Shown here piece by piece: positions 1 through 64,000 of a DNA stretch of 64,000 nucleotides. How positions within the stretch are numbered: the first letter of the stretch is position 1; the number at the start of each line of letters is the position of its first letter. The DNA lies in contig JAGYIF010000004.1 in NCBI GenBank assembly GCA_018402735.1, forward strand, positions 37,669-101,668, in the 5' to 3' direction. The notes beneath the pieces were generated by a model. It made no database searches and had not been told where the DNA came from. It worked only from the letters and a program-made list of their open reading frames with translations. The position numbers were made by a program, and so were the translations under genes. The stretch comes from Pelagibacteraceae bacterium (lineage in GTDB: Bacteria; Pseudomonadota; Alphaproteobacteria; Pelagibacterales; Pelagibacteraceae).

Positions 1-521
1 TCAACAATTGGAACCATATTAGCATCTTGAACTAGTTTTGCATATTTAGCTAGGGCAATAGCATTTTCCATGATTGCGGCTGTGCTTGGAAAATTTTTAG
101 ATATTTTATAAACTCCGCGCCATTTTGTAAATCTTGCACCCAATTGGTAGTACTCTTTTAATCGTTCTTGAAGTCCGCTTAATCCTTCAGTAATTAATTC
201 ATCAGGAGAACTTATGAGTGGCTTGGTACCGGCATCCACTTTAATTCCTGGTAATATATTTTGTTTATTTAAAAGTTCAGGAATGGAAGACCCTCTGCTA
301 GATTTTTGTCTAAGTGTTTCGTCGTATAAAATTACACCACTAATATAAGTGCCCACTTTTTTTGAAGTAAATAAAGCTTCTCTAAAACCCAATCTATTTT
401 TTTCTGTTGATGAAATCTTAACAGAATCAAGTCTCTTAGTCATAGTGCCAGTGCTTTCATCAGCTGCAAGAATGCCCTTACCGCTAGCAAGCATTTGAAG
501 TGCAATTTTTTCAATACTCAT
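1..521 (-). CDS. fba: Class I fructose-bisphosphate aldolase (5' part; runs off the window)
   Basis: Not in the ORF track. Manual translation from ATG at 521 gives MSIEKIALQMLASGKGILAADESTG...GIKVDAG...GARFTKWR, the class I aldolase motifs. Lies downstream of pgk. Confidence 0.93.
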   Translation of the reverse strand, partial: MSIEKIALQMLASGKGILAADESTGTMTKRLDSVKISSTEKNRLGFREALFTSKKVGTYISGVILYDETLRQKSSRGSSIPELLNKQNILPGIKVDAGTKPLISSPDELITEGLSGLQERLKEYYQLGARFTKWRGVYKISKNFPSTAAIMENAIALAKYAKLVQDANMVPIV

Positions 522-538
522 GAAAATAAGTTATAATT

Positions 539-1729
539 TTAATTTTTAATTTCAAGAACTTTTAGGCCAGGAAGTATTTTTCCCTCTAACCATTCTAAAA
601 AAGCTCCTCCTGCTGTGGATATGTAAGTAAAGTCATTTTCTTTTTTAGATTTTTTAATAGCAGCAAAAGTATCGCCACCGCCAGCAATCGATATTAATTG
701 CCCTTGCTTTGTTAATTCAGAAATAACCATTGATATTTGATTAGTACCTATTGCAAAGTTATCTTTTTCAAAAAAACCAAAAGGACCGTTCCAAAAAACA
801 GTTTTGGACTTTTTAAGTATATTAGAGATATTTTTTATTGTTTCATTTCCAATATCAAGAATCATATCGTCATCTTCAATTTGATCTAGTTGCTTATTAA
901 TTCCTTTATCTTCAAAAGTTTTTGCAGTGACCACATCTACGGGTAGGATTAATTCACAGTTATTTTGTATTGCTGAATTTAAAATACTTTTTACGGTTGA
1001 ATCTATGTTGTTTTCAATTTTAGATTTGCCTACTTTGAAGTTTTTATATTTTAAGAAATTATTAGCCATGGCGCCGCCGATAATCATATAGTTTACCTTG
1101 GGCAATAGATTGGTTATTAGATCGATTTTTGTGGAAATCTTTGATCCACCAATTAAGCAAGCAACTGGTTTTTGAGTGTCAGAAATAATAGAGTTTAACG
1201 CCATTAACTCCTCGTAGATAGTTTCTCCTGCGTAAGAGTCTATAAATTTTGTAATTCCATGAATTGAAGCGTGTTGACGATGTGAGCAAGAAAACGCTTC
1301 GTTAATATACAGTTCACCTAGGTCAGCAAGTGTTTTTGAAAAATAGTCGCTATCCTTTTCTTCTCCAGCGTCAAAACGCAAATTTTCTAACAAAAAAAGT
1401 TTTTTTCCTTTTTGTATTTTATCCTCAATATTTTTTTTAAAATTTTCATTAATAAAAGTAATTTCTTGTCCTATAATTTTCTCAGCTGCTATTTTAATTG
1501 GCTCTAGCGAAAAACCAGCTTTACCTTTTACTTGTGGTCTTCCTAGGTGAGAACAAAGAATGACCACGGCGCCTCTGTGCAAAAGATTTATTATAATTTT
1601 TTTAACTTTGGTAATTTTAGTTGAATCCGAGACTACTTGGTTCTGAAGAGGAACATTAAAGTCTACTCTGAGTAAAATTTTAAGATTATTAAGGTCTTTG
1701 TTTTTATCTAGGAGTCTTAGTTGGCGCAT
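539..1729 (-). CDS. pgk: Phosphoglycerate kinase
   Basis: RVDFNVP, SHLGRP, LLENLRF, GGGDT and STAGGAFLEWLEGK motifs. Confidence 0.98.
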   Translation of the reverse strand: MRQLRLLDKNKDLNNLKILLRVDFNVPLQNQVVSDSTKITKVKKIIINLLHRGAVVILCSHLGRPQVKGKAGFSLEPIKIAAEKIIGQEITFINENFKKNIEDKIQKGKKLFLLENLRFDAGEEKDSDYFSKTLADLGELYINEAFSCSHRQHASIHGITKFIDSYAGETIYEELMALNSIISDTQKPVACLIGGSKISTKIDLITNLLPKVNYMIIGGAMANNFLKYKNFKVGKSKIENNIDSTVKSILNSAIQNNCELILPVDVVTAKTFEDKGINKQLDQIEDDDMILDIGNETIKNISNILKKSKTVFWNGPFGFFEKDNFAIGTNQISMVISELTKQGQLISIAGGGDTFAAIKKSKKENDFTYISTAGGAFLEWLEGKILPGLKVLEIKN

Positions 1730-1739
1730 TACTCTTGAG

Positions 1740-2738
1740 TTATTTTTTTAAGAACAGCGCTAGGTCGACCATTCGATTAGAAAATCCCCACTCATTATCA
1801 TACCAGGCAAATACAGTTGCAATTTTTCCATCTACTACTTTAGTTAGTAATGTATCTGCAATAGACGATCTTGGATCATGGTTAAAATCAGATGAAACAA
1901 GAGGCTGTTCGCTAATTCCTAAGATATTTTTTAAGTAAGTTTTGCTAGCTTTCTCTAAAGCTAAATTAATTAGTCGTTCATTCATTTTTTTTTTAGCTGT
2001 AAAAGAAAGTTGAACCAAAGAAACGTTTGGCGTTGGAACTCTTATAGATATTCCGTCTACTTTATTTTTTAGATTAGGTAATATTATTCCTAACGAAGTA
2101 GCAGCACCAGTGCTTGTTGGTACTATAGAGCTTGGTGCGCTACGTGCTCTACGTAAATCTTTATGTGAATTATCCAATAATCTTTGGTCGCTTGTGTAAG
2201 AGTGAATGGTCGTCATGTAGCCTCTTTCTATGGAAAAATTTTTATCCATTACATATGCGATAGGTGCTAAACAATTTGTCGTACAGGATGCAACAGAAAT
2301 AATTTTATCTTTTGGGGCTATTTTTTTTTCATTAACGCCATAAACGATTGTTTGATCTGCGTTTTTGCAAGGTGCAGAAACTAGGACTCTTTTTGCTCCT
2401 GCCAATAAGTGCTTACTAGATTTTTCTTTAGAATTAAATTTGCCAGTGCATTCAAAAACAATATCAATCCCCAGTTTTTTCCAAGGTAAATTTTCTGGAT
2501 CATTTTCGTTAAAACAAAGAATATTTTGACCTGCTACCTTGATACTTTTTTTATCAAAGTGTACAGGCACATTAAGATTTCCATGAATGGTGTCTTTTTC
2601 CAATAAAAAAGCACTTGTTCCTGTGTCAGCCCTATTATTTATAGCAACAACTTTAATAGATTTAATTTTATTTTCAATAATAGATCTTAGAACCATTCTT
2701 CCAATTCTTCCAAATCCATTAATTGCTACTTTAATCAT
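1740..2738 (-). CDS. gap: Glyceraldehyde-3-phosphate dehydrogenase
   Basis: INGFGRIGR, catalytic ASCTTNCLAP and WYDNEWG motifs. Confidence 0.97.
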   Translation of the reverse strand: MIKVAINGFGRIGRMVLRSIIENKIKSIKVVAINNRADTGTSAFLLEKDTIHGNLNVPVHFDKKSIKVAGQNILCFNENDPENLPWKKLGIDIVFECTGKFNSKEKSSKHLLAGAKRVLVSAPCKNADQTIVYGVNEKKIAPKDKIISVASCTTNCLAPIAYVMDKNFSIERGYMTTIHSYTSDQRLLDNSHKDLRRARSAPSSIVPTSTGAATSLGIILPNLKNKVDGISIRVPTPNVSLVQLSFTAKKKMNERLINLALEKASKTYLKNILGISEQPLVSSDFNHDPRSSIADTLLTKVVDGKIATVFAWYDNEWGFSNRMVDLALFLKK

Positions 2739-4699
2739 TATTTTCCTAAAATTTCTTTTGCCTGCTGGACTATATTATTACTAGTTAATTTAAAATGTTC
2801 ATATATTTTTTTATAGGGAGCACTTTTTCCAAAACTATCGATACCTAGCTCCCTTCCTTCATTTCCAGTATATTTTTTCCATCCCATAGTAGAGGCGGCC
2901 TCTATAGAAATTTTTGTAGTTGTTTCGTTTAGAATTTTGTTTTTATAAAATTCTGATTGTTGATCAAACAGTTCTTGGCAGGGCATAGAAATAACTTTGC
3001 AATAAATTTTGTTTCTAACTAACTCATGACTTGCTTCAATTGCTATTTCTACTTCTGATCCTGTTGCAATTAGAGTTAGATCTATTGTTGAATTCGTTCG
3101 AAGAATTTCATAAGCACCAAACGAACATTTATTTTCTTTATTAAATTCTTTTCGTACAGGAATTAAATTTTGCCTAGTAAGAGACAGGACACTCGGAGTT
3201 TTTTTTTGTTGTAACGCCAACTCCCAACATTCAATAGTTTCGGTAGTATCAGCTGGCCTAAACACATTCAGGTTTGGTATAGCTCTTAACCCAGCGAGTT
3301 GTTCTATAGGTTGATGGGTTGGCCCATCCTCACCAAGACCGATGGAATCGTGAGTCATTACGTATACCACTCTTTGCTTCATTAAAGCAGATAACCTGAT
3401 AGCTGGTTTACAATAGTCGCTAAAAATTAAAAAAGTTCCACCATATGGAATTAAATTATCGTGCAAAGCAATTCCGTTCATGATGGCGGCCATAGCATGT
3501 TCTCGGACTCCGTAATGAATATAAGTTCCAGAAAAATCTCCTGGTTTAATAATTTTTTGACTTTTTGTTTTAGTGTTGTTGGATCCAGCCAGGTCCGCAG
3601 ATCCTCCAATCAGCTCTGATATTTCTGTGGTTAATAACGTTAGAATATCTTCCGAAGATTTTCTAGTAGCTGTTGGTTTTGCATCTTTAACAGCAGTAAT
3701 TTTTGCATTTGTAAAAATATTATTGAGTAGTTTTGAATTATCTTGAGATAATTTATTTATTTTATTACCTGCTTTTTTTTGCCATTGTAATCTTGATTTT
3801 TTCCCCTGTTCACCAATCGCTCTCCAAGCACTTAATATTTCTTTTGGTATATCAAATGGGGCATGTTTCCATTTTAATTTTTTTCTTACTAAATTAATCT
3901 CATCTTCACCAAGCGGGCTTCCATGAACAGAAGACGTTCCTGATTTGTTAGGAGACCCAAATCCAATAACAGTTTTACACGAAATGACCGTTGGTTTTTT
4001 TGCTTTTTGAGTTTTTTTTATGGCTTTAAATATTTGTTTTTCATTGTGACCGTTTATATCGATGTACTCCCAGCCATATGCTTCAAATCTTTTTTTATAA
4101 TTATCAGAAACAGCAAGGCTTGTTGGACCATCAATAGAGACGGAGTTATTATCAAAAAACATGATTAAATTTCTTAGTTTTAAGTGACCAGCCAAACTTA
4201 AAGCTTCGTGACTTATTCCTTCCATAAGACAGCCATCGCCAGCAATCACATACGTTTTGTGGTCATAAATATCTTTACCTTTTTTTGCTTTTAATATTTG
4301 TTCAGAAATTGCAAAGCCAACAGCATTTGCAATACCTTGTCCCAAAGGACCAGTGGTTGTTTCAATACCCGTGCCCTGTTCATATTCAGGATGACCAGCA
4401 CAAATAGAATCTAATTGCCTAAAATTTTTAATGTCTTCTAGAGAAACACTTTTGTAGCCAGTTAAATATAAAAGAGAGTATAGCAGCATTGAGCCGTGAC
4501 CAGCAGACAAAACGAATCGATCTCGATTAATCCATTCCGGATCACTTGGATCAAATTTTAAAAAATACTTGAATAGTACAGCGCATACATCCGCCATTCC
4601 CATGGGCATTCCAGGGTGACCAGAATTTGCTTTTTGCACAGCATCTATTGATAAAAAACGAATTGCATTTGCAATATCGGCGTGGGTAACTTTTTTCAT
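2738..4699 (-). CDS. tkt: Transketolase
   Basis: SGHPGMPMG, GDGCLMEG, YGVREHAM and GEDGPTHQP motifs. Confidence 0.98.
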   Translation of the reverse strand: MKKVTHADIANAIRFLSIDAVQKANSGHPGMPMGMADVCAVLFKYFLKFDPSDPEWINRDRFVLSAGHGSMLLYSLLYLTGYKSVSLEDIKNFRQLDSICAGHPEYEQGTGIETTTGPLGQGIANAVGFAISEQILKAKKGKDIYDHKTYVIAGDGCLMEGISHEALSLAGHLKLRNLIMFFDNNSVSIDGPTSLAVSDNYKKRFEAYGWEYIDINGHNEKQIFKAIKKTQKAKKPTVISCKTVIGFGSPNKSGTSSVHGSPLGEDEINLVRKKLKWKHAPFDIPKEILSAWRAIGEQGKKSRLQWQKKAGNKINKLSQDNSKLLNNIFTNAKITAVKDAKPTATRKSSEDILTLLTTEISELIGGSADLAGSNNTKTKSQKIIKPGDFSGTYIHYGVREHAMAAIMNGIALHDNLIPYGGTFLIFSDYCKPAIRLSALMKQRVVYVMTHDSIGLGEDGPTHQPIEQLAGLRAIPNLNVFRPADTTETIECWELALQQKKTPSVLSLTRQNLIPVRKEFNKENKCSFGAYEILRTNSTIDLTLIATGSEVEIAIEASHELVRNKIYCKVISMPCQELFDQQSEFYKNKILNETTTKISIEAASTMGWKKYTGNEGRELGIDSFGKSAPYKKIYEHFKLTSNNIVQQAKEILGK

Positions 4700-4786
4700 T
4701 AAAACCTTTTTAGACTTTGCTTCTCGAAATTAATAATACTTTGTTATATAAATAAAAAGATAAATAAATAATAGATAATAGAATAA

Positions 4787-5227
4787 ATGAATAAGCTTAA
4801 AGACAAAGAAGAGCACCTCTTTAATTCACTGTCCAAATTGGATTCAATTAGCGATTTAGTTCATAATTCAAAAAAAAAGATTGTAGATCTTGAACAATTA
4901 AAATTAGATTTGGAGCAGGAAAAATCAAGTTTACGTTTAAAGTTATCCACACTTGAGACAGAAAACATTTCTTTGAAACAAAATTTACAAAATCTTCATG
5001 ATAAAGTTAATTTAGAAGATAAATCTTCACTCAATTTAAGATCTAAAATTGAAGAAATTGAAAGTGAAAATATAAAATTAAAAAACGAAATTTTGTCGAT
5101 GGAAAGAGATCTTCAAAATTCAAGGTACCAATTAGCAGAAGCAAAAGAACGAAAAGAAGCGGTAGTGAAAAAAATTGATGAGCTCAGTCAAGAAACGGAC
5201 GAACTATTGGATGGTCAGCCATGGTAA
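4787..5227 (+). CDS. Coiled-coil protein upstream of zapA (ZauP/DUF4164-like position)
   Basis: Heptad-rich L/E/K sequence overlapping the zapA start; same position as Caulobacter zauP. Confidence 0.6.
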   Translation: MNKLKDKEEHLFNSLSKLDSISDLVHNSKKKIVDLEQLKLDLEQEKSSLRLKLSTLETENISLKQNLQNLHDKVNLEDKSSLNLRSKIEEIESENIKLKNEILSMERDLQNSRYQLAEAKERKEAVVKKIDELSQETDELLDGQPW

Positions 5228-5649
5228 ATGTAAACGTACGTTTTAATGGTAGGGATTATTTATTGGCTTGTGAAGATGGACAAGAGCAAGAATTAGAAAA
5301 GCTAACGATAGAACTTAATAAAAAATACGAACAATTAAAATCAGATCTTGGAAATCTTGGAGAAGGAAAATTATTACTAATTACCGCAATTCAAGTTGTA
5401 GATGAAGTTTACACTTTGAAAGCAAGTTTGGAAAAATTCAAACAGCACAACAAAGAGTTGGAAGCAAAATTTAAAGAAATTAAAGATTTATCTATTCAGT
5501 ATAAAAATGACAGAGATAGAGAAGTAAGAAATTTAAATGAAGAATTGGCAAATCTTAAAGCTATGATTTCTCAAAATGAAAATAGTTATTCCGAGGTATT
5601 AACCAAAGTTAACAATTCAATTAATAATTTTTTATCCAAAGCTAATTAG
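5221..5649 (+). CDS. zapA: Cell division protein ZapA
   Basis: N-terminal VNVRFNGRDYLLACEDGQE and LLLITAIQVVDE; synteny with ygfA. Confidence 0.88.
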   Translation: MVNVNVRFNGRDYLLACEDGQEQELEKLTIELNKKYEQLKSDLGNLGEGKLLLITAIQVVDEVYTLKASLEKFKQHNKELEAKFKEIKDLSIQYKNDRDREVRNLNEELANLKAMISQNENSYSEVLTKVNNSINNFLSKAN

Positions 5650-5654
5650 CTTTA

Positions 5655-6200
5655 ATGAAAGATAAGCTAAGAAAAAAGTTTAGTAAGTTGCGTGGAAAAA
5701 AATACGCAGAATTAACAGAATCGCAAATTAGCATCATTGTTTCTTTCTTATTTAAAATTATCAAGCGGCATAAAATTAAAACAATAGGAGCGTACCAACC
5801 TATTAATTTTGAACTTAATATGAATCCGGTCCTGCAAATATTAAAAAAAAAATATACAATCGCTCTACCTGTAGTTCTTAAAAAAAATAAAATGGAATTT
5901 AAAGTATGGAATGAACATGAGCCACTTTATGTAAATAAATTTGGAATTTTGGAACCATCTTTAAAAAACAAAAAAATTATTCCTCAATTATTTTTAACAC
6001 CATTACTTGCTTTTGATTCGAACTTTAACCGTCTTGGTTATGGCAGGGGCTATTATGATAGATATCTATCTAAAAATAAAAAATTTTTAACTTTTGGAGT
6101 AGCTTTTTCGTTTCAACAAACAAAAGCAATTCCTGTTAACAAAGACGACGTTCCGTTAAAAGGAATTATTACTGAGCAAGGCAGTATTATTAAAGAATGA
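5655..6200 (+). CDS. ygfA: 5-formyltetrahydrofolate cyclo-ligase
   Basis: PLLAFD...RLGYGRGYYDR motif. Confidence 0.93.
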   Translation: MKDKLRKKFSKLRGKKYAELTESQISIIVSFLFKIIKRHKIKTIGAYQPINFELNMNPVLQILKKKYTIALPVVLKKNKMEFKVWNEHEPLYVNKFGILEPSLKNKKIIPQLFLTPLLAFDSNFNRLGYGRGYYDRYLSKNKKFLTFGVAFSFQQTKAIPVNKDDVPLKGIITEQGSIIKE

Positions 6201-7006
6201 ATTTTTTGTTTTTAGGCGACATCATGGGCAGAGCTGGAAGAAATGTAGTTATTGATAAGTTGCCAGATATTATCAAGACACGCAACATAGATTTTGTAAT
6301 TGCCAATGGAGAAAATGCAGCTGGTGGTTATGGAATTACGCAAGCTATTTGTGAAGAGCTATTCGCAGTTGGTGTTGATGTCATTACTACCGGAAACCAT
6401 ATTTGGGATCAAAAAGAAACAATAGATTTTATTGCAAAAGAAAAAAGATTGTTACGTCCGTGGAATTATGGAGAAGGAACCCCAGGAAATGGATTTGAAA
6501 TTTACGAAAATAATAATTGTAAAATTGGAGTGATGAATTTAATGGGCAATGTATATATGAAAAAAAATACAGATCCCGTCTTTCCTTTTATAGAAAAAAA
6601 AATGAAGAAAATTATTTTAAAAAAAGATTTAGATTTTTTATTTGTAGACATTCATGCTGAGATAACGAGCGAAAAACAAGCCATGGGTTATTTTTTAGAC
6701 GGAAAAGCTACCTTAGTTGTGGGTACCCATACCCATACTCCAACAGCAGATTTTAGAATATTAGAAAATGGAACCGCATATCAAACTGATGCTGGTATGT
6801 GTGGAGATTATAATTCAATAATAGGAATGGAAAGCGATAAAGCTTTAAAACGTTTTTTCACGCAAGAAAGAACTGAAAGATTAAGCCCGGCTAATGGAGA
6901 AGCAACTTTATCTGGAGTTGTGGTTGTAGGTGACATTGATACAGGACTAGCAAAAAAAATTGAACCTATTATTATTGGCGGACGTCTAACAAATAAATTT
7001 ACATAA
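6197..7006 (+). CDS. ymdB: YmdB/TIGR00282 metallophosphoesterase
   Basis: GDIMG, NGENAAGG, TTGNH, DIHAEITSEK and VGTHTH motifs. Confidence 0.93.
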   Translation: MNFLFLGDIMGRAGRNVVIDKLPDIIKTRNIDFVIANGENAAGGYGITQAICEELFAVGVDVITTGNHIWDQKETIDFIAKEKRLLRPWNYGEGTPGNGFEIYENNNCKIGVMNLMGNVYMKKNTDPVFPFIEKKMKKIILKKDLDFLFVDIHAEITSEKQAMGYFLDGKATLVVGTHTHTPTADFRILENGTAYQTDAGMCGDYNSIIGMESDKALKRFFTQERTERLSPANGEATLSGVVVVGDIDTGLAKKIEPIIIGGRLTNKFT

Positions 7007-7007
7007 C

Positions 7008-7757
7008 ATGGCAGGTCATTCGCATTGGGCAGGTATTAAGCACAAAAAAGGAAAAGCAGATAAACAACGTTCCAAGTTATTTTCTAAATTAAGCAGAGAA
7101 ATAACGGTCTCAGCCAGATTGGGACTTCCTGAGGTTGATTTTAATCCAAGATTAAGATCTGCAGTTCAGGCTGCACGCGAAGCCAACATGCCAAAAGATA
7201 ATATTGTAAGAGCAATTAAAAAAGCACAAGGTCCAAATGACGATGCTAATTATGAAAAAAGTCAATATGAAGGATTTGGACCGGGAGGAGTTGCTTTTAT
7301 TATTGAAGCATTAACAGATAATAAAAATAGAACAGTTACTAACCTAAGAATTTTATTTGAAAAAAGTGGTTCTTCTCTAGGTGTAGAAGGTTCTGTTTCG
7401 TATCAGTTCGAAGAAATGGGTCAAATCAAAATTAGAAAAGAATTAATTTCTGAAGAGGAGGTATTTGCGCTTGCGTTAGAAGCGGGAGTAGAAGATTGTA
7501 TTAGTGGTGACAAATACCACGAAATTTTTTCTAAAAAAGAAAATTTTAATGATGTTAGAACCGTAGTAGAAAAAAAAATTAAAGATCTTAGTTTTGCTGG
7601 AATTATTTGGAAACCAAAGAATACAGTTTCAATTAATAAAGAAACATTTGAAAAAATTATCGATTTTATTGATTTGTTAGAAGATGATGAAGATGTTCAA
7701 AATGTTTATACAAATTTTGATGTGGATGAAAATATTTTAAAGGAGATGCAAGCTTGA
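7008..7757 (+). CDS. yebC: YebC/PmpR family protein
   Basis: MAGHSHWAGIKHKK, YEGFGPGG and DDEDVQNVYTN motifs. Confidence 0.96.
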   Translation: MAGHSHWAGIKHKKGKADKQRSKLFSKLSREITVSARLGLPEVDFNPRLRSAVQAAREANMPKDNIVRAIKKAQGPNDDANYEKSQYEGFGPGGVAFIIEALTDNKNRTVTNLRILFEKSGSSLGVEGSVSYQFEEMGQIKIRKELISEEEVFALALEAGVEDCISGDKYHEIFSKKENFNDVRTVVEKKIKDLSFAGIIWKPKNTVSINKETFEKIIDFIDLLEDDEDVQNVYTNFDVDENILKEMQA

Positions 7758-8251
7758 TCGTATTTGGAATAGATCCAGGAGTAAGTGGAGCTATCAGTGT
7801 ATTTGAAAATAAAAAAATTATCACATTTTTTGATATGCCGACGATGATTGAAGGTAAAAAAAATAAGAGACAGGTCAATGCCGCTCAGTTAGCCCACGAA
7901 ATTAAATCTAGAATAACGGATCGTGAGGCAACCTCAGTTATTATAGAGCAGGTAAGTGCGATGCCAGGACAGGGCGTAACCAGCATGTTCAATTTCGGTC
8001 AATCTTTTGGCGTTATTAAAGGAATATGCTCAGCTCTTGGAATCTCTATTTATTTTATTAGACCAGTAAAATGGAAAAAGCATTTTAATTTAATAGGATC
8101 TGAAAAAGATGCTAGCAGAACCAAAGTGATTGAAATGTTTCCCGATTTATCACCTCAGTTAAATAAAAAAAAAGATTCTAACAAATCAGACGCTATTTTA
8201 ATTGGAAAGTATTTTGTAGATCATTATTCTAACGAAAGTTTTCATGGCTAA
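7754..8251 (+). CDS. RuvC-like Holliday junction resolvase (MOC1/phage-like subtype)
   Basis: GIDPG acidic motif, IEQV, WKKHF, KDASR..FP and terminal SDAILIG; occupies the ruvC position after yebC. Confidence 0.8.
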   Translation: MIVFGIDPGVSGAISVFENKKIITFFDMPTMIEGKKNKRQVNAAQLAHEIKSRITDREATSVIIEQVSAMPGQGVTSMFNFGQSFGVIKGICSALGISIYFIRPVKWKKHFNLIGSEKDASRTKVIEMFPDLSPQLNKKKDSNKSDAILIGKYFVDHYSNESFHG

Positions 8252-8672
8252 ATATTTTGAGCACAATGTTCGTGTTTACTATGAAGATACTGATGCTGGT
8301 GGAATTGTTTATTACGCAAATTATTTAAAATACTTAGAGCGGGCAAGAACTGAAATGATTTATAGTCTTGGCTTAAATCACAATATGCTAGTGGATAAAT
8401 ATGGATTTCAAATAGTAGTGTCCCATCTTGATATTGCTTTTAAAAAGTCAGCTCATTTTGAAGACTTTTTAATTATTAAAACGGAATTAAAGTACTTGTC
8501 GGCTATAAAATTGGGAATGAATCAAAAAGTGTTTAAAGTTGATTGCTGGACTGCAAAAAAATCAGAAGAACTCTTGGTTGGAGCAGAAATTATATTAGCA
8601 TGCGTTAATAAGCAGGGTAAGCCTAAAAAAATGCCTTTAGAGACCATGGATCTTTTCAAAAGTTGCCTTTAA
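8244..8672 (+). CDS. ybgC: Tol-pal-associated acyl-CoA thioesterase
   Basis: RVYYEDTDAGGIVYYANYLKYLERAR motif. Confidence 0.93.
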   Translation: MAKYFEHNVRVYYEDTDAGGIVYYANYLKYLERARTEMIYSLGLNHNMLVDKYGFQIVVSHLDIAFKKSAHFEDFLIIKTELKYLSAIKLGMNQKVFKVDCWTAKKSEELLVGAEIILACVNKQGKPKKMPLETMDLFKSCL

Positions 8673-8735
8673 TAACGAATTTATATAATTCTAAAAAGAC
8701 AAATTAATGACAACATTAGAAAGTACAAAATATTT

Positions 8736-9407
8736 ATGGATCCAGTTACAGCAACAGCAACAACAAGCCTAGCAAGCACTGATTTTTCTATTTTCACTCT
8801 TTTTCTTCGGGCAGATATTGTAGTGAAGCTCGTCATGCTCTCTCTTTTGGTAGCTTCTATTTTTTCTTGGGCTCTTATTTTTGATAAATTTAAAATTTTT
8901 AAAAAATTATTTAAAGAAACAGCTTTAGTTGAAGACCAGTTTTGGTCATCTAGATCAGCAAGTGACTTTTATAAAAAAACAGATAGCTCTTCTGACAATC
9001 CTTTAATTGTGGTTTTTAGAGCTGGCATGGAATGCGCACAAGATAGCAAAAGCAAAGGACAATTAACGGAAAGAACTAAAAGAGTAATGGATGTTGCGAT
9101 TGATAAAGAAATAGAAAAATATGAAAAGAATCTCTCTTTTCTTGCAACAGTAGGTTCAGTTGCCCCATTTATTGGATTGTTCGGGACGGTTTGGGGAATT
9201 ATGAACTCTTTTCAATCTATAGCTATTTCAAGAAATACAAGTCTTGCAATTGTAGCGCCTGGAATTGCGGAAGCTTTATTTGCTACAGCACTGGGTTTGC
9301 TTGCAGCAATACCGGCAGTTGTTGCTTACAATAAGTTTTCAAGCGATTCTAGAAAATATACGCAAAAATTAGAAAATTTTACACAAAGTTTTTTAACAAT
9401 AATATAA
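8736..9407 (+). CDS. tolQ: TolQ
   Basis: APFIGLFGTVWGIM and APGIAEALFATALGL motifs. Confidence 0.96.
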   Translation: MDPVTATATTSLASTDFSIFTLFLRADIVVKLVMLSLLVASIFSWALIFDKFKIFKKLFKETALVEDQFWSSRSASDFYKKTDSSSDNPLIVVFRAGMECAQDSKSKGQLTERTKRVMDVAIDKEIEKYEKNLSFLATVGSVAPFIGLFGTVWGIMNSFQSIAISRNTSLAIVAPGIAEALFATALGLLAAIPAVVAYNKFSSDSRKYTQKLENFTQSFLTII

Positions 9408-9827
9408 ATGGCTTTTTTGTTTTCAAAATCCAGATCTCGTTCTAGATCTTTAATGAGCGAGATTAACGTTACTCCATTTGTAGACGTTATGTTAGTTTTA
9501 TTAATCGTATTTATGGTGTCAGCACCCATGTTAACGGTTGGGGTTCCGGTTAATTTACCAAATAGTGACGCAGACTCTTTACCTGATGATAATGAACCTT
9601 TAACATTATCAATTAATTCTAAAGGAGAGATTTTTATTCAAGATACTAAAATTGGATTTAATGAATTAATTCCAAAAATTTTAGCAGTTTCTAAAAACAG
9701 AACTGACACAAGAATTTATGTACGAGGAGATAAAAATATTAACTACGGAAGGGTCATGGAGATCATGGGTAAATTATCAGGATCTGGATTTTCTAAAGTA
9801 GCGCTTCTTTCTGAAACAAAAAGGTAG
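9408..9827 (+). CDS. tolR: TolR
   Basis: SEINVTPFVDVMLVLLIVFM motif. Confidence 0.95.
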   Translation: MAFLFSKSRSRSRSLMSEINVTPFVDVMLVLLIVFMVSAPMLTVGVPVNLPNSDADSLPDDNEPLTLSINSKGEIFIQDTKIGFNELIPKILAVSKNRTDTRIYVRGDKNINYGRVMEIMGKLSGSGFSKVALLSETKR

Positions 9828-9830
9828 TTC

Positions 9831-10646
9831 ATGTACAAAAGTGTTTCGCAGTCCGTCCTTTTTCATGTTATTTTTGGATTATTTGCAGTTATCTCCTTAC
9901 CTTTTGTAAAAAAAGAAGCTATTACTTCTCAACAGTTAATTACGGTAGACATTATTCAAATTTCTGAAAAAACCCAATTACCTTTTGCACCAAAAGCTAG
10001 AGAAATCATTGAAAAAATTAAAAAAGAACAAGAAGAAAGAGTTGTAACTAAACAGGCGCCTCCAAAAATTATTCCCAAAGAAAAGTTAGATGCAGTACCG
10101 CTTCCAGATCAAGTAAAGAATAAAAAAAAGGAAGAAAAAACAAAACAAAATCCAGAAGAGATCAAAGAGCTGAATAGACAGACGTCCGAATTTGAAAAAA
10201 AGGAACTGTTTGATCCTAATAAAATAGCTGCACTTATTGACAAGTCCAAGGAAGAAACTGCTGATATTCAAAAAAAACAAAATTTAGAATTGACTCAAAA
10301 CCAAGACAGCTCAGTTAATTTAAATAAAGGAATTACATTGAGTCAAGAAGATGCAATTAAAGCACAAATTTATAAATGCTGGAATATTCCTTTGGGACTT
10401 CCATTTGACCAAGATTTATTGGTGCGCGTAAGATTAAAATTAAAACAAGATGGGTCTATTTTGTCCTCAGAAATATTAGATCATGCTAGAATGAATCAGC
10501 CAGGCCAGGGATATTATAAAGTGTTGGCAGAAAGTACTTTGCGAGCGGTTAAATTGTGCGATCCTTTAAAAATGCCAGCAACAGGATATGAAAAATGGAA
10601 AGACCTTCAGCTTAATTTTGATGCAAAGGAAATGTTAAGAGGGTAA
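9831..10646 (+). CDS. tolA: TolA-like protein
   Basis: N-terminal TM segment, K/E-rich linker, C-terminal TolA-type domain (CWNIP...AESTLRAV); lies between tolR and tolB. Confidence 0.85.
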
Positions 10647-10656
10647 TAAATCAATC

Positions 10657-11997
10657 ATGAAAAATTTTTTCATAACTTTTTTTTCCATTCTTTTTTTTAG
10701 TCAAGCAAGTTTTGCATTAGTAAAAATTGATATTACCAGAGGTAATCTAGAACCTTTGCCGACTGCTGTTTCTAAGTTTTATATTGAAGACCCATCTAAA
10801 TTTTCGGAGGAATTAAAAAAATTAAATTTAGAAAAGAAAATATCAGAGACAATTTCTAATAACCTAAAACGATCTGGTCTTTTTTATATTATTGATCCCA
10901 AGTCTTACATTCAGTCACCAAACATTGCTCATGTAAAACCAACATTTCAAGATTGGGCCCTGATTAAAGCGCAGATCATGGTTTCCGGAAAATTAGTAAT
11001 TGATGAACAAAAAAGATTACGAGTAGAATTTAGACTGTGGGATGTTGTTGGAGGAAAAGAAATTGAAGGTTTGGCATTATTTGCAACGCCGCAAAGCTGG
11101 AGAAGAATTGCTCATATTATTTCTGATAAAATTTATGAACGAATGACGGGAGAGTCCGGTTATTTTGACACTAGAATTATCTATGTTGCAGAGTCTGGAC
11201 CTAAAGATCAGAGAGTAAAAAAATTAGCTATTATGGATCAAGATGGATCTAACAATAAATATTTAACATTAGGAAATGAACTTGTTTTGACTCCAAGATT
11301 TAGTCCAACGGCTCAAATGATTACATACATGTCTTATTTTAAAAATTTACCTAGAGTTTATTTGCTTAATATAGAAACTGGATTGCAAGAAGTAGTTGGT
11401 GACTTTCCCGGCATGACCTTTGCTCCAAGGTTTTCTCCTGATGGAAAAAAAATTATCATGAGTTTTGCTAAAGATGGAAATTCAGATATTTATACAATGG
11501 ATTTGTCTTCAAGAGTGGTTGAGCAATTAACAACCCATCCATCTATCGATACATCTCCTTCCTATTCTTCCGATGGAAAGTATATTACCTTTAATTCTGA
11601 CCGAAGTGGTTCACAACAAATTTATGTTATGCGAAGCGATGGCTCCAATGTGAACAGAATATCCTTTGGTGAAGGTCTGTACGGAACACCCGTCTGGTCG
11701 CCAAGAGGAGATTTGATTGCATTTACTAAAATTTTTAAGGGAAACTTTTATATCGGTGTGATGCGAAGCGATGGATCTGGAGAAAGATTGCTTACACAAA
11801 ATTTTTATCAAGAAGCCCCTTCCTGGTCTCCCAATGGAAGAGTGTTGATTTTTTATAGAGAAAAAAAATCAGGAAAATCAGGCACTGGTGGAGAATCTTC
11901 TTTATGGTCCATAGATTTGACTGGTTATAATGAGAGAAAAATTAATACCCCAACAGACGCATCGGATCCAGCCTGGTCTGGATTATTATCTAAATAA
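10657..11997 (+). CDS. tolB: TolB
   Basis: Signal peptide, [17 protein letters not shown] and PD40 repeats (PRFSPDG, PSWSPNG). Confidence 0.96.
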
Positions 11998-12107
11998 GTA
12001 AAAAATAACCTTATTAATTGTCAAATTAGGTATCTTAATTGTTGCTAAAAAAACACTAATTATATAGAACACACCTTAAGATTAACCATATTGTAAGAGG
12101 TATATAA

Positions 12108-12578
12108 ATGTTAACAAAAAGTTTAAAAAATGCTTTTCTAGTAATTGCTTTAGGAATTTTTATTTCAGCGTGTTCAACAACTGCTCAAAAAAAAACCGAT
12201 GATGCTGATGTGTACACTGGAACTGATACAGTAAAATTTTTAGCGACAGGTGTTGCGGATAGAGTGTTTTTCGGAACAAATAGTTCAAGATTGACTACTG
12301 CTGCAAAAGCAACTTTAGATAAGCAAGCTGATTACATTAAGAGCAGTAAAATTTCTGTAGTGATCGAAGGTCATGCTGACGAACGAGGAACTAGAGAATA
12401 TAACTTAGCTCTTGGTGAAAGACGAGCAAACACTGTGAGCGACTACTTGATGACTAAAGGAATTGCAAAAACTAGCATTAAAGTAATTAGCTATGGAAAA
12501 GAAAGACCGGTAAACACCGATTCTTCAGCATTAGCTTGGTCTCAAAATAGAAGATCAGTTACTGTAAAAAGCAACTAA
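12108..12578 (+). CDS. pal: Peptidoglycan-associated lipoprotein Pal
   Basis: ISAC lipobox and IEGHADERGTREYNLALGERRA OmpA-domain motif. Confidence 0.96.
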   Translation: MLTKSLKNAFLVIALGIFISACSTTAQKKTDDADVYTGTDTVKFLATGVADRVFFGTNSSRLTTAAKATLDKQADYIKSSKISVVIEGHADERGTREYNLALGERRANTVSDYLMTKGIAKTSIKVISYGKERPVNTDSSALAWSQNRRSVTVKSN

Positions 12579-12592
12579 TAATTTTAAAAAAT

Positions 12593-12632
12593 AAAGACCC
12601 TGAACGATAATAATCTTCAGGGTCTTTTTTTT
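12593..12632 (+). terminator. Rho-independent terminator after pal
   Basis: aaagaccctgaa / ttcagggtcttt inverted repeat followed by a T-run. Confidence 0.88.
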
Positions 12633-12665
12633 GCCTAAATTTATTGTAGTAATGCAATTAACAAT

Positions 12666-13652
12666 ATGAACAAAATATTTACATTTTTATTATTAAGCAC
12701 ATTTGCTTTTAATGTTTATGCAGATGAAAAGCTTGATAAAGTTTTGCAAGAAATTCAAGCTTTAAATAAAGATTTAAAAACTTTAGAAAAAGCAGTTTAT
12801 AGCAAAAGTTTTTCAGTTCAATCTACAGGATCATCCGAAGGTATTCCGGCTTCTTTAGAGGGAGCTTTAACACGGCAACTTGTGAAGCTTTCTGAATTAG
12901 AAGAGCAGATCCAAAAAATTACAGCAGGCCACGAAGAAACATTATTTAATTTGCAAAAAGTATCTGAACGATTGGAGAAGATGCAAAAAGATACAGAGCT
13001 AAGATTTAGTGAACTTGGAGTTAAAACTACAACTCAATCTAAGTCAAATAATCAGCAAAACAGCAATTTTAATACGAGCCAGGCACAGGCTGCACCTGCA
13101 AAACAATTTCCTGGCACAAGTAAAATGCAAGATTTTGGCAATGTTATAGATAAGACAGATTCTAATAATTTAACAAGTGCTGAGAAGCAAGAAACTAGAG
13201 CAATCAGCCCAGCTCCAGTTGTAAAAACAGCAACTGTTTCAAAAGAACAGATGTTGCCCAAAGGAAATCCTGGAGAGCAATACAAGTTCGCTACGGACCT
13301 AATTAGAATTGGTGACTATGATAAAGCAGAATTAGCGTTGAAAGAATTTGTAGATAAAAATCCTACGCACCCATTAGCAGGTAGTGCACAATATTGGTTT
13401 GCAGAAACTTATTATATTAGACAATTGTATCACGATGCTGCCGCAGCTTACTTAGATGGATATCAAAAATTTCCAAAAAGTGATAAAGCTCCACAAAATC
13501 TTCTAAAGCTTGGCATTACACTTGCTGAACTTGGAGAAAAAGAACAAGGTTGTTTAATGCTAGTTGGTGTAGAAAAACAATATCCTAAAGCAGACAAGTC
13601 TATTATTCAGAAAGCCAAATATGAAACAAGCAAGTTTAAATGCAAAACTTAG
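12666..13652 (+). CDS. cpoB: Cell division coordinator CpoB (YbgF)
   Basis: Signal peptide, coiled coil and TPR (AGSAQYWFAE, KAPQNLLKLG); follows pal. Confidence 0.92.
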   Translation: MNKIFTFLLLSTFAFNVYADEKLDKVLQEIQALNKDLKTLEKAVYSKSFSVQSTGSSEGIPASLEGALTRQLVKLSELEEQIQKITAGHEETLFNLQKVSERLEKMQKDTELRFSELGVKTTTQSKSNNQQNSNFNTSQAQAAPAKQFPGTSKMQDFGNVIDKTDSNNLTSAEKQETRAISPAPVVKTATVSKEQMLPKGNPGEQYKFATDLIRIGDYDKAELALKEFVDKNPTHPLAGSAQYWFAETYYIRQLYHDAAAAYLDGYQKFPKSDKAPQNLLKLGITLAELGEKEQGCLMLVGVEKQYPKADKSIIQKAKYETSKFKCKT

Positions 13653-14649
13653 TGGCTTTTTACAAGACAAAGTAATTTCTAAAATCTATCTTTCTTTTCA
13701 ACAATTCCTAAATAAATATGTTGGAACTAAGAAATTTGTCACGTGCGTTTCTGGCGGGCCAGACAGTCTTGCTCTTGCTTTTTGTTCAAAATTATATTCA
13801 GAGCATACAAAAAATAAAGTTTTTTATTTAATTGTTGATCACAACATTAGAATAAATAGTGCTAAAGAAGCAAAATCTGTCCAAAAAAATCTTCTAAAAA
13901 TTTATATCAAATCTAATATTTTAACTATTAAAAAGTCTATTTCAAAAAGCATTCAGAAAAACGCTAGAGATCATAGATACGATCTTGTGAGTAAATTTTG
14001 TAAAACAAATAAAATTTCATTTATGCTTACAGCGCATCATTTGGATGACCAAATTGAAAATTTTTATATTCGTCTGACCAGAGGTAGTGGTCTGTACGGA
14101 CTTTCCTCTATGAGCATACATAGCCAAAATAAACAAGGCATTTTTGTGCTAAGACCATTTTTAAATATTCCAAAAAAAGACTTAATGTATGTAGCAAAAA
14201 AGATATTCAAGACATTTGTGAAAGATCCCTCTAATACAAATGATAAATTTTTACGATCAAGAATTAGAAAATTAAAATCCAGTCTTGCTAGTGAAGGATT
14301 TGATCAATCTAGAATTTTAAAAACAATTAGTAATTTAAATATAGCAAAGGAAGCAATTGATTTTTACGTGAAGAAATTTCAAAAAAAATATATTCATCCC
14401 GGACATAAAGATAAAGTGCACATTGATCTTAAGTTGTTTTTGGAACAACCAGCCGAAATTATTTATAGAGTAATGGCTGAACTTATTCAAAAAAGATCAG
14501 GAAAAGATTACCCTCCTAGAGCAAAAAGCCTTGAATATTTAATTTCTTCTATTCAAGCAAATAATTTTATCAAAACAACTTTGGGTGGTTTTACGTTTAG
14601 TTTGAACAAACAAAAAATCATAATGAGTAAAGAAAACAGAAATGCTTGA
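13621..14649 (+). CDS. tilS: tRNA(Ile)-lysidine synthase
   Basis: VSGGPDS PP-loop, VDH, AHHLDDQ.E and DPSN motifs. Confidence 0.94.
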   Translation: MKQASLNAKLSGFLQDKVISKIYLSFQQFLNKYVGTKKFVTCVSGGPDSLALAFCSKLYSEHTKNKVFYLIVDHNIRINSAKEAKSVQKNLLKIYIKSNILTIKKSISKSIQKNARDHRYDLVSKFCKTNKISFMLTAHHLDDQIENFYIRLTRGSGLYGLSSMSIHSQNKQGIFVLRPFLNIPKKDLMYVAKKIFKTFVKDPSNTNDKFLRSRIRKLKSSLASEGFDQSRILKTISNLNIAKEAIDFYVKKFQKKYIHPGHKDKVHIDLKLFLEQPAEIIYRVMAELIQKRSGKDYPPRAKSLEYLISSIQANNFIKTTLGGFTFSLNKQKIIMSKENRNA

Positions 14650-14725
14650 TAATTTTAACAATTTAATTGGTTTTTGTGCTATTTTGCGCCTTGTAAGATT
14701 AATTTAAGTAATTATTTTATATTGT

Positions 14726-16618
14726 ATGAATTTAAAAAATTTGACCATGTGGGGAATTATAGCCCTTTTAGTGCTTGGACTGTTTAATCTATTTCAAAAC
14801 CCCGCAACAATTTCTGCTTCAAAAGATTTGCCTTTCTCAACTTTTCTTGAAGAATTAGAAAAAGGAAATGTTGTTTCAGTTGATATCAAGGGAAATAATA
14901 TTGAAGGCAGTTTTGCTAATGCAACAAAATTTAAAACCTACTCACCAAATTATCCTAACTTAGTAGAAAAACTTTCTTCTAAAGGAGTTTCTTTTTCAGC
15001 GGGACCCATAGAAGATAAAATGCCATCTTTTTTTGGTGTGCTTTTGTCATGGTTTCCAATGTTGTTACTTATTGGTGTCTGGATATTTTTTATGCGCCAG
15101 ATGCAAGGAGGAAAAGGTGGAGCAATGGGTTTTGGAAAATCCAAAGCAAAATTATTAACGGAAGCGCATGGTAGAGTTACATTTCAAGATGTTGCGGGCG
15201 TTGACGAAGCCAAAGAAGAATTAGAAGAAATAGTAGAGTTTTTAAAAGACCCAAGAAAATACCAAAAACTTGGAGGAAAAATACCAAAGGGTGCTTTATT
15301 AATTGGACCTCCTGGTACAGGAAAAACATTGATCGCAAGAGCAGTGGCTGGAGAAGCAAATGTTCCTTTCTTTACTATTTCAGGATCAGATTTTGTTGAG
15401 ATGTTTGTGGGAGTAGGTGCTTCACGTGTAAGAGACATGTTTGAACAAGGAAAGAAAAATGCACCGTGCATTATTTTTATTGATGAGATCGATGCTGTAG
15501 GACGAAGCAGAGGAGCAGGTCTTGGCGGTGGTAATGACGAGCGTGAACAAACGCTAAACCAATTATTAGTAGAGATGGATGGTTTTGAGACTAATGAAGG
15601 AGTAATATTAATAGCAGCAACCAACCGACCAGACGTATTAGATCCTGCATTATTAAGACCAGGTAGATTTGATAGACAAGTAGTTGTTCCTAATCCTGAT
15701 ATCATAGGTAGAGAAGCTATTTTGAAAGTTCACTTAAAAAAAATTACAACAGGACCAGATGTGATTGCTAGAACGATCGCAAGAGGAACGCCTGGTTTTT
15801 CAGGAGCAGATTTGGCAAACATTTGTAATGAAGGTGCATTACTAGCAGCAAGAAAAAATAAAAGAATTGTAACAATGTCTGACTTGGAAGAGGCAAAAGA
15901 TAAAGTCATGATGGGAGCAGAACGCAGATCAATGGTGATGTCGGAAGATGAAAAAAAATTAACTGCTTATCATGAAGGTGGGCACGCAATTGTAGCTTTA
16001 TATGAAAAAGCATCAGATCCAATTCATAAAGCAACTATTATTCCAAGAGGTAGAGCATTGGGAATGGTGATGAGACTTCCTGAGCGAGATCAGCTTTCAA
16101 TGACTAGAGAAAAAATGTACGCAGATATTTCAGTTGCAATGGGAGGGCGTATTGCTGAAGAGATTATTTTTGGGCATGAAAAAGTAACCTCAGGCGCATC
16201 ATCCGACATAGAGATGGTAACTAAAATGGCAAAAAATATGGTGACCAGATGGGGAATGAGCGAATTGATGGGTCCTGTTTCGTATCAGGAAAATGAAGAA
16301 GAAGTTTTTTTAGGCAGATCGGTTGCTCGAACACAAAACGTGTCTGAAGAGACCGCAAAAAAAATAGATTCTGAGGTGAGAAAAATTGTAGATGCTGGCT
16401 ATAACCGTGCTAAAAAAATTCTTACAGAAAAACTAGATGACCTTCATAAAATTTCTAAAGCACTATTAGAATATGAAACTTTAAATGGAGATGAGATTAG
16501 AAATTTAATTTATAAAAATATTTTTCCTAATCGTGGAATAACTAAAGATGAAGAAAGCTCATCTTCACCAGATAGCGCCCTAGGCTCCATCGGTTTAAAA
16601 CCAAAATTACAAAACTAA
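14726..16618 (+). CDS. ftsH: ATP-dependent zinc metalloprotease FtsH
   Basis: Two TM segments, GPPGTGKT Walker A and HEGGH zinc site. Confidence 0.98.
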
Positions 16619-16627
16619 TTTTCCTAC

Positions 16628-17689
16628 ATGCGGTCTGTGTATATTAGGCCACTTAACTTTATTTATGGAAGTGATGCTAAATATCAAATAAAAAAAAAAT
16701 TAGCCTTACCCTTATGTGGTATCAATGAAATTGCATTTTCTAATATTGAAATTATTTATAAAAAAAAGAAACAAAAAAAAATTATTGCTGTTTCAAATAT
16801 TTCGAAATTACATAAGGCCGATAGAAATCAAGTTCTCAAAGATCTAAATAAAATTAAAAAAAAAAGAGAATCTGTTTTAAATTTAAGCTTATCAAAACCT
16901 GTGATTATGGGAGTCTTAAATATAACACCAGATAGTTTTTCTGATGGTGGAAAATTTTACCAATCTAAGAAAGCAATTCAGCATGCAAAAATGATGGTTA
17001 TGCATGGAGCGCAAATCATTGATGTTGGAGGTGAATCTACAAGACCTGGTGCCAAATTAATTCCCGAACAGCAAGAATGTAAAAGAGTTATTGCTATCAT
17101 TCAGAAAATAAAAAATTTAAAAAATAGTATTGTTTCGATTGATACAAGAAAAGCTATTGTTATGAAAAAAGCAGTTGAGGCTGGAGCTAAAATTATTAAT
17201 GATGTATCTGCTCTAGATTTTGATCCGTACTCTGAAGAGGTAGTAATTAAATTGAAAAAGCCAATTATACTGAATCATTCTCAAGGAACACCTGAAATAA
17301 TGCAAAAAAATCCAACTTATAGAAATGTATTAATAGATATTTATGATTATTTTGAAGATAAAATAAAACGGCTCGAGCAAAAAGGACTAAAAAGAAAAAA
17401 AATTATTCTTGATCCAGGAATTGGATTTGGAAAAAATGTTAAGCACAATTTAACTTTAATTAGTAATATTTCTTTTTTTCACTCTCTTGGATGCCCGTTA
17501 ATGCTGGGACCATCTAGGAAAAGTTTTATTGGAAAGATAATGGAAAAAAAAGATACTATTTCGAGACTAGGCGGTACGATATCATCAGTAATAATTGGTG
17601 CAAATCAAGGAGTTCAGTTTTTTAGGGTGCATGATATAAAAGAAATTAACGAGGCGTTATCTATTAATTCAGCATTACGAAGCATTTAA
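16628..17689 (+). CDS. folP: Dihydropteroate synthase with N-terminal extension
   Basis: MGVLNITPDSFSDGG, DVGGESTRPG, LDPGIGFGK, SRKSF and RVHD motifs. Confidence 0.95.
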   Translation: MRSVYIRPLNFIYGSDAKYQIKKKLALPLCGINEIAFSNIEIIYKKKKQKKIIAVSNISKLHKADRNQVLKDLNKIKKKRESVLNLSLSKPVIMGVLNITPDSFSDGGKFYQSKKAIQHAKMMVMHGAQIIDVGGESTRPGAKLIPEQQECKRVIAIIQKIKNLKNSIVSIDTRKAIVMKKAVEAGAKIINDVSALDFDPYSEEVVIKLKKPIILNHSQGTPEIMQKNPTYRNVLIDIYDYFEDKIKRLEQKGLKRKKIILDPGIGFGKNVKHNLTLISNISFFHSLGCPLMLGPSRKSFIGKIMEKKDTISRLGGTISSVIIGANQGVQFFRVHDIKEINEALSINSALRSI

Positions 17690-19014
17690 TGAAAAAATAT
17701 TTTGGCACAGATGGTATTAGAGGAACGGTTAATGAAGGTAACATTACCGGACAACATTTTTATAAATTTGGATTAGCCGCTGGAAGTTTTTTTAAAATTA
17801 AAGATAAAAAAAAACATTTAGCTATTATTGCTAAAGACACCAGAATATCCGGATATATGTTAGAGCCAGCTTTGGTATCCGGTTTAACTTCTGCTGGAAT
17901 GCACGTAATTACTTTTGGACCCATTCCTACTAATGCTTTAGCAATGTTAACTAGGTCTATGAAGGCAGATATGGGAATCATGATTACAGCATCTCACAAT
18001 CCCTATCATGATAATGGTCTTAAATTATTTGGACCAGATGGACTAAAATTGTCAGACAAAGTAGAAAAAAAAATTGAAAAATTAATTGATCAAAAACAAT
18101 CTAAATTATTAGTACCTGTAGAAGAGCTTGGACGAGTTACAAGACTAGAAGATGGAAATGAAAGATATATTGAAATTTTAAAAGGTAATTTTCCAGAAAG
18201 TTTCACTCTTAACGGAATGAAAGTAGTTATCGATTGTGCAAATGGAGCTGGGTATAAATCTGCTCCAAAAATATTAAGGGAACTAGGGGCCACTGTTTTT
18301 TCTTTAGGAGTAAATCCAGATGGAATAAATATTAATGAAAATTGTGGGTCTACTCATCCCGAAACTATGCGTCAAGCTGTTAAAAAACACAAGGCAGACC
18401 TTGGTATTGCATTGGATGGAGATGCAGATCGATTAATACTATGTGATGAGCAAGGAACCATAATCGATGGTGATCAAATCATAGGAATGATAGCAACTAG
18501 ATGGAATAAGAAAAAAATTTTAGAAGGTGGAGTGGTGGGAACTTTAATGAGTAATTTAGGTCTAGAACAGCATTTCAAAAAAAATAATATTAAATTTGCC
18601 AGATCAGATGTTGGCGACCGATATGTAAAAGAAAAAATGCAAAAATTAGAATATAATTTAGGAGGAGAGCAATCTGGCCATATTATTCTTGGTGATTTTA
18701 CAACCACTGGCGATGGACTTTTAGTTGCTTTAGAAGTTTTATTCTCTATGCGAAAAGGATCAAAAGCAAGCAAGATACTTAAAGTATTTAAAGCTGTTCC
18801 GCAAATATTAGAAAACAAAACAGTAAAAGATAAAAATATTATTAAAAGTAAATCATGTATCTCCGCAATTAAAAAAGCCGAAAAATTATTGGGAGACAAA
18901 GGAAGATTGTTAGTACGAAAATCTGGAACAGAACCAAAGATCAGAATCATGGGAGAATCTCATGATAAAAAATTGTTAGCAAAAGCTATTAGCATTGTAT
19001 CAAAATCAATTTAG
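17689..19014 (+). CDS. glmM: Phosphoglucosamine mutase
   Basis: FGTDGIRG, TASHNP, DGDADR and RKSGTEP motifs. Confidence 0.96.
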   Translation: MKKYFGTDGIRGTVNEGNITGQHFYKFGLAAGSFFKIKDKKKHLAIIAKDTRISGYMLEPALVSGLTSAGMHVITFGPIPTNALAMLTRSMKADMGIMITASHNPYHDNGLKLFGPDGLKLSDKVEKKIEKLIDQKQSKLLVPVEELGRVTRLEDGNERYIEILKGNFPESFTLNGMKVVIDCANGAGYKSAPKILRELGATVFSLGVNPDGININENCGSTHPETMRQAVKKHKADLGIALDGDADRLILCDEQGTIIDGDQIIGMIATRWNKKKILEGGVVGTLMSNLGLEQHFKKNNIKFARSDVGDRYVKEKMQKLEYNLGGEQSGHIILGDFTTTGDGLLVALEVLFSMRKGSKASKILKVFKAVPQILENKTVKDKNIIKSKSCISAIKKAEKLLGDKGRLLVRKSGTEPKIRIMGESHDKKLLAKAISIVSKSI

Positions 19015-19826
19015 TGAAACCAAGAACTAAAATTCTAATTATTGCAGGCTCAGATTCCTCGGGTGGTGCGGGAATTCAAGCTGATATTAAAACGGTCACG
19101 GCTCTGGGCGGTTATGCTATGACAGCAGTGACAGCTATTACTGCTCAAAATACAACGGGTGTATCTTCTATTGTTTCAATTCCTCCCAAAGAAATTTCCA
19201 AACAAATATTATTTACTGCAAAAGACATAAAGCCTGATGCTATCAAAATCGGGATGTTGCATTCAAAAGAAGTTATTAAAGAAGTAATCAAATCTTTGGC
19301 AAATATAAAAAATAATAAAATAGTTTTAGATCCTGTCATGATTGCCAAAAGTGGAACCAAGCTTATTGATGATCAGGCAATATCAATTTTAAGAAATAGG
19401 TTAATAAGTAAAGTTTTTTTAATTACACCTAATATTCCAGAAGCAGAGGTCTTAATTGGTAAAAAAATTAAAACTTTGGATGAAATGATTCTTGCAGCTT
19501 ATGATCTTATTCAAATGGGAGCAAATAATGTTTTAATCAAAGGAGGTCATCTAAAGAGTAGATGGGTTCAAGATATTTTAGTTAATACAAAAGAACTACA
19601 TCTGTTTAAAAATAAAAAAATTACGACAAAAAACACTCATGGAACTGGTTGCACTTTATCCTCAGCTATAGCAACCTTTTTGGGCTGTGGAAAACCTCTA
19701 CACAAATCGTGTGAACTTGGGATCAGTTATGTTAATAATGCAATTAGATCTAATCTTAATTATGGAAAGGGTCATGGACCAGTGAACCATTTAATCTCTA
19801 TAGAACTAAATAACAAATTTAAATAA
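19014..19826 (+). CDS. thiD: Hydroxymethylpyrimidine/phosphomethylpyrimidine kinase
   Basis: IAGSDSSGGAGIQAD and THGTGCTLSSAIA motifs. Confidence 0.95.
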   Translation: MKPRTKILIIAGSDSSGGAGIQADIKTVTALGGYAMTAVTAITAQNTTGVSSIVSIPPKEISKQILFTAKDIKPDAIKIGMLHSKEVIKEVIKSLANIKNNKIVLDPVMIAKSGTKLIDDQAISILRNRLISKVFLITPNIPEAEVLIGKKIKTLDEMILAAYDLIQMGANNVLIKGGHLKSRWVQDILVNTKELHLFKNKKITTKNTHGTGCTLSSAIATFLGCGKPLHKSCELGISYVNNAIRSNLNYGKGHGPVNHLISIELNNKFK

Positions 19827-21119
19827 ATGAAAAATATAGTTGTTGTAGGCTCTCAATGGGGAGATGAGGGTAAAGGGAAAATTGTTGATTGGCTGTCCGA
19901 GCAGGCAGACATAATCGTTAGATTTCAAGGCGGACACAATGCTGGGCATACGTTAGTCATTGAGGGAAAAGTTTACAAATTAAAATTATTACCATCAGGA
20001 ATTGTCAGACAAGATAAAATATCAGTAATTGGAAATGGTGTAGTGGTTGATCCGTGGGCCCTACTTGATGAAATTATACAAATAGAAAAACAGGGAATTA
20101 AGGTTACAGAAGACAATTTAATTTTAGCAGAAACAGCAAATTTAATTATGCCATTTCATAGAGAGATGGATGAAATCAGAGAAGATTCAGCAGGAAAAGG
20201 AAAAATAGGAACTACACGAAGAGGTATTGGTCCAGCATACGAAGATAAAGTAGGCAGACGCTCTATTCGTGTTATGGATTTAAAATCAAAAACTAATCTA
20301 GCAAATCGATTAGAGATAGTGCTTGAACATCACAACGCAATTCGAAAAGGCTTAAAGAAAAAAGTATTTAAAAAAGATGATTTAATGAAAGATCTTCTAA
20401 AAATTGCACCAGAAATTTTAAAGTTTTCTCAACCTGTGTGGAGAAAAATGGATCAATTTAGAAAAGAGGGAAAAAAAATATTATTTGAAGGGGCCCAGGG
20501 AATACTATTAGATGTGGATCATGGAACTTACCCTTATGTAACCTCATCCAATACTGTAGCGGGAGCAGCAGCAATTGGAACTGGTTGCGGTCCTAATGTT
20601 ATTGATTATGTGCTTGGAATTACAAAGGCCTATACAACCAGAGTTGGAGAAGGACCTTTTCCTACGGAACTAAAAGATGCAACGGGGGAATTACTTGGAA
20701 AACGAGGAAATGAATTTGGAACTGTAACAGGAAGAAAAAGACGATGCGGTTGGTTTGATGCTGTTCTTGTTAGACAAACAGTTAAAGTTTCCGGCATTAA
20801 TGGTATCGCACTTACGAAATTGGATGTGTTGGATGCATGCGATGAGATTAAAATGTGCGTAGAGTATGATTTGGATGGAGAAAAATTAGATTACTTACCA
20901 GCTTCAGCGGAAGATCAGGCAAGAGTAAAACCAATTTACAAAACATTTAAGGGCTGGATGAAAAGTACCCTTGGCACAAGAAATTATGATGAATTACCTC
21001 AGCAAGCTAAAATATATTTAAGTGAACTAGAAGATTTTATAGGAGCTAAAATTTCAAGTATTTCCACAAGCCCAGAACGGGATGATACAATACTCGTTGA
21101 AAATCCTTTTAAACTTTAA
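19827..21119 (+). CDS. purA: Adenylosuccinate synthetase
   Basis: [17 protein letters not shown] and EGAQG motifs. Confidence 0.98.
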
Positions 21120-22018
21120 TTAATTGATAGTTGTTTAGGTTGCTTGATATTTTCAAGCATAGCTTTTTGAACTTTTTCAAAAGCTCTATTTTCAATTTGA
21201 CGAATTCGTTCTCTGCTAACTTTATATTTTTGGCTTAACTCTTCCAAAGTTTTTGGCTCATCAATTAGTCTTCGGTCGTATAAAATTTCTTTTTCTCTTT
21301 CATCTAAAACATGTAGAGCATTTTTTAATAATGCCTGTCTTTGGTTTAGTTCTTGTTTTTGTGAAATTTGTAATTCTTGATCAGCTTCTTCATCTACTAC
21401 CCAATCTTGCCATTCCGCATCACCTTCTTCATTGCCCACATGTGCATTAAGTGAATGTTCATGTCCTGCAAGACGCTGATTCATAGAAACAACCTCATCT
21501 TCTCTAACATTTAATTGATTAGCAATTTCTGTAACATGTTCAGGTAAAAGATCTCCTTGTTCCGCAGCAAAAATTTGGTTTTTTATTTTTTTTAAATTAA
21601 AAAATAATTTTTTTTGAGCAGATGTAGTTCCAATTTTAACCAAACTCCAAGAACGCAAAACATATTCCTGAATAGAAGCTTTAATCCACCATATTGCATA
21701 CGTTGTTAGTCTAAATCCTTTTTCAGGATCAAATTTTTTAACAGCTTGCATTAGTCCAATATTACCTTCAGAAACAAGCTCGCTTACTGGTAGGCCGTAA
21801 CCACGGTAGCCCATTGCAATTTTTGCAACTAATCGTAAATGACTTGTAACTAATTTATGTGCAGCTTCCTTATCTCCTTTATCTCTCCAATTTTTGGCAA
21901 GCACATACTCTTCTGCTGCATCAAGCATTGGAAATTTTCTAATTTTAGATAAATAGGAGGCGAAACTTCCCTCGGGTGTAAGTACAGGTACATTTGTTGG
22001 TGCAAGGTCTTTGCTCAT
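21116..22018 (-). CDS. rpoH: RNA polymerase sigma-32 factor
   Basis: Sigma regions 2 and 4; RpoH box region [19 protein letters not shown]. Confidence 0.96.
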
Positions 22019-22061
22019 ATTTAAATAATTATTTAATTTCTAAAATAAAAAAAACAAGGGA

Positions 22062-23045
22062 TTAATTTCCAAGTCTTTTTAACATTTTTTGTAGTTTTAA
22101 CAAATCTTTAGGCAATTCTGTGGTAAAAAATAATTCTTCTCTAGTTTTGGGATGAATAAAGCCTAATGATTGGGCGTGCAGTGCTTGAAAATTTATTTCT
22201 TCAATTATTTTTTGTAATTCTGGATCAATATCTCTAATTTTTCTCATTTTGCTTCCATACATTTGATCACCTAAAATAGGATTTTTTTTATGGGCTAGGT
22301 GAACCCGTATTTGATGGGTTCTTCCAGTTTCTAATTGACACTCAATCAAACTAATATCGGGAATTAATTTTCCTTTAAAAATTTCTAAAGTTTTATAATT
22401 AGTAATTGCATCCTTACCGCTAGCAACATCAGCGCTCATTTTTTGCCTGTTGTACCTACTTCGTCCTATTAAAGTTTCTATTCTTCCGTGTATCGGCTTC
22501 ATCATTCCCCAGACAAAAGCTAGATAAGTTCTTTGCGTTGTATGTTCTTCAAATTGTTTAGCTAGTTCATTATGAGCAATATCGTTTTTTGCTACCACCA
22601 ATAATCCGGAAGTGTCTTTATCAATTCTATGAACAATGCCAGGCCTAAGTTCCCCATTAATTCCAGACAAGTTTCCTTTGCAGTGATGAAGGAGAGCATT
22701 TACCAAAGTACCATCAGGATTGCCGGCACCAGGGTGCACCACCATGCCGATCGGTTTATTTACTACAAGCAAATCATAGTCTTCATAGACAATATCTATT
22801 GGAATTTTTTGAGGTTTTATATCTGCTGTTATAGCTTCCGGAACAACTAGTTCTACTTGATCGCCAAAAATTACCTTTTTTGAACCCTCATCAATCGGCT
22901 TTCCGTTTACAAAAAGTCCTCCTTCTTTTATTAATTTATTAATTTTAGTTCTGCTAAATGAAGGTAATTCCTCGACAATAAAGTGATCGACGCGCTTAGC
23001 ATTTTGTTCTTCCGAAACAGTAAAGTTGTATTTTTTATTTGGCAT
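22062..23045 (-). CDS. rluD: RluA/RluD family 23S rRNA pseudouridine synthase
   Basis: S4 domain, GIVHRIDKDTSG and GRTHQIRVH motifs. Confidence 0.92.
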   Translation of the reverse strand: MPNKKYNFTVSEEQNAKRVDHFIVEELPSFSRTKINKLIKEGGLFVNGKPIDEGSKKVIFGDQVELVVPEAITADIKPQKIPIDIVYEDYDLLVVNKPIGMVVHPGAGNPDGTLVNALLHHCKGNLSGINGELRPGIVHRIDKDTSGLLVVAKNDIAHNELAKQFEEHTTQRTYLAFVWGMMKPIHGRIETLIGRSRYNRQKMSADVASGKDAITNYKTLEIFKGKLIPDISLIECQLETGRTHQIRVHLAHKKNPILGDQMYGSKMRKIRDIDPELQKIIEEINFQALHAQSLGFIHPKTREELFFTTELPKDLLKLQKMLKRLGN

Positions 23046-23050
23046 TATCT

Positions 23051-23059
23051 TGTTATAAT
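23051..23059. promoter_or_regulatory. Overlapping divergent -10 elements for the tRNA (+) and rluD (-)
   Basis: + strand TGT-TATAAT (extended -10) 8 nt before the tRNA; - strand TATAAC 6 nt before the rluD ATG. Confidence 0.55.
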
Positions 23060-23067
23060 ATCTTAAT

Positions 23068-23142
23068 GGTCTTGTAGTGAAATGGATATCATGCTTGTCT
23101 TCGAAACAAGCGTTTTAGGTTCGAATCCTAACAAGACCACCA
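23068..23142 (+). tRNA. tRNA-Arg (anticodon UCG)
   Basis: Acceptor stem GGTCTTG/CAAGACC, D-loop with GG and A20, anticodon stem CTTGT/ACAAG with loop CTTCGAA, TTCGAAT T-loop, encoded CCA. Confidence 0.93.
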
Positions 23143-23162
23143 AATACTTGCTGTCTTTTAAA

Positions 23163-23954
23163 TTATTCACCAACATTAATTAAACTACCTTTTATCTTTG
23201 CGTTTTTGAAAGAATAATAAAAGGTACAAATAGCTAAAATTAAATAAATCATATTTAGCATCAATGCATAATAAATATTTGAGTAGTGCACCGTATTTGT
23301 AATTAATATTGATCTGGTTTCTTCAAAAATGTGAGCGAGTGGTAATGCAAGTGCAATGGGTTGTAGCCAATTCGGCAAAATCTCAACTGGATAATAAATA
23401 CAACCAATCGGCGCGATAAAAAATAAACTTGCCCATGCAATATTTTCAAAAGAGGGACCAAATCTAACTAGACCAGCAGTAACAAGTAACCCTAAAGTAA
23501 TTCCAAAAATGTATAGGCTGAGCAATAGTAAAATAAGCGGATATCCAAGCTCAAGAAGCGATATACCAAAAAGAGGAATGGCAATTAATACTGCAGGCAC
23601 AAGTCCTATTAATGTTCTTAAAAGCGCAGTGCATGTTAAGGCAATTACAATTTCATTAACTTTTAAAGGGGATACAAATAGATTAATTAAGTTTCTGCTC
23701 CAAATTTCCTCTAAAAAAAGCATGTTATAACTAATGCTAGATCTAAATAAAAAATCATAGAGTATTGCAGCGCTCAATATAATTCCTGCGGTGTTGTTAA
23801 AATAGGTGCTGTGCATGGTAAAAAACTTCGAAACAAAACCCCACAAAATAATCTGGACTGTTGGCCAGTAGATCAAATCGACAATTCTAGGCAGAGATGC
23901 TTTGATCAAATAGAAGTGTCTAAGCATTAAAGATAAAATTCTTCTAATTTTCAT
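23163..23954 (-). CDS. ABC-2 type exporter permease
   Basis: Six predicted TM segments, EEIWSRN and YYPVEILP; overlaps the ATPase gene. Confidence 0.88.
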   Translation of the reverse strand: MKIRRILSLMLRHFYLIKASLPRIVDLIYWPTVQIILWGFVSKFFTMHSTYFNNTAGIILSAAILYDFLFRSSISYNMLFLEEIWSRNLINLFVSPLKVNEIVIALTCTALLRTLIGLVPAVLIAIPLFGISLLELGYPLILLLLSLYIFGITLGLLVTAGLVRFGPSFENIAWASLFFIAPIGCIYYPVEILPNWLQPIALALPLAHIFEETRSILITNTVHYSNIYYALMLNMIYLILAICTFYYSFKNAKIKGSLINVGE

Positions 23955-24669
23955 TTTGTCTCGCTAATTTAAGAAACACTTCTTCTAAATCATGTCTCCC
24001 ATGTTTTTTAATTAATTCGCCTGTTGTTCCTTCGTCAATAATAGACCCTTCTTTCATCATTAAAACGTAATCGCTCAATCTTGTGACCTCATCCATGTTG
24101 TGAGAAGCTAGCAAAATAGCCATAGAGTTTTTCTTTTTATAAGTTTCTAAAAATGTTCTAATAAAATCTCCAGTGTCAGGATCTAGACTGGCAGTAGGCT
24201 CATCCAAGAGAAGTATTTTTGGGTCATTAATAATAGATTTGGCAAGTGAAACTCTATTTCTTTGACCAGAAGAAAGTTCACCAGTTTTTTTATATAAAAT
24301 AGGAGCTAAATTTAATTCTTCTACTAGCTGTTCAATTTTTGCTTTAGCATTAGAAATTTCATACATCATTGCATACACTTTTAAGTTTTCGATTACCTTT
24401 AATTTTTTTGGTAACTCCACATAAGGAGAGGCAAAATTCATTTTTGCTAAATAATGATGATTGTTAGTTAATATTTTATTATTAATAGTAATACTTCCTG
24501 AGGTAGGTGTGATTAATCCAAGTATCATAGCGATCGTAGTTGTTTTTCCGCATCCATTAGGACCTAGTAACGCAACCGTTTGATTTTCCGAAATAGAAAA
24601 ATTAATTTTTTTTACTGCTTCAAATGTACCGAATATTTTTTGTAAATTATTAATTTCTAATTGTTTCAT
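23944..24669 (-). CDS. ABC transporter ATP-binding protein
   Basis: GPNGCGKT, LSSGQ and LLLDEPT motifs. Confidence 0.93.
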   Translation of the reverse strand: MKQLEINNLQKIFGTFEAVKKINFSISENQTVALLGPNGCGKTTTIAMILGLITPTSGSITINNKILTNNHHYLAKMNFASPYVELPKKLKVIENLKVYAMMYEISNAKAKIEQLVEELNLAPILYKKTGELSSGQRNRVSLAKSIINDPKILLLDEPTASLDPDTGDFIRTFLETYKKKNSMAILLASHNMDEVTRLSDYVLMMKEGSIIDEGTTGELIKKHGRHDLEEVFLKLARQNEN

Positions 24670-25613
24670 CTTGATGCTCGGATCAGTCTGTCATTGATTG
24701 CTTTACCAATTCCTTTATTAGGAATTTTTGTGATAGAAACAGAGCTATATCCTAATTCTTTAGCTTTACGTAGATAAACATAAAGATTACTTGCTGCTTC
24801 TTGTAGGGATGATTGTTTACTAAGAAAAAAAATATTTTTAGCGATTTTATGTTTACCAAATACCAATAAAGCTCCATCTTTTTTTGCCTTTGTTTTATTT
24901 AGATAAACGGGAATACCTGGTGAATAGTGTTTCTTAAATTGACCAGGGGCAACAACATCTCCTTTATGTTTTTTTTCAAACACTCTTTTGTTCAAAACTT
25001 TAGAAATCATCTCAGCAGTGATCGCTCCTGGTCTTAAAATATTGATTGTAGATCCAAGTGATATAACCGTCGATTCTAATCCTATGTTTATTTTTTTTGA
25101 ATGTAATATGAAAGGAAGTTTGTTGCCAAATTCTTTATGAACATCAATAGCCCTAGTCGTGCTAACTTGATTACTAAGATTGGCACTAGGAGCAGCTATA
25201 GGAACCCCCGATTGTTTTAGAACAGATAAAAAAGTTTTATTATTAGGAATTCTACAAGCAATTTGTTTTTTACTATTTAATACTAATTTGGAAATCTTAG
25301 ATCCTTTTTTTAATGGAAGTATGTACGTTAATGGGCCTGGAGAAAAGTGTTTTGCCAATGTGATCAACTGATCATTTATTACTGCTTCCCTCAGCATTGC
25401 TGCAAGACTTGGAAAATGGACAATCAGAGGATTATTTCTGGGTCTGTTTTTTAAAGCATATATTTTTTTGACAGAATCGTTTCGGTACGCATTTCCAGCT
25501 AGGCCATAAACTGTTTCTGTGGGTATCGCTATAACAGCACCAGATTTTATAAGCTTAGAGGCTTTTGCTAAATTTTCTTTATTCGCTTTGTAAATATTTG
25601 AATAGAATTTCAT
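24666..25613 (-). CDS. sua5: Threonylcarbamoyl-AMP synthase (Sua5 type)
   Basis: PTETVYGL, KNRP..NPLIVH, APSAN and PGQFKKHYSP motifs. Confidence 0.93.
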   Translation of the reverse strand: MKFYSNIYKANKENLAKASKLIKSGAVIAIPTETVYGLAGNAYRNDSVKKIYALKNRPRNNPLIVHFPSLAAMLREAVINDQLITLAKHFSPGPLTYILPLKKGSKISKLVLNSKKQIACRIPNNKTFLSVLKQSGVPIAAPSANLSNQVSTTRAIDVHKEFGNKLPFILHSKKINIGLESTVISLGSTINILRPGAITAEMISKVLNKRVFEKKHKGDVVAPGQFKKHYSPGIPVYLNKTKAKKDGALLVFGKHKIAKNIFFLSKQSSLQEAASNLYVYLRKAKELGYSSVSITKIPNKGIGKAINDRLIRASR

Positions 25614-25628
25614 TGTTAAATATTTATT

Positions 25629-25889
25629 ATGCTTTTGATGAAAAAAAACAATATTCCAGCTGACATAGAAAAGCTATCTTTTGAACAGGCTTTAGAGCAA
25701 TTGGAGCAGATTGTCTCTAAATTAGAAGACGGCAGTGCGCAGTTAGAGGAGTCTATTGATGAATACACAAGAGGTATTCAATTGAAAAAACATTGTGAGT
25801 CTAAATTAAAAGAAGCCACCATGAAGGTGGAGCAGATTAGTATCGATAAAGAAGGTAACATAAGTAAAAAAGATTTTGTTAGGGAGTAA
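25629..25889 (+). CDS. xseB: Exodeoxyribonuclease VII small subunit (start may be ATG 25638)
   Basis: LSFEQALEQLEQIVSKLEDG...LEESI motif; in the xseB-ispA-dxs cluster. Confidence 0.93.
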   Translation: MLLMKKNNIPADIEKLSFEQALEQLEQIVSKLEDGSAQLEESIDEYTRGIQLKKHCESKLKEATMKVEQISIDKEGNISKKDFVRE

Positions 25890-25894
25890 TAAGT

Positions 25895-26776
25895 ATGCCC
25901 TCGTTTGCTACTGACATCAAATCTGTTGCAGATCAAACAGATAATTATTTAAAAAATTATTTTTCAAAACAAAAACAATCTAATCATTTATATGATGCGA
26001 TGGCTTATGGATTGTTTGCTGGCGGAAAAAAAATTAGATCTTATTTAACAGTTGCTGCTTTTGATTTATTTGATTTAGAAAAAGAGACAGCAATCGTAGT
26101 TGCTGCTGCCATAGAGTGTGTTCATAGTTATTCTCTAATTCACGATGATCTTCCAGCAATGGATAATGATGATTTTAGAAGAGGCAAACAAAGTACACAT
26201 AAAAAATTTGGAGAGTCGACAGCTATCCTTGCAGGCAATTCACTTCTAACCATTGCATTTGAAATATTAACTAATGACCAACTTAATTTAGACAAATCTA
26301 TTAAAAGCGATTTAGTATTTGCTCTTGCGTCTTGTTCAGGCCATTTAGGAATTGCAGGTGGCCAGTTTCTCGATTTATCATTTGAAGGAAAATCCCAGAA
26401 TCAGAAAACAATTATTGATATGCAAAATAAAAAAACTGGAGAATTGATGGGATTTTGCATTGAAGCTGCAGCTATTGTAGCAAAAAAAAATGACGCAAGA
26501 TCAGAATTAAAACATATCGGACTAGATATAGGATTGTTATTTCAAATTGCAGATGATCTACTTGATGAGTATGGAGAGGAGGACAAATTAGGTAAACCCT
26601 CTAAGCAGGATAATAAAAAAGGAAAAGCAACTTTATTGTCCACTCTTGGTTTAGAAAAAACCAATATGTTAACTAAAGACTTGCTTATCAAAATTAAGAA
26701 TTCTTTAAAAAAATATGGATCGAAAGCAGATAGGCTGATATCTTCAGCTGAATTTATATTGCAAAGGGACCATTGA
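25895..26776 (+). CDS. ispA: Farnesyl diphosphate synthase
   Basis: [24 protein letters not shown] and FQIADDLLD motifs. Confidence 0.95.
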
Positions 26777-28686
26777 TGCCAAATACACCTTTATTAGATC
26801 AGATTAATTACCCAGCAGATTTAAAGAAATTAAAAGAAGAGCAGTTACCACATCTGGCAAAAGAATTGAGAGAAGAATTAGTAGATGCAGTATCAGTAAC
26901 TGGTGGACATCTTGGTGCAGGTCTTGGTGTGGTAGAGCTTACTATTGCTATTCATTATTTATTCGACACTCCCAATGATAGATTAATCTGGGATGTTGGA
27001 CATCAAGCTTATCCTCATAAAATTTTAACTGGCAGACGTAATAAAATTAGAACTTTGAGACAGGGCGGTGGTTTGTCTGGATTTACTAAAAGATCTGAAA
27101 GTCAGTATGATCCATTTGGAGCTGCGCATAGTTCAACTTCTATTTCTGCAGGATTGGGAATGGCCGTTGCAAGAGATTTAGAAGGAAAAAAAAATAATAT
27201 TATAAGCGTGATAGGTGATGGAGCTATGAGTGCTGGCATGGCTTATGAAGCTATGAATAATGCTGGCGCTATGGATTCTAGATTAATTGTTATTTTAAAT
27301 GATAATGAAATGTCGATTGCCCCTCCTGTAGGAGCAATGAGCTCTTATCTAGCCAAATTATTATCTGGAAAAAAATATATTGGATTTAGAAATTTCTTTA
27401 AAAAGTTAGCAAATAAATTTCCAGGAAGATTGAAACAAAGAATTGGCCTAGCAGAGGAATATTTGAGAGGAATGGCGGTTGGCGGTACGTTATTTGAAGA
27501 AATGGGTTTCTTTTATGTTGGATCTGTCGATGGCCATAATTTTGATCAACTACTTCCTGTATTAAAAAATGTGAAGAATTCAACTCATGAAGGACCATTC
27601 TTAATTCATGCGATCACACAAAAAGGAAAAGGATATCAACCCGCTGAAGAATCGAAAGATAAGTATCACGGTGTAACAAAATTTGACATCACAACGGGTG
27701 AACAATCAAAAAGTTCATCTAACAAACCTTCCTACACAAATGTATTTGGAGAAACATTAACTGCACATGCTATGCGAGATAATAAAATTGTTGCAATCAC
27801 TGGTGCCATGCCATCGGGAACTGGTATTAATATCTTTCAAAAACAATTTCCAAAACGAACGTTTGATGTTGGCATTGCAGAACAACACGCTGTAACTTTT
27901 GCCGCAGGACTTGCAACAGAGGGATACAAGCCATTCGCTGCAATTTATTCTACTTTTTTACAACGAGCGTATGACCAAGTTGTGCATGACGTGGCAATTC
28001 AAAAATTACCAGTTCGATTTGCAATTGATAGAGCAGGATTAGTAGGAGCTGATGGCCCTACTCATGCCGGTTCTTTTGATATTACCTATCTTGCAACTCT
28101 TCCTAATTTTGTTGTGATGGCACCAAGTGATGAGGCAGAATTAGTACGAATGATTAATACATCGATTGATATTAACGATAGACCTAGCGCTTTTAGATAT
28201 CCAAGGGGTAATGGCACAGGAATAGAACTTCCCTCCATTGATGAAAAATTAGAAATTGGAAAAGGCAGAGTAGTAAGAGAAGGAAAACAAGTTTGCATTG
28301 TTAGTTTAGGTACAAGATTAGAAGAATGCAAAATCGCAGCTAATAATTTAGACAGCAAAGGAATTACAACAACAATTATTGATGCAAGATTTGCAAAACC
28401 ACTAGACGAAGAACTGATTACCCGCTGCGCAAGAAAACACGATATGATGATTACCATTGAAGAGGGATCTATCGGAGGTTTCGGATCTCATGTTGCAAAT
28501 TTGCTTGCAGAAAAAGGAATTTTTGACAAAGGATTAAAGTTCAGGTCGATGATGTTACCAGATGTATTTATTGAGCAAGATACCCCTGAAAAAATGTACG
28601 ATGTTGCAGGTTTGAATGCCAAGCAGATTACTGAAAAAATTTTAGATGTTTTTTTTAGTAAAGAAGGCATTAAGATTATTAAATAA
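26773..28686 (+). CDS. dxs: 1-deoxy-D-xylulose-5-phosphate synthase
   Basis: [32 protein letters not shown] and GIAEQHA motifs. Confidence 0.98.
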
Positions 28687-28696
28687 TATTTAAATA

Positions 28697-30391
28697 ATGA
28701 CCATTATTGATAAGTCTCACTTCAATACTATCATTGTAGGAGCTGGAAGTTCAGGTTGTTTACTTGCAAACAGACTATCAGCAAATCCCAATCATAAAGT
28801 GTTATTAATTGAAGCTGGCGGAAAAGATGATTGGATTTGGATTAAGATTCCGGTTGGTTATTTATTTACTATTAACAATCCAAGAACTGATTGGTGTTTT
28901 AAAACAGAACCTGATCCTGGACTAAACGGCAGATCTATTCATTACGCCAGAGGAAGAGTGCTTGGCGGTTCATCATCTATTAATGCTATGATTTATATGC
29001 GTGGACAGGAAAGTGATTATCAGAAATGGATTGAAAGAACTGGAGATACTATTTGGGACTGGAAACATTCTTTGGATACATACAAATCTATAGAAAGTTA
29101 TTTTGGTGGATATAATCTGTGGCATGGCTCTGACGGAGAAATGAGAGTTGAACAACCACGGGTGCAGTGGCCAATTTTAGATTCATGGAGAATGGCTGCA
29201 TCTGAGCAAGGCATACCGAGTATTGAAGAATTTAATAGAGGAGACAATGAAGGTTGTGCATATTTTCATATGAATCAAAAAAAAGGAATTCGCTGGTCTA
29301 TGTCGGATGCTTTTTTAAAGCCAATTAAGCATAGAAAAAATTTAACCATTATGACGAATACCCAGGTATTAAAAGTATTAACCAAAACCATAACTAACGA
29401 AACACTCAATCAGTCCAAAAATAGAGAACGAGCTTGGGCTAATGCAAAATTAGAAGCTTATGGGCTAAAAATTCTTCACAAAGAAGAACAGAAAATTGTT
29501 ACAGCCTCTGATCAAGTGATTTTAGCAGCAGGAGCAGTAAGTTCCCCTCATCTGCTTCAGGTGTCAGGAATAGGACCGGTTTCTTTAATAAATAGTATAG
29601 GAGTAGAGCCAGTATATGATCTACCAGGGGTTGGAGAGAATTTACAAGATCATTTACAAATTAGAACTGTTTATAAAGTCTCAAATTGCGAGACAGTTAA
29701 TACTTTATATAAAAATATATTTAGCAGAATAAAAATGGTTCTCGAATATGCTTTATTCAGAACAGGGCCCATGACCATGCCCCCATCCACACTAGGTGCT
29801 TTTGCTAAAAGTGATGAGACACAAACTAGTGCTAATTTAGAGTGGCATGTTCAGCCCTTATCCCTTCCAAAATTTGGAGATCCATTGCATCCATTTAATG
29901 CCATTACTCCAAGCGTTACCAATATTAGACCTACATCGCGTGGTTGGATTAGGGCTACCAGTTCAGATCCTTTAGTTTATCCGAATATTTTATGCAATTA
30001 TTTATCTACTCAAGAAGATTTGGATGTAGCGGTAGCAGGACTAAAAAAAACAAGACAGATTATGCAAAGTAAAGCCTTACAACCTTTTGCACCTGAGGAG
30101 ATGTTGCCAGGTACTACTATCCAAACCGATAAAGATTTAGAACACGCGGCAAGAGATTTGGGAACTACAATTTTTCATCCCATCGGAACTTGTGCCATGG
30201 GCAAAGTAAATAGTACTGGAATTGCAGAGCACCCCATGACAGTTTTAGACTCTGAATGCAGAGTCAGAGGTATTTCTAAATTGAGAGTCATAGATGCATC
30301 TTCTATGCCTGTTATTACATCAGGTAATACCAACGCTCCGGTTATGTTGATTGCTGAGACGATTGCAAAAAAAATATTGAGGGCTAATTAA
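28697..30391 (+). CDS. GMC family oxidoreductase (choline dehydrogenase-like; substrate unproven)
   Basis: GAGSSG FAD site, GRVLGGSSSINAM, GENLQDH, FHPIGT and GNTNAP motifs. Confidence 0.9.
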   Translation: MTIIDKSHFNTIIVGAGSSGCLLANRLSANPNHKVLLIEAGGKDDWIWIKIPVGYLFTINNPRTDWCFKTEPDPGLNGRSIHYARGRVLGGSSSINAMIYMRGQESDYQKWIERTGDTIWDWKHSLDTYKSIESYFGGYNLWHGSDGEMRVEQPRVQWPILDSWRMAASEQGIPSIEEFNRGDNEGCAYFHMNQKKGIRWSMSDAFLKPIKHRKNLTIMTNTQVLKVLTKTITNETLNQSKNRERAWANAKLEAYGLKILHKEEQKIVTASDQVILAAGAVSSPHLLQVSGIGPVSLINSIGVEPVYDLPGVGENLQDHLQIRTVYKVSNCETVNTLYKNIFSRIKMVLEYALFRTGPMTMPPSTLGAFAKSDETQTSANLEWHVQPLSLPKFGDPLHPFNAITPSVTNIRPTSRGWIRATSSDPLVYPNILCNYLSTQEDLDVAVAGLKKTRQIMQSKALQPFAPEEMLPGTTIQTDKDLEHAARDLGTTIFHPIGTCAMGKVNSTGIAEHPMTVLDSECRVRGISKLRVIDASSMPVITSGNTNAPVMLIAETIAKKILRAN

Positions 30392-30396
30392 AATTT

Positions 30397-31023
30397 TTAA
30401 ATTCCAAAAGTTGATTTTAATCCATTAATTATAAATTGGATAGCAAGCGATGCTAATACCAAAGCCATGATTCGTGAAAATACATTTAGTAAATTTTTAC
30501 TAGTATAGTTGGCAACCACAGCAGAAAATAACATATGCAGAAAAGTAGCTAGCATAGCTGCTACTAGTGCGGCATAAACCATGAGTAGACTTTCGGTAGA
30601 GGAAGAATTTGCATTAACCAAGAGTACTACGGAAGTTAACGCAGCAGGACCGGCTATTAATGGGATGGATAACGGAAAAACAACAATATCATCCAAAGTT
30701 TTATCGTTGATTGCTTGATTAGCGCTTTCTTCTTTTCTAACTCTTCGTTTATCGAGCAACATTTCAATGGCAATGATGAATAAAATAATTCCGCCAGCTA
30801 TTTTTAAAGAATTTAAAGAAACGCCAATCCAATTGAAAAAGAATTGTCCACCATAGGCAAAAATAGCCAAGATAATAAAAGCAGTTAAGGAAGCCTTAGC
30901 TGCAATTCGAAATCGTTGTTGTCTAGAAGCACCATCAGTTAACATTAGATATAAAGGACCAACACCAATCGCATCAATCGCAATAAATAATATAGCAAAG
31001 GAGTTTAAAAATACTTCGTACAT
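30397..31023 (-). CDS. marC: MarC family membrane protein
   Basis: Six TM segments, IAGGIILF and VFPLSIPLIAGPA motifs. Confidence 0.9.
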   Translation of the reverse strand: MYEVFLNSFAILFIAIDAIGVGPLYLMLTDGASRQQRFRIAAKASLTAFIILAIFAYGGQFFFNWIGVSLNSLKIAGGIILFIIAIEMLLDKRRVRKEESANQAINDKTLDDIVVFPLSIPLIAGPAALTSVVLLVNANSSSTESLLMVYAALVAAMLATFLHMLFSAVVANYTSKNLLNVFSRIMALVLASLAIQFIINGLKSTFGI

Positions 31024-31065
31024 AGCCAGTTACTATAGCAATAATTTTTAATCTAATAATCTAAT

Positions 31066-31169
31066 CTATCCACATACACCCTTTCAGGTTGTATTTTTGA
31101 ATCAAAAGGGAATCAAAACGGAATCAAAAGGTGAACATCTGGACTTTGTCTTCTTAAAAATGTGGATAA
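31066..31169. repeat. Two inverted DnaA-box-like 9-mers flanking three tandem GAATCAAAA(G/C)G units
   Basis: ctatccaca at 31066, tgtggataa at 31161, GAATC at 31099, 31110 and 31121. Confidence 0.75.
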
Positions 31170-31179
31170 ATGTTCTACT

Positions 31180-31896
31180 TTAGTTGTCCCAAGGATTGCG
31201 AATGGTTGTTTTGTTTATCCTAGTTTTGACGGATAATTTGTTAAAAAACAAAATAGCTACAGCTCCAAATATAAAGCCACCAATGTGAGCGCCATACGCA
31301 ACTCCGCCACCAGAAGAGGAGGAAAGAGAAGAGCTTATGAATTGTAGGACAAACCAAAAACCCAAAACAAACAACGCTGGAATTCTTACTATTTGAGAAA
31401 AAAATCCAAGCGGGATGAGTACCAGCACTTTAGCTCTCGGGTGATTAACTATATAAGCTCCCAATACACCGCCGATAGCACCGCTCGCACCAATCATTGG
31501 AATAGTTGAATCGGTATTCATAAATACCTGGGTTAAAGCTGCAGCGATCCCTGACAAAATGTAGAATATAATAAATTTAACTCGTCCTAATTCATCTTCA
31601 ATATTGTCCGCAAAAATCCACATATATAACATGTTACCAATTAGATGCATGAATCCACCGTGCATAAACATGGAAGTAAATAAAGTTAATTCTGAAGGAA
31701 TTGCAGCAAGATGATCCGGTAATTCTGCTTTACCAGTTAGCACTGACGGTATTAAACCGTAGGAATAAAAAAGCCGTCCATCACTATAACTTGAAGAACT
31801 TACTTGTAAAATAAATACAAAAACACAAATTGCGATAATTGTGTAAGTAATAACTGGAGTGGTACTTGTTGGATTATCGTCTTTTAAAGGGATCAA
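31180..31896 (-). CDS. Rhomboid family intramembrane serine protease
   Basis: MIPLKDDNP start, HGGFMHLIGNM, catalytic GASG and VAYGAHIGG motifs. Confidence 0.94.
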   Translation of the reverse strand: MIPLKDDNPTSTTPVITYTIIAICVFVFILQVSSSSYSDGRLFYSYGLIPSVLTGKAELPDHLAAIPSELTLFTSMFMHGGFMHLIGNMLYMWIFADNIEDELGRVKFIIFYILSGIAAALTQVFMNTDSTIPMIGASGAIGGVLGAYIVNHPRAKVLVLIPLGFFSQIVRIPALFVLGFWFVLQFISSSLSSSSGGGVAYGAHIGGFIFGAVAILFFNKLSVKTRINKTTIRNPWDN

Positions 31897-31899
31897 GGC

Positions 31900-32982
31900 C
31901 TAGCCACACTGAGCACGGTTAAGTAAATAATGATCAAGAAGCACGCACGCAAGCATTGCTTCACCAATTGGTACAGCTCTAATTCCAACGCAAGGATCAT
32001 GTCTTCCATGCACAGAAATATTTGTATTTTTCCCGGATTTGTTAATGGTCTCTCTAGAATTTAAAATAGAAGAAGTTGGTTTTACTGCAAATGAGCAAAC
32101 AATATCTTGACCAGAAGAAATGCCGCCCAAAATTCCACCGGCATTATTTGTTTTAAAGCTTATTTTTCCTTTATTGCTTCTAATTTCATCAGAATTAGTT
32201 TCACCAGTTAAACTTGCAGCATCCATACCTGCACCAATATTTACAGCCTTAACTGCATTGATACTCATTAAAGCAGATGCAATATCTGCATCTAGCTTGG
32301 AGTAAATAGGAGCACCTAGGCCAACAGGAATTCCACGCGCACGTAATTCAATTAATGCACCACACGAACTTCCTTTCTTTCGAATGTTTAATAAGTAGTC
32401 AGCAAAAACTTCAACAATATCTTTATCCGCAGAAAAGAAAGGATTTTTTCTAATTTGCTTTTCATCCCAGTTATTAGGATCGCTCATGACCGGACCAATT
32501 TGAGTAACAGCTCCAATAATTGCAAATTTTTTACCTAATAATTGGCTCAATACTTTTTTAGCTATAGCACCAGCTGCAACACGTGATGCAGTTTCTCTAG
32601 CAGAAGATCTACCACCACCACGGTAATCGCGAATTCCATATTTTTTGAAATAAGTATAATCAGCATGGCCGGGACGAAATTTATCTTTGATATTCCCGTA
32701 ATCTTTAGACTTCATATCTTCATTATAAATAATAAGAGAAATAGGAGTTCCGGTAGTCTTACCTTCAAATACACCTGATAAAATTTGTACTAAATCTCTC
32801 TCTTTTCGTTGGGTTGTGAATTTAGATTGACCAGGCTTTCGCAAATTCAAATCAGCTTGAATATCTTTTTCGGACAATGCAATATTAGGTGGACAACCAT
32901 CCACTATGCAACCAATCGCAGGTCCATGGGATTCGCCCCAAGTGGTAAATCTAAAAACTTTTCCAAATGTATTAAATGACAT
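31900..32982 (-). CDS. aroC: Chorismate synthase
   Basis: [20 protein letters not shown] and GRHDPC motifs. Confidence 0.98.
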
Positions 32983-33014
32983 ATAGCTAATATATAAGTT
33001 AATTTGACTAAATT

Positions 33015-33632
33015 ATGAACGATAAATTAGGATTAGATAAAGCTTTTTTAGATAAAGAGAACCCATACGATCTATTCAACATATGGATGGCGGAAGCAGA
33101 AAAGTCTGAAATCAATGACCCAAATGCTTTATCAGTTGCAACGGTTGATGCGTCTGGACAACCAGATAACCGAATGGTTTTACTCAAAGGATTAACAAGT
33201 GAAGGTTTTGTTTTTTATACTAACCTTGAGGGTAAAAAAGGTAAAGATTTAAAAGCTAATCCAAAAGCTTCTATGTGTTTTCATTGGAAATCACTTCGAA
33301 GACAGGTTCGTGTTCAAGGCTCTGTTACTTTAGTCGATAACAAAACAGCAGATGAATATTATGCAACAAGACCATATGAAAGTAGAATAGGTGCGTGGGC
33401 TTCTAGCCAATCAGAAGTAATGCAAACTAGAGGTGAATTTGAAAAAAAAATTGAAGAATTTAAAAAACGATATCCAGATCCAAATAACGTGCCCAGACCT
33501 CCACATTGGTCAGGCTGGTTACTTAGTCCCTATAAAATCGAGTTTTGGATGGATGTAGAAAACCGGTTGCATCAAAGACTGTGTTATTCCAAAATTGGTA
33601 AAGCTTGGCACCAAGAAATTTTATATCCTTAA
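33015..33632 (+). CDS. pdxH: Pyridoxamine 5'-phosphate oxidase
   Basis: RMVLLK, FYTN..KG, RPPHWSG and EFW...RLH motifs. Confidence 0.95.
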   Translation: MNDKLGLDKAFLDKENPYDLFNIWMAEAEKSEINDPNALSVATVDASGQPDNRMVLLKGLTSEGFVFYTNLEGKKGKDLKANPKASMCFHWKSLRRQVRVQGSVTLVDNKTADEYYATRPYESRIGAWASSQSEVMQTRGEFEKKIEEFKKRYPDPNNVPRPPHWSGWLLSPYKIEFWMDVENRLHQRLCYSKIGKAWHQEILYP

Positions 33633-33656
33633 TAATTCTTTTTTAGAGTAGTTAAT

Positions 33657-34166
33657 TTAAACAATTTCAATCCAATAACCATCAGGATCTTTTATGAAGG
33701 CGATACTTTTCATAGTACCATCGCTTGGTTTTTTTTGAAAAGTAACACCTAATTTTTCAAATCGTTCGCATGCTTTTAAGACATCTGGAACTTTAAAGGC
33801 GATGTGGCCAAATCCTCGCGGTTCTTTATTACCATCGTGATAAGTGAAATTAGGATCATTTTCTGTTCCCCAATTATGAGTTAATTCCAAAATAGATTTC
33901 TGATTTAACACCCAACCTCTTTTTTCTTCATTATCTTTTGGCAGATCTTTTGTTTCTTCTTCATTAAAAGTTCCCAAAAAATAAAGAGAAAACTTTGCAT
34001 TAGGAAAATCATTTTTTCTAACTAATTTCATTCCCATTACTCTAGTGTAAAAATCCAAAGAAGCTTTTGGATCTTTGATACGGATCATGGTGTGATTGAA
34101 GGTGTAGTGACCTGTTTCTGAATCTGGCTTGGTGCAATTGCCCTCTATATCTTTAAAATCAGTCAT
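33657..34166 (-). CDS. gloA: Lactoylglutathione lyase (glyoxalase I, long type)
   Basis: [26 protein letters not shown] and DPDGYWIE motifs. Confidence 0.95.
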
Positions 34167-34932
34167 TAGCTTTTGTAATTCTTTCTAAGATTTTAGTTAA
34201 AGCCCCATTCATCTTAGTAAAGACACCAGCTTTTTTTAGACGCAGCAACAACTCTTCATTAATACCCTTTTTAGTTTGATATTCTTTGATTAAGTCTTTG
34301 GTTTTTGTTTTCGACATTAGCATGGTGTGGGAAAGACCAAACATCAAACTAGCAACCATCGCTCTAGCTTTATCTGCTTTCACTTTCTTGTTCACTAACC
34401 ACATTTCGAGCGTATTACAAAATTCAAAGTAGATCGCCATGGTCGATGCAATCGTCCATAACTGATTATTTTCTTTTTCAGTACTTGCAACCACAGCTTT
34501 ACCAAGTTGATTAAAAAAATTTGTCACTTTCTTATTATTTGGAAACAAAACAATAGGTCCAAGTTTATGTTTAATAGTTGGGAGTGGTGCTGCTTTGATT
34601 ATGTTAGTTGCAGGATATAATGTTTTTTTCAAATACGTCATGTTTGCAGTAGAAATAAAACTAACGATAGTTTGGTTTTTTCTAAATCGAAGATTTTGCA
34701 ATATACTTTTTGCAACTTTTGGAACCACTGCAATAAATATCCAAGATGATTTATTAATAATTTCTTGATTATTATTCATAACCTTAACTCGTTTAAATTT
34801 TCTAGATAAGGCTGTAGAATTCTTCTTACTTCGTTCTGAAATTAGAATTTGCTTAACTTTAATCTTTGATCTAAACAAACCTTCAATAACCGAAGTAGTG
34901 ATAGTACCAGTGCCTATAAATCCTATGTTCAT
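34159..34932 (-). CDS. Pyrroline-5-carboxylate reductase-like NAD(P) oxidoreductase
   Basis: IGFIGTGTI Rossmann fold and ProC-like length; canonical SGSGPA motif not seen. Confidence 0.7.
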
Positions 34933-34961
34933 TATTGTAATTTTTAACGGAAAACAAAAGA

Positions 34962-35807
34962 ATGTCTATTTATAAAATTCCAGGTCCTTTACTGATCGCG
35001 ATGGGAGGTTTGTTTTTAAGTTCTGGCGGAGCTATCTTTAGATCCTTTGAAATGGCAGATCCTTGGGCTATCTATTTTTGGCGTTCTGTTTTTTTTACAC
35101 CTTCTGTTTTATTATTTATTTTTCTTACCAGCACATCAAACGTTACTGAAAAATTTAAAAGTCTAGGCTGGGTTGGATTATTATGTGCAGCATTATATGC
35201 AACTGGCAGCGGCGCTTATATGTTTGCATTAAAATACACAACGGTTGCCAACGTTGTATTTATTATTAGTGTTCAAACCTTTTTTTTAGCGATCATGGGT
35301 TATTTTTTTTTAAAAGAAAAAATTAATATCAGTACAGGTATTGCGATTATGTTAGCTGCCATTGGGCTATATATTATGATTGGAACTAAGATTTCCGGTG
35401 GTAGCGCTCTTGGCAATGCTTTTGCTTTTGTGATTCCAGTTGCATTTACAGCAGTCGTTATTTTAATTAGAACCTTTAAGCATATTGATATGGTGCCAGC
35501 TGTTGCTTTATCAGGAATATTTGCTGCATCTGTTGGTTTTATTTTTAGTGGTCCTATTGCAATTTCTCTTCATGATTTAATTTTAGTATTTTTTTTTGGA
35601 GCATTACAATATGCACCAGGCTTTATTTGTTTAACTCTAGGCTCACAAACAACTCCAGCTGCTAAAATTGGTATCTTTACTTTTACCGAAGCATTAGCAG
35701 GACCTATTTGGGCTTGGCTAGTGGTTAGTGAGGTTCCACCGCTCGGAGTATTTGTTGGTGGCGGGATCATCTTTCTTGCTATTTTGCTTAAAACTTTTAA
35801 AGCATAA
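34962..35807 (+). CDS. DMT/EamA family transporter
   Basis: About 10 TM segments in two repeated halves. Confidence 0.85.
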   Translation: MSIYKIPGPLLIAMGGLFLSSGGAIFRSFEMADPWAIYFWRSVFFTPSVLLFIFLTSTSNVTEKFKSLGWVGLLCAALYATGSGAYMFALKYTTVANVVFIISVQTFFLAIMGYFFLKEKINISTGIAIMLAAIGLYIMIGTKISGGSALGNAFAFVIPVAFTAVVILIRTFKHIDMVPAVALSGIFAASVGFIFSGPIAISLHDLILVFFFGALQYAPGFICLTLGSQTTPAAKIGIFTFTEALAGPIWAWLVVSEVPPLGVFVGGGIIFLAILLKTFKA

Positions 35808-35852
35808 ACTAATAGTTTCGTTAATCTTACGGAATCAGTATAACCTCCAATA

Positions 35853-36236
35853 ATGGACAATTTGTTAAAAAATATTCAATTAGGTGGAGCCATAATTGTG
35901 TTCATTGCAACTATTTTTGCTTTTGGCATAGAAGTTCAGAAAATACTTGTCCTCCGATCTGTTGATCTTGGTGATTTATTATTATTATTTATTTATTTAG
36001 AAGTATTAGGAATGGTAGCTAGTTATTGGGGTTCGCAACGAATTCAGCTTACTTATCCTCTATTTATCGCAATTACTGCTATCGCTCGTTTAATCATTTT
36101 ACAAAGTAAAGATTTACAGGCAATCACTTTAATTTATGAGTCGGCTGCAATTTTGATTATATCTATTTCTATTTTGGTTTTAAGAATAAGAAGAAGTAAA
36201 TTAATTCAAGTTGCTCTGGATAAAAACGACCTTTAA
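35853..36236 (+). CDS. PsiE family membrane protein
   Basis: LGDLLLLFIYLE and FIAITAIARLIIL motifs. Confidence 0.85.
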   Translation: MDNLLKNIQLGGAIIVFIATIFAFGIEVQKILVLRSVDLGDLLLLFIYLEVLGMVASYWGSQRIQLTYPLFIAITAIARLIILQSKDLQAITLIYESAAILIISISILVLRIRRSKLIQVALDKNDL

Positions 36237-36278
36237 TTATTGTCGATTATACGCTCAAGGTGTACTAAATTTGTATAA

Positions 36279-37637
36279 ATGAAAAAGCCTTCCGTAAAAA
36301 ATAAATTTGACTACATTGTTATTGGAGCAGGTTCAGCCGGAGTTCGATTTTGCCGGCTTATGTCGTCTAAAGGCAAGAGCGTCTGTATTATTGAAAAAAG
36401 CAGGGTAGGTGGAACCTGTGTCATTAGAGGCTGTGTTCCTAAAAAACTTTATGTTTACGCCTCCAACTTTTCTGACCAGATGTATGACGCGGAAAGTTTT
36501 GGCTGGAAGATACCAGGGCGTGCTACGCATAATTGGAGCAAATTAGTTCAAAGTAAAAATAAAGAAATTAAAAGATTAAATGAAATTTATATTCGTAATT
36601 TATCTAAAGTAGGCGTTACTATTATACAGGAAGAAGCTTCTTTTCATTCTAAAAATTCTATTGTTTTAAAACAATCGGGAAGAATACTTCAAGCAAAAAA
36701 AATTATCATCACCACAGGCTCGACACCTGTCATACCTAACATTCCTGGCAAAGAATTAGCCATATCTTCAGATCAGTTTTTTGAAATGAAACAATTACCT
36801 AAAAATATTAGTATTGTTGGCAGCGGCTATATTGCTGTAGAGTTTGCATTTTTACTCGCTAACTTAAATTACAAGGTAAGTTTAATCATTAGAAAAAAAA
36901 CTATTCTTAATGAGTTTGATACAGATATTGGAAAGAAAATATTAGAGTCAGCGATTAGAAAAAAGATAAAGATTTATGATGAACGAACAGTTCATGCATT
37001 GTCTAAAAAAAATAAATCAATCATCATTCATACTAACAAAAGTACGGTAGTATCCCAGTTAGTTATTTTTGCAACAGGTAGAACTCCCAGCATTCACAGT
37101 CTTGATTTAGAAAAAGCAAGCGTGCAATTAACTAAAAGCCATTCAATAAAAGTGAATGCATTATCTCAAACCACTAATAAAAATATTTTTGCACTAGGAG
37201 ATGTTACTAATAGAAAAAACCTAACTCCAGTTGCAATTAGAGAAGCTGTTTATTTAGTAGATTATTTAACCACTGGTAGAAAAAAAACTTTAAATTACAA
37301 TAGAATAGCTTCTGCTATTTTTACCCAGCCAGAAGTTGGACATATTGGTTTAGGGGAACAAGATCTGCAAAATAAAAAGATTAAATACAAAGTTTTGCAA
37401 ACAGAATTTAGACCGATGAAGTATTCTTTTTCTAAAAAAATAAACCCAGTTTTTATTAAAGTATTATACCAACCTCAAACAGAAAATATTTTTGGTATTA
37501 TTTATATTGGTGAAGGTGCAGCTGAGATTATTCAGTCCCTAGCATTAGCATTTGCTAAAAAAGTTACCCTACAGGATTTGCGAAATACCGTGCCAGTGCA
37601 CCCAACTTCTTCAGAAGAACTGATCACGCTTGTTTAA
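36279..37637 (+). CDS. gor: Glutathione reductase
   Basis: GAGSAG, GGTCVIRGCVPKK redox disulfide and C-terminal HPTSSEE. Confidence 0.9.
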   Translation: MKKPSVKNKFDYIVIGAGSAGVRFCRLMSSKGKSVCIIEKSRVGGTCVIRGCVPKKLYVYASNFSDQMYDAESFGWKIPGRATHNWSKLVQSKNKEIKRLNEIYIRNLSKVGVTIIQEEASFHSKNSIVLKQSGRILQAKKIIITTGSTPVIPNIPGKELAISSDQFFEMKQLPKNISIVGSGYIAVEFAFLLANLNYKVSLIIRKKTILNEFDTDIGKKILESAIRKKIKIYDERTVHALSKKNKSIIIHTNKSTVVSQLVIFATGRTPSIHSLDLEKASVQLTKSHSIKVNALSQTTNKNIFALGDVTNRKNLTPVAIREAVYLVDYLTTGRKKTLNYNRIASAIFTQPEVGHIGLGEQDLQNKKIKYKVLQTEFRPMKYSFSKKINPVFIKVLYQPQTENIFGIIYIGEGAAEIIQSLALAFAKKVTLQDLRNTVPVHPTSSEELITLV

Positions 37638-37648
37638 ATTTTAATAAG

Positions 37649-39148
37649 ATGATGGAAAACAAAGCTTTTATTATTTTGGGAAATCAACTCTTTCCTAAAG
37701 AGCATCTTAAAGCATTTTCTAAACATCATTTCTTTATGGCAGAAGACTTAGAGTTGTGCAGTTACGTTAAGCACCATAAGCAAAAAATTCTAATGTACTT
37801 ATCTGCGATGCGTTCGTACGCAGATGATCTCACTTCTTATAAATACAAGCTGACTTATTATGATCTAGAGCATGCATTGTTTACAAAAAGCTATGAACAA
37901 AAATTATTAGCATTTGTAAAACAATATAAAATTAAAGAAATTTATACTTTTGAAATAGAAGATAAATTTTTTGAAAAAAGAATGACAGATTTTTGTAAGC
38001 ACAATAATTTAAATTATACAGTAGTTACTTCCCCAATGTTTGTTACTAGCCGAGGTGAATTTGCAAACTATCTTAGCTCTAATAACAAGCCATTTATGGC
38101 AACTTTTTATAAAACACAAAGAATTAGACTAAATGTTTTATTGGTTGACAAAAACAAACCCCAAGGAGGCAAATGGTCTTTTGATGAGGACAACCGAAAA
38201 AAATTAGCGACTAGTGTTATTGTTCCAAAAATAAGATCGTTTAAACCAACAACGCACACCACAACTCTAAAACCCAAAATAGAAAAATACTTTGCATCTC
38301 ATCCAGGAACGCTTGCTCATTTTAATCATCCAACTACTAGAAAAGATGCTGTTTTATTATTTTTAGATTTTTTAAAAGAAAAACTTGCTTTATTTGGAGA
38401 TTATGAAGATTCTATTACTAGTAAATCGCATACGGTATTTCATAGTATATTGAGTCCAGCAATTAATTTAGGATTGTTGACGCCAGATATTATTATTCAG
38501 GAAACTTTAGCTTTCGCAAAAAAGAAACGGATACCTATGAACTCACTTGAAGGTTATGTGCGTCAGGTAATTGGCTGGCGAGAATTTATGCGGGGTATTT
38601 ATCAACATTATGAGGACAAATTATTAAAAGGAAATTTTTTTAAACACAAAAGAAAATTAAAAGACAGTTGGTATGAAGGTACTACGGGAATTGTTCCTCT
38701 TGACCACTCGATAAAAAATTGTCTTACCTATGGCTATACTCATCACATTGAACGCTTGATGGTCATTTGTAATATTATGAACTTATCAGGCATTCATCCT
38801 TTAGAAGTGTATAAATGGTTTATGGAGATGTATGTTGACTCATCCGACTGGGTAATGGCTCCAAACGTTATGGGAATGGGTTTGTTTAGTGACGGAGGAA
38901 TTTTTGCAACTAAGCCTTATATTTGTGGTTCTAGTTATATTTTAAAAATGAGCGATCATCCCAAAGGAGATTGGTGTGAAGTTATGGACGGATTATACTG
39001 GAAATTTATTGATACTAACAAAGCATTCTTTCTAAAAAACTACCGCTTAGCGATGATGGCTAAATTACTTGAAAAAATGGATCTAAGCCGAAAAAAAAGA
39101 ATTTTTGCAAAAGCTGACGAGTTTATCAACAAGCATACCCGTCATTAA
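37649..39148 (+). CDS. Bacterial cryptochrome / (6-4) photolyase family protein (PhrB/CryB-related)
   Basis: ILGNQL, HHKQK, GGKWSFDEDNR, EGYVRQVIGWREF, HHIERLM and TKPY motifs. Confidence 0.9.
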   Translation: MMENKAFIILGNQLFPKEHLKAFSKHHFFMAEDLELCSYVKHHKQKILMYLSAMRSYADDLTSYKYKLTYYDLEHALFTKSYEQKLLAFVKQYKIKEIYTFEIEDKFFEKRMTDFCKHNNLNYTVVTSPMFVTSRGEFANYLSSNNKPFMATFYKTQRIRLNVLLVDKNKPQGGKWSFDEDNRKKLATSVIVPKIRSFKPTTHTTTLKPKIEKYFASHPGTLAHFNHPTTRKDAVLLFLDFLKEKLALFGDYEDSITSKSHTVFHSILSPAINLGLLTPDIIIQETLAFAKKKRIPMNSLEGYVRQVIGWREFMRGIYQHYEDKLLKGNFFKHKRKLKDSWYEGTTGIVPLDHSIKNCLTYGYTHHIERLMVICNIMNLSGIHPLEVYKWFMEMYVDSSDWVMAPNVMGMGLFSDGGIFATKPYICGSSYILKMSDHPKGDWCEVMDGLYWKFIDTNKAFFLKNYRLAMMAKLLEKMDLSRKKRIFAKADEFINKHTRH

Positions 39149-39243
39149 GATTTGGCCAGCTCCAAGTATTTCTTAGCAACAAAACTTAATATTAACTCAA
39201 CCGATATCGACTTAAACACGCCACAAAAATAGTTACTTAAATA

Positions 39244-39270
39244 TAATTGTGGGGGTAACCCCCACAATTA
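39244..39270. terminator. Perfect 12-bp hairpin, probably the terminator of the gor-photolyase unit
   Basis: taattgtggggg-taa-cccccacaatta. Confidence 0.7.
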
Positions 39271-39363
39271 ATTCTTTGCCTTTTTATCCACACAAATAAT
39301 ACAAGTAAAAAAAAGTTTTTCTCAATAATGAGACCATCTGTAGCGTTCTAAAACATAAACTTT

Positions 39364-39405
39364 ATTTGAATTATTCTTGACTATGATAATTATTCGCAAT
39401 AACTT
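39364..39405 (+). promoter_or_regulatory. katG promoter with Fur/Irr-family boxes
   Basis: TTGACT(39377)-17-TAACTT(39400); TGATAATTATTCGCA at 39384-39398 matches the palindromes upstream of fbpA. Confidence 0.55.
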
Positions 39406-39446
39406 ACTTTCCATAAGAAACTACAAATTTTTTAACTATAATTTAA

Positions 39447-41636
<2,190 letters not shown>

Positions 41637-41660
41637 TTATTTAATTAGATAATTATCATC

Positions 41661-41703
41661 AAAAGCCATTTTCATATTAATGTTAATGGCTTTTGTTTTT
41701 TTT
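41661..41703 (+). terminator. Terminator after katG
   Basis: aaaagccatt / aatggctttt stem followed by a T-run. Confidence 0.8.
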
Positions 41704-41803
41704 ATTCATATAGACAAATATCATACATAATATTTGTAATCACAAATGTCATTTGACTATCATCATGTTTTATTATTAAATTGTATTAGATAAGAAACTA
41801 TTA

Positions 41804-42034
41804 ATGAAAAAAAATATTGTAAATAAAAAAAGAAAAATTTCTAAAAAAATTGCTAAGTATTCAAAAAAAATATCTAAATTAGAGAAAAAAAAAGTACAGT
41901 TAGAAAAAAAATTACAATCCTTATCAACTAAATCAGCTCGTACTGACAAAAAAATAAAAGTAAAAGTAAAAAAAATTAAAAAGAAAAATAGGCCCGATCC
42001 CAGCAAAGTGATTAACGTTAAGGCGATTAATTAA
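41804..42034 (+). CDS. Small, extremely basic Lys-rich hypothetical protein
   Basis: 76-aa ORF between two terminators, with TTGACT/TAAATT promoter-like elements upstream; 28 Lys and 3 Arg. Confidence 0.55.
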   Translation: MKKNIVNKKRKISKKIAKYSKKISKLEKKKVQLEKKLQSLSTKSARTDKKIKVKVKKIKKKNRPDPSKVINVKAIN

Positions 42035-42063
42035 TAAACTAGCCAAAAATTGAAATAAGTCCC

Positions 42064-42081
42064 AAAGGGGCCGAAGCCCCC
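42064..42081 (-). terminator. Hairpin terminator after aceA (C-UUCG-G tetraloop)
   Basis: Minus strand GGGGC-TTCG-GCCCC-TTT. Confidence 0.75.
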
Positions 42082-42110
42082 AAGGAAAACTTTATCAAAA
42101 ATTAATTAAG

Positions 42111-43394
42111 TTAAAATTGCTCTGCTTCAGTTGAACCAGACATTGCTGTTGTCGATGACTTTCCAGCACTAATAATTTGAGAAATATTATCAAAGTAGGT
42201 TGTGCCAACTTCACGTTGATGTTTGACGGCGGTATATCCATCTTTTTCTGCATCAAATTCTTGTTGTTGAATTTGAGAATAAGCAGCCATTCCATCTTTT
42301 TTATAGCTTTGTGCAAATTTAAACACAGAGTAGTTTTGAACGTGAAAACCAGCCAAGGTAATAAATTGGAATTTATAACCTAGATCTCCAAGTTTTTGTT
42401 GAAATGTTTGCATTTCGCTTTCTGTTAAATATTTTTTCCAGTTAAACGAAGGTGAACAATTGTAAGCAAGTAATTTACCAGGAAATTTTGCATGAATAGC
42501 TTCAGCAAACTTTTTAGCTTCTGCTAGATCAGGCTTATCTGTTTCACACCATATTAAATCACAGTAAGGAGCGTAGGCTAATCCTCTTGAGATTGCTTGC
42601 TCAATACCATTGCGTACATAGTAAAAACCCTCTGCAGATCGTTCCCCAGTTAAAAAAGGCTTATCGTTTGTATCGCAATCACTGGTAATTAGTTTGGCAG
42701 CATTGGCATCTGTTCTAGCGAGAATTACCAATGGTACATTCATCACATTAGCCGCTAAGCGAGCTGCTTTTAAATTACGAATTGCATTTTGAGTTGGGAT
42801 CAAAACTTTTCCACCCATATGTCCGCATTTTTTTTCTGATGCGAGTTGATCTTCAAAGTGAACACCAGCAGCACCTGCTTTTATAAACTTTTTAGTAAGT
42901 TCATATACGTTAAGAGGACCACCAAATCCTGCCTCACCATCCGCAATAATAGGCATATGATAATCCACACTATCTTTTGGATTCATCTTGCCTTCTAAAA
43001 TTTCCATGTATTGAATTTGATCAGCCCGCATTAAAGCATTAATCATACTCTCTACTAATTTCGGTGCACTATCGTAGGGATATAAGCTTTGGTCCGGATA
43101 CATTTCTCCAGCTGAATTTGCATCAGCAGCAACCTGCCAACCTGACAAATATATTGCGCGCAATCCTGCTTTGGCATGCTGTACAGCGTGATTACCAGAA
43201 AGACCTCCTAGGGTATTAATATATTTTTCAGTATGTAATAATTTCCAAAGTTTTTTAGACAATTGTTTAGACACTGTATATTCGACATTAAATGTGCCTC
43301 TTAGCTTTTCGACATCTTCTTCTGAAAAATGATTATTAGTACTTTCAATTCTTTTCTTTTCGATAGTTTCCAATATTGCTTCTGCATTAGGCAT
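42111..43394 (-). CDS. aceA: Isocitrate lyase
   Basis: Catalytic [18 protein letters not shown] and LARTDA motifs. Confidence 0.97.
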
Positions 43395-43581
43395 TCGAGA
43401 TCTCCTTATTATTAGTTTGCATATCGTTTATGCCTGAATTCCCCCAATCTTGATCATCGTCTCGCACGTAGACCCCATTTTGCTGGAATTGACATTCTTT
43501 ATTTTCATGATTCTCATGGCCATTTAGTCCAAGTTTTTCCTCTAGATATTTAATAAAAAGTGCTCCTTTTTTATTGGTCAT
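43387..43581 (-). CDS. Small hypothetical protein overlapping the aceA start
   Basis: AGGAG RBS 7 nt before the ATG; stop overlaps the aceA start (ATGCCTAA). Confidence 0.65.
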
Positions 43582-43607
43582 GCAGTAACTCCTAGTTGGT
43601 TATATAA

Positions 43608-43714
43608 TTTACAATATTTTCAAATAATAAATAATGAAAGAAAATTGTTGATTATACTTGTAAATATGAAATTAAATATTGACTAATAAATTTGCAAATT
43701 GTAAATTTTGTAAA
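43608..43714. promoter_or_regulatory. Putative RamB/ScfR-family operator sites between aceA and its regulator
   Basis: TTTGCAAA-TTGTAAA-T-TTTGTAAA at 43691-43714 and TTTACAATATTTTCAAA at 43608-43624; resemble the TTTGCAAA repeats bound by PccR-type regulators. Confidence 0.55.
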
Positions 43715-43718
43715 TTAT

Positions 43719-45140
43719 ATGACTACACAAATTGGTTTCAAAATCAAAACTGCACGGCGAAAACTTGGTATGAATCAATTAGAATTAGCCAAAACGTTAA
43801 ATATTTCACCAAGTTATTTAAATTTAATCGAGTCTGGAAAAAGAAAAGTTAGCGTTGATTTATTAATAAAAGCTTCGGAAGAACTTAATTTAGATCTAAC
43901 AAAACTCTCCTCCAAAAATGATGCAGGCTTATTGCATGATTTACAAGATTTATTGGGAGATAATTTATTTGAAGATCTAGATATTACCAACCTCGAAGTT
44001 AAAGATTTAATTGAAAATAACCCACTTATCTCCAAAGCGCTTATTCGTTTAGGTGATATCTACCGAAAAAAAAATACAGAATTACATGATCAAATAGAAG
44101 TTATTTCAGGCGGAAATGTTGCCAATGACAAAACTACTTTTCCAGGCGAATCTGTTTCAGATTTTTTACAAGAACACCAAAATTATTTTCCAAAGCTAGA
44201 AGAGTATGCCAATAAATTATTTGTAAAAGTTAATCGCAAAGATAAAACGCGTTATGTTTTATTAGTTGAATATTTAAAAAAACATCACAACATTGAAGTC
44301 GAAGATATTGTACCAAAGCACGAAGCCCTGTTTTCTAAAAAATATATTCCTGAACAAAAGAAACTATATTTATCAGATTACCTTACCTTAGAGTCCAAAA
44401 AGATTTTTTGTGCTGCCCAAATTGTTCAAATGGAATGCATGCACCTAATTAAAGAATATTTAGAAAATTATAATTTTCCATCAGATACTGCCAAGCAACT
44501 TACCACTATCACTTTAATTAATTATACGGCAGCAGCTATTTTGATGCCGTACAAATTATTTTATGATGAGTGTAAAAAATATCGTTATGATCTTGAATTA
44601 TTACAACATACCTTTGCCGTTTCTTTTGAGCAAGTAGCGCACCGTGTCACTTGTTTGCAACATCCTAAAATGACCGGCATACCTTTTCATATGTTACGAG
44701 CAGACATCGCTGGTAATATTTCAAAGCGTCTTTCTCTATCAGGTATTCAGATACCACGTTACGGTGGCGCCTGCCCAAGATGGAACATTCATTCTTCTTT
44801 TATGTTACCAGGAAAAATTCATTGCGCTTTATCTAAAATGCCAGATGGTGAGGTGTACGTTTGTATTGCTAAAACGATTGAAAAGGGAATTGGCCGGCAC
44901 GGTATTTATCGAAGTATTTTAAGTATTGGTCTTGGCTGCCAATTAAAATATGCAAAAGATTTTATTTATGCGGATACGTTGAATTTAAAGGATGAAAATG
45001 CTGCTATTCCAATCGGGGTTAATTGCAGGACTTGCCCTAGAATGGATTGTCAGCAAAGAGCCTTCCCACCTATTAATAGAAATCTTAATATCAATTTAAA
45101 TAATAGAGGTGTTTCAGCTTATGTTAGTGAGACTTCTTAA
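43719..45140 (+). CDS. ramB: XRE-family short-chain fatty acyl-CoA regulator (RamB/ScfR/PccR family)
   Basis: N-terminal HTH ([14 protein letters not shown]), [19 protein letters not shown] and C-terminal [16 protein letters not shown]; divergent from aceA; ATG 43719 preferred over TTG 43692. Confidence 0.9.
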
Positions 45141-45199
45141 CGCGTTTTAAGTGTTATGTTTGGTATCTTGCATTAAGATTGTGTTACTTTGTAATCTTC

Positions 45200-45676
45200 A
45201 TGAAAAAACAAAATATTAATATTGGTATAAGCGAAGAGCACAGAACAGTTATTGCTCATGGATTGTCTAAAGTATTAGCAGATAGTTACACATTATATTT
45301 AATGACACATAACTTTCATTGGAATGTAACCGGACCCATGTTTAATACTTTGCATCAGATGTTTATGGCGCAGTACACAGAACAATGGAGCGCGCTTGAT
45401 TTAATTGCGGAGCGAATTCGTGCTCTAGGTTTTCCGGCACCAGGTACTTATAAAGAGTATATAAAATTATCCTCCGTACAAGAAGTGGAGGGAACACCCG
45501 AAGCTTTAGATATGGTTCGTTTATTAGTAGACGCTCAAGAAGCAACCGCTCGAACCGCCAGAAGTTTGTTACCAATATTAGAAAAAGCAGGGGATGAACC
45601 TACCTCGGATCTAATTACCCAACGTTTAGACATTCATGAAAAAACTGCCTGGATGTTACGTTCCATTCTAGAATAA
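45200..45676 (+). CDS. dps: Dps DNA-protection / ferritin-like protein
   Basis: [21 protein letters not shown] and HEKTAWML motifs; ATG 45200 preferred. Confidence 0.95.
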
Positions 45677-45684
45677 ATAAGGAG

Positions 45685-46761
45685 ATGGGTGTGGCAAAAA
45701 TATTTATTACTTCTTTTATAACTTTTTTCTTCTACTCCTTTGTTTCTTTTGCAACTATTCAATTTACTAAATTAACAGATCAGCTGCAGTCTCCATGGTC
45801 ACTAACTAGTTTAGGAAAAGATCGGTACGTTATTACCGAAAAATCAGGAAAATTTATTTTATTCGATAAAGTAAATAATCGTAAAACGAACATTGAGCAT
45901 AATTTAAATATTTTAGAAGATGGTCAAGGTGGACTAATGGATGTTTTGTATCATGATAACTATCTTTATGTTTCTTATTCTAAAAATAGAGGTGGCGGCA
46001 CTTCTAGTACTTCTGCGGCGCGAGCTGTTTTTAACGAACAGAAATTAATCTTTAATAATTTATTTCAGGCTGAACCACCAATTGCTAGTGGATATCATTT
46101 TGGTTCACGTCTGGTAATACAAGATACATATTTATTTATTTCTGCAGGTGAGAGAGCAGGAAATAGTATTGGCCAAGATCCAAAGGCTCATCCTGGAAGC
46201 ATTATTCGAATTCATTTAGATGGTAGCATTCCTCAAGATAATCCAAAATTTACCAGTCAACCAACCTGGTTACCGGAATTATATCAAATCGGCGTTCGCA
46301 ATGTTCAAGGTATGGCTTTATCGCCATTTGATAACGAGGTGTATATGACTAATCATGGAGCACGCGGCGGAGATTGGTTTGGCAAAGTATATTACGCTGG
46401 TAATTATGGTTGGGATACTTTGTATTGGGGCGGTACTAAGTATTCAGGTTTAACCGGCGGACCACAATGGTTACCTGGTTTTGATAAGCCAATTACTTAT
46501 TATGTACCATCGATTGCGCCATCGGCTTGTTTAATTTATCAAGGACAAGAATTTCCAGAATGGAATGGTCATGCTCTGATTGGGTCTTTGCGCGAACAAT
46601 CATTACGAAAATTAATATTTAAAGATAATGCGCTAATCAGTGAAGAGATTATTTTTGAGAAAAAAATAGGGCGAATTCGTGATGTTAAATTAGATGAAAG
46701 TGGAAAAATATTGTTACTGACTGATCAAGGAATGTTGTGGTCATTAAGTCGTCAAAAATAG
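45685..46761 (+). CDS. PQQ-dependent sugar dehydrogenase family protein (GSDH/YliI-like)
   Basis: GQGGLMDV, HFGSRL, IGVRNVQG, NYGW, PSIAPS and GRIRDV motifs. Confidence 0.88.
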   Translation: MGVAKIFITSFITFFFYSFVSFATIQFTKLTDQLQSPWSLTSLGKDRYVITEKSGKFILFDKVNNRKTNIEHNLNILEDGQGGLMDVLYHDNYLYVSYSKNRGGGTSSTSAARAVFNEQKLIFNNLFQAEPPIASGYHFGSRLVIQDTYLFISAGERAGNSIGQDPKAHPGSIIRIHLDGSIPQDNPKFTSQPTWLPELYQIGVRNVQGMALSPFDNEVYMTNHGARGGDWFGKVYYAGNYGWDTLYWGGTKYSGLTGGPQWLPGFDKPITYYVPSIAPSACLIYQGQEFPEWNGHALIGSLREQSLRKLIFKDNALISEEIIFEKKIGRIRDVKLDESGKILLLTDQGMLWSLSRQK

Positions 46762-46763
46762 AA

Positions 46764-47837
46764 TTAAAAACAAACTAAGTGGTCAATAAAGATAGGTTGC
46801 TTGATTCCAAATTTTTCCTGTTCAGCATGCAGGTGTTCATGATGAGAGTGAACAAACACCGGTAATTGTAAAGTCGAAGGAGTTTGCAATGTATAAATTA
46901 AATTTGTTCCTCTAAATTTTTTATCAACTACTTCAAATTTTAAAGTACTAGAATCATCGTGCTCCAAATCTTCAGGCTGAATTAATAAATTAACTTGCTC
47001 ACCTTTTTCGTATTTTTTTACCAGTTTCCCTTTAATCTCGCCCAGATCTTTATTGAACAGAGTATCATCAGAGACTACTTCGACAGGAATGAGCACGCCG
47101 CGGTTAAAAAACTCCACCACCTCTTTGCTATTGGGAATGTGATGAATATTGTATGGGCTATCAAACTGGACAATTCCGCCCTGTAATAAAATTCCACAAT
47201 AGTCCGATAAATAAAACGCTTCATATTTATCATGGGTGACTAAAATTGTAGTAATACCGGTTGATTTTAATATTTCTTTTAAGTTTTTTTGCGTCTTATC
47301 TTTTAAATTTTGATCTAAATTTGCAAAGGGTTCATCAAGCAAAAGTAAATCAGGATTATGAATAATCGAACGAACTAATCCTACTCGTTGAGCTTGACCA
47401 GTACTGATTTCGTGTGGATATTTATTTTTTAATTCTGGTACAAAAAACAATTCCAACAAATCTTCCATCGAATATTTCAAAGGACCATTTTTATTCTTTG
47501 AACAAAACAAAGATTTTTGAATACCAAAGCGTATATTTTCTTCTACTGTATAATGGGGAAACAAAGCATTATCTTGAAAACTTAAAGCAATATTTCGTTC
47601 TTCAGGATCAATGTAGGTATGGGCATCATGTAGTATTTTATTTTTTAACAGAATAGTTCCCTGATCAATTTTACGAACTCCTGAAATACACTTTAAAATT
47701 GTCGTTTTGCCAATACCTGAGGGACCCAAAATAGACACCGTATCGCCCTGGCGAGGTATAATGAATGAAACATTAGTTAAAATATGTTCATTATTTTTGG
47801 AGTAGGAGACATTGTTGAATTCAAAATAATGAGCCAT
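46764..47837 (-). CDS. fbpC: Fe3+ ABC transporter ATP-binding protein
   Basis: GPSGIGKT, ISTGQAQR and LLLDEPF motifs; TOBE-like C-terminus; same operon as fbpAB. Confidence 0.88.
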   Translation of the reverse strand: MAHYFEFNNVSYSKNNEHILTNVSFIIPRQGDTVSILGPSGIGKTTILKCISGVRKIDQGTILLKNKILHDAHTYIDPEERNIALSFQDNALFPHYTVEENIRFGIQKSLFCSKNKNGPLKYSMEDLLELFFVPELKNKYPHEISTGQAQRVGLVRSIIHNPDLLLLDEPFANLDQNLKDKTQKNLKEILKSTGITTILVTHDKYEAFYLSDYCGILLQGGIVQFDSPYNIHHIPNSKEVVEFFNRGVLIPVEVVSDDTLFNKDLGEIKGKLVKKYEKGEQVNLLIQPEDLEHDDSSTLKFEVVDKKFRGTNLIYTLQTPSTLQLPVFVHSHHEHLHAEQEKFGIKQPIFIDHLVCF

Positions 47838-49445
47838 TTAAAAACCTTTAAGAATATATTTTTTAGATAATAAAATAAAAATAGCAGAAAAAATAATTAA
47901 AAATAAACTAGGCCCAGCCGCATGTTCTAGCATATCTTGGGAGGCAAAGGTATAAGCTTGGGTTGCAAAGGTTTCAAAATTAAATGGTCGTAAGATAAGA
48001 GTGATGGGAAGTTCTTTTAAAATATCAATAGCAACTAACATAGCAATCAGTAACAAATTAGGTTGTAGAAATGGTAAATGAATTTTAATAAAAGTTCCAA
48101 ACTTAGTATAGCCTAGTAAATAGCTAGCATCATCAAGATTAGTATTTAGTTTTTCATAACCAGATTTAATCCCGTTAATAGCAAGAGAGTAAAAGCGAAC
48201 ACAATAAGCAATAACTAATCCTATAATTGAGCCAGAAAATAAAAAACTAATCCAATTACTATTCGTATACTCGGAGACAAACGATAGAAAACTAAGTAAG
48301 GTTACTGCTAAGATAACACCTGGTATGACGTAACCACTCACAGAAAAATTAGTTACCGCATTTAAAAATTTACTTTTAGATATTCGCATCCCATAGTTTG
48401 TAAAAAAAGCTAATGCAATTAAACATAAAGTGGTTAGGATAACGATGGATACTGTATTAACACTAAGCTCAATTAATTGGGCTAGATTTATATTATCTGG
48501 AAATTGTATAATCCAAAGTAGTATTTGTGAAATGGGAAATAAAAAAGAACAAGTAAATAATAGTAGACAAAAAGCAGATGCATAAGCAGCAGAAGCTCCT
48601 TGTAATTGTATTTTGTTAATTGCTTCATAGCCACGAGTTGGCATATAAAATTTAGATCTACTTCTTGACATTCGCTCTAACCAAAAAAATATTAAAACAA
48701 TCACAATTAGAAAAAAAGACAACTGGTACGCGGTTGCAATATCATCAAATATTATCCAGCTATCATAAATAGCGGTAGTTAAGGTTTGAATATTAAAAAA
48801 AGAAACAGTTCCAAAATCTGAAATTGACTCCATCGCAACTAGGGAAAGGCCCACTACAATCCCCGGACGAGCTGATGGAAAAATAATTTTCTTAAAGGTT
48901 TGGTAATTGCTAAACCCCATAATTTTACCAGCATCAACTAAGTTTTGGGACTGATAAATAAAACTGGCTCTGGTAATTAGATAGACATAGATAAATAAAG
49001 AAAAAGACATGGATAAGATGCTGCCCAGCAAACCATCTACTTTTGGAATTAGCGTGTGATAATCGGATGGTCCAAATAAATAGGTAAGAAATGAATATAA
49101 GTTACCAAAATAGCCAAAAAATGCAGTTAAAGAGTAAGCGTAGATATAACTTGGAACTGCAAAGGATAAAATAAGAGCCCAGGTAAAAAAAGTTGATCCA
49201 GGAAATTGGTAGAAGGAAGTAAGATAAGCAGCACCCACACCGAAGACAAAAGTAAGTATCAACACACCTGTTAAAACCAATAAGGTGTTGGCAATGTAAG
49301 TATATACATAAGTTTCTCTTAATAATTGGTAATAGCCAGACACGTCGTGAAATAAACTTGCGCCGATTACAATCAGCGGGATACAGACAAAGCAAGAAAT
49401 AAGCAGAGAACTGAGAAACCAGTAATTTATTTTAAAAGTATGCAT
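47838..49445 (-). CDS. fbpB: Fe3+ ABC transporter permease
   Basis: Duplicated BPD-transp domains; SDFGTV and KELPITLILRPFNFETFAT motifs. Confidence 0.9.
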   Translation of the reverse strand: MHTFKINYWFLSSLLISCFVCIPLIVIGASLFHDVSGYYQLLRETYVYTYIANTLLVLTGVLILTFVFGVGAAYLTSFYQFPGSTFFTWALILSFAVPSYIYAYSLTAFFGYFGNLYSFLTYLFGPSDYHTLIPKVDGLLGSILSMSFSLFIYVYLITRASFIYQSQNLVDAGKIMGFSNYQTFKKIIFPSARPGIVVGLSLVAMESISDFGTVSFFNIQTLTTAIYDSWIIFDDIATAYQLSFFLIVIVLIFFWLERMSRSRSKFYMPTRGYEAINKIQLQGASAAYASAFCLLLFTCSFLFPISQILLWIIQFPDNINLAQLIELSVNTVSIVILTTLCLIALAFFTNYGMRISKSKFLNAVTNFSVSGYVIPGVILAVTLLSFLSFVSEYTNSNWISFLFSGSIIGLVIAYCVRFYSLAINGIKSGYEKLNTNLDDASYLLGYTKFGTFIKIHLPFLQPNLLLIAMLVAIDILKELPITLILRPFNFETFATQAYTFASQDMLEHAAGPSLFLIIFSAIFILLSKKYILKGF

Positions 49446-49484
49446 GGTTTAATTAGGTGTGAGTATAAAATTGGTATGAACACT

Positions 49485-50501
49485 TTACCGCCAGCCTGCT
49501 TTTTTCATAATTGCTAAAGCTTGTGCCTGATTATTATAATAGGTTGCAACTGAAGTAGTGTCCTGCTTAAAGGACGTTCCAAAAGCAGCCATAATAGTAT
49601 TCGGCATAACTTGATCGATGATTGGATATTCAAATGAAGTATTAACTATATGTTGCTGCGCTTCTGTACTAAGTAAAAATTCTATAAAGCGAATAGCATG
49701 TTCTTTATTCGGGGCATATGCAGTAACACCAGCACCACTTATGTTCATATGAGTGCCTCTATTATTTTGATTAGGAAAAACTAGCTTTACTTTTTTTGCG
49801 GCTGCTTGTTGCTCCGGTCCTTTTTGGCCTGACAACATTAAGGAGAGATAATAAGAATTAGCAATAGCAATATCTGCCTTGCCGGCTGCAACCGCTAAAA
49901 TCTGGTCTCTATCATTACCCTCGGGGGCTCTAGCCATATTTTCAACTAATGCTTTTGCCCATTTAGAAGTTTGTTCTATTCCATTATTTTCAATTAAGGA
50001 GGCAACCCAGGATTTATTGTACGTGCTACTAGAAGAACGGATTACAATCTTTCCTTTGTAATTAGCAGATGCTAAATCTTCATAATTAAGTTGTTTTGCA
50101 ATAGTCTCAGATATTTTTTCTGGATTATAAAATATAATTCTAGCCCGTTTTGAAATGCCATACCAATAATCCGTTCGAAGATAGGCAGGAATTTTTTCTA
50201 TTAATAGAGGAGATGAAACTTTTTGAAAAATTCCCTTGCGTTGAGCTGCACCTAAATTACCAGCATCCACATCTATAAACACATCAGCTTGAGACCTGGT
50301 TCCTTCCGTGACAATTCTTTTTTCCAACGCTTTGGCATCTCCGCTAATCACATTGACTTTAATTCCAGTTTGTTTGGTAAACTTAGCGTAGAGTTCAACG
50401 TCTGAACTGTAGTGTCTTGCAGTAAACACATTAACTTCTGCAGCGTGAACGCTTGCAGTGCTTAAAGCGATAGTAAGCAATAGGATTATTTTTTTTAGCA
50501 T
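49485..50501 (-). CDS. fbpA: Fe3+ ABC transporter substrate-binding protein (FutA/FbpA)
   Basis: Signal peptide, TARHY, tandem Tyr in ANSYY, GTHMNISGA and FEYP motifs. Confidence 0.92.
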   Translation of the reverse strand: MLKKIILLLTIALSTASVHAAEVNVFTARHYSSDVELYAKFTKQTGIKVNVISGDAKALEKRIVTEGTRSQADVFIDVDAGNLGAAQRKGIFQKVSSPLLIEKIPAYLRTDYWYGISKRARIIFYNPEKISETIAKQLNYEDLASANYKGKIVIRSSSSTYNKSWVASLIENNGIEQTSKWAKALVENMARAPEGNDRDQILAVAAGKADIAIANSYYLSLMLSGQKGPEQQAAAKKVKLVFPNQNNRGTHMNISGAGVTAYAPNKEHAIRFIEFLLSTEAQQHIVNTSFEYPIIDQVMPNTIMAAFGTSFKQDTTSVATYYNNQAQALAIMKKAGWR

Positions 50502-50521
50502 GATAATTTGGGTATTAATAA

Positions 50522-50585
50522 CTAGTTGAGAATTATTCTTAACTAGACAGTTATGGTTTATACTATTTGAGAATTATTCGCAAAT
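50522..50585. promoter_or_regulatory. Two Fur/Irr-family palindromes upstream of fbpA
   Basis: ctagttgagaat-t-attcttaactag (50522-50546) and atttgagaat-t-attcgcaaat (50565-50585), one mismatch each. Confidence 0.75.
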
Positions 50586-50735
50586 AATCAGATAACATAT
50601 ATAAATCAAGCTTTTTTCTGTATATAAAGATGTATTAAAATTCAAATAATTGTCAAATTACTTTCATTATAAATGAGTGTTAGATTGAATTAAATAAACA
50701 TACTTTAAAAACAAAATAATTAATAACTAAAGCTT

Positions 50736-51779
50736 ATGATACCGACAAAAACCTACGCAGCCTTAGATCCAAAAAAACCGTTAACCGCATTTACCATCCA
50801 GCGAAGAAAACCGGGAAAGAATGATGTACATATCAAAATTTTATTTTGTGGAATTTGCCATACGGATATTCACCAAGCACGTAATGAATGGGGCCATTCC
50901 ATATTTCCCATGGTTCCAGGGCATGAGATTGTTGGCCAAGTAGTAGCAGCTGGAGCTTCAGTTAAAAAATTTAAAAAGGGAGATTATGTAGGGGTCGGCT
51001 GTATGGTTGATTCATGCGGAACCTGCAAAGATTGTAAAGATCATGTCGAGCAATTTTGTAATACTGTGTCGTACACCTACAACAGCCAAGATCCAAAAAC
51101 GAAAGAAGTAACTTATGGTGGTTATGCAGACTCAATCGTTGTTAATCAAAAATTTGTATTGAGAGTTTCTAAAACAGCAAAGTTAGCAGCAGTTGCTCCT
51201 TTGTTGTGTGCAGGCATTACGACTTATTCTCCACTTAAAAAATGGAAGGTTCAACCAGGACAAAAAGTAGGAGTGGTTGGACTGGGAGGACTTGGTCATA
51301 TGGCGGTTAAAATTGCTAAAGCAATGAAAGCACATGTAGTTGTATTCACGACATCTAACAATAAATCAGCAGATGCAAAAAGACTTGGAGCAAAAGAAGT
51401 AATTATTTCTAACAATGCTAACGAAATGGCAAAGCATGCTTTAAGTTTTGATTTTATTTTAGATACGGTTGCAGCATCTCATGACATTGATCAATATTTA
51501 AACTTATTAAAAAGAGATGGAACCATGTGTTTAGTTGGAGTACCGAATGCTCCGCATCCAGCAGTTAACCCTGGAAACTTAGTATTAAAAAGAAGACAAC
51601 TAGTAGGTTCTTTAATCGGCGGAATTAAAGAAACACAAGAAATGTTAGATTTTTGTGCAAAGCATAAGATTGTCTCTGATATTGAAACTATACCAATAAA
51701 TTATATCAATACGGCCTATGAGCGTATGCTTAAAAGTGATGTGAAGTATCGTTTTGTCATCGATATGCAAACGATTTAG
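50736..51779 (+). CDS. Zn-dependent NAD(P) alcohol dehydrogenase (YahK / cinnamyl-alcohol type)
   Basis: CGICHTD, GHEIVG, structural Zn Cys cluster, CAGITTYSPL and GLGGLGH motifs. Confidence 0.93.
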   Translation: MIPTKTYAALDPKKPLTAFTIQRRKPGKNDVHIKILFCGICHTDIHQARNEWGHSIFPMVPGHEIVGQVVAAGASVKKFKKGDYVGVGCMVDSCGTCKDCKDHVEQFCNTVSYTYNSQDPKTKEVTYGGYADSIVVNQKFVLRVSKTAKLAAVAPLLCAGITTYSPLKKWKVQPGQKVGVVGLGGLGHMAVKIAKAMKAHVVVFTTSNNKSADAKRLGAKEVIISNNANEMAKHALSFDFILDTVAASHDIDQYLNLLKRDGTMCLVGVPNAPHPAVNPGNLVLKRRQLVGSLIGGIKETQEMLDFCAKHKIVSDIETIPINYINTAYERMLKSDVKYRFVIDMQTI

Positions 51780-51838
51780 TTTTATAAAATTTTCAATTAG
51801 TACCAGAAACTATAGCTAAAAAAATTACTAGTTAACTA

Positions 51839-51874
51839 TTGACTAGGTACAAAGTGTTATGTTATAACATAACA
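51839..51874 (+). promoter_or_regulatory. zur promoter with a perfect 20-bp Zur-type palindrome
   Basis: TTGACT(51839)-18-TATAAC(51863); TGTTATGTTA/TAACATAACA at 51855-51874 ends 1 nt before the ATG. Confidence 0.85.
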
Positions 51875-51875
51875 T

Positions 51876-52241
51876 ATGAACAATACTGATATGGTTCTTA
51901 ATATTATTAAGCAATCATCACAACCATTAACTGCTTATGCAATTTTAGAATTGTGTAAAAAAAAGAAAAAAGTTCAGGCAATGACTATTTATAGAGCGTT
52001 GAACAATTTGATGGATAAGGGTGTCATTCATAAATCTAATCAACACAAAACTTTTTTGTTATGCAATCATAATCATAACAAAGCGCATAATCCAGCAATC
52101 GCTATTTGTAAAAAGTGTGGTGATAGTGAGGAACTTAAATCAGAGTTATTTACTAATTTGTTAAAAAAAATTCCTTTAAAAAAGTACTCTTTTTCAAGTT
52201 ATGAAGTAGAAGTTGCAACCGTTTGCAGAGGTTGCGCATAA
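51876..52241 (+). CDS. zur: Fur-family regulator, Zur type
   Basis: PLTAYAIL, TIYRAL, CNHNH, CKKCG and terminal CRGC; Zur-like operator upstream. Confidence 0.85.
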   Translation: MNNTDMVLNIIKQSSQPLTAYAILELCKKKKKVQAMTIYRALNNLMDKGVIHKSNQHKTFLLCNHNHNKAHNPAIAICKKCGDSEELKSELFTNLLKKIPLKKYSFSSYEVEVATVCRGCA

Positions 52242-52630
52242 TGGAGCATACACACCAACTTCCTGAATTTTTGCATTTTGTCCTAGAAATAGATTGGTTA
52301 CGAGGATTTATTTTTGGTTTTGTCCATACCATTATTCCGTTAGTCGGTTTTTATTCTGGCTGGAGTATCAATCGTTTTTTAAAATTTGCATCGAATGGTT
52401 ATGTAGCTGGAATTTTTGGCGTGGTGGTTGCGCATGTTATAGCAGATTTTATTGCATCCGTCCTCGACCCGAATTTGCGGTCAGCTGCTTTCGGTATTGT
52501 CTTAGGAGGGTTAATTCCTTTAGCATTTATTCCTATTCTTGATAAATATATTGTTAAATCCAAACACCACATTGTAGTTGGTGATCACGAAGATATTAAA
52601 AAAGATCTAAAAGACGATCATCAGCATTAA
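52241..52630 (+). CDS. His-rich hypothetical membrane protein (about 3 TM) coupled to zur
   Basis: TAATG stop/start overlap with zur; 129 aa with 10 His; three hydrophobic segments. Confidence 0.75.
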   Translation: MEHTHQLPEFLHFVLEIDWLRGFIFGFVHTIIPLVGFYSGWSINRFLKFASNGYVAGIFGVVVAHVIADFIASVLDPNLRSAAFGIVLGGLIPLAFIPILDKYIVKSKHHIVVGDHEDIKKDLKDDHQH

Positions 52631-52802
52631 TTTAAGTTATCTAGAAAAATTTTTTTTAGAAAAAAATGTCCATATCTTCCATTTAAAATAATCAAAACAC
52701 AAAATATAGTAAAATATACTTTCTGGTTGTATTGCGGTTACATAGCAAGTTCATTCGTGTTAATAATTTAATCAAAAATCAATATATAACGAAAGGAACC
52801 CA

Positions 52803-53753
52803 GTGAAAACACTAAGAGCATTTATTTATTTGTCGATAGCCTTATTAATATCGACTTTTGCTCAGGCAAAAGAAATTAAAATGGCCAAAGCAAATTGGGA
52901 TACAGGATATTTCCAAGCTGAGGTATATAAGTTAGCTTTAGAAAAATTAGGCTATAAAATAAAAAAATTAAAAGCAATCAAACCATCTGTTTTTTACGTA
53001 GCGGCAGCACAAGGTGATCTAGATTTATGGGTCAACGGTTGGTTTTCAGGGCACGACCCTTTTCTTGCTGAAACTAAAGGCAAAGTAAAACCTGTTGGTT
53101 ATGTAATGCCAAAAGGGGGTCTGCAAGGTTATCTGATTGATAAAAAAACTGCAGATCGTCTTAATATAAAGAGCGTATTGGACATTAAAAAGCATGCCAA
53201 AGAATTTGATGCAAATAATGACGGCAAAGCCGATATGGTTGCTTGTCCTCCAGGATGGGGTTGTGAAATACAAATAACTAAACATTTTGCTGAATTAAAT
53301 TTGGGTGAATTTATTAATCCCATACAGGCAGAATATGGAGCGTCTATGGCCGATGCGTTGGCTAGGTATAAAAATGGGGAACCAATTTTATTTTATACTT
53401 GGACACCCAACTGGACCGTTGGAGCCTTTAAATTAGGAACAGACGTGGTTTGGATAGAAGTGCCTTACTCCAAAACAAGTGTAACCACAGTAGCTAATGC
53501 GACTAAAGCATCGATCAACTTAGGATTTGATGCTGATGATATTCGGCCTGCTGCTAATACTGATTTTCTAAAAAAAAATCCAAAGGTAGAAAAGCTTTTA
53601 AAAGCAGCTTCTATCCCTTTAGCTGATGTTGCAGAGCAAAATATGCTTATGAATCAAGGTGAGAAAAGTGAACGAGAAGTGAGGGCGCATGCTAAGGCTT
53701 GGGTTAAAAAAAATCAAAAAACCTTTGATCGTTGGATTGCAGCCGCCCAATAA
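52803..53753 (+). CDS. proX: Glycine betaine/proline ABC substrate-binding protein (ProX/OpuAC family)
   Basis: AAGGA RBS with GTG start, signal peptide, NWDTG, CPPGWGC and FYTWTPNW motifs. Confidence 0.85.
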   Translation: MKTLRAFIYLSIALLISTFAQAKEIKMAKANWDTGYFQAEVYKLALEKLGYKIKKLKAIKPSVFYVAAAQGDLDLWVNGWFSGHDPFLAETKGKVKPVGYVMPKGGLQGYLIDKKTADRLNIKSVLDIKKHAKEFDANNDGKADMVACPPGWGCEIQITKHFAELNLGEFINPIQAEYGASMADALARYKNGEPILFYTWTPNWTVGAFKLGTDVVWIEVPYSKTSVTTVANATKASINLGFDADDIRPAANTDFLKKNPKVEKLLKAASIPLADVAEQNMLMNQGEKSEREVRAHAKAWVKKNQKTFDRWIAAAQ

Positions 53754-53755
53754 TC

Positions 53756-54592
53756 TTGAGTATTTTAAATCCATCGACTTACGCTTACATTCCAGTATCG
53801 GAATGGATAGAAAAATATGTGAAAGAGTGGTTGTTTGAACAGCGACCACTCTTTAAGCAAATCTCTGTTCCAATTGACAATGTACTTAATGGATTAGATT
53901 TTTTGTTTAATTTAGTTCCCCTGCCATTAGTGATATTATTTTTTGTAATAGCAGCCTTAAAAACCAATGGAAAGGGTTTTGCTCTGTTTACTTTTGCAAG
54001 TTTAGTCTTCATTGATCTAGTTGATGTTTGGGAAGAGACCATGACTACCATGGCAATGATTATTACTGCTGTATTATTTTGCTCTCTTATTGGAATTCCT
54101 ATTGGAATTATTGCATCACGAAATAAACTATTTGAAAAAATATTAAGACCAGTACTTGATGTTATGCAAACTATTCCAAGTTTTGTTTATTTAATTCCTG
54201 TAGTAATGTTGTTCGGAATTGGGATTACCCCAGGGGTTATAGCGATTATTATTTTTTCGATTGCACCAGTTATTCGCCTAACCAATTTAGGATTACGGCA
54301 AGTGGAGCAGCGATTTATTAATGCAGCAAAAGCATTGGGTCTTAATAAATGGACTATATTATACAAAATTGAATTACCGCTTGCCCTCAAAACCATCATG
54401 GCAGGTGTTAATCAAACGCTAATGTTATCTTTATCCATGGCCGTGATTGCAGCATTGATTGGTGCGGGCGGACTTGGTCTAACGGTATATGTTGGTTTAG
54501 GTAGATTAGATATTGGGCAGGCTTTTGTTGGTGGAGTAGGCATTGTACTAATTGCAATTATTTTTGATCGAATTTCTCAAAAATTTATTTAG
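53756..54592 (+). CDS. proW: Glycine betaine/proline ABC permease
   Basis: RPVLDVMQTIPSFVYLIP, MAGVNQT and ALIGAGGLG motifs; TTG 53756 just after the proX stop preferred. Confidence 0.9.
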   Translation: MSILNPSTYAYIPVSEWIEKYVKEWLFEQRPLFKQISVPIDNVLNGLDFLFNLVPLPLVILFFVIAALKTNGKGFALFTFASLVFIDLVDVWEETMTTMAMIITAVLFCSLIGIPIGIIASRNKLFEKILRPVLDVMQTIPSFVYLIPVVMLFGIGITPGVIAIIIFSIAPVIRLTNLGLRQVEQRFINAAKALGLNKWTILYKIELPLALKTIMAGVNQTLMLSLSMAVIAALIGAGGLGLTVYVGLGRLDIGQAFVGGVGIVLIAIIFDRISQKFI

Positions 54593-55052
54593 TTCTTAAT
54601 TTAGCTCTATAGTCCCAAGGATATTCAAACATCATAGACCACAAACCAAGTTTATTCTGTTTTGCATATTCTTCATCTTTTATAAATTTGCCCGAGTACT
54701 TTCGGTAGGCAACCGCGTAACCATTTTTTACTAAATATTGGGATAAACTTTCTTTCCCAACAAAACACTCAGCAATTATTCTTCGATAACGATCTAACCC
54801 TTCTTCTTTACATGTAACGTTCTGATTATTAATTTTTCTTTCTAAAGCATCTTTTGCCAGAACGCCGCACAAAATAGTGACATTATCTTGTTGGCAGGTT
54901 TGTTTTATTTCAGGGGCATCAATTGCTGAAAATCTATATTTTTTTTGACCAATATGAATGGTGTCTCCATCAATTATAGCGACAACGGGTTTAGCAAGAG
55001 CTTGACCACTTAAGATAAAGAGACAGCAAAGAAAATAATAAATACCTTGCAT
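54585..55052 (-). CDS. Thermonuclease (SNase) family protein
   Basis: Signal peptide, IIDGDT, IDAPE, DRYRR, LVKNGYA and GLW..PW motifs. Confidence 0.9.
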   Translation of the reverse strand: MQGIYYFLCCLFILSGQALAKPVVAIIDGDTIHIGQKKYRFSAIDAPEIKQTCQQDNVTILCGVLAKDALERKINNQNVTCKEEGLDRYRRIIAECFVGKESLSQYLVKNGYAVAYRKYSGKFIKDEEYAKQNKLGLWSMMFEYPWDYRAKLRTK

Positions 55053-55064
55053 ACTCAGTTAAGC

Positions 55065-55988
55065 TTAAACATTAAATAAAAAATATAAATACACAACGTA
55101 ACCAGCTAACATACTAGCTCCCATCCACCTTCCGATTTGTGGACGAAATAAGAGTAATAAAGAAAATATAATCGATGCTGCAAGCATTTCGATCATGCCG
55201 GCATGGAGCATTGCGGGGCTAATGGGAATGGGTTTGATGATAATAGCAATTCCCAAAATTCCCAAGATATTGAAAATATTGCTGCCGATGATATTTCCTA
55301 TAATGACGTCATTTTGTTTTTTGATCGATGCTAAAATGGCAGTGGTAAGCTCAGGCAAAGAAGTTCCCACCGCAACTACAGTTAAACCAATAACCGCCTC
55401 AGAAATATTAAAAGATCTAGCAATAGTTACTGCTGTATCAATGAGTAAGTGACCACCTGAAATTAATAAAAACAAACCACCGAGGCAATACAATATAATT
55501 TTGATGGTCGTTTCACTGACCACACTACTATCTTCTGTATTATCAGCTACATCAGAGCGGTAGGATAAAACGACGTATAACAACAGCAGTATTAAAAATA
55601 TAATTCCCGTAATAGCGTTCAATACATCAAATAATTTACAAATATAAAGAGCAAAGCTAGCCAGCAACATTACTGCGACATTGGTAATTGGCCTTGAACC
55701 TTTAATCAGAACCGGACTTAAAATAGCAGCAATAGATACAATTAATAAAATATTTGCAATGTTACTGCCAATAATATTGCCAAGGGCAATATCTGCATAG
55801 TCAGTTAACACCGCTTCAACGGTAACGGCTAGCTCTGGTAAGCTGGTGCCAAAACCAATAATGACAATGCTGACGAGCATTTTTGAAACTTGAAATTTGT
55901 AAGCTAAGGCTAATGTTCCGTGAAGAATACTTTTTCCACCAAAGTACAAAAGCACTAAGCTAATACAAAATATAATATAAGTGATCAC
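55065..55988 (-). CDS. yrbG: Ca2+/Na+ antiporter (CaCA, YrbG family)
   Basis: Two alpha repeats GTSLPE...GNIIGSNI. Confidence 0.92.
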   Translation of the reverse strand: MITYIIFCISLVLLYFGGKSILHGTLALAYKFQVSKMLVSIVIIGFGTSLPELAVTVEAVLTDYADIALGNIIGSNIANILLIVSIAAILSPVLIKGSRPITNVAVMLLASFALYICKLFDVLNAITGIIFLILLLLYVVLSYRSDVADNTEDSSVVSETTIKIILYCLGGLFLLISGGHLLIDTAVTIARSFNISEAVIGLTVVAVGTSLPELTTAILASIKKQNDVIIGNIIGSNIFNILGILGIAIIIKPIPISPAMLHAGMIEMLAASIIFSLLLLFRPQIGRWMGASMLAGYVVYLYFLFNV

Positions 55989-56116
55989 TTCACTATTTTA
56001 GCTTATTTGACTTAATATAAAATAATTATATTTAAAACCTCTAACTATCAGGCTTAATAAAAAAAAGTTTGCTTCTTTCGTCAAGAACCGCTTTATAAGT
56101 ATCAAGCGAATAAATA

Positions 56117-56590
56117 ATGAAATTGTCTAAAAAGACTTTTATAAAAGCAGCCATTGCCGGCATCTGCTCTACGGGTACCATTGGTATTTTGGCAGTGATC
56201 ACCTATCAAACACCACTGGGTATTTTTTTAGCGGCTTCTTTTGGTTCTTCTATGGTTTTGTTATTTGCTTATCCTGAAAGTCCTTTTGCCCAGCCCAAAA
56301 ATGTTTTTTTTGGACATTTGATAACTGCATTAGTTGGAGTGGTGTTTGCAGAATATATTGATTTACCTATGTACGTTAATATTTCAATGGCAGTTGGGGC
56401 TGGAGTATTTTTAATGGTCTTTTGTAATGTGGTGCATCCACCAGCAGGGGGTAATCCAATTATAGTAATTGTAGCAGGGGTATCTTATGAATATCTAATT
56501 AATCCAATTATTCTTGGATCTTTTATTATGTTAGCATTAGCTATTATAATAAATAAATTTTTATTAAAAAAAAATTATCCAGTCAGCTAA
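56117..56590 (+). CDS. HPP family membrane protein
   Basis: ASFGSS, PESPFAQPKNV and HPPAGG motifs. Confidence 0.92.
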   Translation: MKLSKKTFIKAAIAGICSTGTIGILAVITYQTPLGIFLAASFGSSMVLLFAYPESPFAQPKNVFFGHLITALVGVVFAEYIDLPMYVNISMAVGAGVFLMVFCNVVHPPAGGNPIIVIVAGVSYEYLINPIILGSFIMLALAIIINKFLLKKNYPVS

Positions 56591-56779
56591 TAATAAACAA
56601 TTATTAGATATTTAATTTCCGCACTTGCAAAATATTTTCAATAAAGCAAAAGTTAAATCAGAGTTTGCGATTATTAAACTTATATAAAAAAATCCACCTC
56701 AAGTTGTATAGGCAGCTCTCTTTGTTTAATATTGTGGATTGTTATTAATTAAAAGATTTTAATTAATTTGAATAAAATT

Positions 56780-56818
56780 TTTTCCTCCATATACTATTTA
56801 AAAAATAGGGGAGGAAAA
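56780..56818 (+). promoter_or_regulatory. Inverted repeat covering the promoter and Shine-Dalgarno of the LIV-type SBP gene
   Basis: ttttcctcc...ggaggaaaa with inner ctattt/aaatag; promoter TTGAAT(56768)-16-TATACT(56790). Confidence 0.5.
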
Positions 56819-56825
56819 TAAGTAT

Positions 56826-58169
56826 ATGATTAAATCATGCATGCGCAAAATTCTGTCTACTCTTTCAGTAGTCTGTCTTCTGGGTTCAACAATAGTTTTG
56901 CCACAAAATTCTTTTGGGGCTGAGACGCAATACTTTCCTGTAGCAAGTAGCCGAGTAGGACCTTACTCAGCAATGGGCACAGGGTACTATGGTGCGCAAA
57001 TTGACTACATGAATTATGTAAATATGACCGGTGGCGTTAATGGTGTGATGCTAACTTGGCAAGAATGTGAAACGGAATACAATGCTGTGAAGACAGTGGA
57101 GTGTTATCAGAGACTAATGCAAAAAGATGGTCAGAAAATTGTAGTGTTCGATACACTTGGAACTCCAGGTGCGTATGCTGTTATCAACCGAATGGCTGCT
57201 GACAATGTAGTGTTAGCTCAGTATGGTTACGGTAGAACGGATGCTGCAGATGGTAGAGTATGGCCTTGGGTATTTAACGCAGCAAGTCACTACTGGTCAC
57301 AAATTGGTGTGAAATTAAGATGGATGGCTGAAATGGAAGGTGGAATTCCTAACATGAAGGGTAAGAAAATTGTTCACCTGCACATTGATTCTGCATATGG
57401 CCGCGAACCATTACCTGCGATGAGAAAAATTGCTACAGACTGGGGTTTTACTTTAATAGAAATTGCTATCGCACCTCCAGGACTTGAGCAACAATCACAG
57501 TGGTTACAAATTAGAAGAGAAAAACCTGATTGGGTTACTTTTTGGGGTGCTGGTTCTGGTATGAATTCAACGGCCATGACTAATGCTGCTCGAATTAATT
57601 TTCCAAGGACTAAAATGATGTACGTTACATTCGGCGGAGCTGAGGAAGACATGGTTCCTGCTGGCGATTCTGCAAAAGGAACGTATGTGGTTGCAAATGC
57701 TCTGCCTGGTACTGACTTTCCTTTAGTAAAAGATATTAAAGATAAAGTGTATGGAGCTGGCAAAGGAAACTTAAGCGACACAAGCCGAGTAGGTACGGTG
57801 TACTGGAACAGAGGACTAGGTTCTGCAGTTATGTGGGTCGAGGCAATGCGTAATGCACAAAAAATACATAACAAAGTTGGTAAAGCAGTAACTGGAGCTG
57901 AGTTCCGAGATGGATACGAAGCATTAAACATGACAGACGCACGCTTAGCCGAGATTGGCGTTAAAGGAATGGTTGCGCCTTTTGCTATCTCTTGTGCCAA
58001 TCATGAGGGTGCAGGAAAATTTGCCTTAATGCAATGGGACGGTAAAAAGTTTGATAAAGTGAAGGATTGGACGGAACCGAATGATCCTAAATTTATTAGA
58101 CAGCTTATTGAAGATTCTGCAGCAAAATTTGCAAAGGAAAACAATATCACACCTAAAAAGTGTAGCTAA
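56826..58169 (+). CDS. Branched-chain-amino-acid-type ABC substrate-binding protein
   Basis: GGAGG RBS, signal peptide, ECETEYN, GYGRTDAADG and SAYGREP motifs; followed by LIV-type ATPase and permeases. Confidence 0.9.
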   Translation: MIKSCMRKILSTLSVVCLLGSTIVLPQNSFGAETQYFPVASSRVGPYSAMGTGYYGAQIDYMNYVNMTGGVNGVMLTWQECETEYNAVKTVECYQRLMQKDGQKIVVFDTLGTPGAYAVINRMAADNVVLAQYGYGRTDAADGRVWPWVFNAASHYWSQIGVKLRWMAEMEGGIPNMKGKKIVHLHIDSAYGREPLPAMRKIATDWGFTLIEIAIAPPGLEQQSQWLQIRREKPDWVTFWGAGSGMNSTAMTNAARINFPRTKMMYVTFGGAEEDMVPAGDSAKGTYVVANALPGTDFPLVKDIKDKVYGAGKGNLSDTSRVGTVYWNRGLGSAVMWVEAMRNAQKIHNKVGKAVTGAEFRDGYEALNMTDARLAEIGVKGMVAPFAISCANHEGAGKFALMQWDGKKFDKVKDWTEPNDPKFIRQLIEDSAAKFAKENNITPKKCS

Positions 58170-58181
58170 TTCATTTTTAAT

Positions 58182-58220
58182 TAGGGGAGGTAAATTGTTT
58201 AGCAGTTTACACCTCCCCTA
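58182..58220 (+). terminator. Intercistronic stem-loop after the SBP gene
   Basis: taggggaggt...acctccccta. Confidence 0.7.
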
Positions 58221-58259
58221 TTTATAATTAAATGATTTCAGGAGATTTAAAATAATTAC

Positions 58260-59876
58260 ATGGGTGTTGACTCAAATAACATTTTAGAAGTTAAAAATAT
58301 TGAAGTTGTCTATGACAATGTCATATTAGCACTGCATGATGTATCGCTAGTAGTCCCTAAAGGAAAAATTGTTGCTTTATTAGGAGCAAATGGTGCTGGA
58401 AAAAGCACAACCCTAAAATCTATTTCTACGATGTTAGCCTCGGAAAGAGGAAAGGTTACTAAAGGAACTATTAATTATAATGGCAAAAGTATCGATGGTG
58501 AAATACCTTCACAAATGGTTCACCGCGGCATGGTCCAGGTACTAGAAGGCAGACGATGCTTTGGCCATTTAACGGTTGAAGAAAATATTATTGCAGGTGC
58601 TTATTCTCGCCAATTATCAAAAGGCGACTTGAGTGCTGAGCTTGAAAAAATTTACACGTACTTTACCAGGCTAAAGGATCGAAGAGGTAGTCAGGCTGGT
58701 TTTACGTCTGGTGGTGAACAACAAATGATAGCTGTAGCCAGAGCGATGATGGCAAAACCAACTATGTTATTGCTGGATGAACCATCTATGGGTTTAGCCC
58801 CACAACTGGTTGCGGAAATTTTTAATATTGTAAAAGAATTAAATCAAAAAGAAGGGGTAAGTATTTTGTTAGCTGAACAAAATACCAATATCGCCCTTAA
58901 AAATGCAGACTATGGCTACATTTTAGAAACAGGCAGAGTGATGCTTGAGGGTACTGCTCAGAGTTTAAGTAATGATGAAAAAGTAAAAGAATTATATTTA
59001 GGAATTTCTAAAGGTGAACGAAAAAACTTTAGAGATGCATTATTTGATGATGCGCAGAAAAAAAATACTACAGCGCCATCGCCTACGGGCAGAAAATTTA
59101 AGATTGGCGGGCCTATTTTAGAAGTAAAAAATATTTCTCTATATTTTGGTGGGGTCAAAGCAATTACTAATATTTCCTTTAATATTTTAAAACATGAAAT
59201 CAGAGCCATCATTGGCCCAAACGGTGCAGGCAAAAGCTCAATGCTGAATTGCATTAATGGTATTTATCAGCCGCAAGAGGGAACTATTTGGTACAAAGGA
59301 GCTGTGCTTGACCAAATCACTCCCAATCTTATTTCCCGGATGGGAATTTCCCGAACTTTTCAAAATCTTGCATTGTTTAAACGAATGTCGGTACTGGATA
59401 ATATTTTGGTTGGACGAAAGTTACACACTAAATCTAATTTTATGCAGGTTGGTTTTCAGTTCCCACAAGCGGTTAAGGAAGAAAAAGCAAATAGGCAAAA
59501 GTGTGAAGAAATTATTAGTTTCTTAGAAATCGAAGATATTAAAAATACACAGGTTGGCAAACTTCCTTATGGATTACAAAAGAAAGTAGAATTAGGCCGA
59601 GCACTAGCAACCCAAGCAGAAATTTTATTATTGGATGAGCCGATGGCTGGAATGAATGTTGAAGAAAAAAGAGATATGTGCAGATTTATTTTAAAAGTAA
59701 ATGATGAATTAGGAACCACTATTGTTTTGATCGAACATGATATGGGGGTGGTGATGGATATTTCCGACCGAGTGGTGGTGCTTGATTACGGCAAAAGTAT
59801 TGGTGATGGAACACCAGACGTGGTGCGAGCTAATCCTAAAGTTATTGATGCATATCTAGGAGTGGCGCATGATTAG
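58260..59876 (+). CDS. Fused tandem ABC ATPase (LivF-like N-half, LivG-like C-half)
   Basis: Two Walker A (GANGAGKS, GPNGAGKS), two signatures (TSGGEQQM, LPYGLQK) and two Walker B in one 538-aa ORF. Confidence 0.9.
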   Translation: MGVDSNNILEVKNIEVVYDNVILALHDVSLVVPKGKIVALLGANGAGKSTTLKSISTMLASERGKVTKGTINYNGKSIDGEIPSQMVHRGMVQVLEGRRCFGHLTVEENIIAGAYSRQLSKGDLSAELEKIYTYFTRLKDRRGSQAGFTSGGEQQMIAVARAMMAKPTMLLLDEPSMGLAPQLVAEIFNIVKELNQKEGVSILLAEQNTNIALKNADYGYILETGRVMLEGTAQSLSNDEKVKELYLGISKGERKNFRDALFDDAQKKNTTAPSPTGRKFKIGGPILEVKNISLYFGGVKAITNISFNILKHEIRAIIGPNGAGKSSMLNCINGIYQPQEGTIWYKGAVLDQITPNLISRMGISRTFQNLALFKRMSVLDNILVGRKLHTKSNFMQVGFQFPQAVKEEKANRQKCEEIISFLEIEDIKNTQVGKLPYGLQKKVELGRALATQAEILLLDEPMAGMNVEEKRDMCRFILKVNDELGTTIVLIEHDMGVVMDISDRVVVLDYGKSIGDGTPDVVRANPKVIDAYLGVAHD

Positions 59877-60774
59877 CGAATTACTATTCTTTATGGAAGT
59901 GTTGGTAGCCGGATTATTATCTGGCACCATGTATTCTTTGGTCGCTTTAGGGTTTGTTCTTATTTATAAAGCCTCTTCTACTTTTAACTTTGCCCAAGGA
60001 GCTATGGTGTTTTTTGCCGTGCTAAGCTTTGTTGGTCTGATGGAATTTGGTATTCCATTTTTCGTTGCCTTTATCATTACCGTTGTGTTGATGATTGGTG
60101 TTGGTTTAGCAACCGAGCGATTAGTATTAAGACCATTGATGAACCAAAGTGAAGATACTTTATTAATGGCAACCATTGGTTTAGGATTTGTCTTAGAAGG
60201 ATTAGCCCAAGCAGTCTGGGGTGTGGAGGTGCGAAGATTAGATTTAGGAATTAAAGATTCTCCTATTCCATGGATTGCAGATAATTTACAATTGTTTATT
60301 AGCGCTTTAGATGTGACCGCTGGTTTAGTCGCCACGGCAATGATTGTTGGTTTAACCCTTTTATTTAAATATACCAAAATTGGTTTGGGCCTGCGTTCAG
60401 TTGCAGATGATGCGGGTGCTGCAAGTTCAATTGGAATTCCGTTAAAGCACATTATGTTATTAGTTTGGTCGGCTGCCGGCGTGGTGGCATTAGTTGCTGG
60501 AATGATGTGGGGCGCCAGAGCCGGAGTGCAGTTTGCTCTTATTGATTTAGCATTAAAAGCATTACCAGTGTTAATTATTGGAGGATTTTCTTCTATCCCA
60601 GGTGCAATCATTGGCGGATTACTTATAGGAGCAAGCGAGAAAATTTTAGAAGTTTATATAGGACCTTATTTTGGTGGCGGGATTGAAGGCTGGGCTCCGT
60701 ACGTATTAGCAATTTTTTTCTTACTGTATAGACCCGAGGGTTTATTCGGAGAAAAAATTATTAGGAGAGTGTAA
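59869..60774 (+). CDS. livH: LivH-like ABC permease
   Basis: YSLVALGFVLIYK..FNFAQG and GGFSSIPGAIIGG motifs. Confidence 0.9.
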   Translation: MISELLFFMEVLVAGLLSGTMYSLVALGFVLIYKASSTFNFAQGAMVFFAVLSFVGLMEFGIPFFVAFIITVVLMIGVGLATERLVLRPLMNQSEDTLLMATIGLGFVLEGLAQAVWGVEVRRLDLGIKDSPIPWIADNLQLFISALDVTAGLVATAMIVGLTLLFKYTKIGLGLRSVADDAGAASSIGIPLKHIMLLVWSAAGVVALVAGMMWGARAGVQFALIDLALKALPVLIIGGFSSIPGAIIGGLLIGASEKILEVYIGPYFGGGIEGWAPYVLAIFFLLYRPEGLFGEKIIRRV

Positions 60775-61806
60775 TTGATGAAGCCAGTAATCATGACGTT
60801 TACTAAGCGCGATATCGTTAATTTTATTGTTTTGATGGTATTAGCTTTCTTAGTCATTCCGATGACGGTGACGAACAGTTATTGGTATAGCTCTATTTTA
60901 ATACCATGGTTATGTTTAGCCCTGGCCGCAGTTGGTCAGCAAATTGTCATGGGTTATGCTGGACAGTTATCATTGGGTGCAGCAGGATTTATGGCTGCAG
61001 GTGCTTTTGCTTGCTTTAATTTAATTTTAAGAATTCCTGATCTTCCTTTCGTTGGAGCCTTAATTATTTCAGGATTAATCGCAGCAGCCTTTGGAATATT
61101 ATTTGGTCTTCCAAGTTTACGCGTACGTGGAATTTATTTAATGGTGGCAACACTTGCTTCACAATTTTTTATTGTTTGGATGATCGATAAATTCGGTTGG
61201 TTTAAAAATTACGATACATCAGGAATTATTACTGCGCAAAATATTGTGATCCTCGGTAAATCATTTACCTCACCCATCGCTATGTATTTTGTCGTCGTCT
61301 TTGTTGTCGCTATTCTTACCTTACTAGCTATGAATATGGTGCGGGGTAGTGCTGGGCGAAATTGGATGGCGGTACGGGATATGGATATTGCAGCAGAATC
61401 TATGGGTGTGTCGTTATTAAAAACAAAATTAGAAGCATTTGCCATCAGTGCATTTTATTGCGGTGTGGCGGGAGCTTTATTTGCATTTACTTACTTAAAA
61501 TCTTTAGAGCCAATAGCCTTTGATATTAAATTATCTTTCAAGATCTTGTTTATGGTTATCTTAGGAGGTTTAGGAACTATTAACGGCGCATTTATTGGCG
61601 CTGCTTTTATTTTATTATTTCCAGTTGTCCTCAACTTTATTGGTAACACGGTATTCCACGGTTCGATTGATGCAACGATCATTTCATCTATCGAGCAAGT
61701 AGTGTTTGGCGCCTTGATGATTATATTTATGATTTATGAACCCCTTGGCATGGCCAAGTTATGGGAAAGTATAAAATCTAAAATAGGTTTTAACAAAAAA
61801 AAATAA
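60775..61806 (+). CDS. livM: LivM-like ABC permease
   Basis: GYAGQLSLG, GLPSLRVRGIYL, GRNWMAVRD and ILGGLG motifs. Confidence 0.9.
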   Translation: MMKPVIMTFTKRDIVNFIVLMVLAFLVIPMTVTNSYWYSSILIPWLCLALAAVGQQIVMGYAGQLSLGAAGFMAAGAFACFNLILRIPDLPFVGALIISGLIAAAFGILFGLPSLRVRGIYLMVATLASQFFIVWMIDKFGWFKNYDTSGIITAQNIVILGKSFTSPIAMYFVVVFVVAILTLLAMNMVRGSAGRNWMAVRDMDIAAESMGVSLLKTKLEAFAISAFYCGVAGALFAFTYLKSLEPIAFDIKLSFKILFMVILGGLGTINGAFIGAAFILLFPVVLNFIGNTVFHGSIDATIISSIEQVVFGALMIIFMIYEPLGMAKLWESIKSKIGFNKKK

Positions 61807-61826
61807 ACACCAGACATCCAATAGGT

Positions 61827-62234
61827 ATGTTGAAAAAAATATCTCTAGTTTTATTTCTCATTACATTATCTACTAGTGTTGCATTGGCAGAAACGATTAC
61901 TCTTGCTAATCAGGGAACTTATGTTGGGGATGTGAAAGACGGCAAACCCAATGGCCAAGGCACTTTAACTTATCTAGATGGTGAGAAATATATTGGTCAA
62001 TGGAAAGATGGTTACCGTGATGGAAAAGGAAAATTAACCTATGTCGATGGTTCTGTATATGTTGGAGAATTTAAAGATAATAAAATCCACGGCCAAGGTG
62101 TGTTTACCTCTAAAAGTGGCTCAAGATATCAAGGCGAATATAAATACGGCAAAATGGATGGCCAAGGAACGTATACGTACCCAAATGGAAAAAAAATAAC
62201 TGGAACCTGGGTCAATGATAGTCCAGTTCAGTAA
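61827..62234 (+). CDS. Secreted MORN-repeat protein
   Basis: Signal peptide and repeated Y.G.(W/F/Y)KDG...GQG units. Confidence 0.88.
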   Translation: MLKKISLVLFLITLSTSVALAETITLANQGTYVGDVKDGKPNGQGTLTYLDGEKYIGQWKDGYRDGKGKLTYVDGSVYVGEFKDNKIHGQGVFTSKSGSRYQGEYKYGKMDGQGTYTYPNGKKITGTWVNDSPVQ

Positions 62235-62248
62235 TAAATTATCTATAA

Positions 62249-62854
62249 CTAATAAAGATTTTTAAGTTTAGCCAAAGCTACATCAATATTTTCATCATAC
62301 GTAATAGTGCCAACTAAATTTGTATTTTTATCAATTAAAATTAAAGACGAAGTATGATCCATGGTGTAATTATTATTTTCTAGAGGAACTTTTTTTGCAT
62401 AAATAGAATAGGATTTAATTAATACATCTAGTTGTTTTGGATCACCGGTTAAAGCTTTAATAGCAGGATGAAAAGAATTTAAATACTGTTTTAGTGCTTC
62501 TGGAGTATCTCGTTCAGGATCAACGCTTATAAAATAAAATTTTAATTGTTTACTACCCTTACCTAGTTGACCAATTAATACTGATAAAGATTGTAAGGTA
62601 GTAGGGCAAACATCAGGACAATAAGTAAAACCAAAAAAAAGAACGGAAGGCGATCCTAGTATATCAGCTTTAGTTACTTTTTTATTATCTTGATCATATA
62701 ATTCAAAATCAGAGGTAATAATAATATCTTTAGCATTAGTATTTTGGAAAGTCTTGTTTTGACTACCAATGAATATGGATACAATAAACAAAATGAGCAA
62801 AACAATAATTGGGACAATAATGTAATAAATAATGCTACGACTAAATGTATTCAT
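62249..62854 (-). CDS. SCO1/SenC family copper protein
   Basis: FGFTYCPDVCP, SVDPERDT and MDHT motifs. Confidence 0.95.
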   Translation of the reverse strand: MNTFSRSIIYYIIVPIIVLLILFIVSIFIGSQNKTFQNTNAKDIIITSDFELYDQDNKKVTKADILGSPSVLFFGFTYCPDVCPTTLQSLSVLIGQLGKGSKQLKFYFISVDPERDTPEALKQYLNSFHPAIKALTGDPKQLDVLIKSYSIYAKKVPLENNNYTMDHTSSLILIDKNTNLVGTITYDENIDVALAKLKNLY

Positions 62855-62869
62855 GTTAATTCCCGTGTA

Positions 62870-63340
62870 TTAATGTTTGTGCTTTTCTTGGTAATAACCT
62901 TTAGCTTCTTCTGCATCAAATTCAATTGTAATAGATCCTGATTGTTCAAAGTTAAGTGATGCTTTATATTTTTTATCTTTAACGATTGGCTCTGTAAGAC
63001 CCATAAACATAATATGGTATGAGCCAGGCTTTAATTGAACTTTGCTTTTAGCTGGTATGGTTAGACCTTGATTAAGCGGACGCATTTTCATGACATTATT
63101 ATCCATAGTTGTCTCATGGATCTCTACTTGTTTTGCAAAAGATACATTAGTTACTGATAATAATTTATCAGGTTGATCTCCTTCATTTTCAATAGTCATA
63201 AATCCAGCACTGACATTAGTTCCAGTAGTTACTCTGATATAGAGATGATCTATTTCTAATTTTCCAATTTTATATTCATAAGCAAGCACAGAACTAGAAA
63301 TGGTTATTAGACTTAAGGTGATTAGTATTTTTTTAAGCAT
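62870..63340 (-). CDS. Periplasmic copper chaperone PCu(A)C
   Basis: Signal peptide, HET...MKM and PGSYHIMFM motifs. Confidence 0.93.
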   Translation of the reverse strand: MLKKILITLSLITISSSVLAYEYKIGKLEIDHLYIRVTTGTNVSAGFMTIENEGDQPDKLLSVTNVSFAKQVEIHETTMDNNVMKMRPLNQGLTIPAKSKVQLKPGSYHIMFMGLTEPIVKDKKYKASLNFEQSGSITIEFDAEEAKGYYQEKHKH

Positions 63341-63341
63341 G

Positions 63342-63357
63342 AACTATAATTATAGTT
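63342..63357. promoter_or_regulatory. Perfect 16-bp palindrome containing the -10 element of PCu(A)C
   Basis: aactataa/ttatagtt; minus-strand TATAAT 8 nt before the ATG. Confidence 0.45.
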
Positions 63358-63496
63358 AGTAGAGCCAAAAACTTCTCTGCTATTTCTAGGATGAAGTTAC
63401 TGTACCATTCGTTTAATCATAAAATATTGCGACATTTTCGGAATATTAAGAAAAAATATTAGCTACACTCTTTATATACACATCTCCCTTTCTTCA

Positions 63497-63541
63497 TTGA
63501 CTCCAGGTAGATCAATCGAGTATTTAGAACAAAACAAGAAC
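63497..63541 (+). promoter_or_regulatory. umuD promoter with an alphaproteobacterial LexA (SOS) box
   Basis: TTGACT(63497)-18-TATTTA, then GAAC-aaaacaa-GAAC at 63527-63541 (GAAC-N7-GAAC consensus). Confidence 0.78.
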
Positions 63542-63550
63542 ATTATATTT

Positions 63551-63928
63551 ATGAAAATACCACTTATTCTCCAAAAAGTTTCAGCAGGTTTTCCATCTCC
63601 TGCCACCGATTATATTCAGGAAGAAATAGATTTAAATAGCGAGCTGATTAAAAATGCTCCTGCAACTTTTGTCATTAGAGTACAGGGTAATTCCATGAAC
63701 GATCATAAAATTGCAAGTGGCGATTTATTAGTGGTGGATAGAAGTTTGGGTCTTAGCAATGACTGCATTGCCATTGTTAATTTTAATAATGAGCTAGTGG
63801 TTAAAAATATTATAAAAAAAAGTAATCATTTTTATATTAAGCACGCTAAAGAATACATCCCGATCACAGAACATTCTGATATTAATGTGTGGGGGATTGT
63901 AACCTACATTATTCATGCAACCCATTAA
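63551..63928 (+). CDS. umuD: DNA polymerase V subunit UmuD (S24 peptidase)
   Basis: VSAGFPSPA cleavage site, catalytic GNSM Ser and VVK Lys; ATG 63551 preferred over TTG 63497. Confidence 0.9.
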   Translation: MKIPLILQKVSAGFPSPATDYIQEEIDLNSELIKNAPATFVIRVQGNSMNDHKIASGDLLVVDRSLGLSNDCIAIVNFNNELVVKNIIKKSNHFYIKHAKEYIPITEHSDINVWGIVTYIIHATH

Positions 63929-64000
63929 CAAACGTATTATCGCTCTTGTTGATTGCAATTCTTTTTATGTTTCTTGTGAGCGTTTATTCAGACCAGATCT
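63915..64000 (+). CDS. umuC: DNA polymerase V subunit UmuC (5' fragment; runs off the window)
   Basis: MQPINKRIIALVDCNSFYVSCERLFRPD, the Y-family UmuC N-terminus; overlaps the umuD stop. Confidence 0.9.
   Translation, partial: MQPINKRIIALVDCNSFYVSCERLFRPD

What the first reader, a model, noticed from the sequence alone, without database searches (positions are those of the whole stretch)
51839..52630. Zur operon with an unknown His-rich 3-TM protein in place of znuABC: candidate new zinc transporter
Seen: a perfect 20-bp palindrome TGTTATGTTATAACATAACA overlaps the -10 and ends 1 nt before zur. zur overlaps (TAATG) a 129-aa ORF with about three TM segments and 10 His. Two His lie inside TM segments (FGFVHT, VAHVIAD), and both termini carry His clusters (MEHTH; KHH..DH..DHQH). 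No znuABC is nearby. Established: Zur boxes have a TGTTAT..ATAACA core, and proteobacterial zur usually sits with znuCB/znuA. Inference: this autoregulated operon encodes a minimal Zn (or other metal) uptake or handling protein. From memory, its helix pattern resembles small VIT1/TMEM65-like 3-TM proteins with the D/N ligands replaced by His; that resemblance is unverified.
Basis: partly seen in the sequence, partly recalled or inferred. Interest (0 to 1): 0.75.

Follow-up and report, generated by a model that had tools for sequence, protein, structure and literature searches.

The report
Zinc-regulated mini transporter replacing ZnuABC
A SAR11-type ocean bacterium with no known zinc importer carries, under a zinc-repressor switch, a 129-residue three-helix membrane protein related to human TMEM65 but with histidines at the ion-binding positions; it sits exactly where sister genomes carry the ZnuABC zinc pump, so it is probably a new kind of bacterial zinc importer.

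Summary
A perfect 20-bp palindrome (51855-51874) is unique in the 1.32-Mb genome. It is followed by a 121-aa Zur-like gene and, through a TAATG overlap, by a 129-aa, 3-TM, 10-His protein ("X").

X matches no curated family and no solved fold. Profile-profile comparison joins it (99.0-99.5%) to prokaryotic members of Pfam TMEM65 (PF10507). X has His where TMEM65 has the TM1 Asp (human D132) and the TM2 Asn. It keeps the TM2 Asp (human D167).

Genomic evidence points to zinc uptake:
- Among 151 family genomes, 50 have intact X and 73 have ZnuA; none has both.
- Of 58 high-quality genomes, 57 have exactly one of the two.
- In five genera zur-X and znuACB cassettes alternate, at the same chromosomal site in four; in the fifth a 25-codon X remnant follows znuA.
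- Both cassettes carry Zur boxes.
- Elsewhere X sits beside a TonB-dependent receptor with a His-rich stretch, or beside COG0523 GTPases.

Best reading (about 0.6): a Zur-repressed, oligomeric His/Asp-lined Zn2+ importer. Function is untested. An earlier scan note on other DNA (e1-4740792) describes a similar small His-rich membrane protein behind a TonB-dependent receptor.

The parts
51839..51844 (+). -35-like hexamer TTGACT of the zur-X promoter
   Evidence: Read. A TTGACA/TTGACT hexamer lies 16-18 nt upstream of the TATAAC inside the box in most X-type loci examined, from several genera. The strict consensus scan does not call this promoter, because the -10 ends in C. Inference.
51855..51874 (.). 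Zur operator: perfect 20-bp palindrome TGTTATGTTATAACATAACA. It can be read as two overlapping 7-1-7 Zur boxes offset by 5 bp (1-15 TGTTATG-T-TATAACA; 6-20 TGTTATA-A-CATAACA).
   Evidence: Unique in the window and in the genome. An identical or 1-mismatch copy lies 0-5 nt before the zur ATG in loci from at least five genera, including the zur-znuACB locus of G037. The related box GTTATATTATAAC lies in the znuA-znuC intergenic regions.
51860..51868 (+). TG-extended -10-like element TGTTATAAC, inside the operator
   Evidence: Sequence; position conserved. The ATG starts 8 nt after the -10, so the zur mRNA is probably leaderless or nearly so (inference).
51876..52241 (+). zur: minimal 121-aa Fur-family zinc uptake regulator. 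It keeps the CxxC...CxxC structural site (C78, C81, C117, C120) and a Cys/His-rich sensing stretch (C63, H65, H67, H71).
   Evidence: Pfam FUR 33.5 bits, over the cut-off. NCBIfam best hit Zur, 60 bits. PDB best hits 7dh7 (deposited as 'transcriptional regulator fur family', 46 bits) and E. coli Zur 4mtd (44 bits), against Fur at 22 bits. Orthologue with 71% identity heads znuACB in G037.
52241..52630 (+). X: 129-aa His-substituted TMEM65-superfamily 3-TM membrane protein, the candidate Zn2+ importer. Its start overlaps the zur stop (TAATG).
52247..52276 (+). N-terminal periplasmic segment with the H3-x-H5 and H12 motif (EHTHQLPEFLH)
   Evidence: H3 and H5 are invariant, and H12 at least 90% conserved, among 24 SAR11-type homologues. 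They are lost in more distant family members. Paralogues and orthologues with a cleavable signal peptide place this end in the periplasm.
52292..52357 (+). TM1 (residues 18-39) with H29 (codon 52325-52327), at the position of the TMEM65-family Asp (human D132)
   Evidence: AF2 helix, pLDDT 90-94. H29 is kept in every full-length X homologue examined. It aligns with the D of the FGxVDN motif. The human motif was read from the mutagenesis primers in PMC12830682.
52400..52465 (+). TM2 (residues 54-75) with a glycine zipper, H65 (52433-52435) and D69 (52445-52447). H65 aligns with the TMEM65-family Asn, and D69 with the family Asp (human D167).
   Evidence: (D69 is invariant across all 57 superfamily sequences).
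52478..52555 (+). TM3 (residues 80-105), conserved G85-I-V-L-G-G...P93...P98
52556..52627 (+). Cytoplasmic C-terminal tail KSKHHIVVGDHEDIKKDLKDDHQH (His/Asp/Glu/Lys-rich)
   Evidence: H110, G114, D115, H116 and D118 are invariant and H109 nearly so. The tail is kept in other alphaproteobacterial families, except in G472. Low pLDDT suggests it is flexible. A remnant of this tail survives after znuA in G064.

Best explanation
The region is a two-gene, self-repressed zinc-starvation operon.

Regulation. When zinc is sufficient, Zur binds the 20-bp palindrome, which covers the spacer, the -10 element and the transcription start. This blocks RNA polymerase. When zinc is scarce, Zur falls off. A probably leaderless mRNA is then made, and zur and X are translated as a coupled pair (TAATG).

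The protein. X is a 3-TM inner-membrane protein with its N-terminus in the periplasm and its C-terminus in the cytoplasm. It belongs to the TMEM65 (PF10507) superfamily of small cation transporters. It most likely assembles into homo-oligomers, and into X1/X2 hetero-oligomers where two tandem copies exist.

The transport path. The mid-membrane residues H29 (TM1), H65 and D69 (TM2) would form a Zn2+-selective His/Asp site. This replaces the Asp/Asn/Asp site that TMEM65 proteins need for Ca2+ extrusion. Zn2+ would be captured by the periplasmic HxH end, passed through this site, and released to the His/Asp-rich cytoplasmic tail. The driving force would be the membrane potential or ion exchange.

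Role. X thus does the job of ZnuABC with 129 residues instead of about 900.

Shown: the sequence features, the homology, the operator conservation, and the mutual exclusion and locus replacement with znuACB.
Inferred: repression by Zur, oligomerisation, the metal, and the direction of transport.
For: Regulator and operator:
- Zur is the best match in NCBIfam and among named PDB chains.
- The palindrome is unique in the genome.
- It is conserved letter for letter before zur in several genera.
- A one-mismatch copy of the box precedes zur-znuACB in G037, where Zur is 71% identical.
- Related 7-1-7 boxes lie between znuA and znuC in sister genomes.

Functional replacement:
- In 151 Pelagibacteraceae-type genomes, 50 have intact X and 73 have ZnuA over the Pfam cut-off. 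None has both.
- Of 58 genomes at least 90% complete, 23 + 34 = 57 have exactly one. In genus g9 the count is 4 + 17 = 21 of 21.
- Both states occur within five genera.
- zur-X and znu cassettes lie between the same flanking genes in g9 and g13, share both outer flanking genes in g5 (where the znu locus carries a few extra genes), and share the downstream flank in g1.
- G064 keeps the last 25 codons of X directly after the znuA stop.
- The ZnuA proteins of these cassettes carry long His/Asp/Glu loops.
- The own genome lacks ZnuA, ZnuB and ZIP. Hogle et al. 2016 found no known Zn importer in half of SAR11 genomes (PMC4771312).

Other zinc contexts:
- zur-X1-X2, then a PF03640 secreted protein, then COG0523 in G068.
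- X plus two COG0523 genes with Zur boxes in G472.
- A TonB-dependent receptor with a His-rich stretch ends 23 nt upstream of X in G204.
- Five X-carrying genomes of other families lack ZnuA and ZIP, although 78% of 401 alphaproteobacterial genomes have a ZnuA-family protein.

Transporter nature:
- hhalign of X against D/N-type 3-TM proteins gives 99.5%, E 5.6e-23.
- hhalign against 20 proteins that all hit PF10507 gives 99.0%, E 6.9e-18.
- H29 aligns with human D132 and D69 with human D167, both required for TMEM65 activity. The same paper cites liposome reconstitution of TMEM65 transport (PMC12830682).
- D69 is invariant across 57 superfamily sequences.
- H29, H65 and D69 are kept in all full-length X homologues examined.

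Topology:
- Signal-peptide-bearing versions exist.
- Lys/Arg residues sit in loop 1 and in the C-terminal tail.
Against:
- X does not reach any Pfam or NCBIfam threshold.
- Only a monomer could be modelled (pLDDT 71-75). No coordinates were available to check that H29, H65 and D69 face one another.
- Whether human TMEM65 is itself the transporter or a regulator of NCLX is still debated (PMC13483046).
- A small secondary carrier would have to work at picomolar free zinc, where ABC systems are the usual answer.
- Some lineages (G014, G158, G342, G336) carry X without an adjacent zur or a recognisable box.
- One incomplete genome (G336) has both X and a weak ZnuA-family hit.
- Related genomes are not independent samples.
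Confidence: 0.6

Rival explanations
1. X is a Zur-controlled membrane protein that does not carry zinc across the membrane itself. It could be an accessory, a chaperone or a regulator. For example, its His-rich ends might hand zinc to, or gate, another unidentified or low-specificity permease. This would parallel the view that TMEM65 only regulates NCLX.
For: The TMEM65 debate is summarised in PMC13483046. X has conserved His-rich, flexible termini. A 3-TM monomer cannot form a pathway alone. X is often found with other zinc-handling partners such as COG0523, a TonB-dependent receptor or PF03640.
Against: The most strongly conserved residues are polar ones buried mid-membrane (H29, H65, D69), not only the tails. 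X replaces the whole znuACB cassette, permease included, and the genome has no ZnuB, ZIP or other recognised zinc permease for it to assist. PMC12830682 cites reconstitution data for TMEM65 transport.
Confidence: 0.15
2. The operon handles another divalent metal (Mn2+, Fe2+, Co2+ or Ni2+). The Fur-family regulator would then be a Mur/Nur-type sensor rather than Zur.
For: Pfam's only hit for X is a weak, sub-threshold match to the Mn exporter family MntP (E 1e-3, 19 bits against a cut-off of 24.4), and JGI names some homologues MntP. Cluster A-I binding proteins of the ZnuA Pfam family can be Mn- or Fe-specific. Fur-family metal specificity cannot be read safely from sequence. Hogle et al. also caution that SAR11 ZnuA substrates are untested.
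Against: The regulator scores far better against Zur than against Fur or PerR. The operator has the GTTAT..ATAAC Zur-box core (from my knowledge of the E. coli Zur box), not a Fur or Mur box. The alternative cassette encodes ZnuA with long His-rich loops, which I recall as typical of zinc-specific members. COG0523 neighbours point to zinc. His2Asp ligand sets favour Zn2+.
Confidence: 0.1
3. X exports or sequesters zinc or another cation (efflux or detoxification), as TMEM65 extrudes Ca2+. The mutual exclusion with ZnuABC would then reflect different zinc regimes rather than equivalent function.
For: TMEM65 mediates efflux from the mitochondrial matrix. There is a weak MntP (exporter) similarity. 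Some Zur proteins also activate efflux genes (my recollection, from Xanthomonas).
Against: The operator overlaps the -10 and the start site, which is the geometry of repression, so X would be made when zinc is scarce. X occupies the place of an importer cassette under the same kind of box. X-only genomes would then have no zinc importer at all. X is found behind a TonB-dependent receptor, an uptake device. TMEM65 has its N-terminus in the matrix, whereas X has its N-terminus outside. In the protein's own frame, N-side to C-side transport is therefore import for X.
Confidence: 0.05

Closest known systems
TMEM65 family (Pfam PF10507, formerly DUF2453): human mitochondrial TMEM65 and its roughly 90-aa prokaryotic members
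   Same: Same 3-TM core with a glycine zipper in TM2. Homology holds over all three helices (hhalign 99.0-99.5%). The invariant TM2 Asp (human D167, X D69) and the Asp-Pro at the end of TM2 are shared. A cation transport role is reported for TMEM65.
   Different: X does not hit the PF10507 model at all. The TM1 Asp-Asn is His-Thr/Val/Ser. The TM2 Gly-Asn is Ala/Ser-His. X adds a periplasmic HxH end and a conserved His/Asp cytoplasmic tail. It is under Zur control. The predicted substrate is Zn2+ rather than Ca2+/Na+. Its topology appears inverted relative to human TMEM65, whose N-terminus is in the matrix.
ZnuABC, the Zur-regulated high-affinity zinc ABC importer
   Same: Same regulatory logic (Zur box, with zur in or beside the operon). 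Same chromosomal slot in sister genomes. Strictly alternative distribution.
   Different: No sequence or architectural relation. ZnuABC is a three-protein, ATP-driven system of about 900 residues with a periplasmic binding protein. X is one 129-aa membrane protein with no ATPase.
ZIP/ZupT and CDF-type secondary zinc transporters
   Same: Predicted working principle: His/Asp ligands inside transmembrane helices, His-rich flexible segments, and oligomeric assembly.
   Different: No homology. There is no PF02535 hit in the protein or the genome and no Foldseek match. ZIP proteins have 8 TM helices and CDF proteins 6 per subunit, against 3 here.
MntP (PF02659, LysE superfamily Mn2+ exporter)
   Same: A weak local similarity over TM1-TM2 (E 1e-3). 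MntP is built from 3-TM repeat units.
   Different: The score is below the curated cut-off (19.2 against 24.4 bits). The match covers only 48 residues. The family's own acidic TM motifs were not examined. This is the source of the misleading 'MntP' labels in JGI annotations.
E. coli Zur and its znuA/znuCB operator (PDB 4mtd)
   Same: The regulator aligns with E. coli Zur over residues 31-146. The operator shares the TGTTAT..ATAACA half-sites. Two overlapping boxes suggest binding by two dimers, as I recall for the E. coli operator.
   Different: The regulator is only 121 aa and lacks the N-terminal extension. The boxes overlap by 10 bp in a perfect 20-mer. No second site stands out in the own genome, where near-matches to the core are fewer than chance predicts. 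The regulator is placed first in the operon on a probably leaderless transcript.

Membership tests
TMEM65 / PF10507 | Scores over the curated Pfam gathering threshold (25 bits) | tested here: not met
   No PF10507 hit for X even at E<=1. The bridging D/N-type relatives score 11.7-25.3 bits.
TMEM65 / PF10507 | Homology of the whole 3-TM core to family members | tested here: met
   hhalign of A1 (X family) against A3 (20 proteins, all hitting PF10507) gives 99.0%, E 6.9e-18, over 91 columns. Against A2 it gives 99.5%, E 5.6e-23.
TMEM65 / PF10507 | Three TM helices with a glycine-rich TM2 | tested here: met
   AF2 helices at 18-39, 54-75 and 80-105, with pLDDT about 90 in the helices. G53xxxG57xxG60 is conserved.
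TMEM65 / PF10507 | TM1 motif F-G-x-x-D-N (human D132, required for activity) | tested here: not met
   X has F-G-F-V-H29-T30. His is kept in all full-length X homologues examined. The human motif was read from primers in PMC12830682.
TMEM65 / PF10507 | TM2 motif G-N-x-x-S-D (human D167, required for activity) | tested here: inconclusive
   X has A-H65-V-I-A-D69. The Asp is kept and is invariant across 57 sequences. The Asn is replaced by His.
TMEM65 / PF10507 | Na+-dependent Ca2+ extrusion | not testable with these tools
   Needs transport assays.
Zur regulon (Zur-repressed zinc acquisition genes) | Zur-type operator overlapping the promoter | tested here: met
   The palindrome covers the -10 and the start site. 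The same or a related box precedes true znu genes in sister genomes.
Zur regulon (Zur-repressed zinc acquisition genes) | A Zur orthologue is present | tested here: met
   All scores are well below NCBIfam's equivalog cut-off (60 against 167 bits), so this is a divergent, shortened Zur.
Zur regulon (Zur-repressed zinc acquisition genes) | Induction by zinc depletion and binding of Zur to the site | not testable with these tools
Needs EMSA and RNA work.
MntP / PF02659 | Scores over the curated threshold (24.4 bits) across the domain | tested here: not met
   19.2 bits, covering residues 22-69 only.
   No Pfam or NCBIfam hit. Foldseek against the PDB gave nothing below E 0.2 with either model. 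The top hits are the unrelated 3-TM subunit PsaL, with TM-scores below 0.5. PDB sequence search was empty.

The most novel reading that the evidence does not exclude
X founds a new class of minimal bacterial zinc importers: about 125 residues, 3 TM helices, oligomeric, with a His2Asp filter. The class was derived from the TMEM65 cation-transporter fold by swapping two ion ligands to histidine.

It would be the sole zinc entry route in roughly 40% of SAR11 genomes, and so in a large share of ocean bacterioplankton.

The natural ligand swap would also mark the positions of human D132, N163 and D167 as the ion-selectivity site of TMEM65. That would support the view that TMEM65 proteins are transporters in their own right.
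Probability: 0.5. Interest if true: 0.85.

Novelty: new variant of a known kind. Interest (0 to 1): 0.8.

Why it matters
SAR11 bacteria are among the most abundant organisms in the sea. A published survey (PMC4771312) found a recognisable zinc importer, ZnuABC, in only half of their genomes, and no ZIP, NRAMP or Feo systems. How the other half acquires zinc was left unexplained.

This locus offers a concrete, testable answer. It is a 390-bp gene that alternates with the 2.7-kb znuACB cassette at the same site, under the same type of switch. If confirmed, three things follow:
- A new transporter family is added to bacterial zinc homeostasis.
- There is a marker for reading zinc limitation in ocean metagenomes and metatranscriptomes. 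The family has more than 2,300 clusters at 90% identity, and some are seen on more than 100 contigs.
- It is a clear example of genome streamlining.

It also bears on an open question in mitochondrial biology. A natural TMEM65 relative has its two ion-ligand positions changed to zinc-preferring histidines and is wired to a zinc sensor. That is evolutionary evidence that these residues bind the transported ion.

Tried and rejected
- VIT1/CCC1, ZIP, NiCoT and CDF were rejected. There is no Pfam or NCBIfam hit and no Foldseek hit with two AF2 models.
- MntP was rejected as a family assignment. The hit is sub-threshold and covers 48 residues only.
- PDB sequence searches with the X profile and the D/N-type profile found nothing. 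No TMEM65-like structure was found in the PDB copy by sequence or by fold.
- I looked for further Zur sites in the genome. The 12-bp core ATGTTATAACAT is unique. One-mismatch hits (5) are fewer than chance predicts (16.6). No wider regulon is evident.
- The strict sigma-70 scan does not call the promoter, because the -10 ends in C.
- No convincing intrinsic terminator follows X. The only hairpin has a z-score of -0.28.
- ZepA, a Zur-regulated cyanobacterial exoprotein (PMC10957091), was checked and is unrelated.
- No paper links TMEM65/DUF2453 to bacterial zinc uptake.
- Two TMEM65 papers (PMC12768467, PMC12087536) are not held.
- Natural 6-TM fusions of X were sought among the representatives and none was seen.
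- Model coordinates are not exposed, so distances between ligands could not be measured.
Full report
**1. Observation**

All stated features are present at the stated places.
- The perfect palindrome TGTTATGTTATAACATAACA lies at 51855-51874.
- One base later, at 51876, zur starts (121 aa, ending 52241).
- Its TAA stop shares an A with the ATG of a 129-aa ORF, here called X (52241-52630).
- X has exactly 10 His. Two lie inside predicted helices (H29 in FGFVHT, H65 in VAHVIAD). The others cluster at both ends.

The palindrome is not a chance event.
- It occurs once in the window, against 0.02 expected.
- It occurs once in the 1.32-Mb, 35% G+C, 96.8%-complete genome, against 2e-5 expected from composition.
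- The next-best sites have at least 4 mismatches.

**2. The regulator and its operator**

The 121-aa protein passes Pfam FUR.
- It scores best against Zur in NCBIfam: 60 bits, against 35 for Fur.
- Among solved structures its best hits are 7dh7, deposited only as a 'transcriptional regulator fur family' (46 bits), and E. coli Zur 4mtd (44 bits). The best Fur scores 22 bits.
- It is a shortened Zur that keeps the two CxxC pairs and a Cys/His-rich stretch.
- A second, canonical Fur is encoded elsewhere in the genome.

The 20-mer can be read as two overlapping 7-1-7 boxes offset by 5 bp.
- In X-type loci from several genera, the identical or a one-mismatch 20-mer lies 0-5 nt before the zur ATG.
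- In most of them a TTGACA/TTGACT hexamer lies 16-18 nt upstream of the TG-TATAAC inside the box.
- The operator therefore covers the -10 and the start site, which is the geometry of a repressor. The zur mRNA should be leaderless or nearly so. Both points are inference.

The box is tied to zinc by two observations.
- In the complete genome G037 (same genus), a one-mismatch copy of the box and a 71%-identical Zur head a znuA-znuC-znuB operon.
- In other znu-type loci, one or two copies of GTTATATTATAAC lie between znuA and znuC.

In the own genome the 12-bp core is unique, and near-matches are fewer than chance predicts. This Zur therefore seems to control only its own operon.

**3. What X is**

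X reaches no threshold in Pfam or NCBIfam. The only hit is a weak local match to MntP.

It has more than 2,300 relatives at 90% clustering. Almost all are marine and SAR11-like. They are variously labelled hypothetical, MntP or ClcA.

A search of 1.84 billion representatives found only 179 proteins. The distant ones are 3-TM proteins of about 90 aa with the motifs FGxVDN, GNTxSD, DP and GCLIP.
- X against this set gives 99.5% (E 5.6e-23) in profile-profile comparison.
- Many of these proteins are Pfam TMEM65 (PF10507) members.
- X against 20 such members gives 99.0% (E 6.9e-18) over all three helices.

In these alignments:
- H29 stands where the family has Asp.
- T30 stands where the family has Asn.
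- H65 stands where the family has Asn.
- D69 stands where the family has its invariant Asp. D69 is invariant in all 57 aligned sequences.

The mutagenesis primers printed in PMC12830682 show that human D132 lies in GFGFLDNA and D167 in LGNLVSDLAG. H29 therefore corresponds to D132, and D69 to D167. Both are required for TMEM65-dependent Ca2+ extrusion.

One metagenomic protein (P0227) is intermediate. It has Asp in TM1, His in TM2 and a His-rich loop.

AlphaFold2 gives three confident helices and flexible ends. Foldseek finds no solved relative.

Topology is N-out, C-in.
- Several orthologues and paralogues carry a signal peptide in front of the HxH segment.
- The Lys/Arg residues sit in loop 1 and in the tail.

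**4. Evidence for function**

Distribution in 151 genomes of the family:
- 50 have an intact X.
- 73 have ZnuA over the Pfam cut-off.
- None has both. The two apparent overlaps are an X remnant in G064 and a sub-threshold ZnuA hit in G095.
- Of 58 genomes at least 90% complete, 23 + 34 = 57 have exactly one. The single exception, G017, has neither, and no zur.
- In genus g9 the split is 4 + 17 = 21 of 21.
- Both states occur within genera g1, g4, g5, g9 and g13.

The two systems are alleles of one site.
- In g9 and g13, zur-X and the znuA/znuCB-zur' cassette lie between the same flanking genes, which are 79-98% identical. In g5 the two loci share both outer flanking genes, with a few extra genes on the znu side.
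- In g1 both are followed by the same opuAC, permease and nuclease genes.
- In g4, G064 retains the last 25 codons of X (KSRYHTVVGDHDDLKKDLKKKHR-stop) immediately after the znuA stop. This is a scar of replacement.

The ZnuA proteins have long His/Asp/Glu loops.

The own genome has no ZnuA, ZnuB or ZIP. This matches the published finding that half of SAR11 genomes lack any known zinc importer (PMC4771312).

Outside the family, X occurs in a few other small alphaproteobacterial genomes (11 of 401 sampled). Its contexts there are:
- directly behind a TonB-dependent receptor with a His-rich stretch (G204);
- between two COG0523 GTPase genes with Zur boxes (G472);
- next to a GSDH-type propeller (G446).

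In G068 and G075 the operon is zur-X1-X2. In G068 a PF03640 secreted protein and COG0523 follow. Tandem X1/X2 pairs argue for oligomers.

Five of the outside genomes lack ZnuA and ZIP. By contrast, 78% of alphaproteobacterial genomes have a ZnuA-family protein.

**5. Mechanism proposed**

- Zinc-loaded Zur occludes the promoter.
- On zinc depletion, zur and X are co-translated.
- X oligomerises through its glycine zipper.
- H29, H65 and D69 from two or more subunits form a tetrahedral Zn2+ site at mid-membrane.
- The periplasmic HxH segment feeds this site, and the cytoplasmic HH..GDHED tail receives the ion.

The steps shown are the sequence features, the homology, the conservation and the genomic replacement. 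The metal, the direction, the oligomeric state and the repression are inferred.

One point of consistency: human TMEM65 has its N-terminus in the matrix and exports Ca2+. X has its N-terminus outside. In the protein's own frame, both would move the ion from the N-side to the C-side.

**6. Rivals**

- Accessory or regulator rather than carrier: 0.15.
- Another metal: 0.10.
- Efflux or sequestration: 0.05.

Each is weighed in the Rival explanations section.

Weak points of the preferred reading:
- Only a monomer model is available.
- The role of TMEM65 itself is still debated.
- Some X genes have no zur or recognisable box nearby.

**7. Comparison and novelty**

X works like a ZIP- or CDF-style secondary zinc carrier and stands in for ZnuABC. 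By descent it is a divergent branch of the TMEM65 superfamily that fails the family's HMM and two of its three ligand signatures.

I found no paper describing a TMEM65-like zinc transporter, or this SAR11 gene.

I class it as a new variant of a known kind. Both the fold family and the concept of a Zur-regulated importer are known. The combination, the ligand swap and the ecological role are new.

I found the same arrangement in G204.

Noticed in passing
G061:C3:12473-12838 (not fetched as a locus): In this genome the zur gene next to an intact X carries four in-frame stops (3 TGA, 1 TAA). This looks like a decayed repressor beside a kept transporter, which would make X constitutive.
   Followed up: no
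L026 (G068:C6) 1764-2737: The COG0523 (CobW-type) GTPase downstream of zur-X1-X2-PF03640 is split into 89-aa and 195-aa ORFs. This is either a frameshift or pseudogene, or an assembly error.
   Followed up: partly
L023 (G014:C1) 4189-5839: In genus g15 many genomes have X but no detectable zur (6 of 20 have zur, against 15 of 20 with X). In G014, X follows a 416-aa MFS-type membrane protein with a 20-nt gap and no Zur box. X may be expressed differently there.
   Followed up: partly
L021 (G037:C1) 5672-6832: The ZnuA of G037 carries ten near-perfect tandem copies of HDDHKGHKE in its metal-binding loop. This is an unusually long repetitive His-rich insert.
   Followed up: no
P0274 (287 aa) and P0273 (233 aa): Some D/N-type TMEM65-like proteins have a fourth N-terminal helix and C-terminal extensions. 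One extension is an ankyrin-repeat domain. The function is unknown.
   Followed up: no
window 50736-51779: The gene immediately upstream of the zur promoter is a zinc-containing alcohol dehydrogenase (ADH_N + ADH_zinc_N). The flanking genes differ in other genera, so the adjacency is probably coincidental.
   Followed up: partly
window 47838-50501: A ferric-iron ABC permease (535 aa) and its periplasmic binding protein (338 aa) lie just upstream on the minus strand. Iron and zinc acquisition genes are therefore neighbours here.
   Followed up: no
L041 (G446:C24) 5374-6854 and L021 (G037) 7290-8354: A secreted GSDH-type (glucose/sorbosone dehydrogenase, PF07995) beta-propeller follows X in G446. 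A protein of similar size with a similar N-terminal sequence (not scanned against Pfam) precedes zur in G037. This may be a recurrent partner of the zinc locus.
   Followed up: partly
G017 (same genus, 99% complete): This is the only high-quality genome of the family sample with none of X, ZnuA or zur. How it obtains zinc is open.
   Followed up: no
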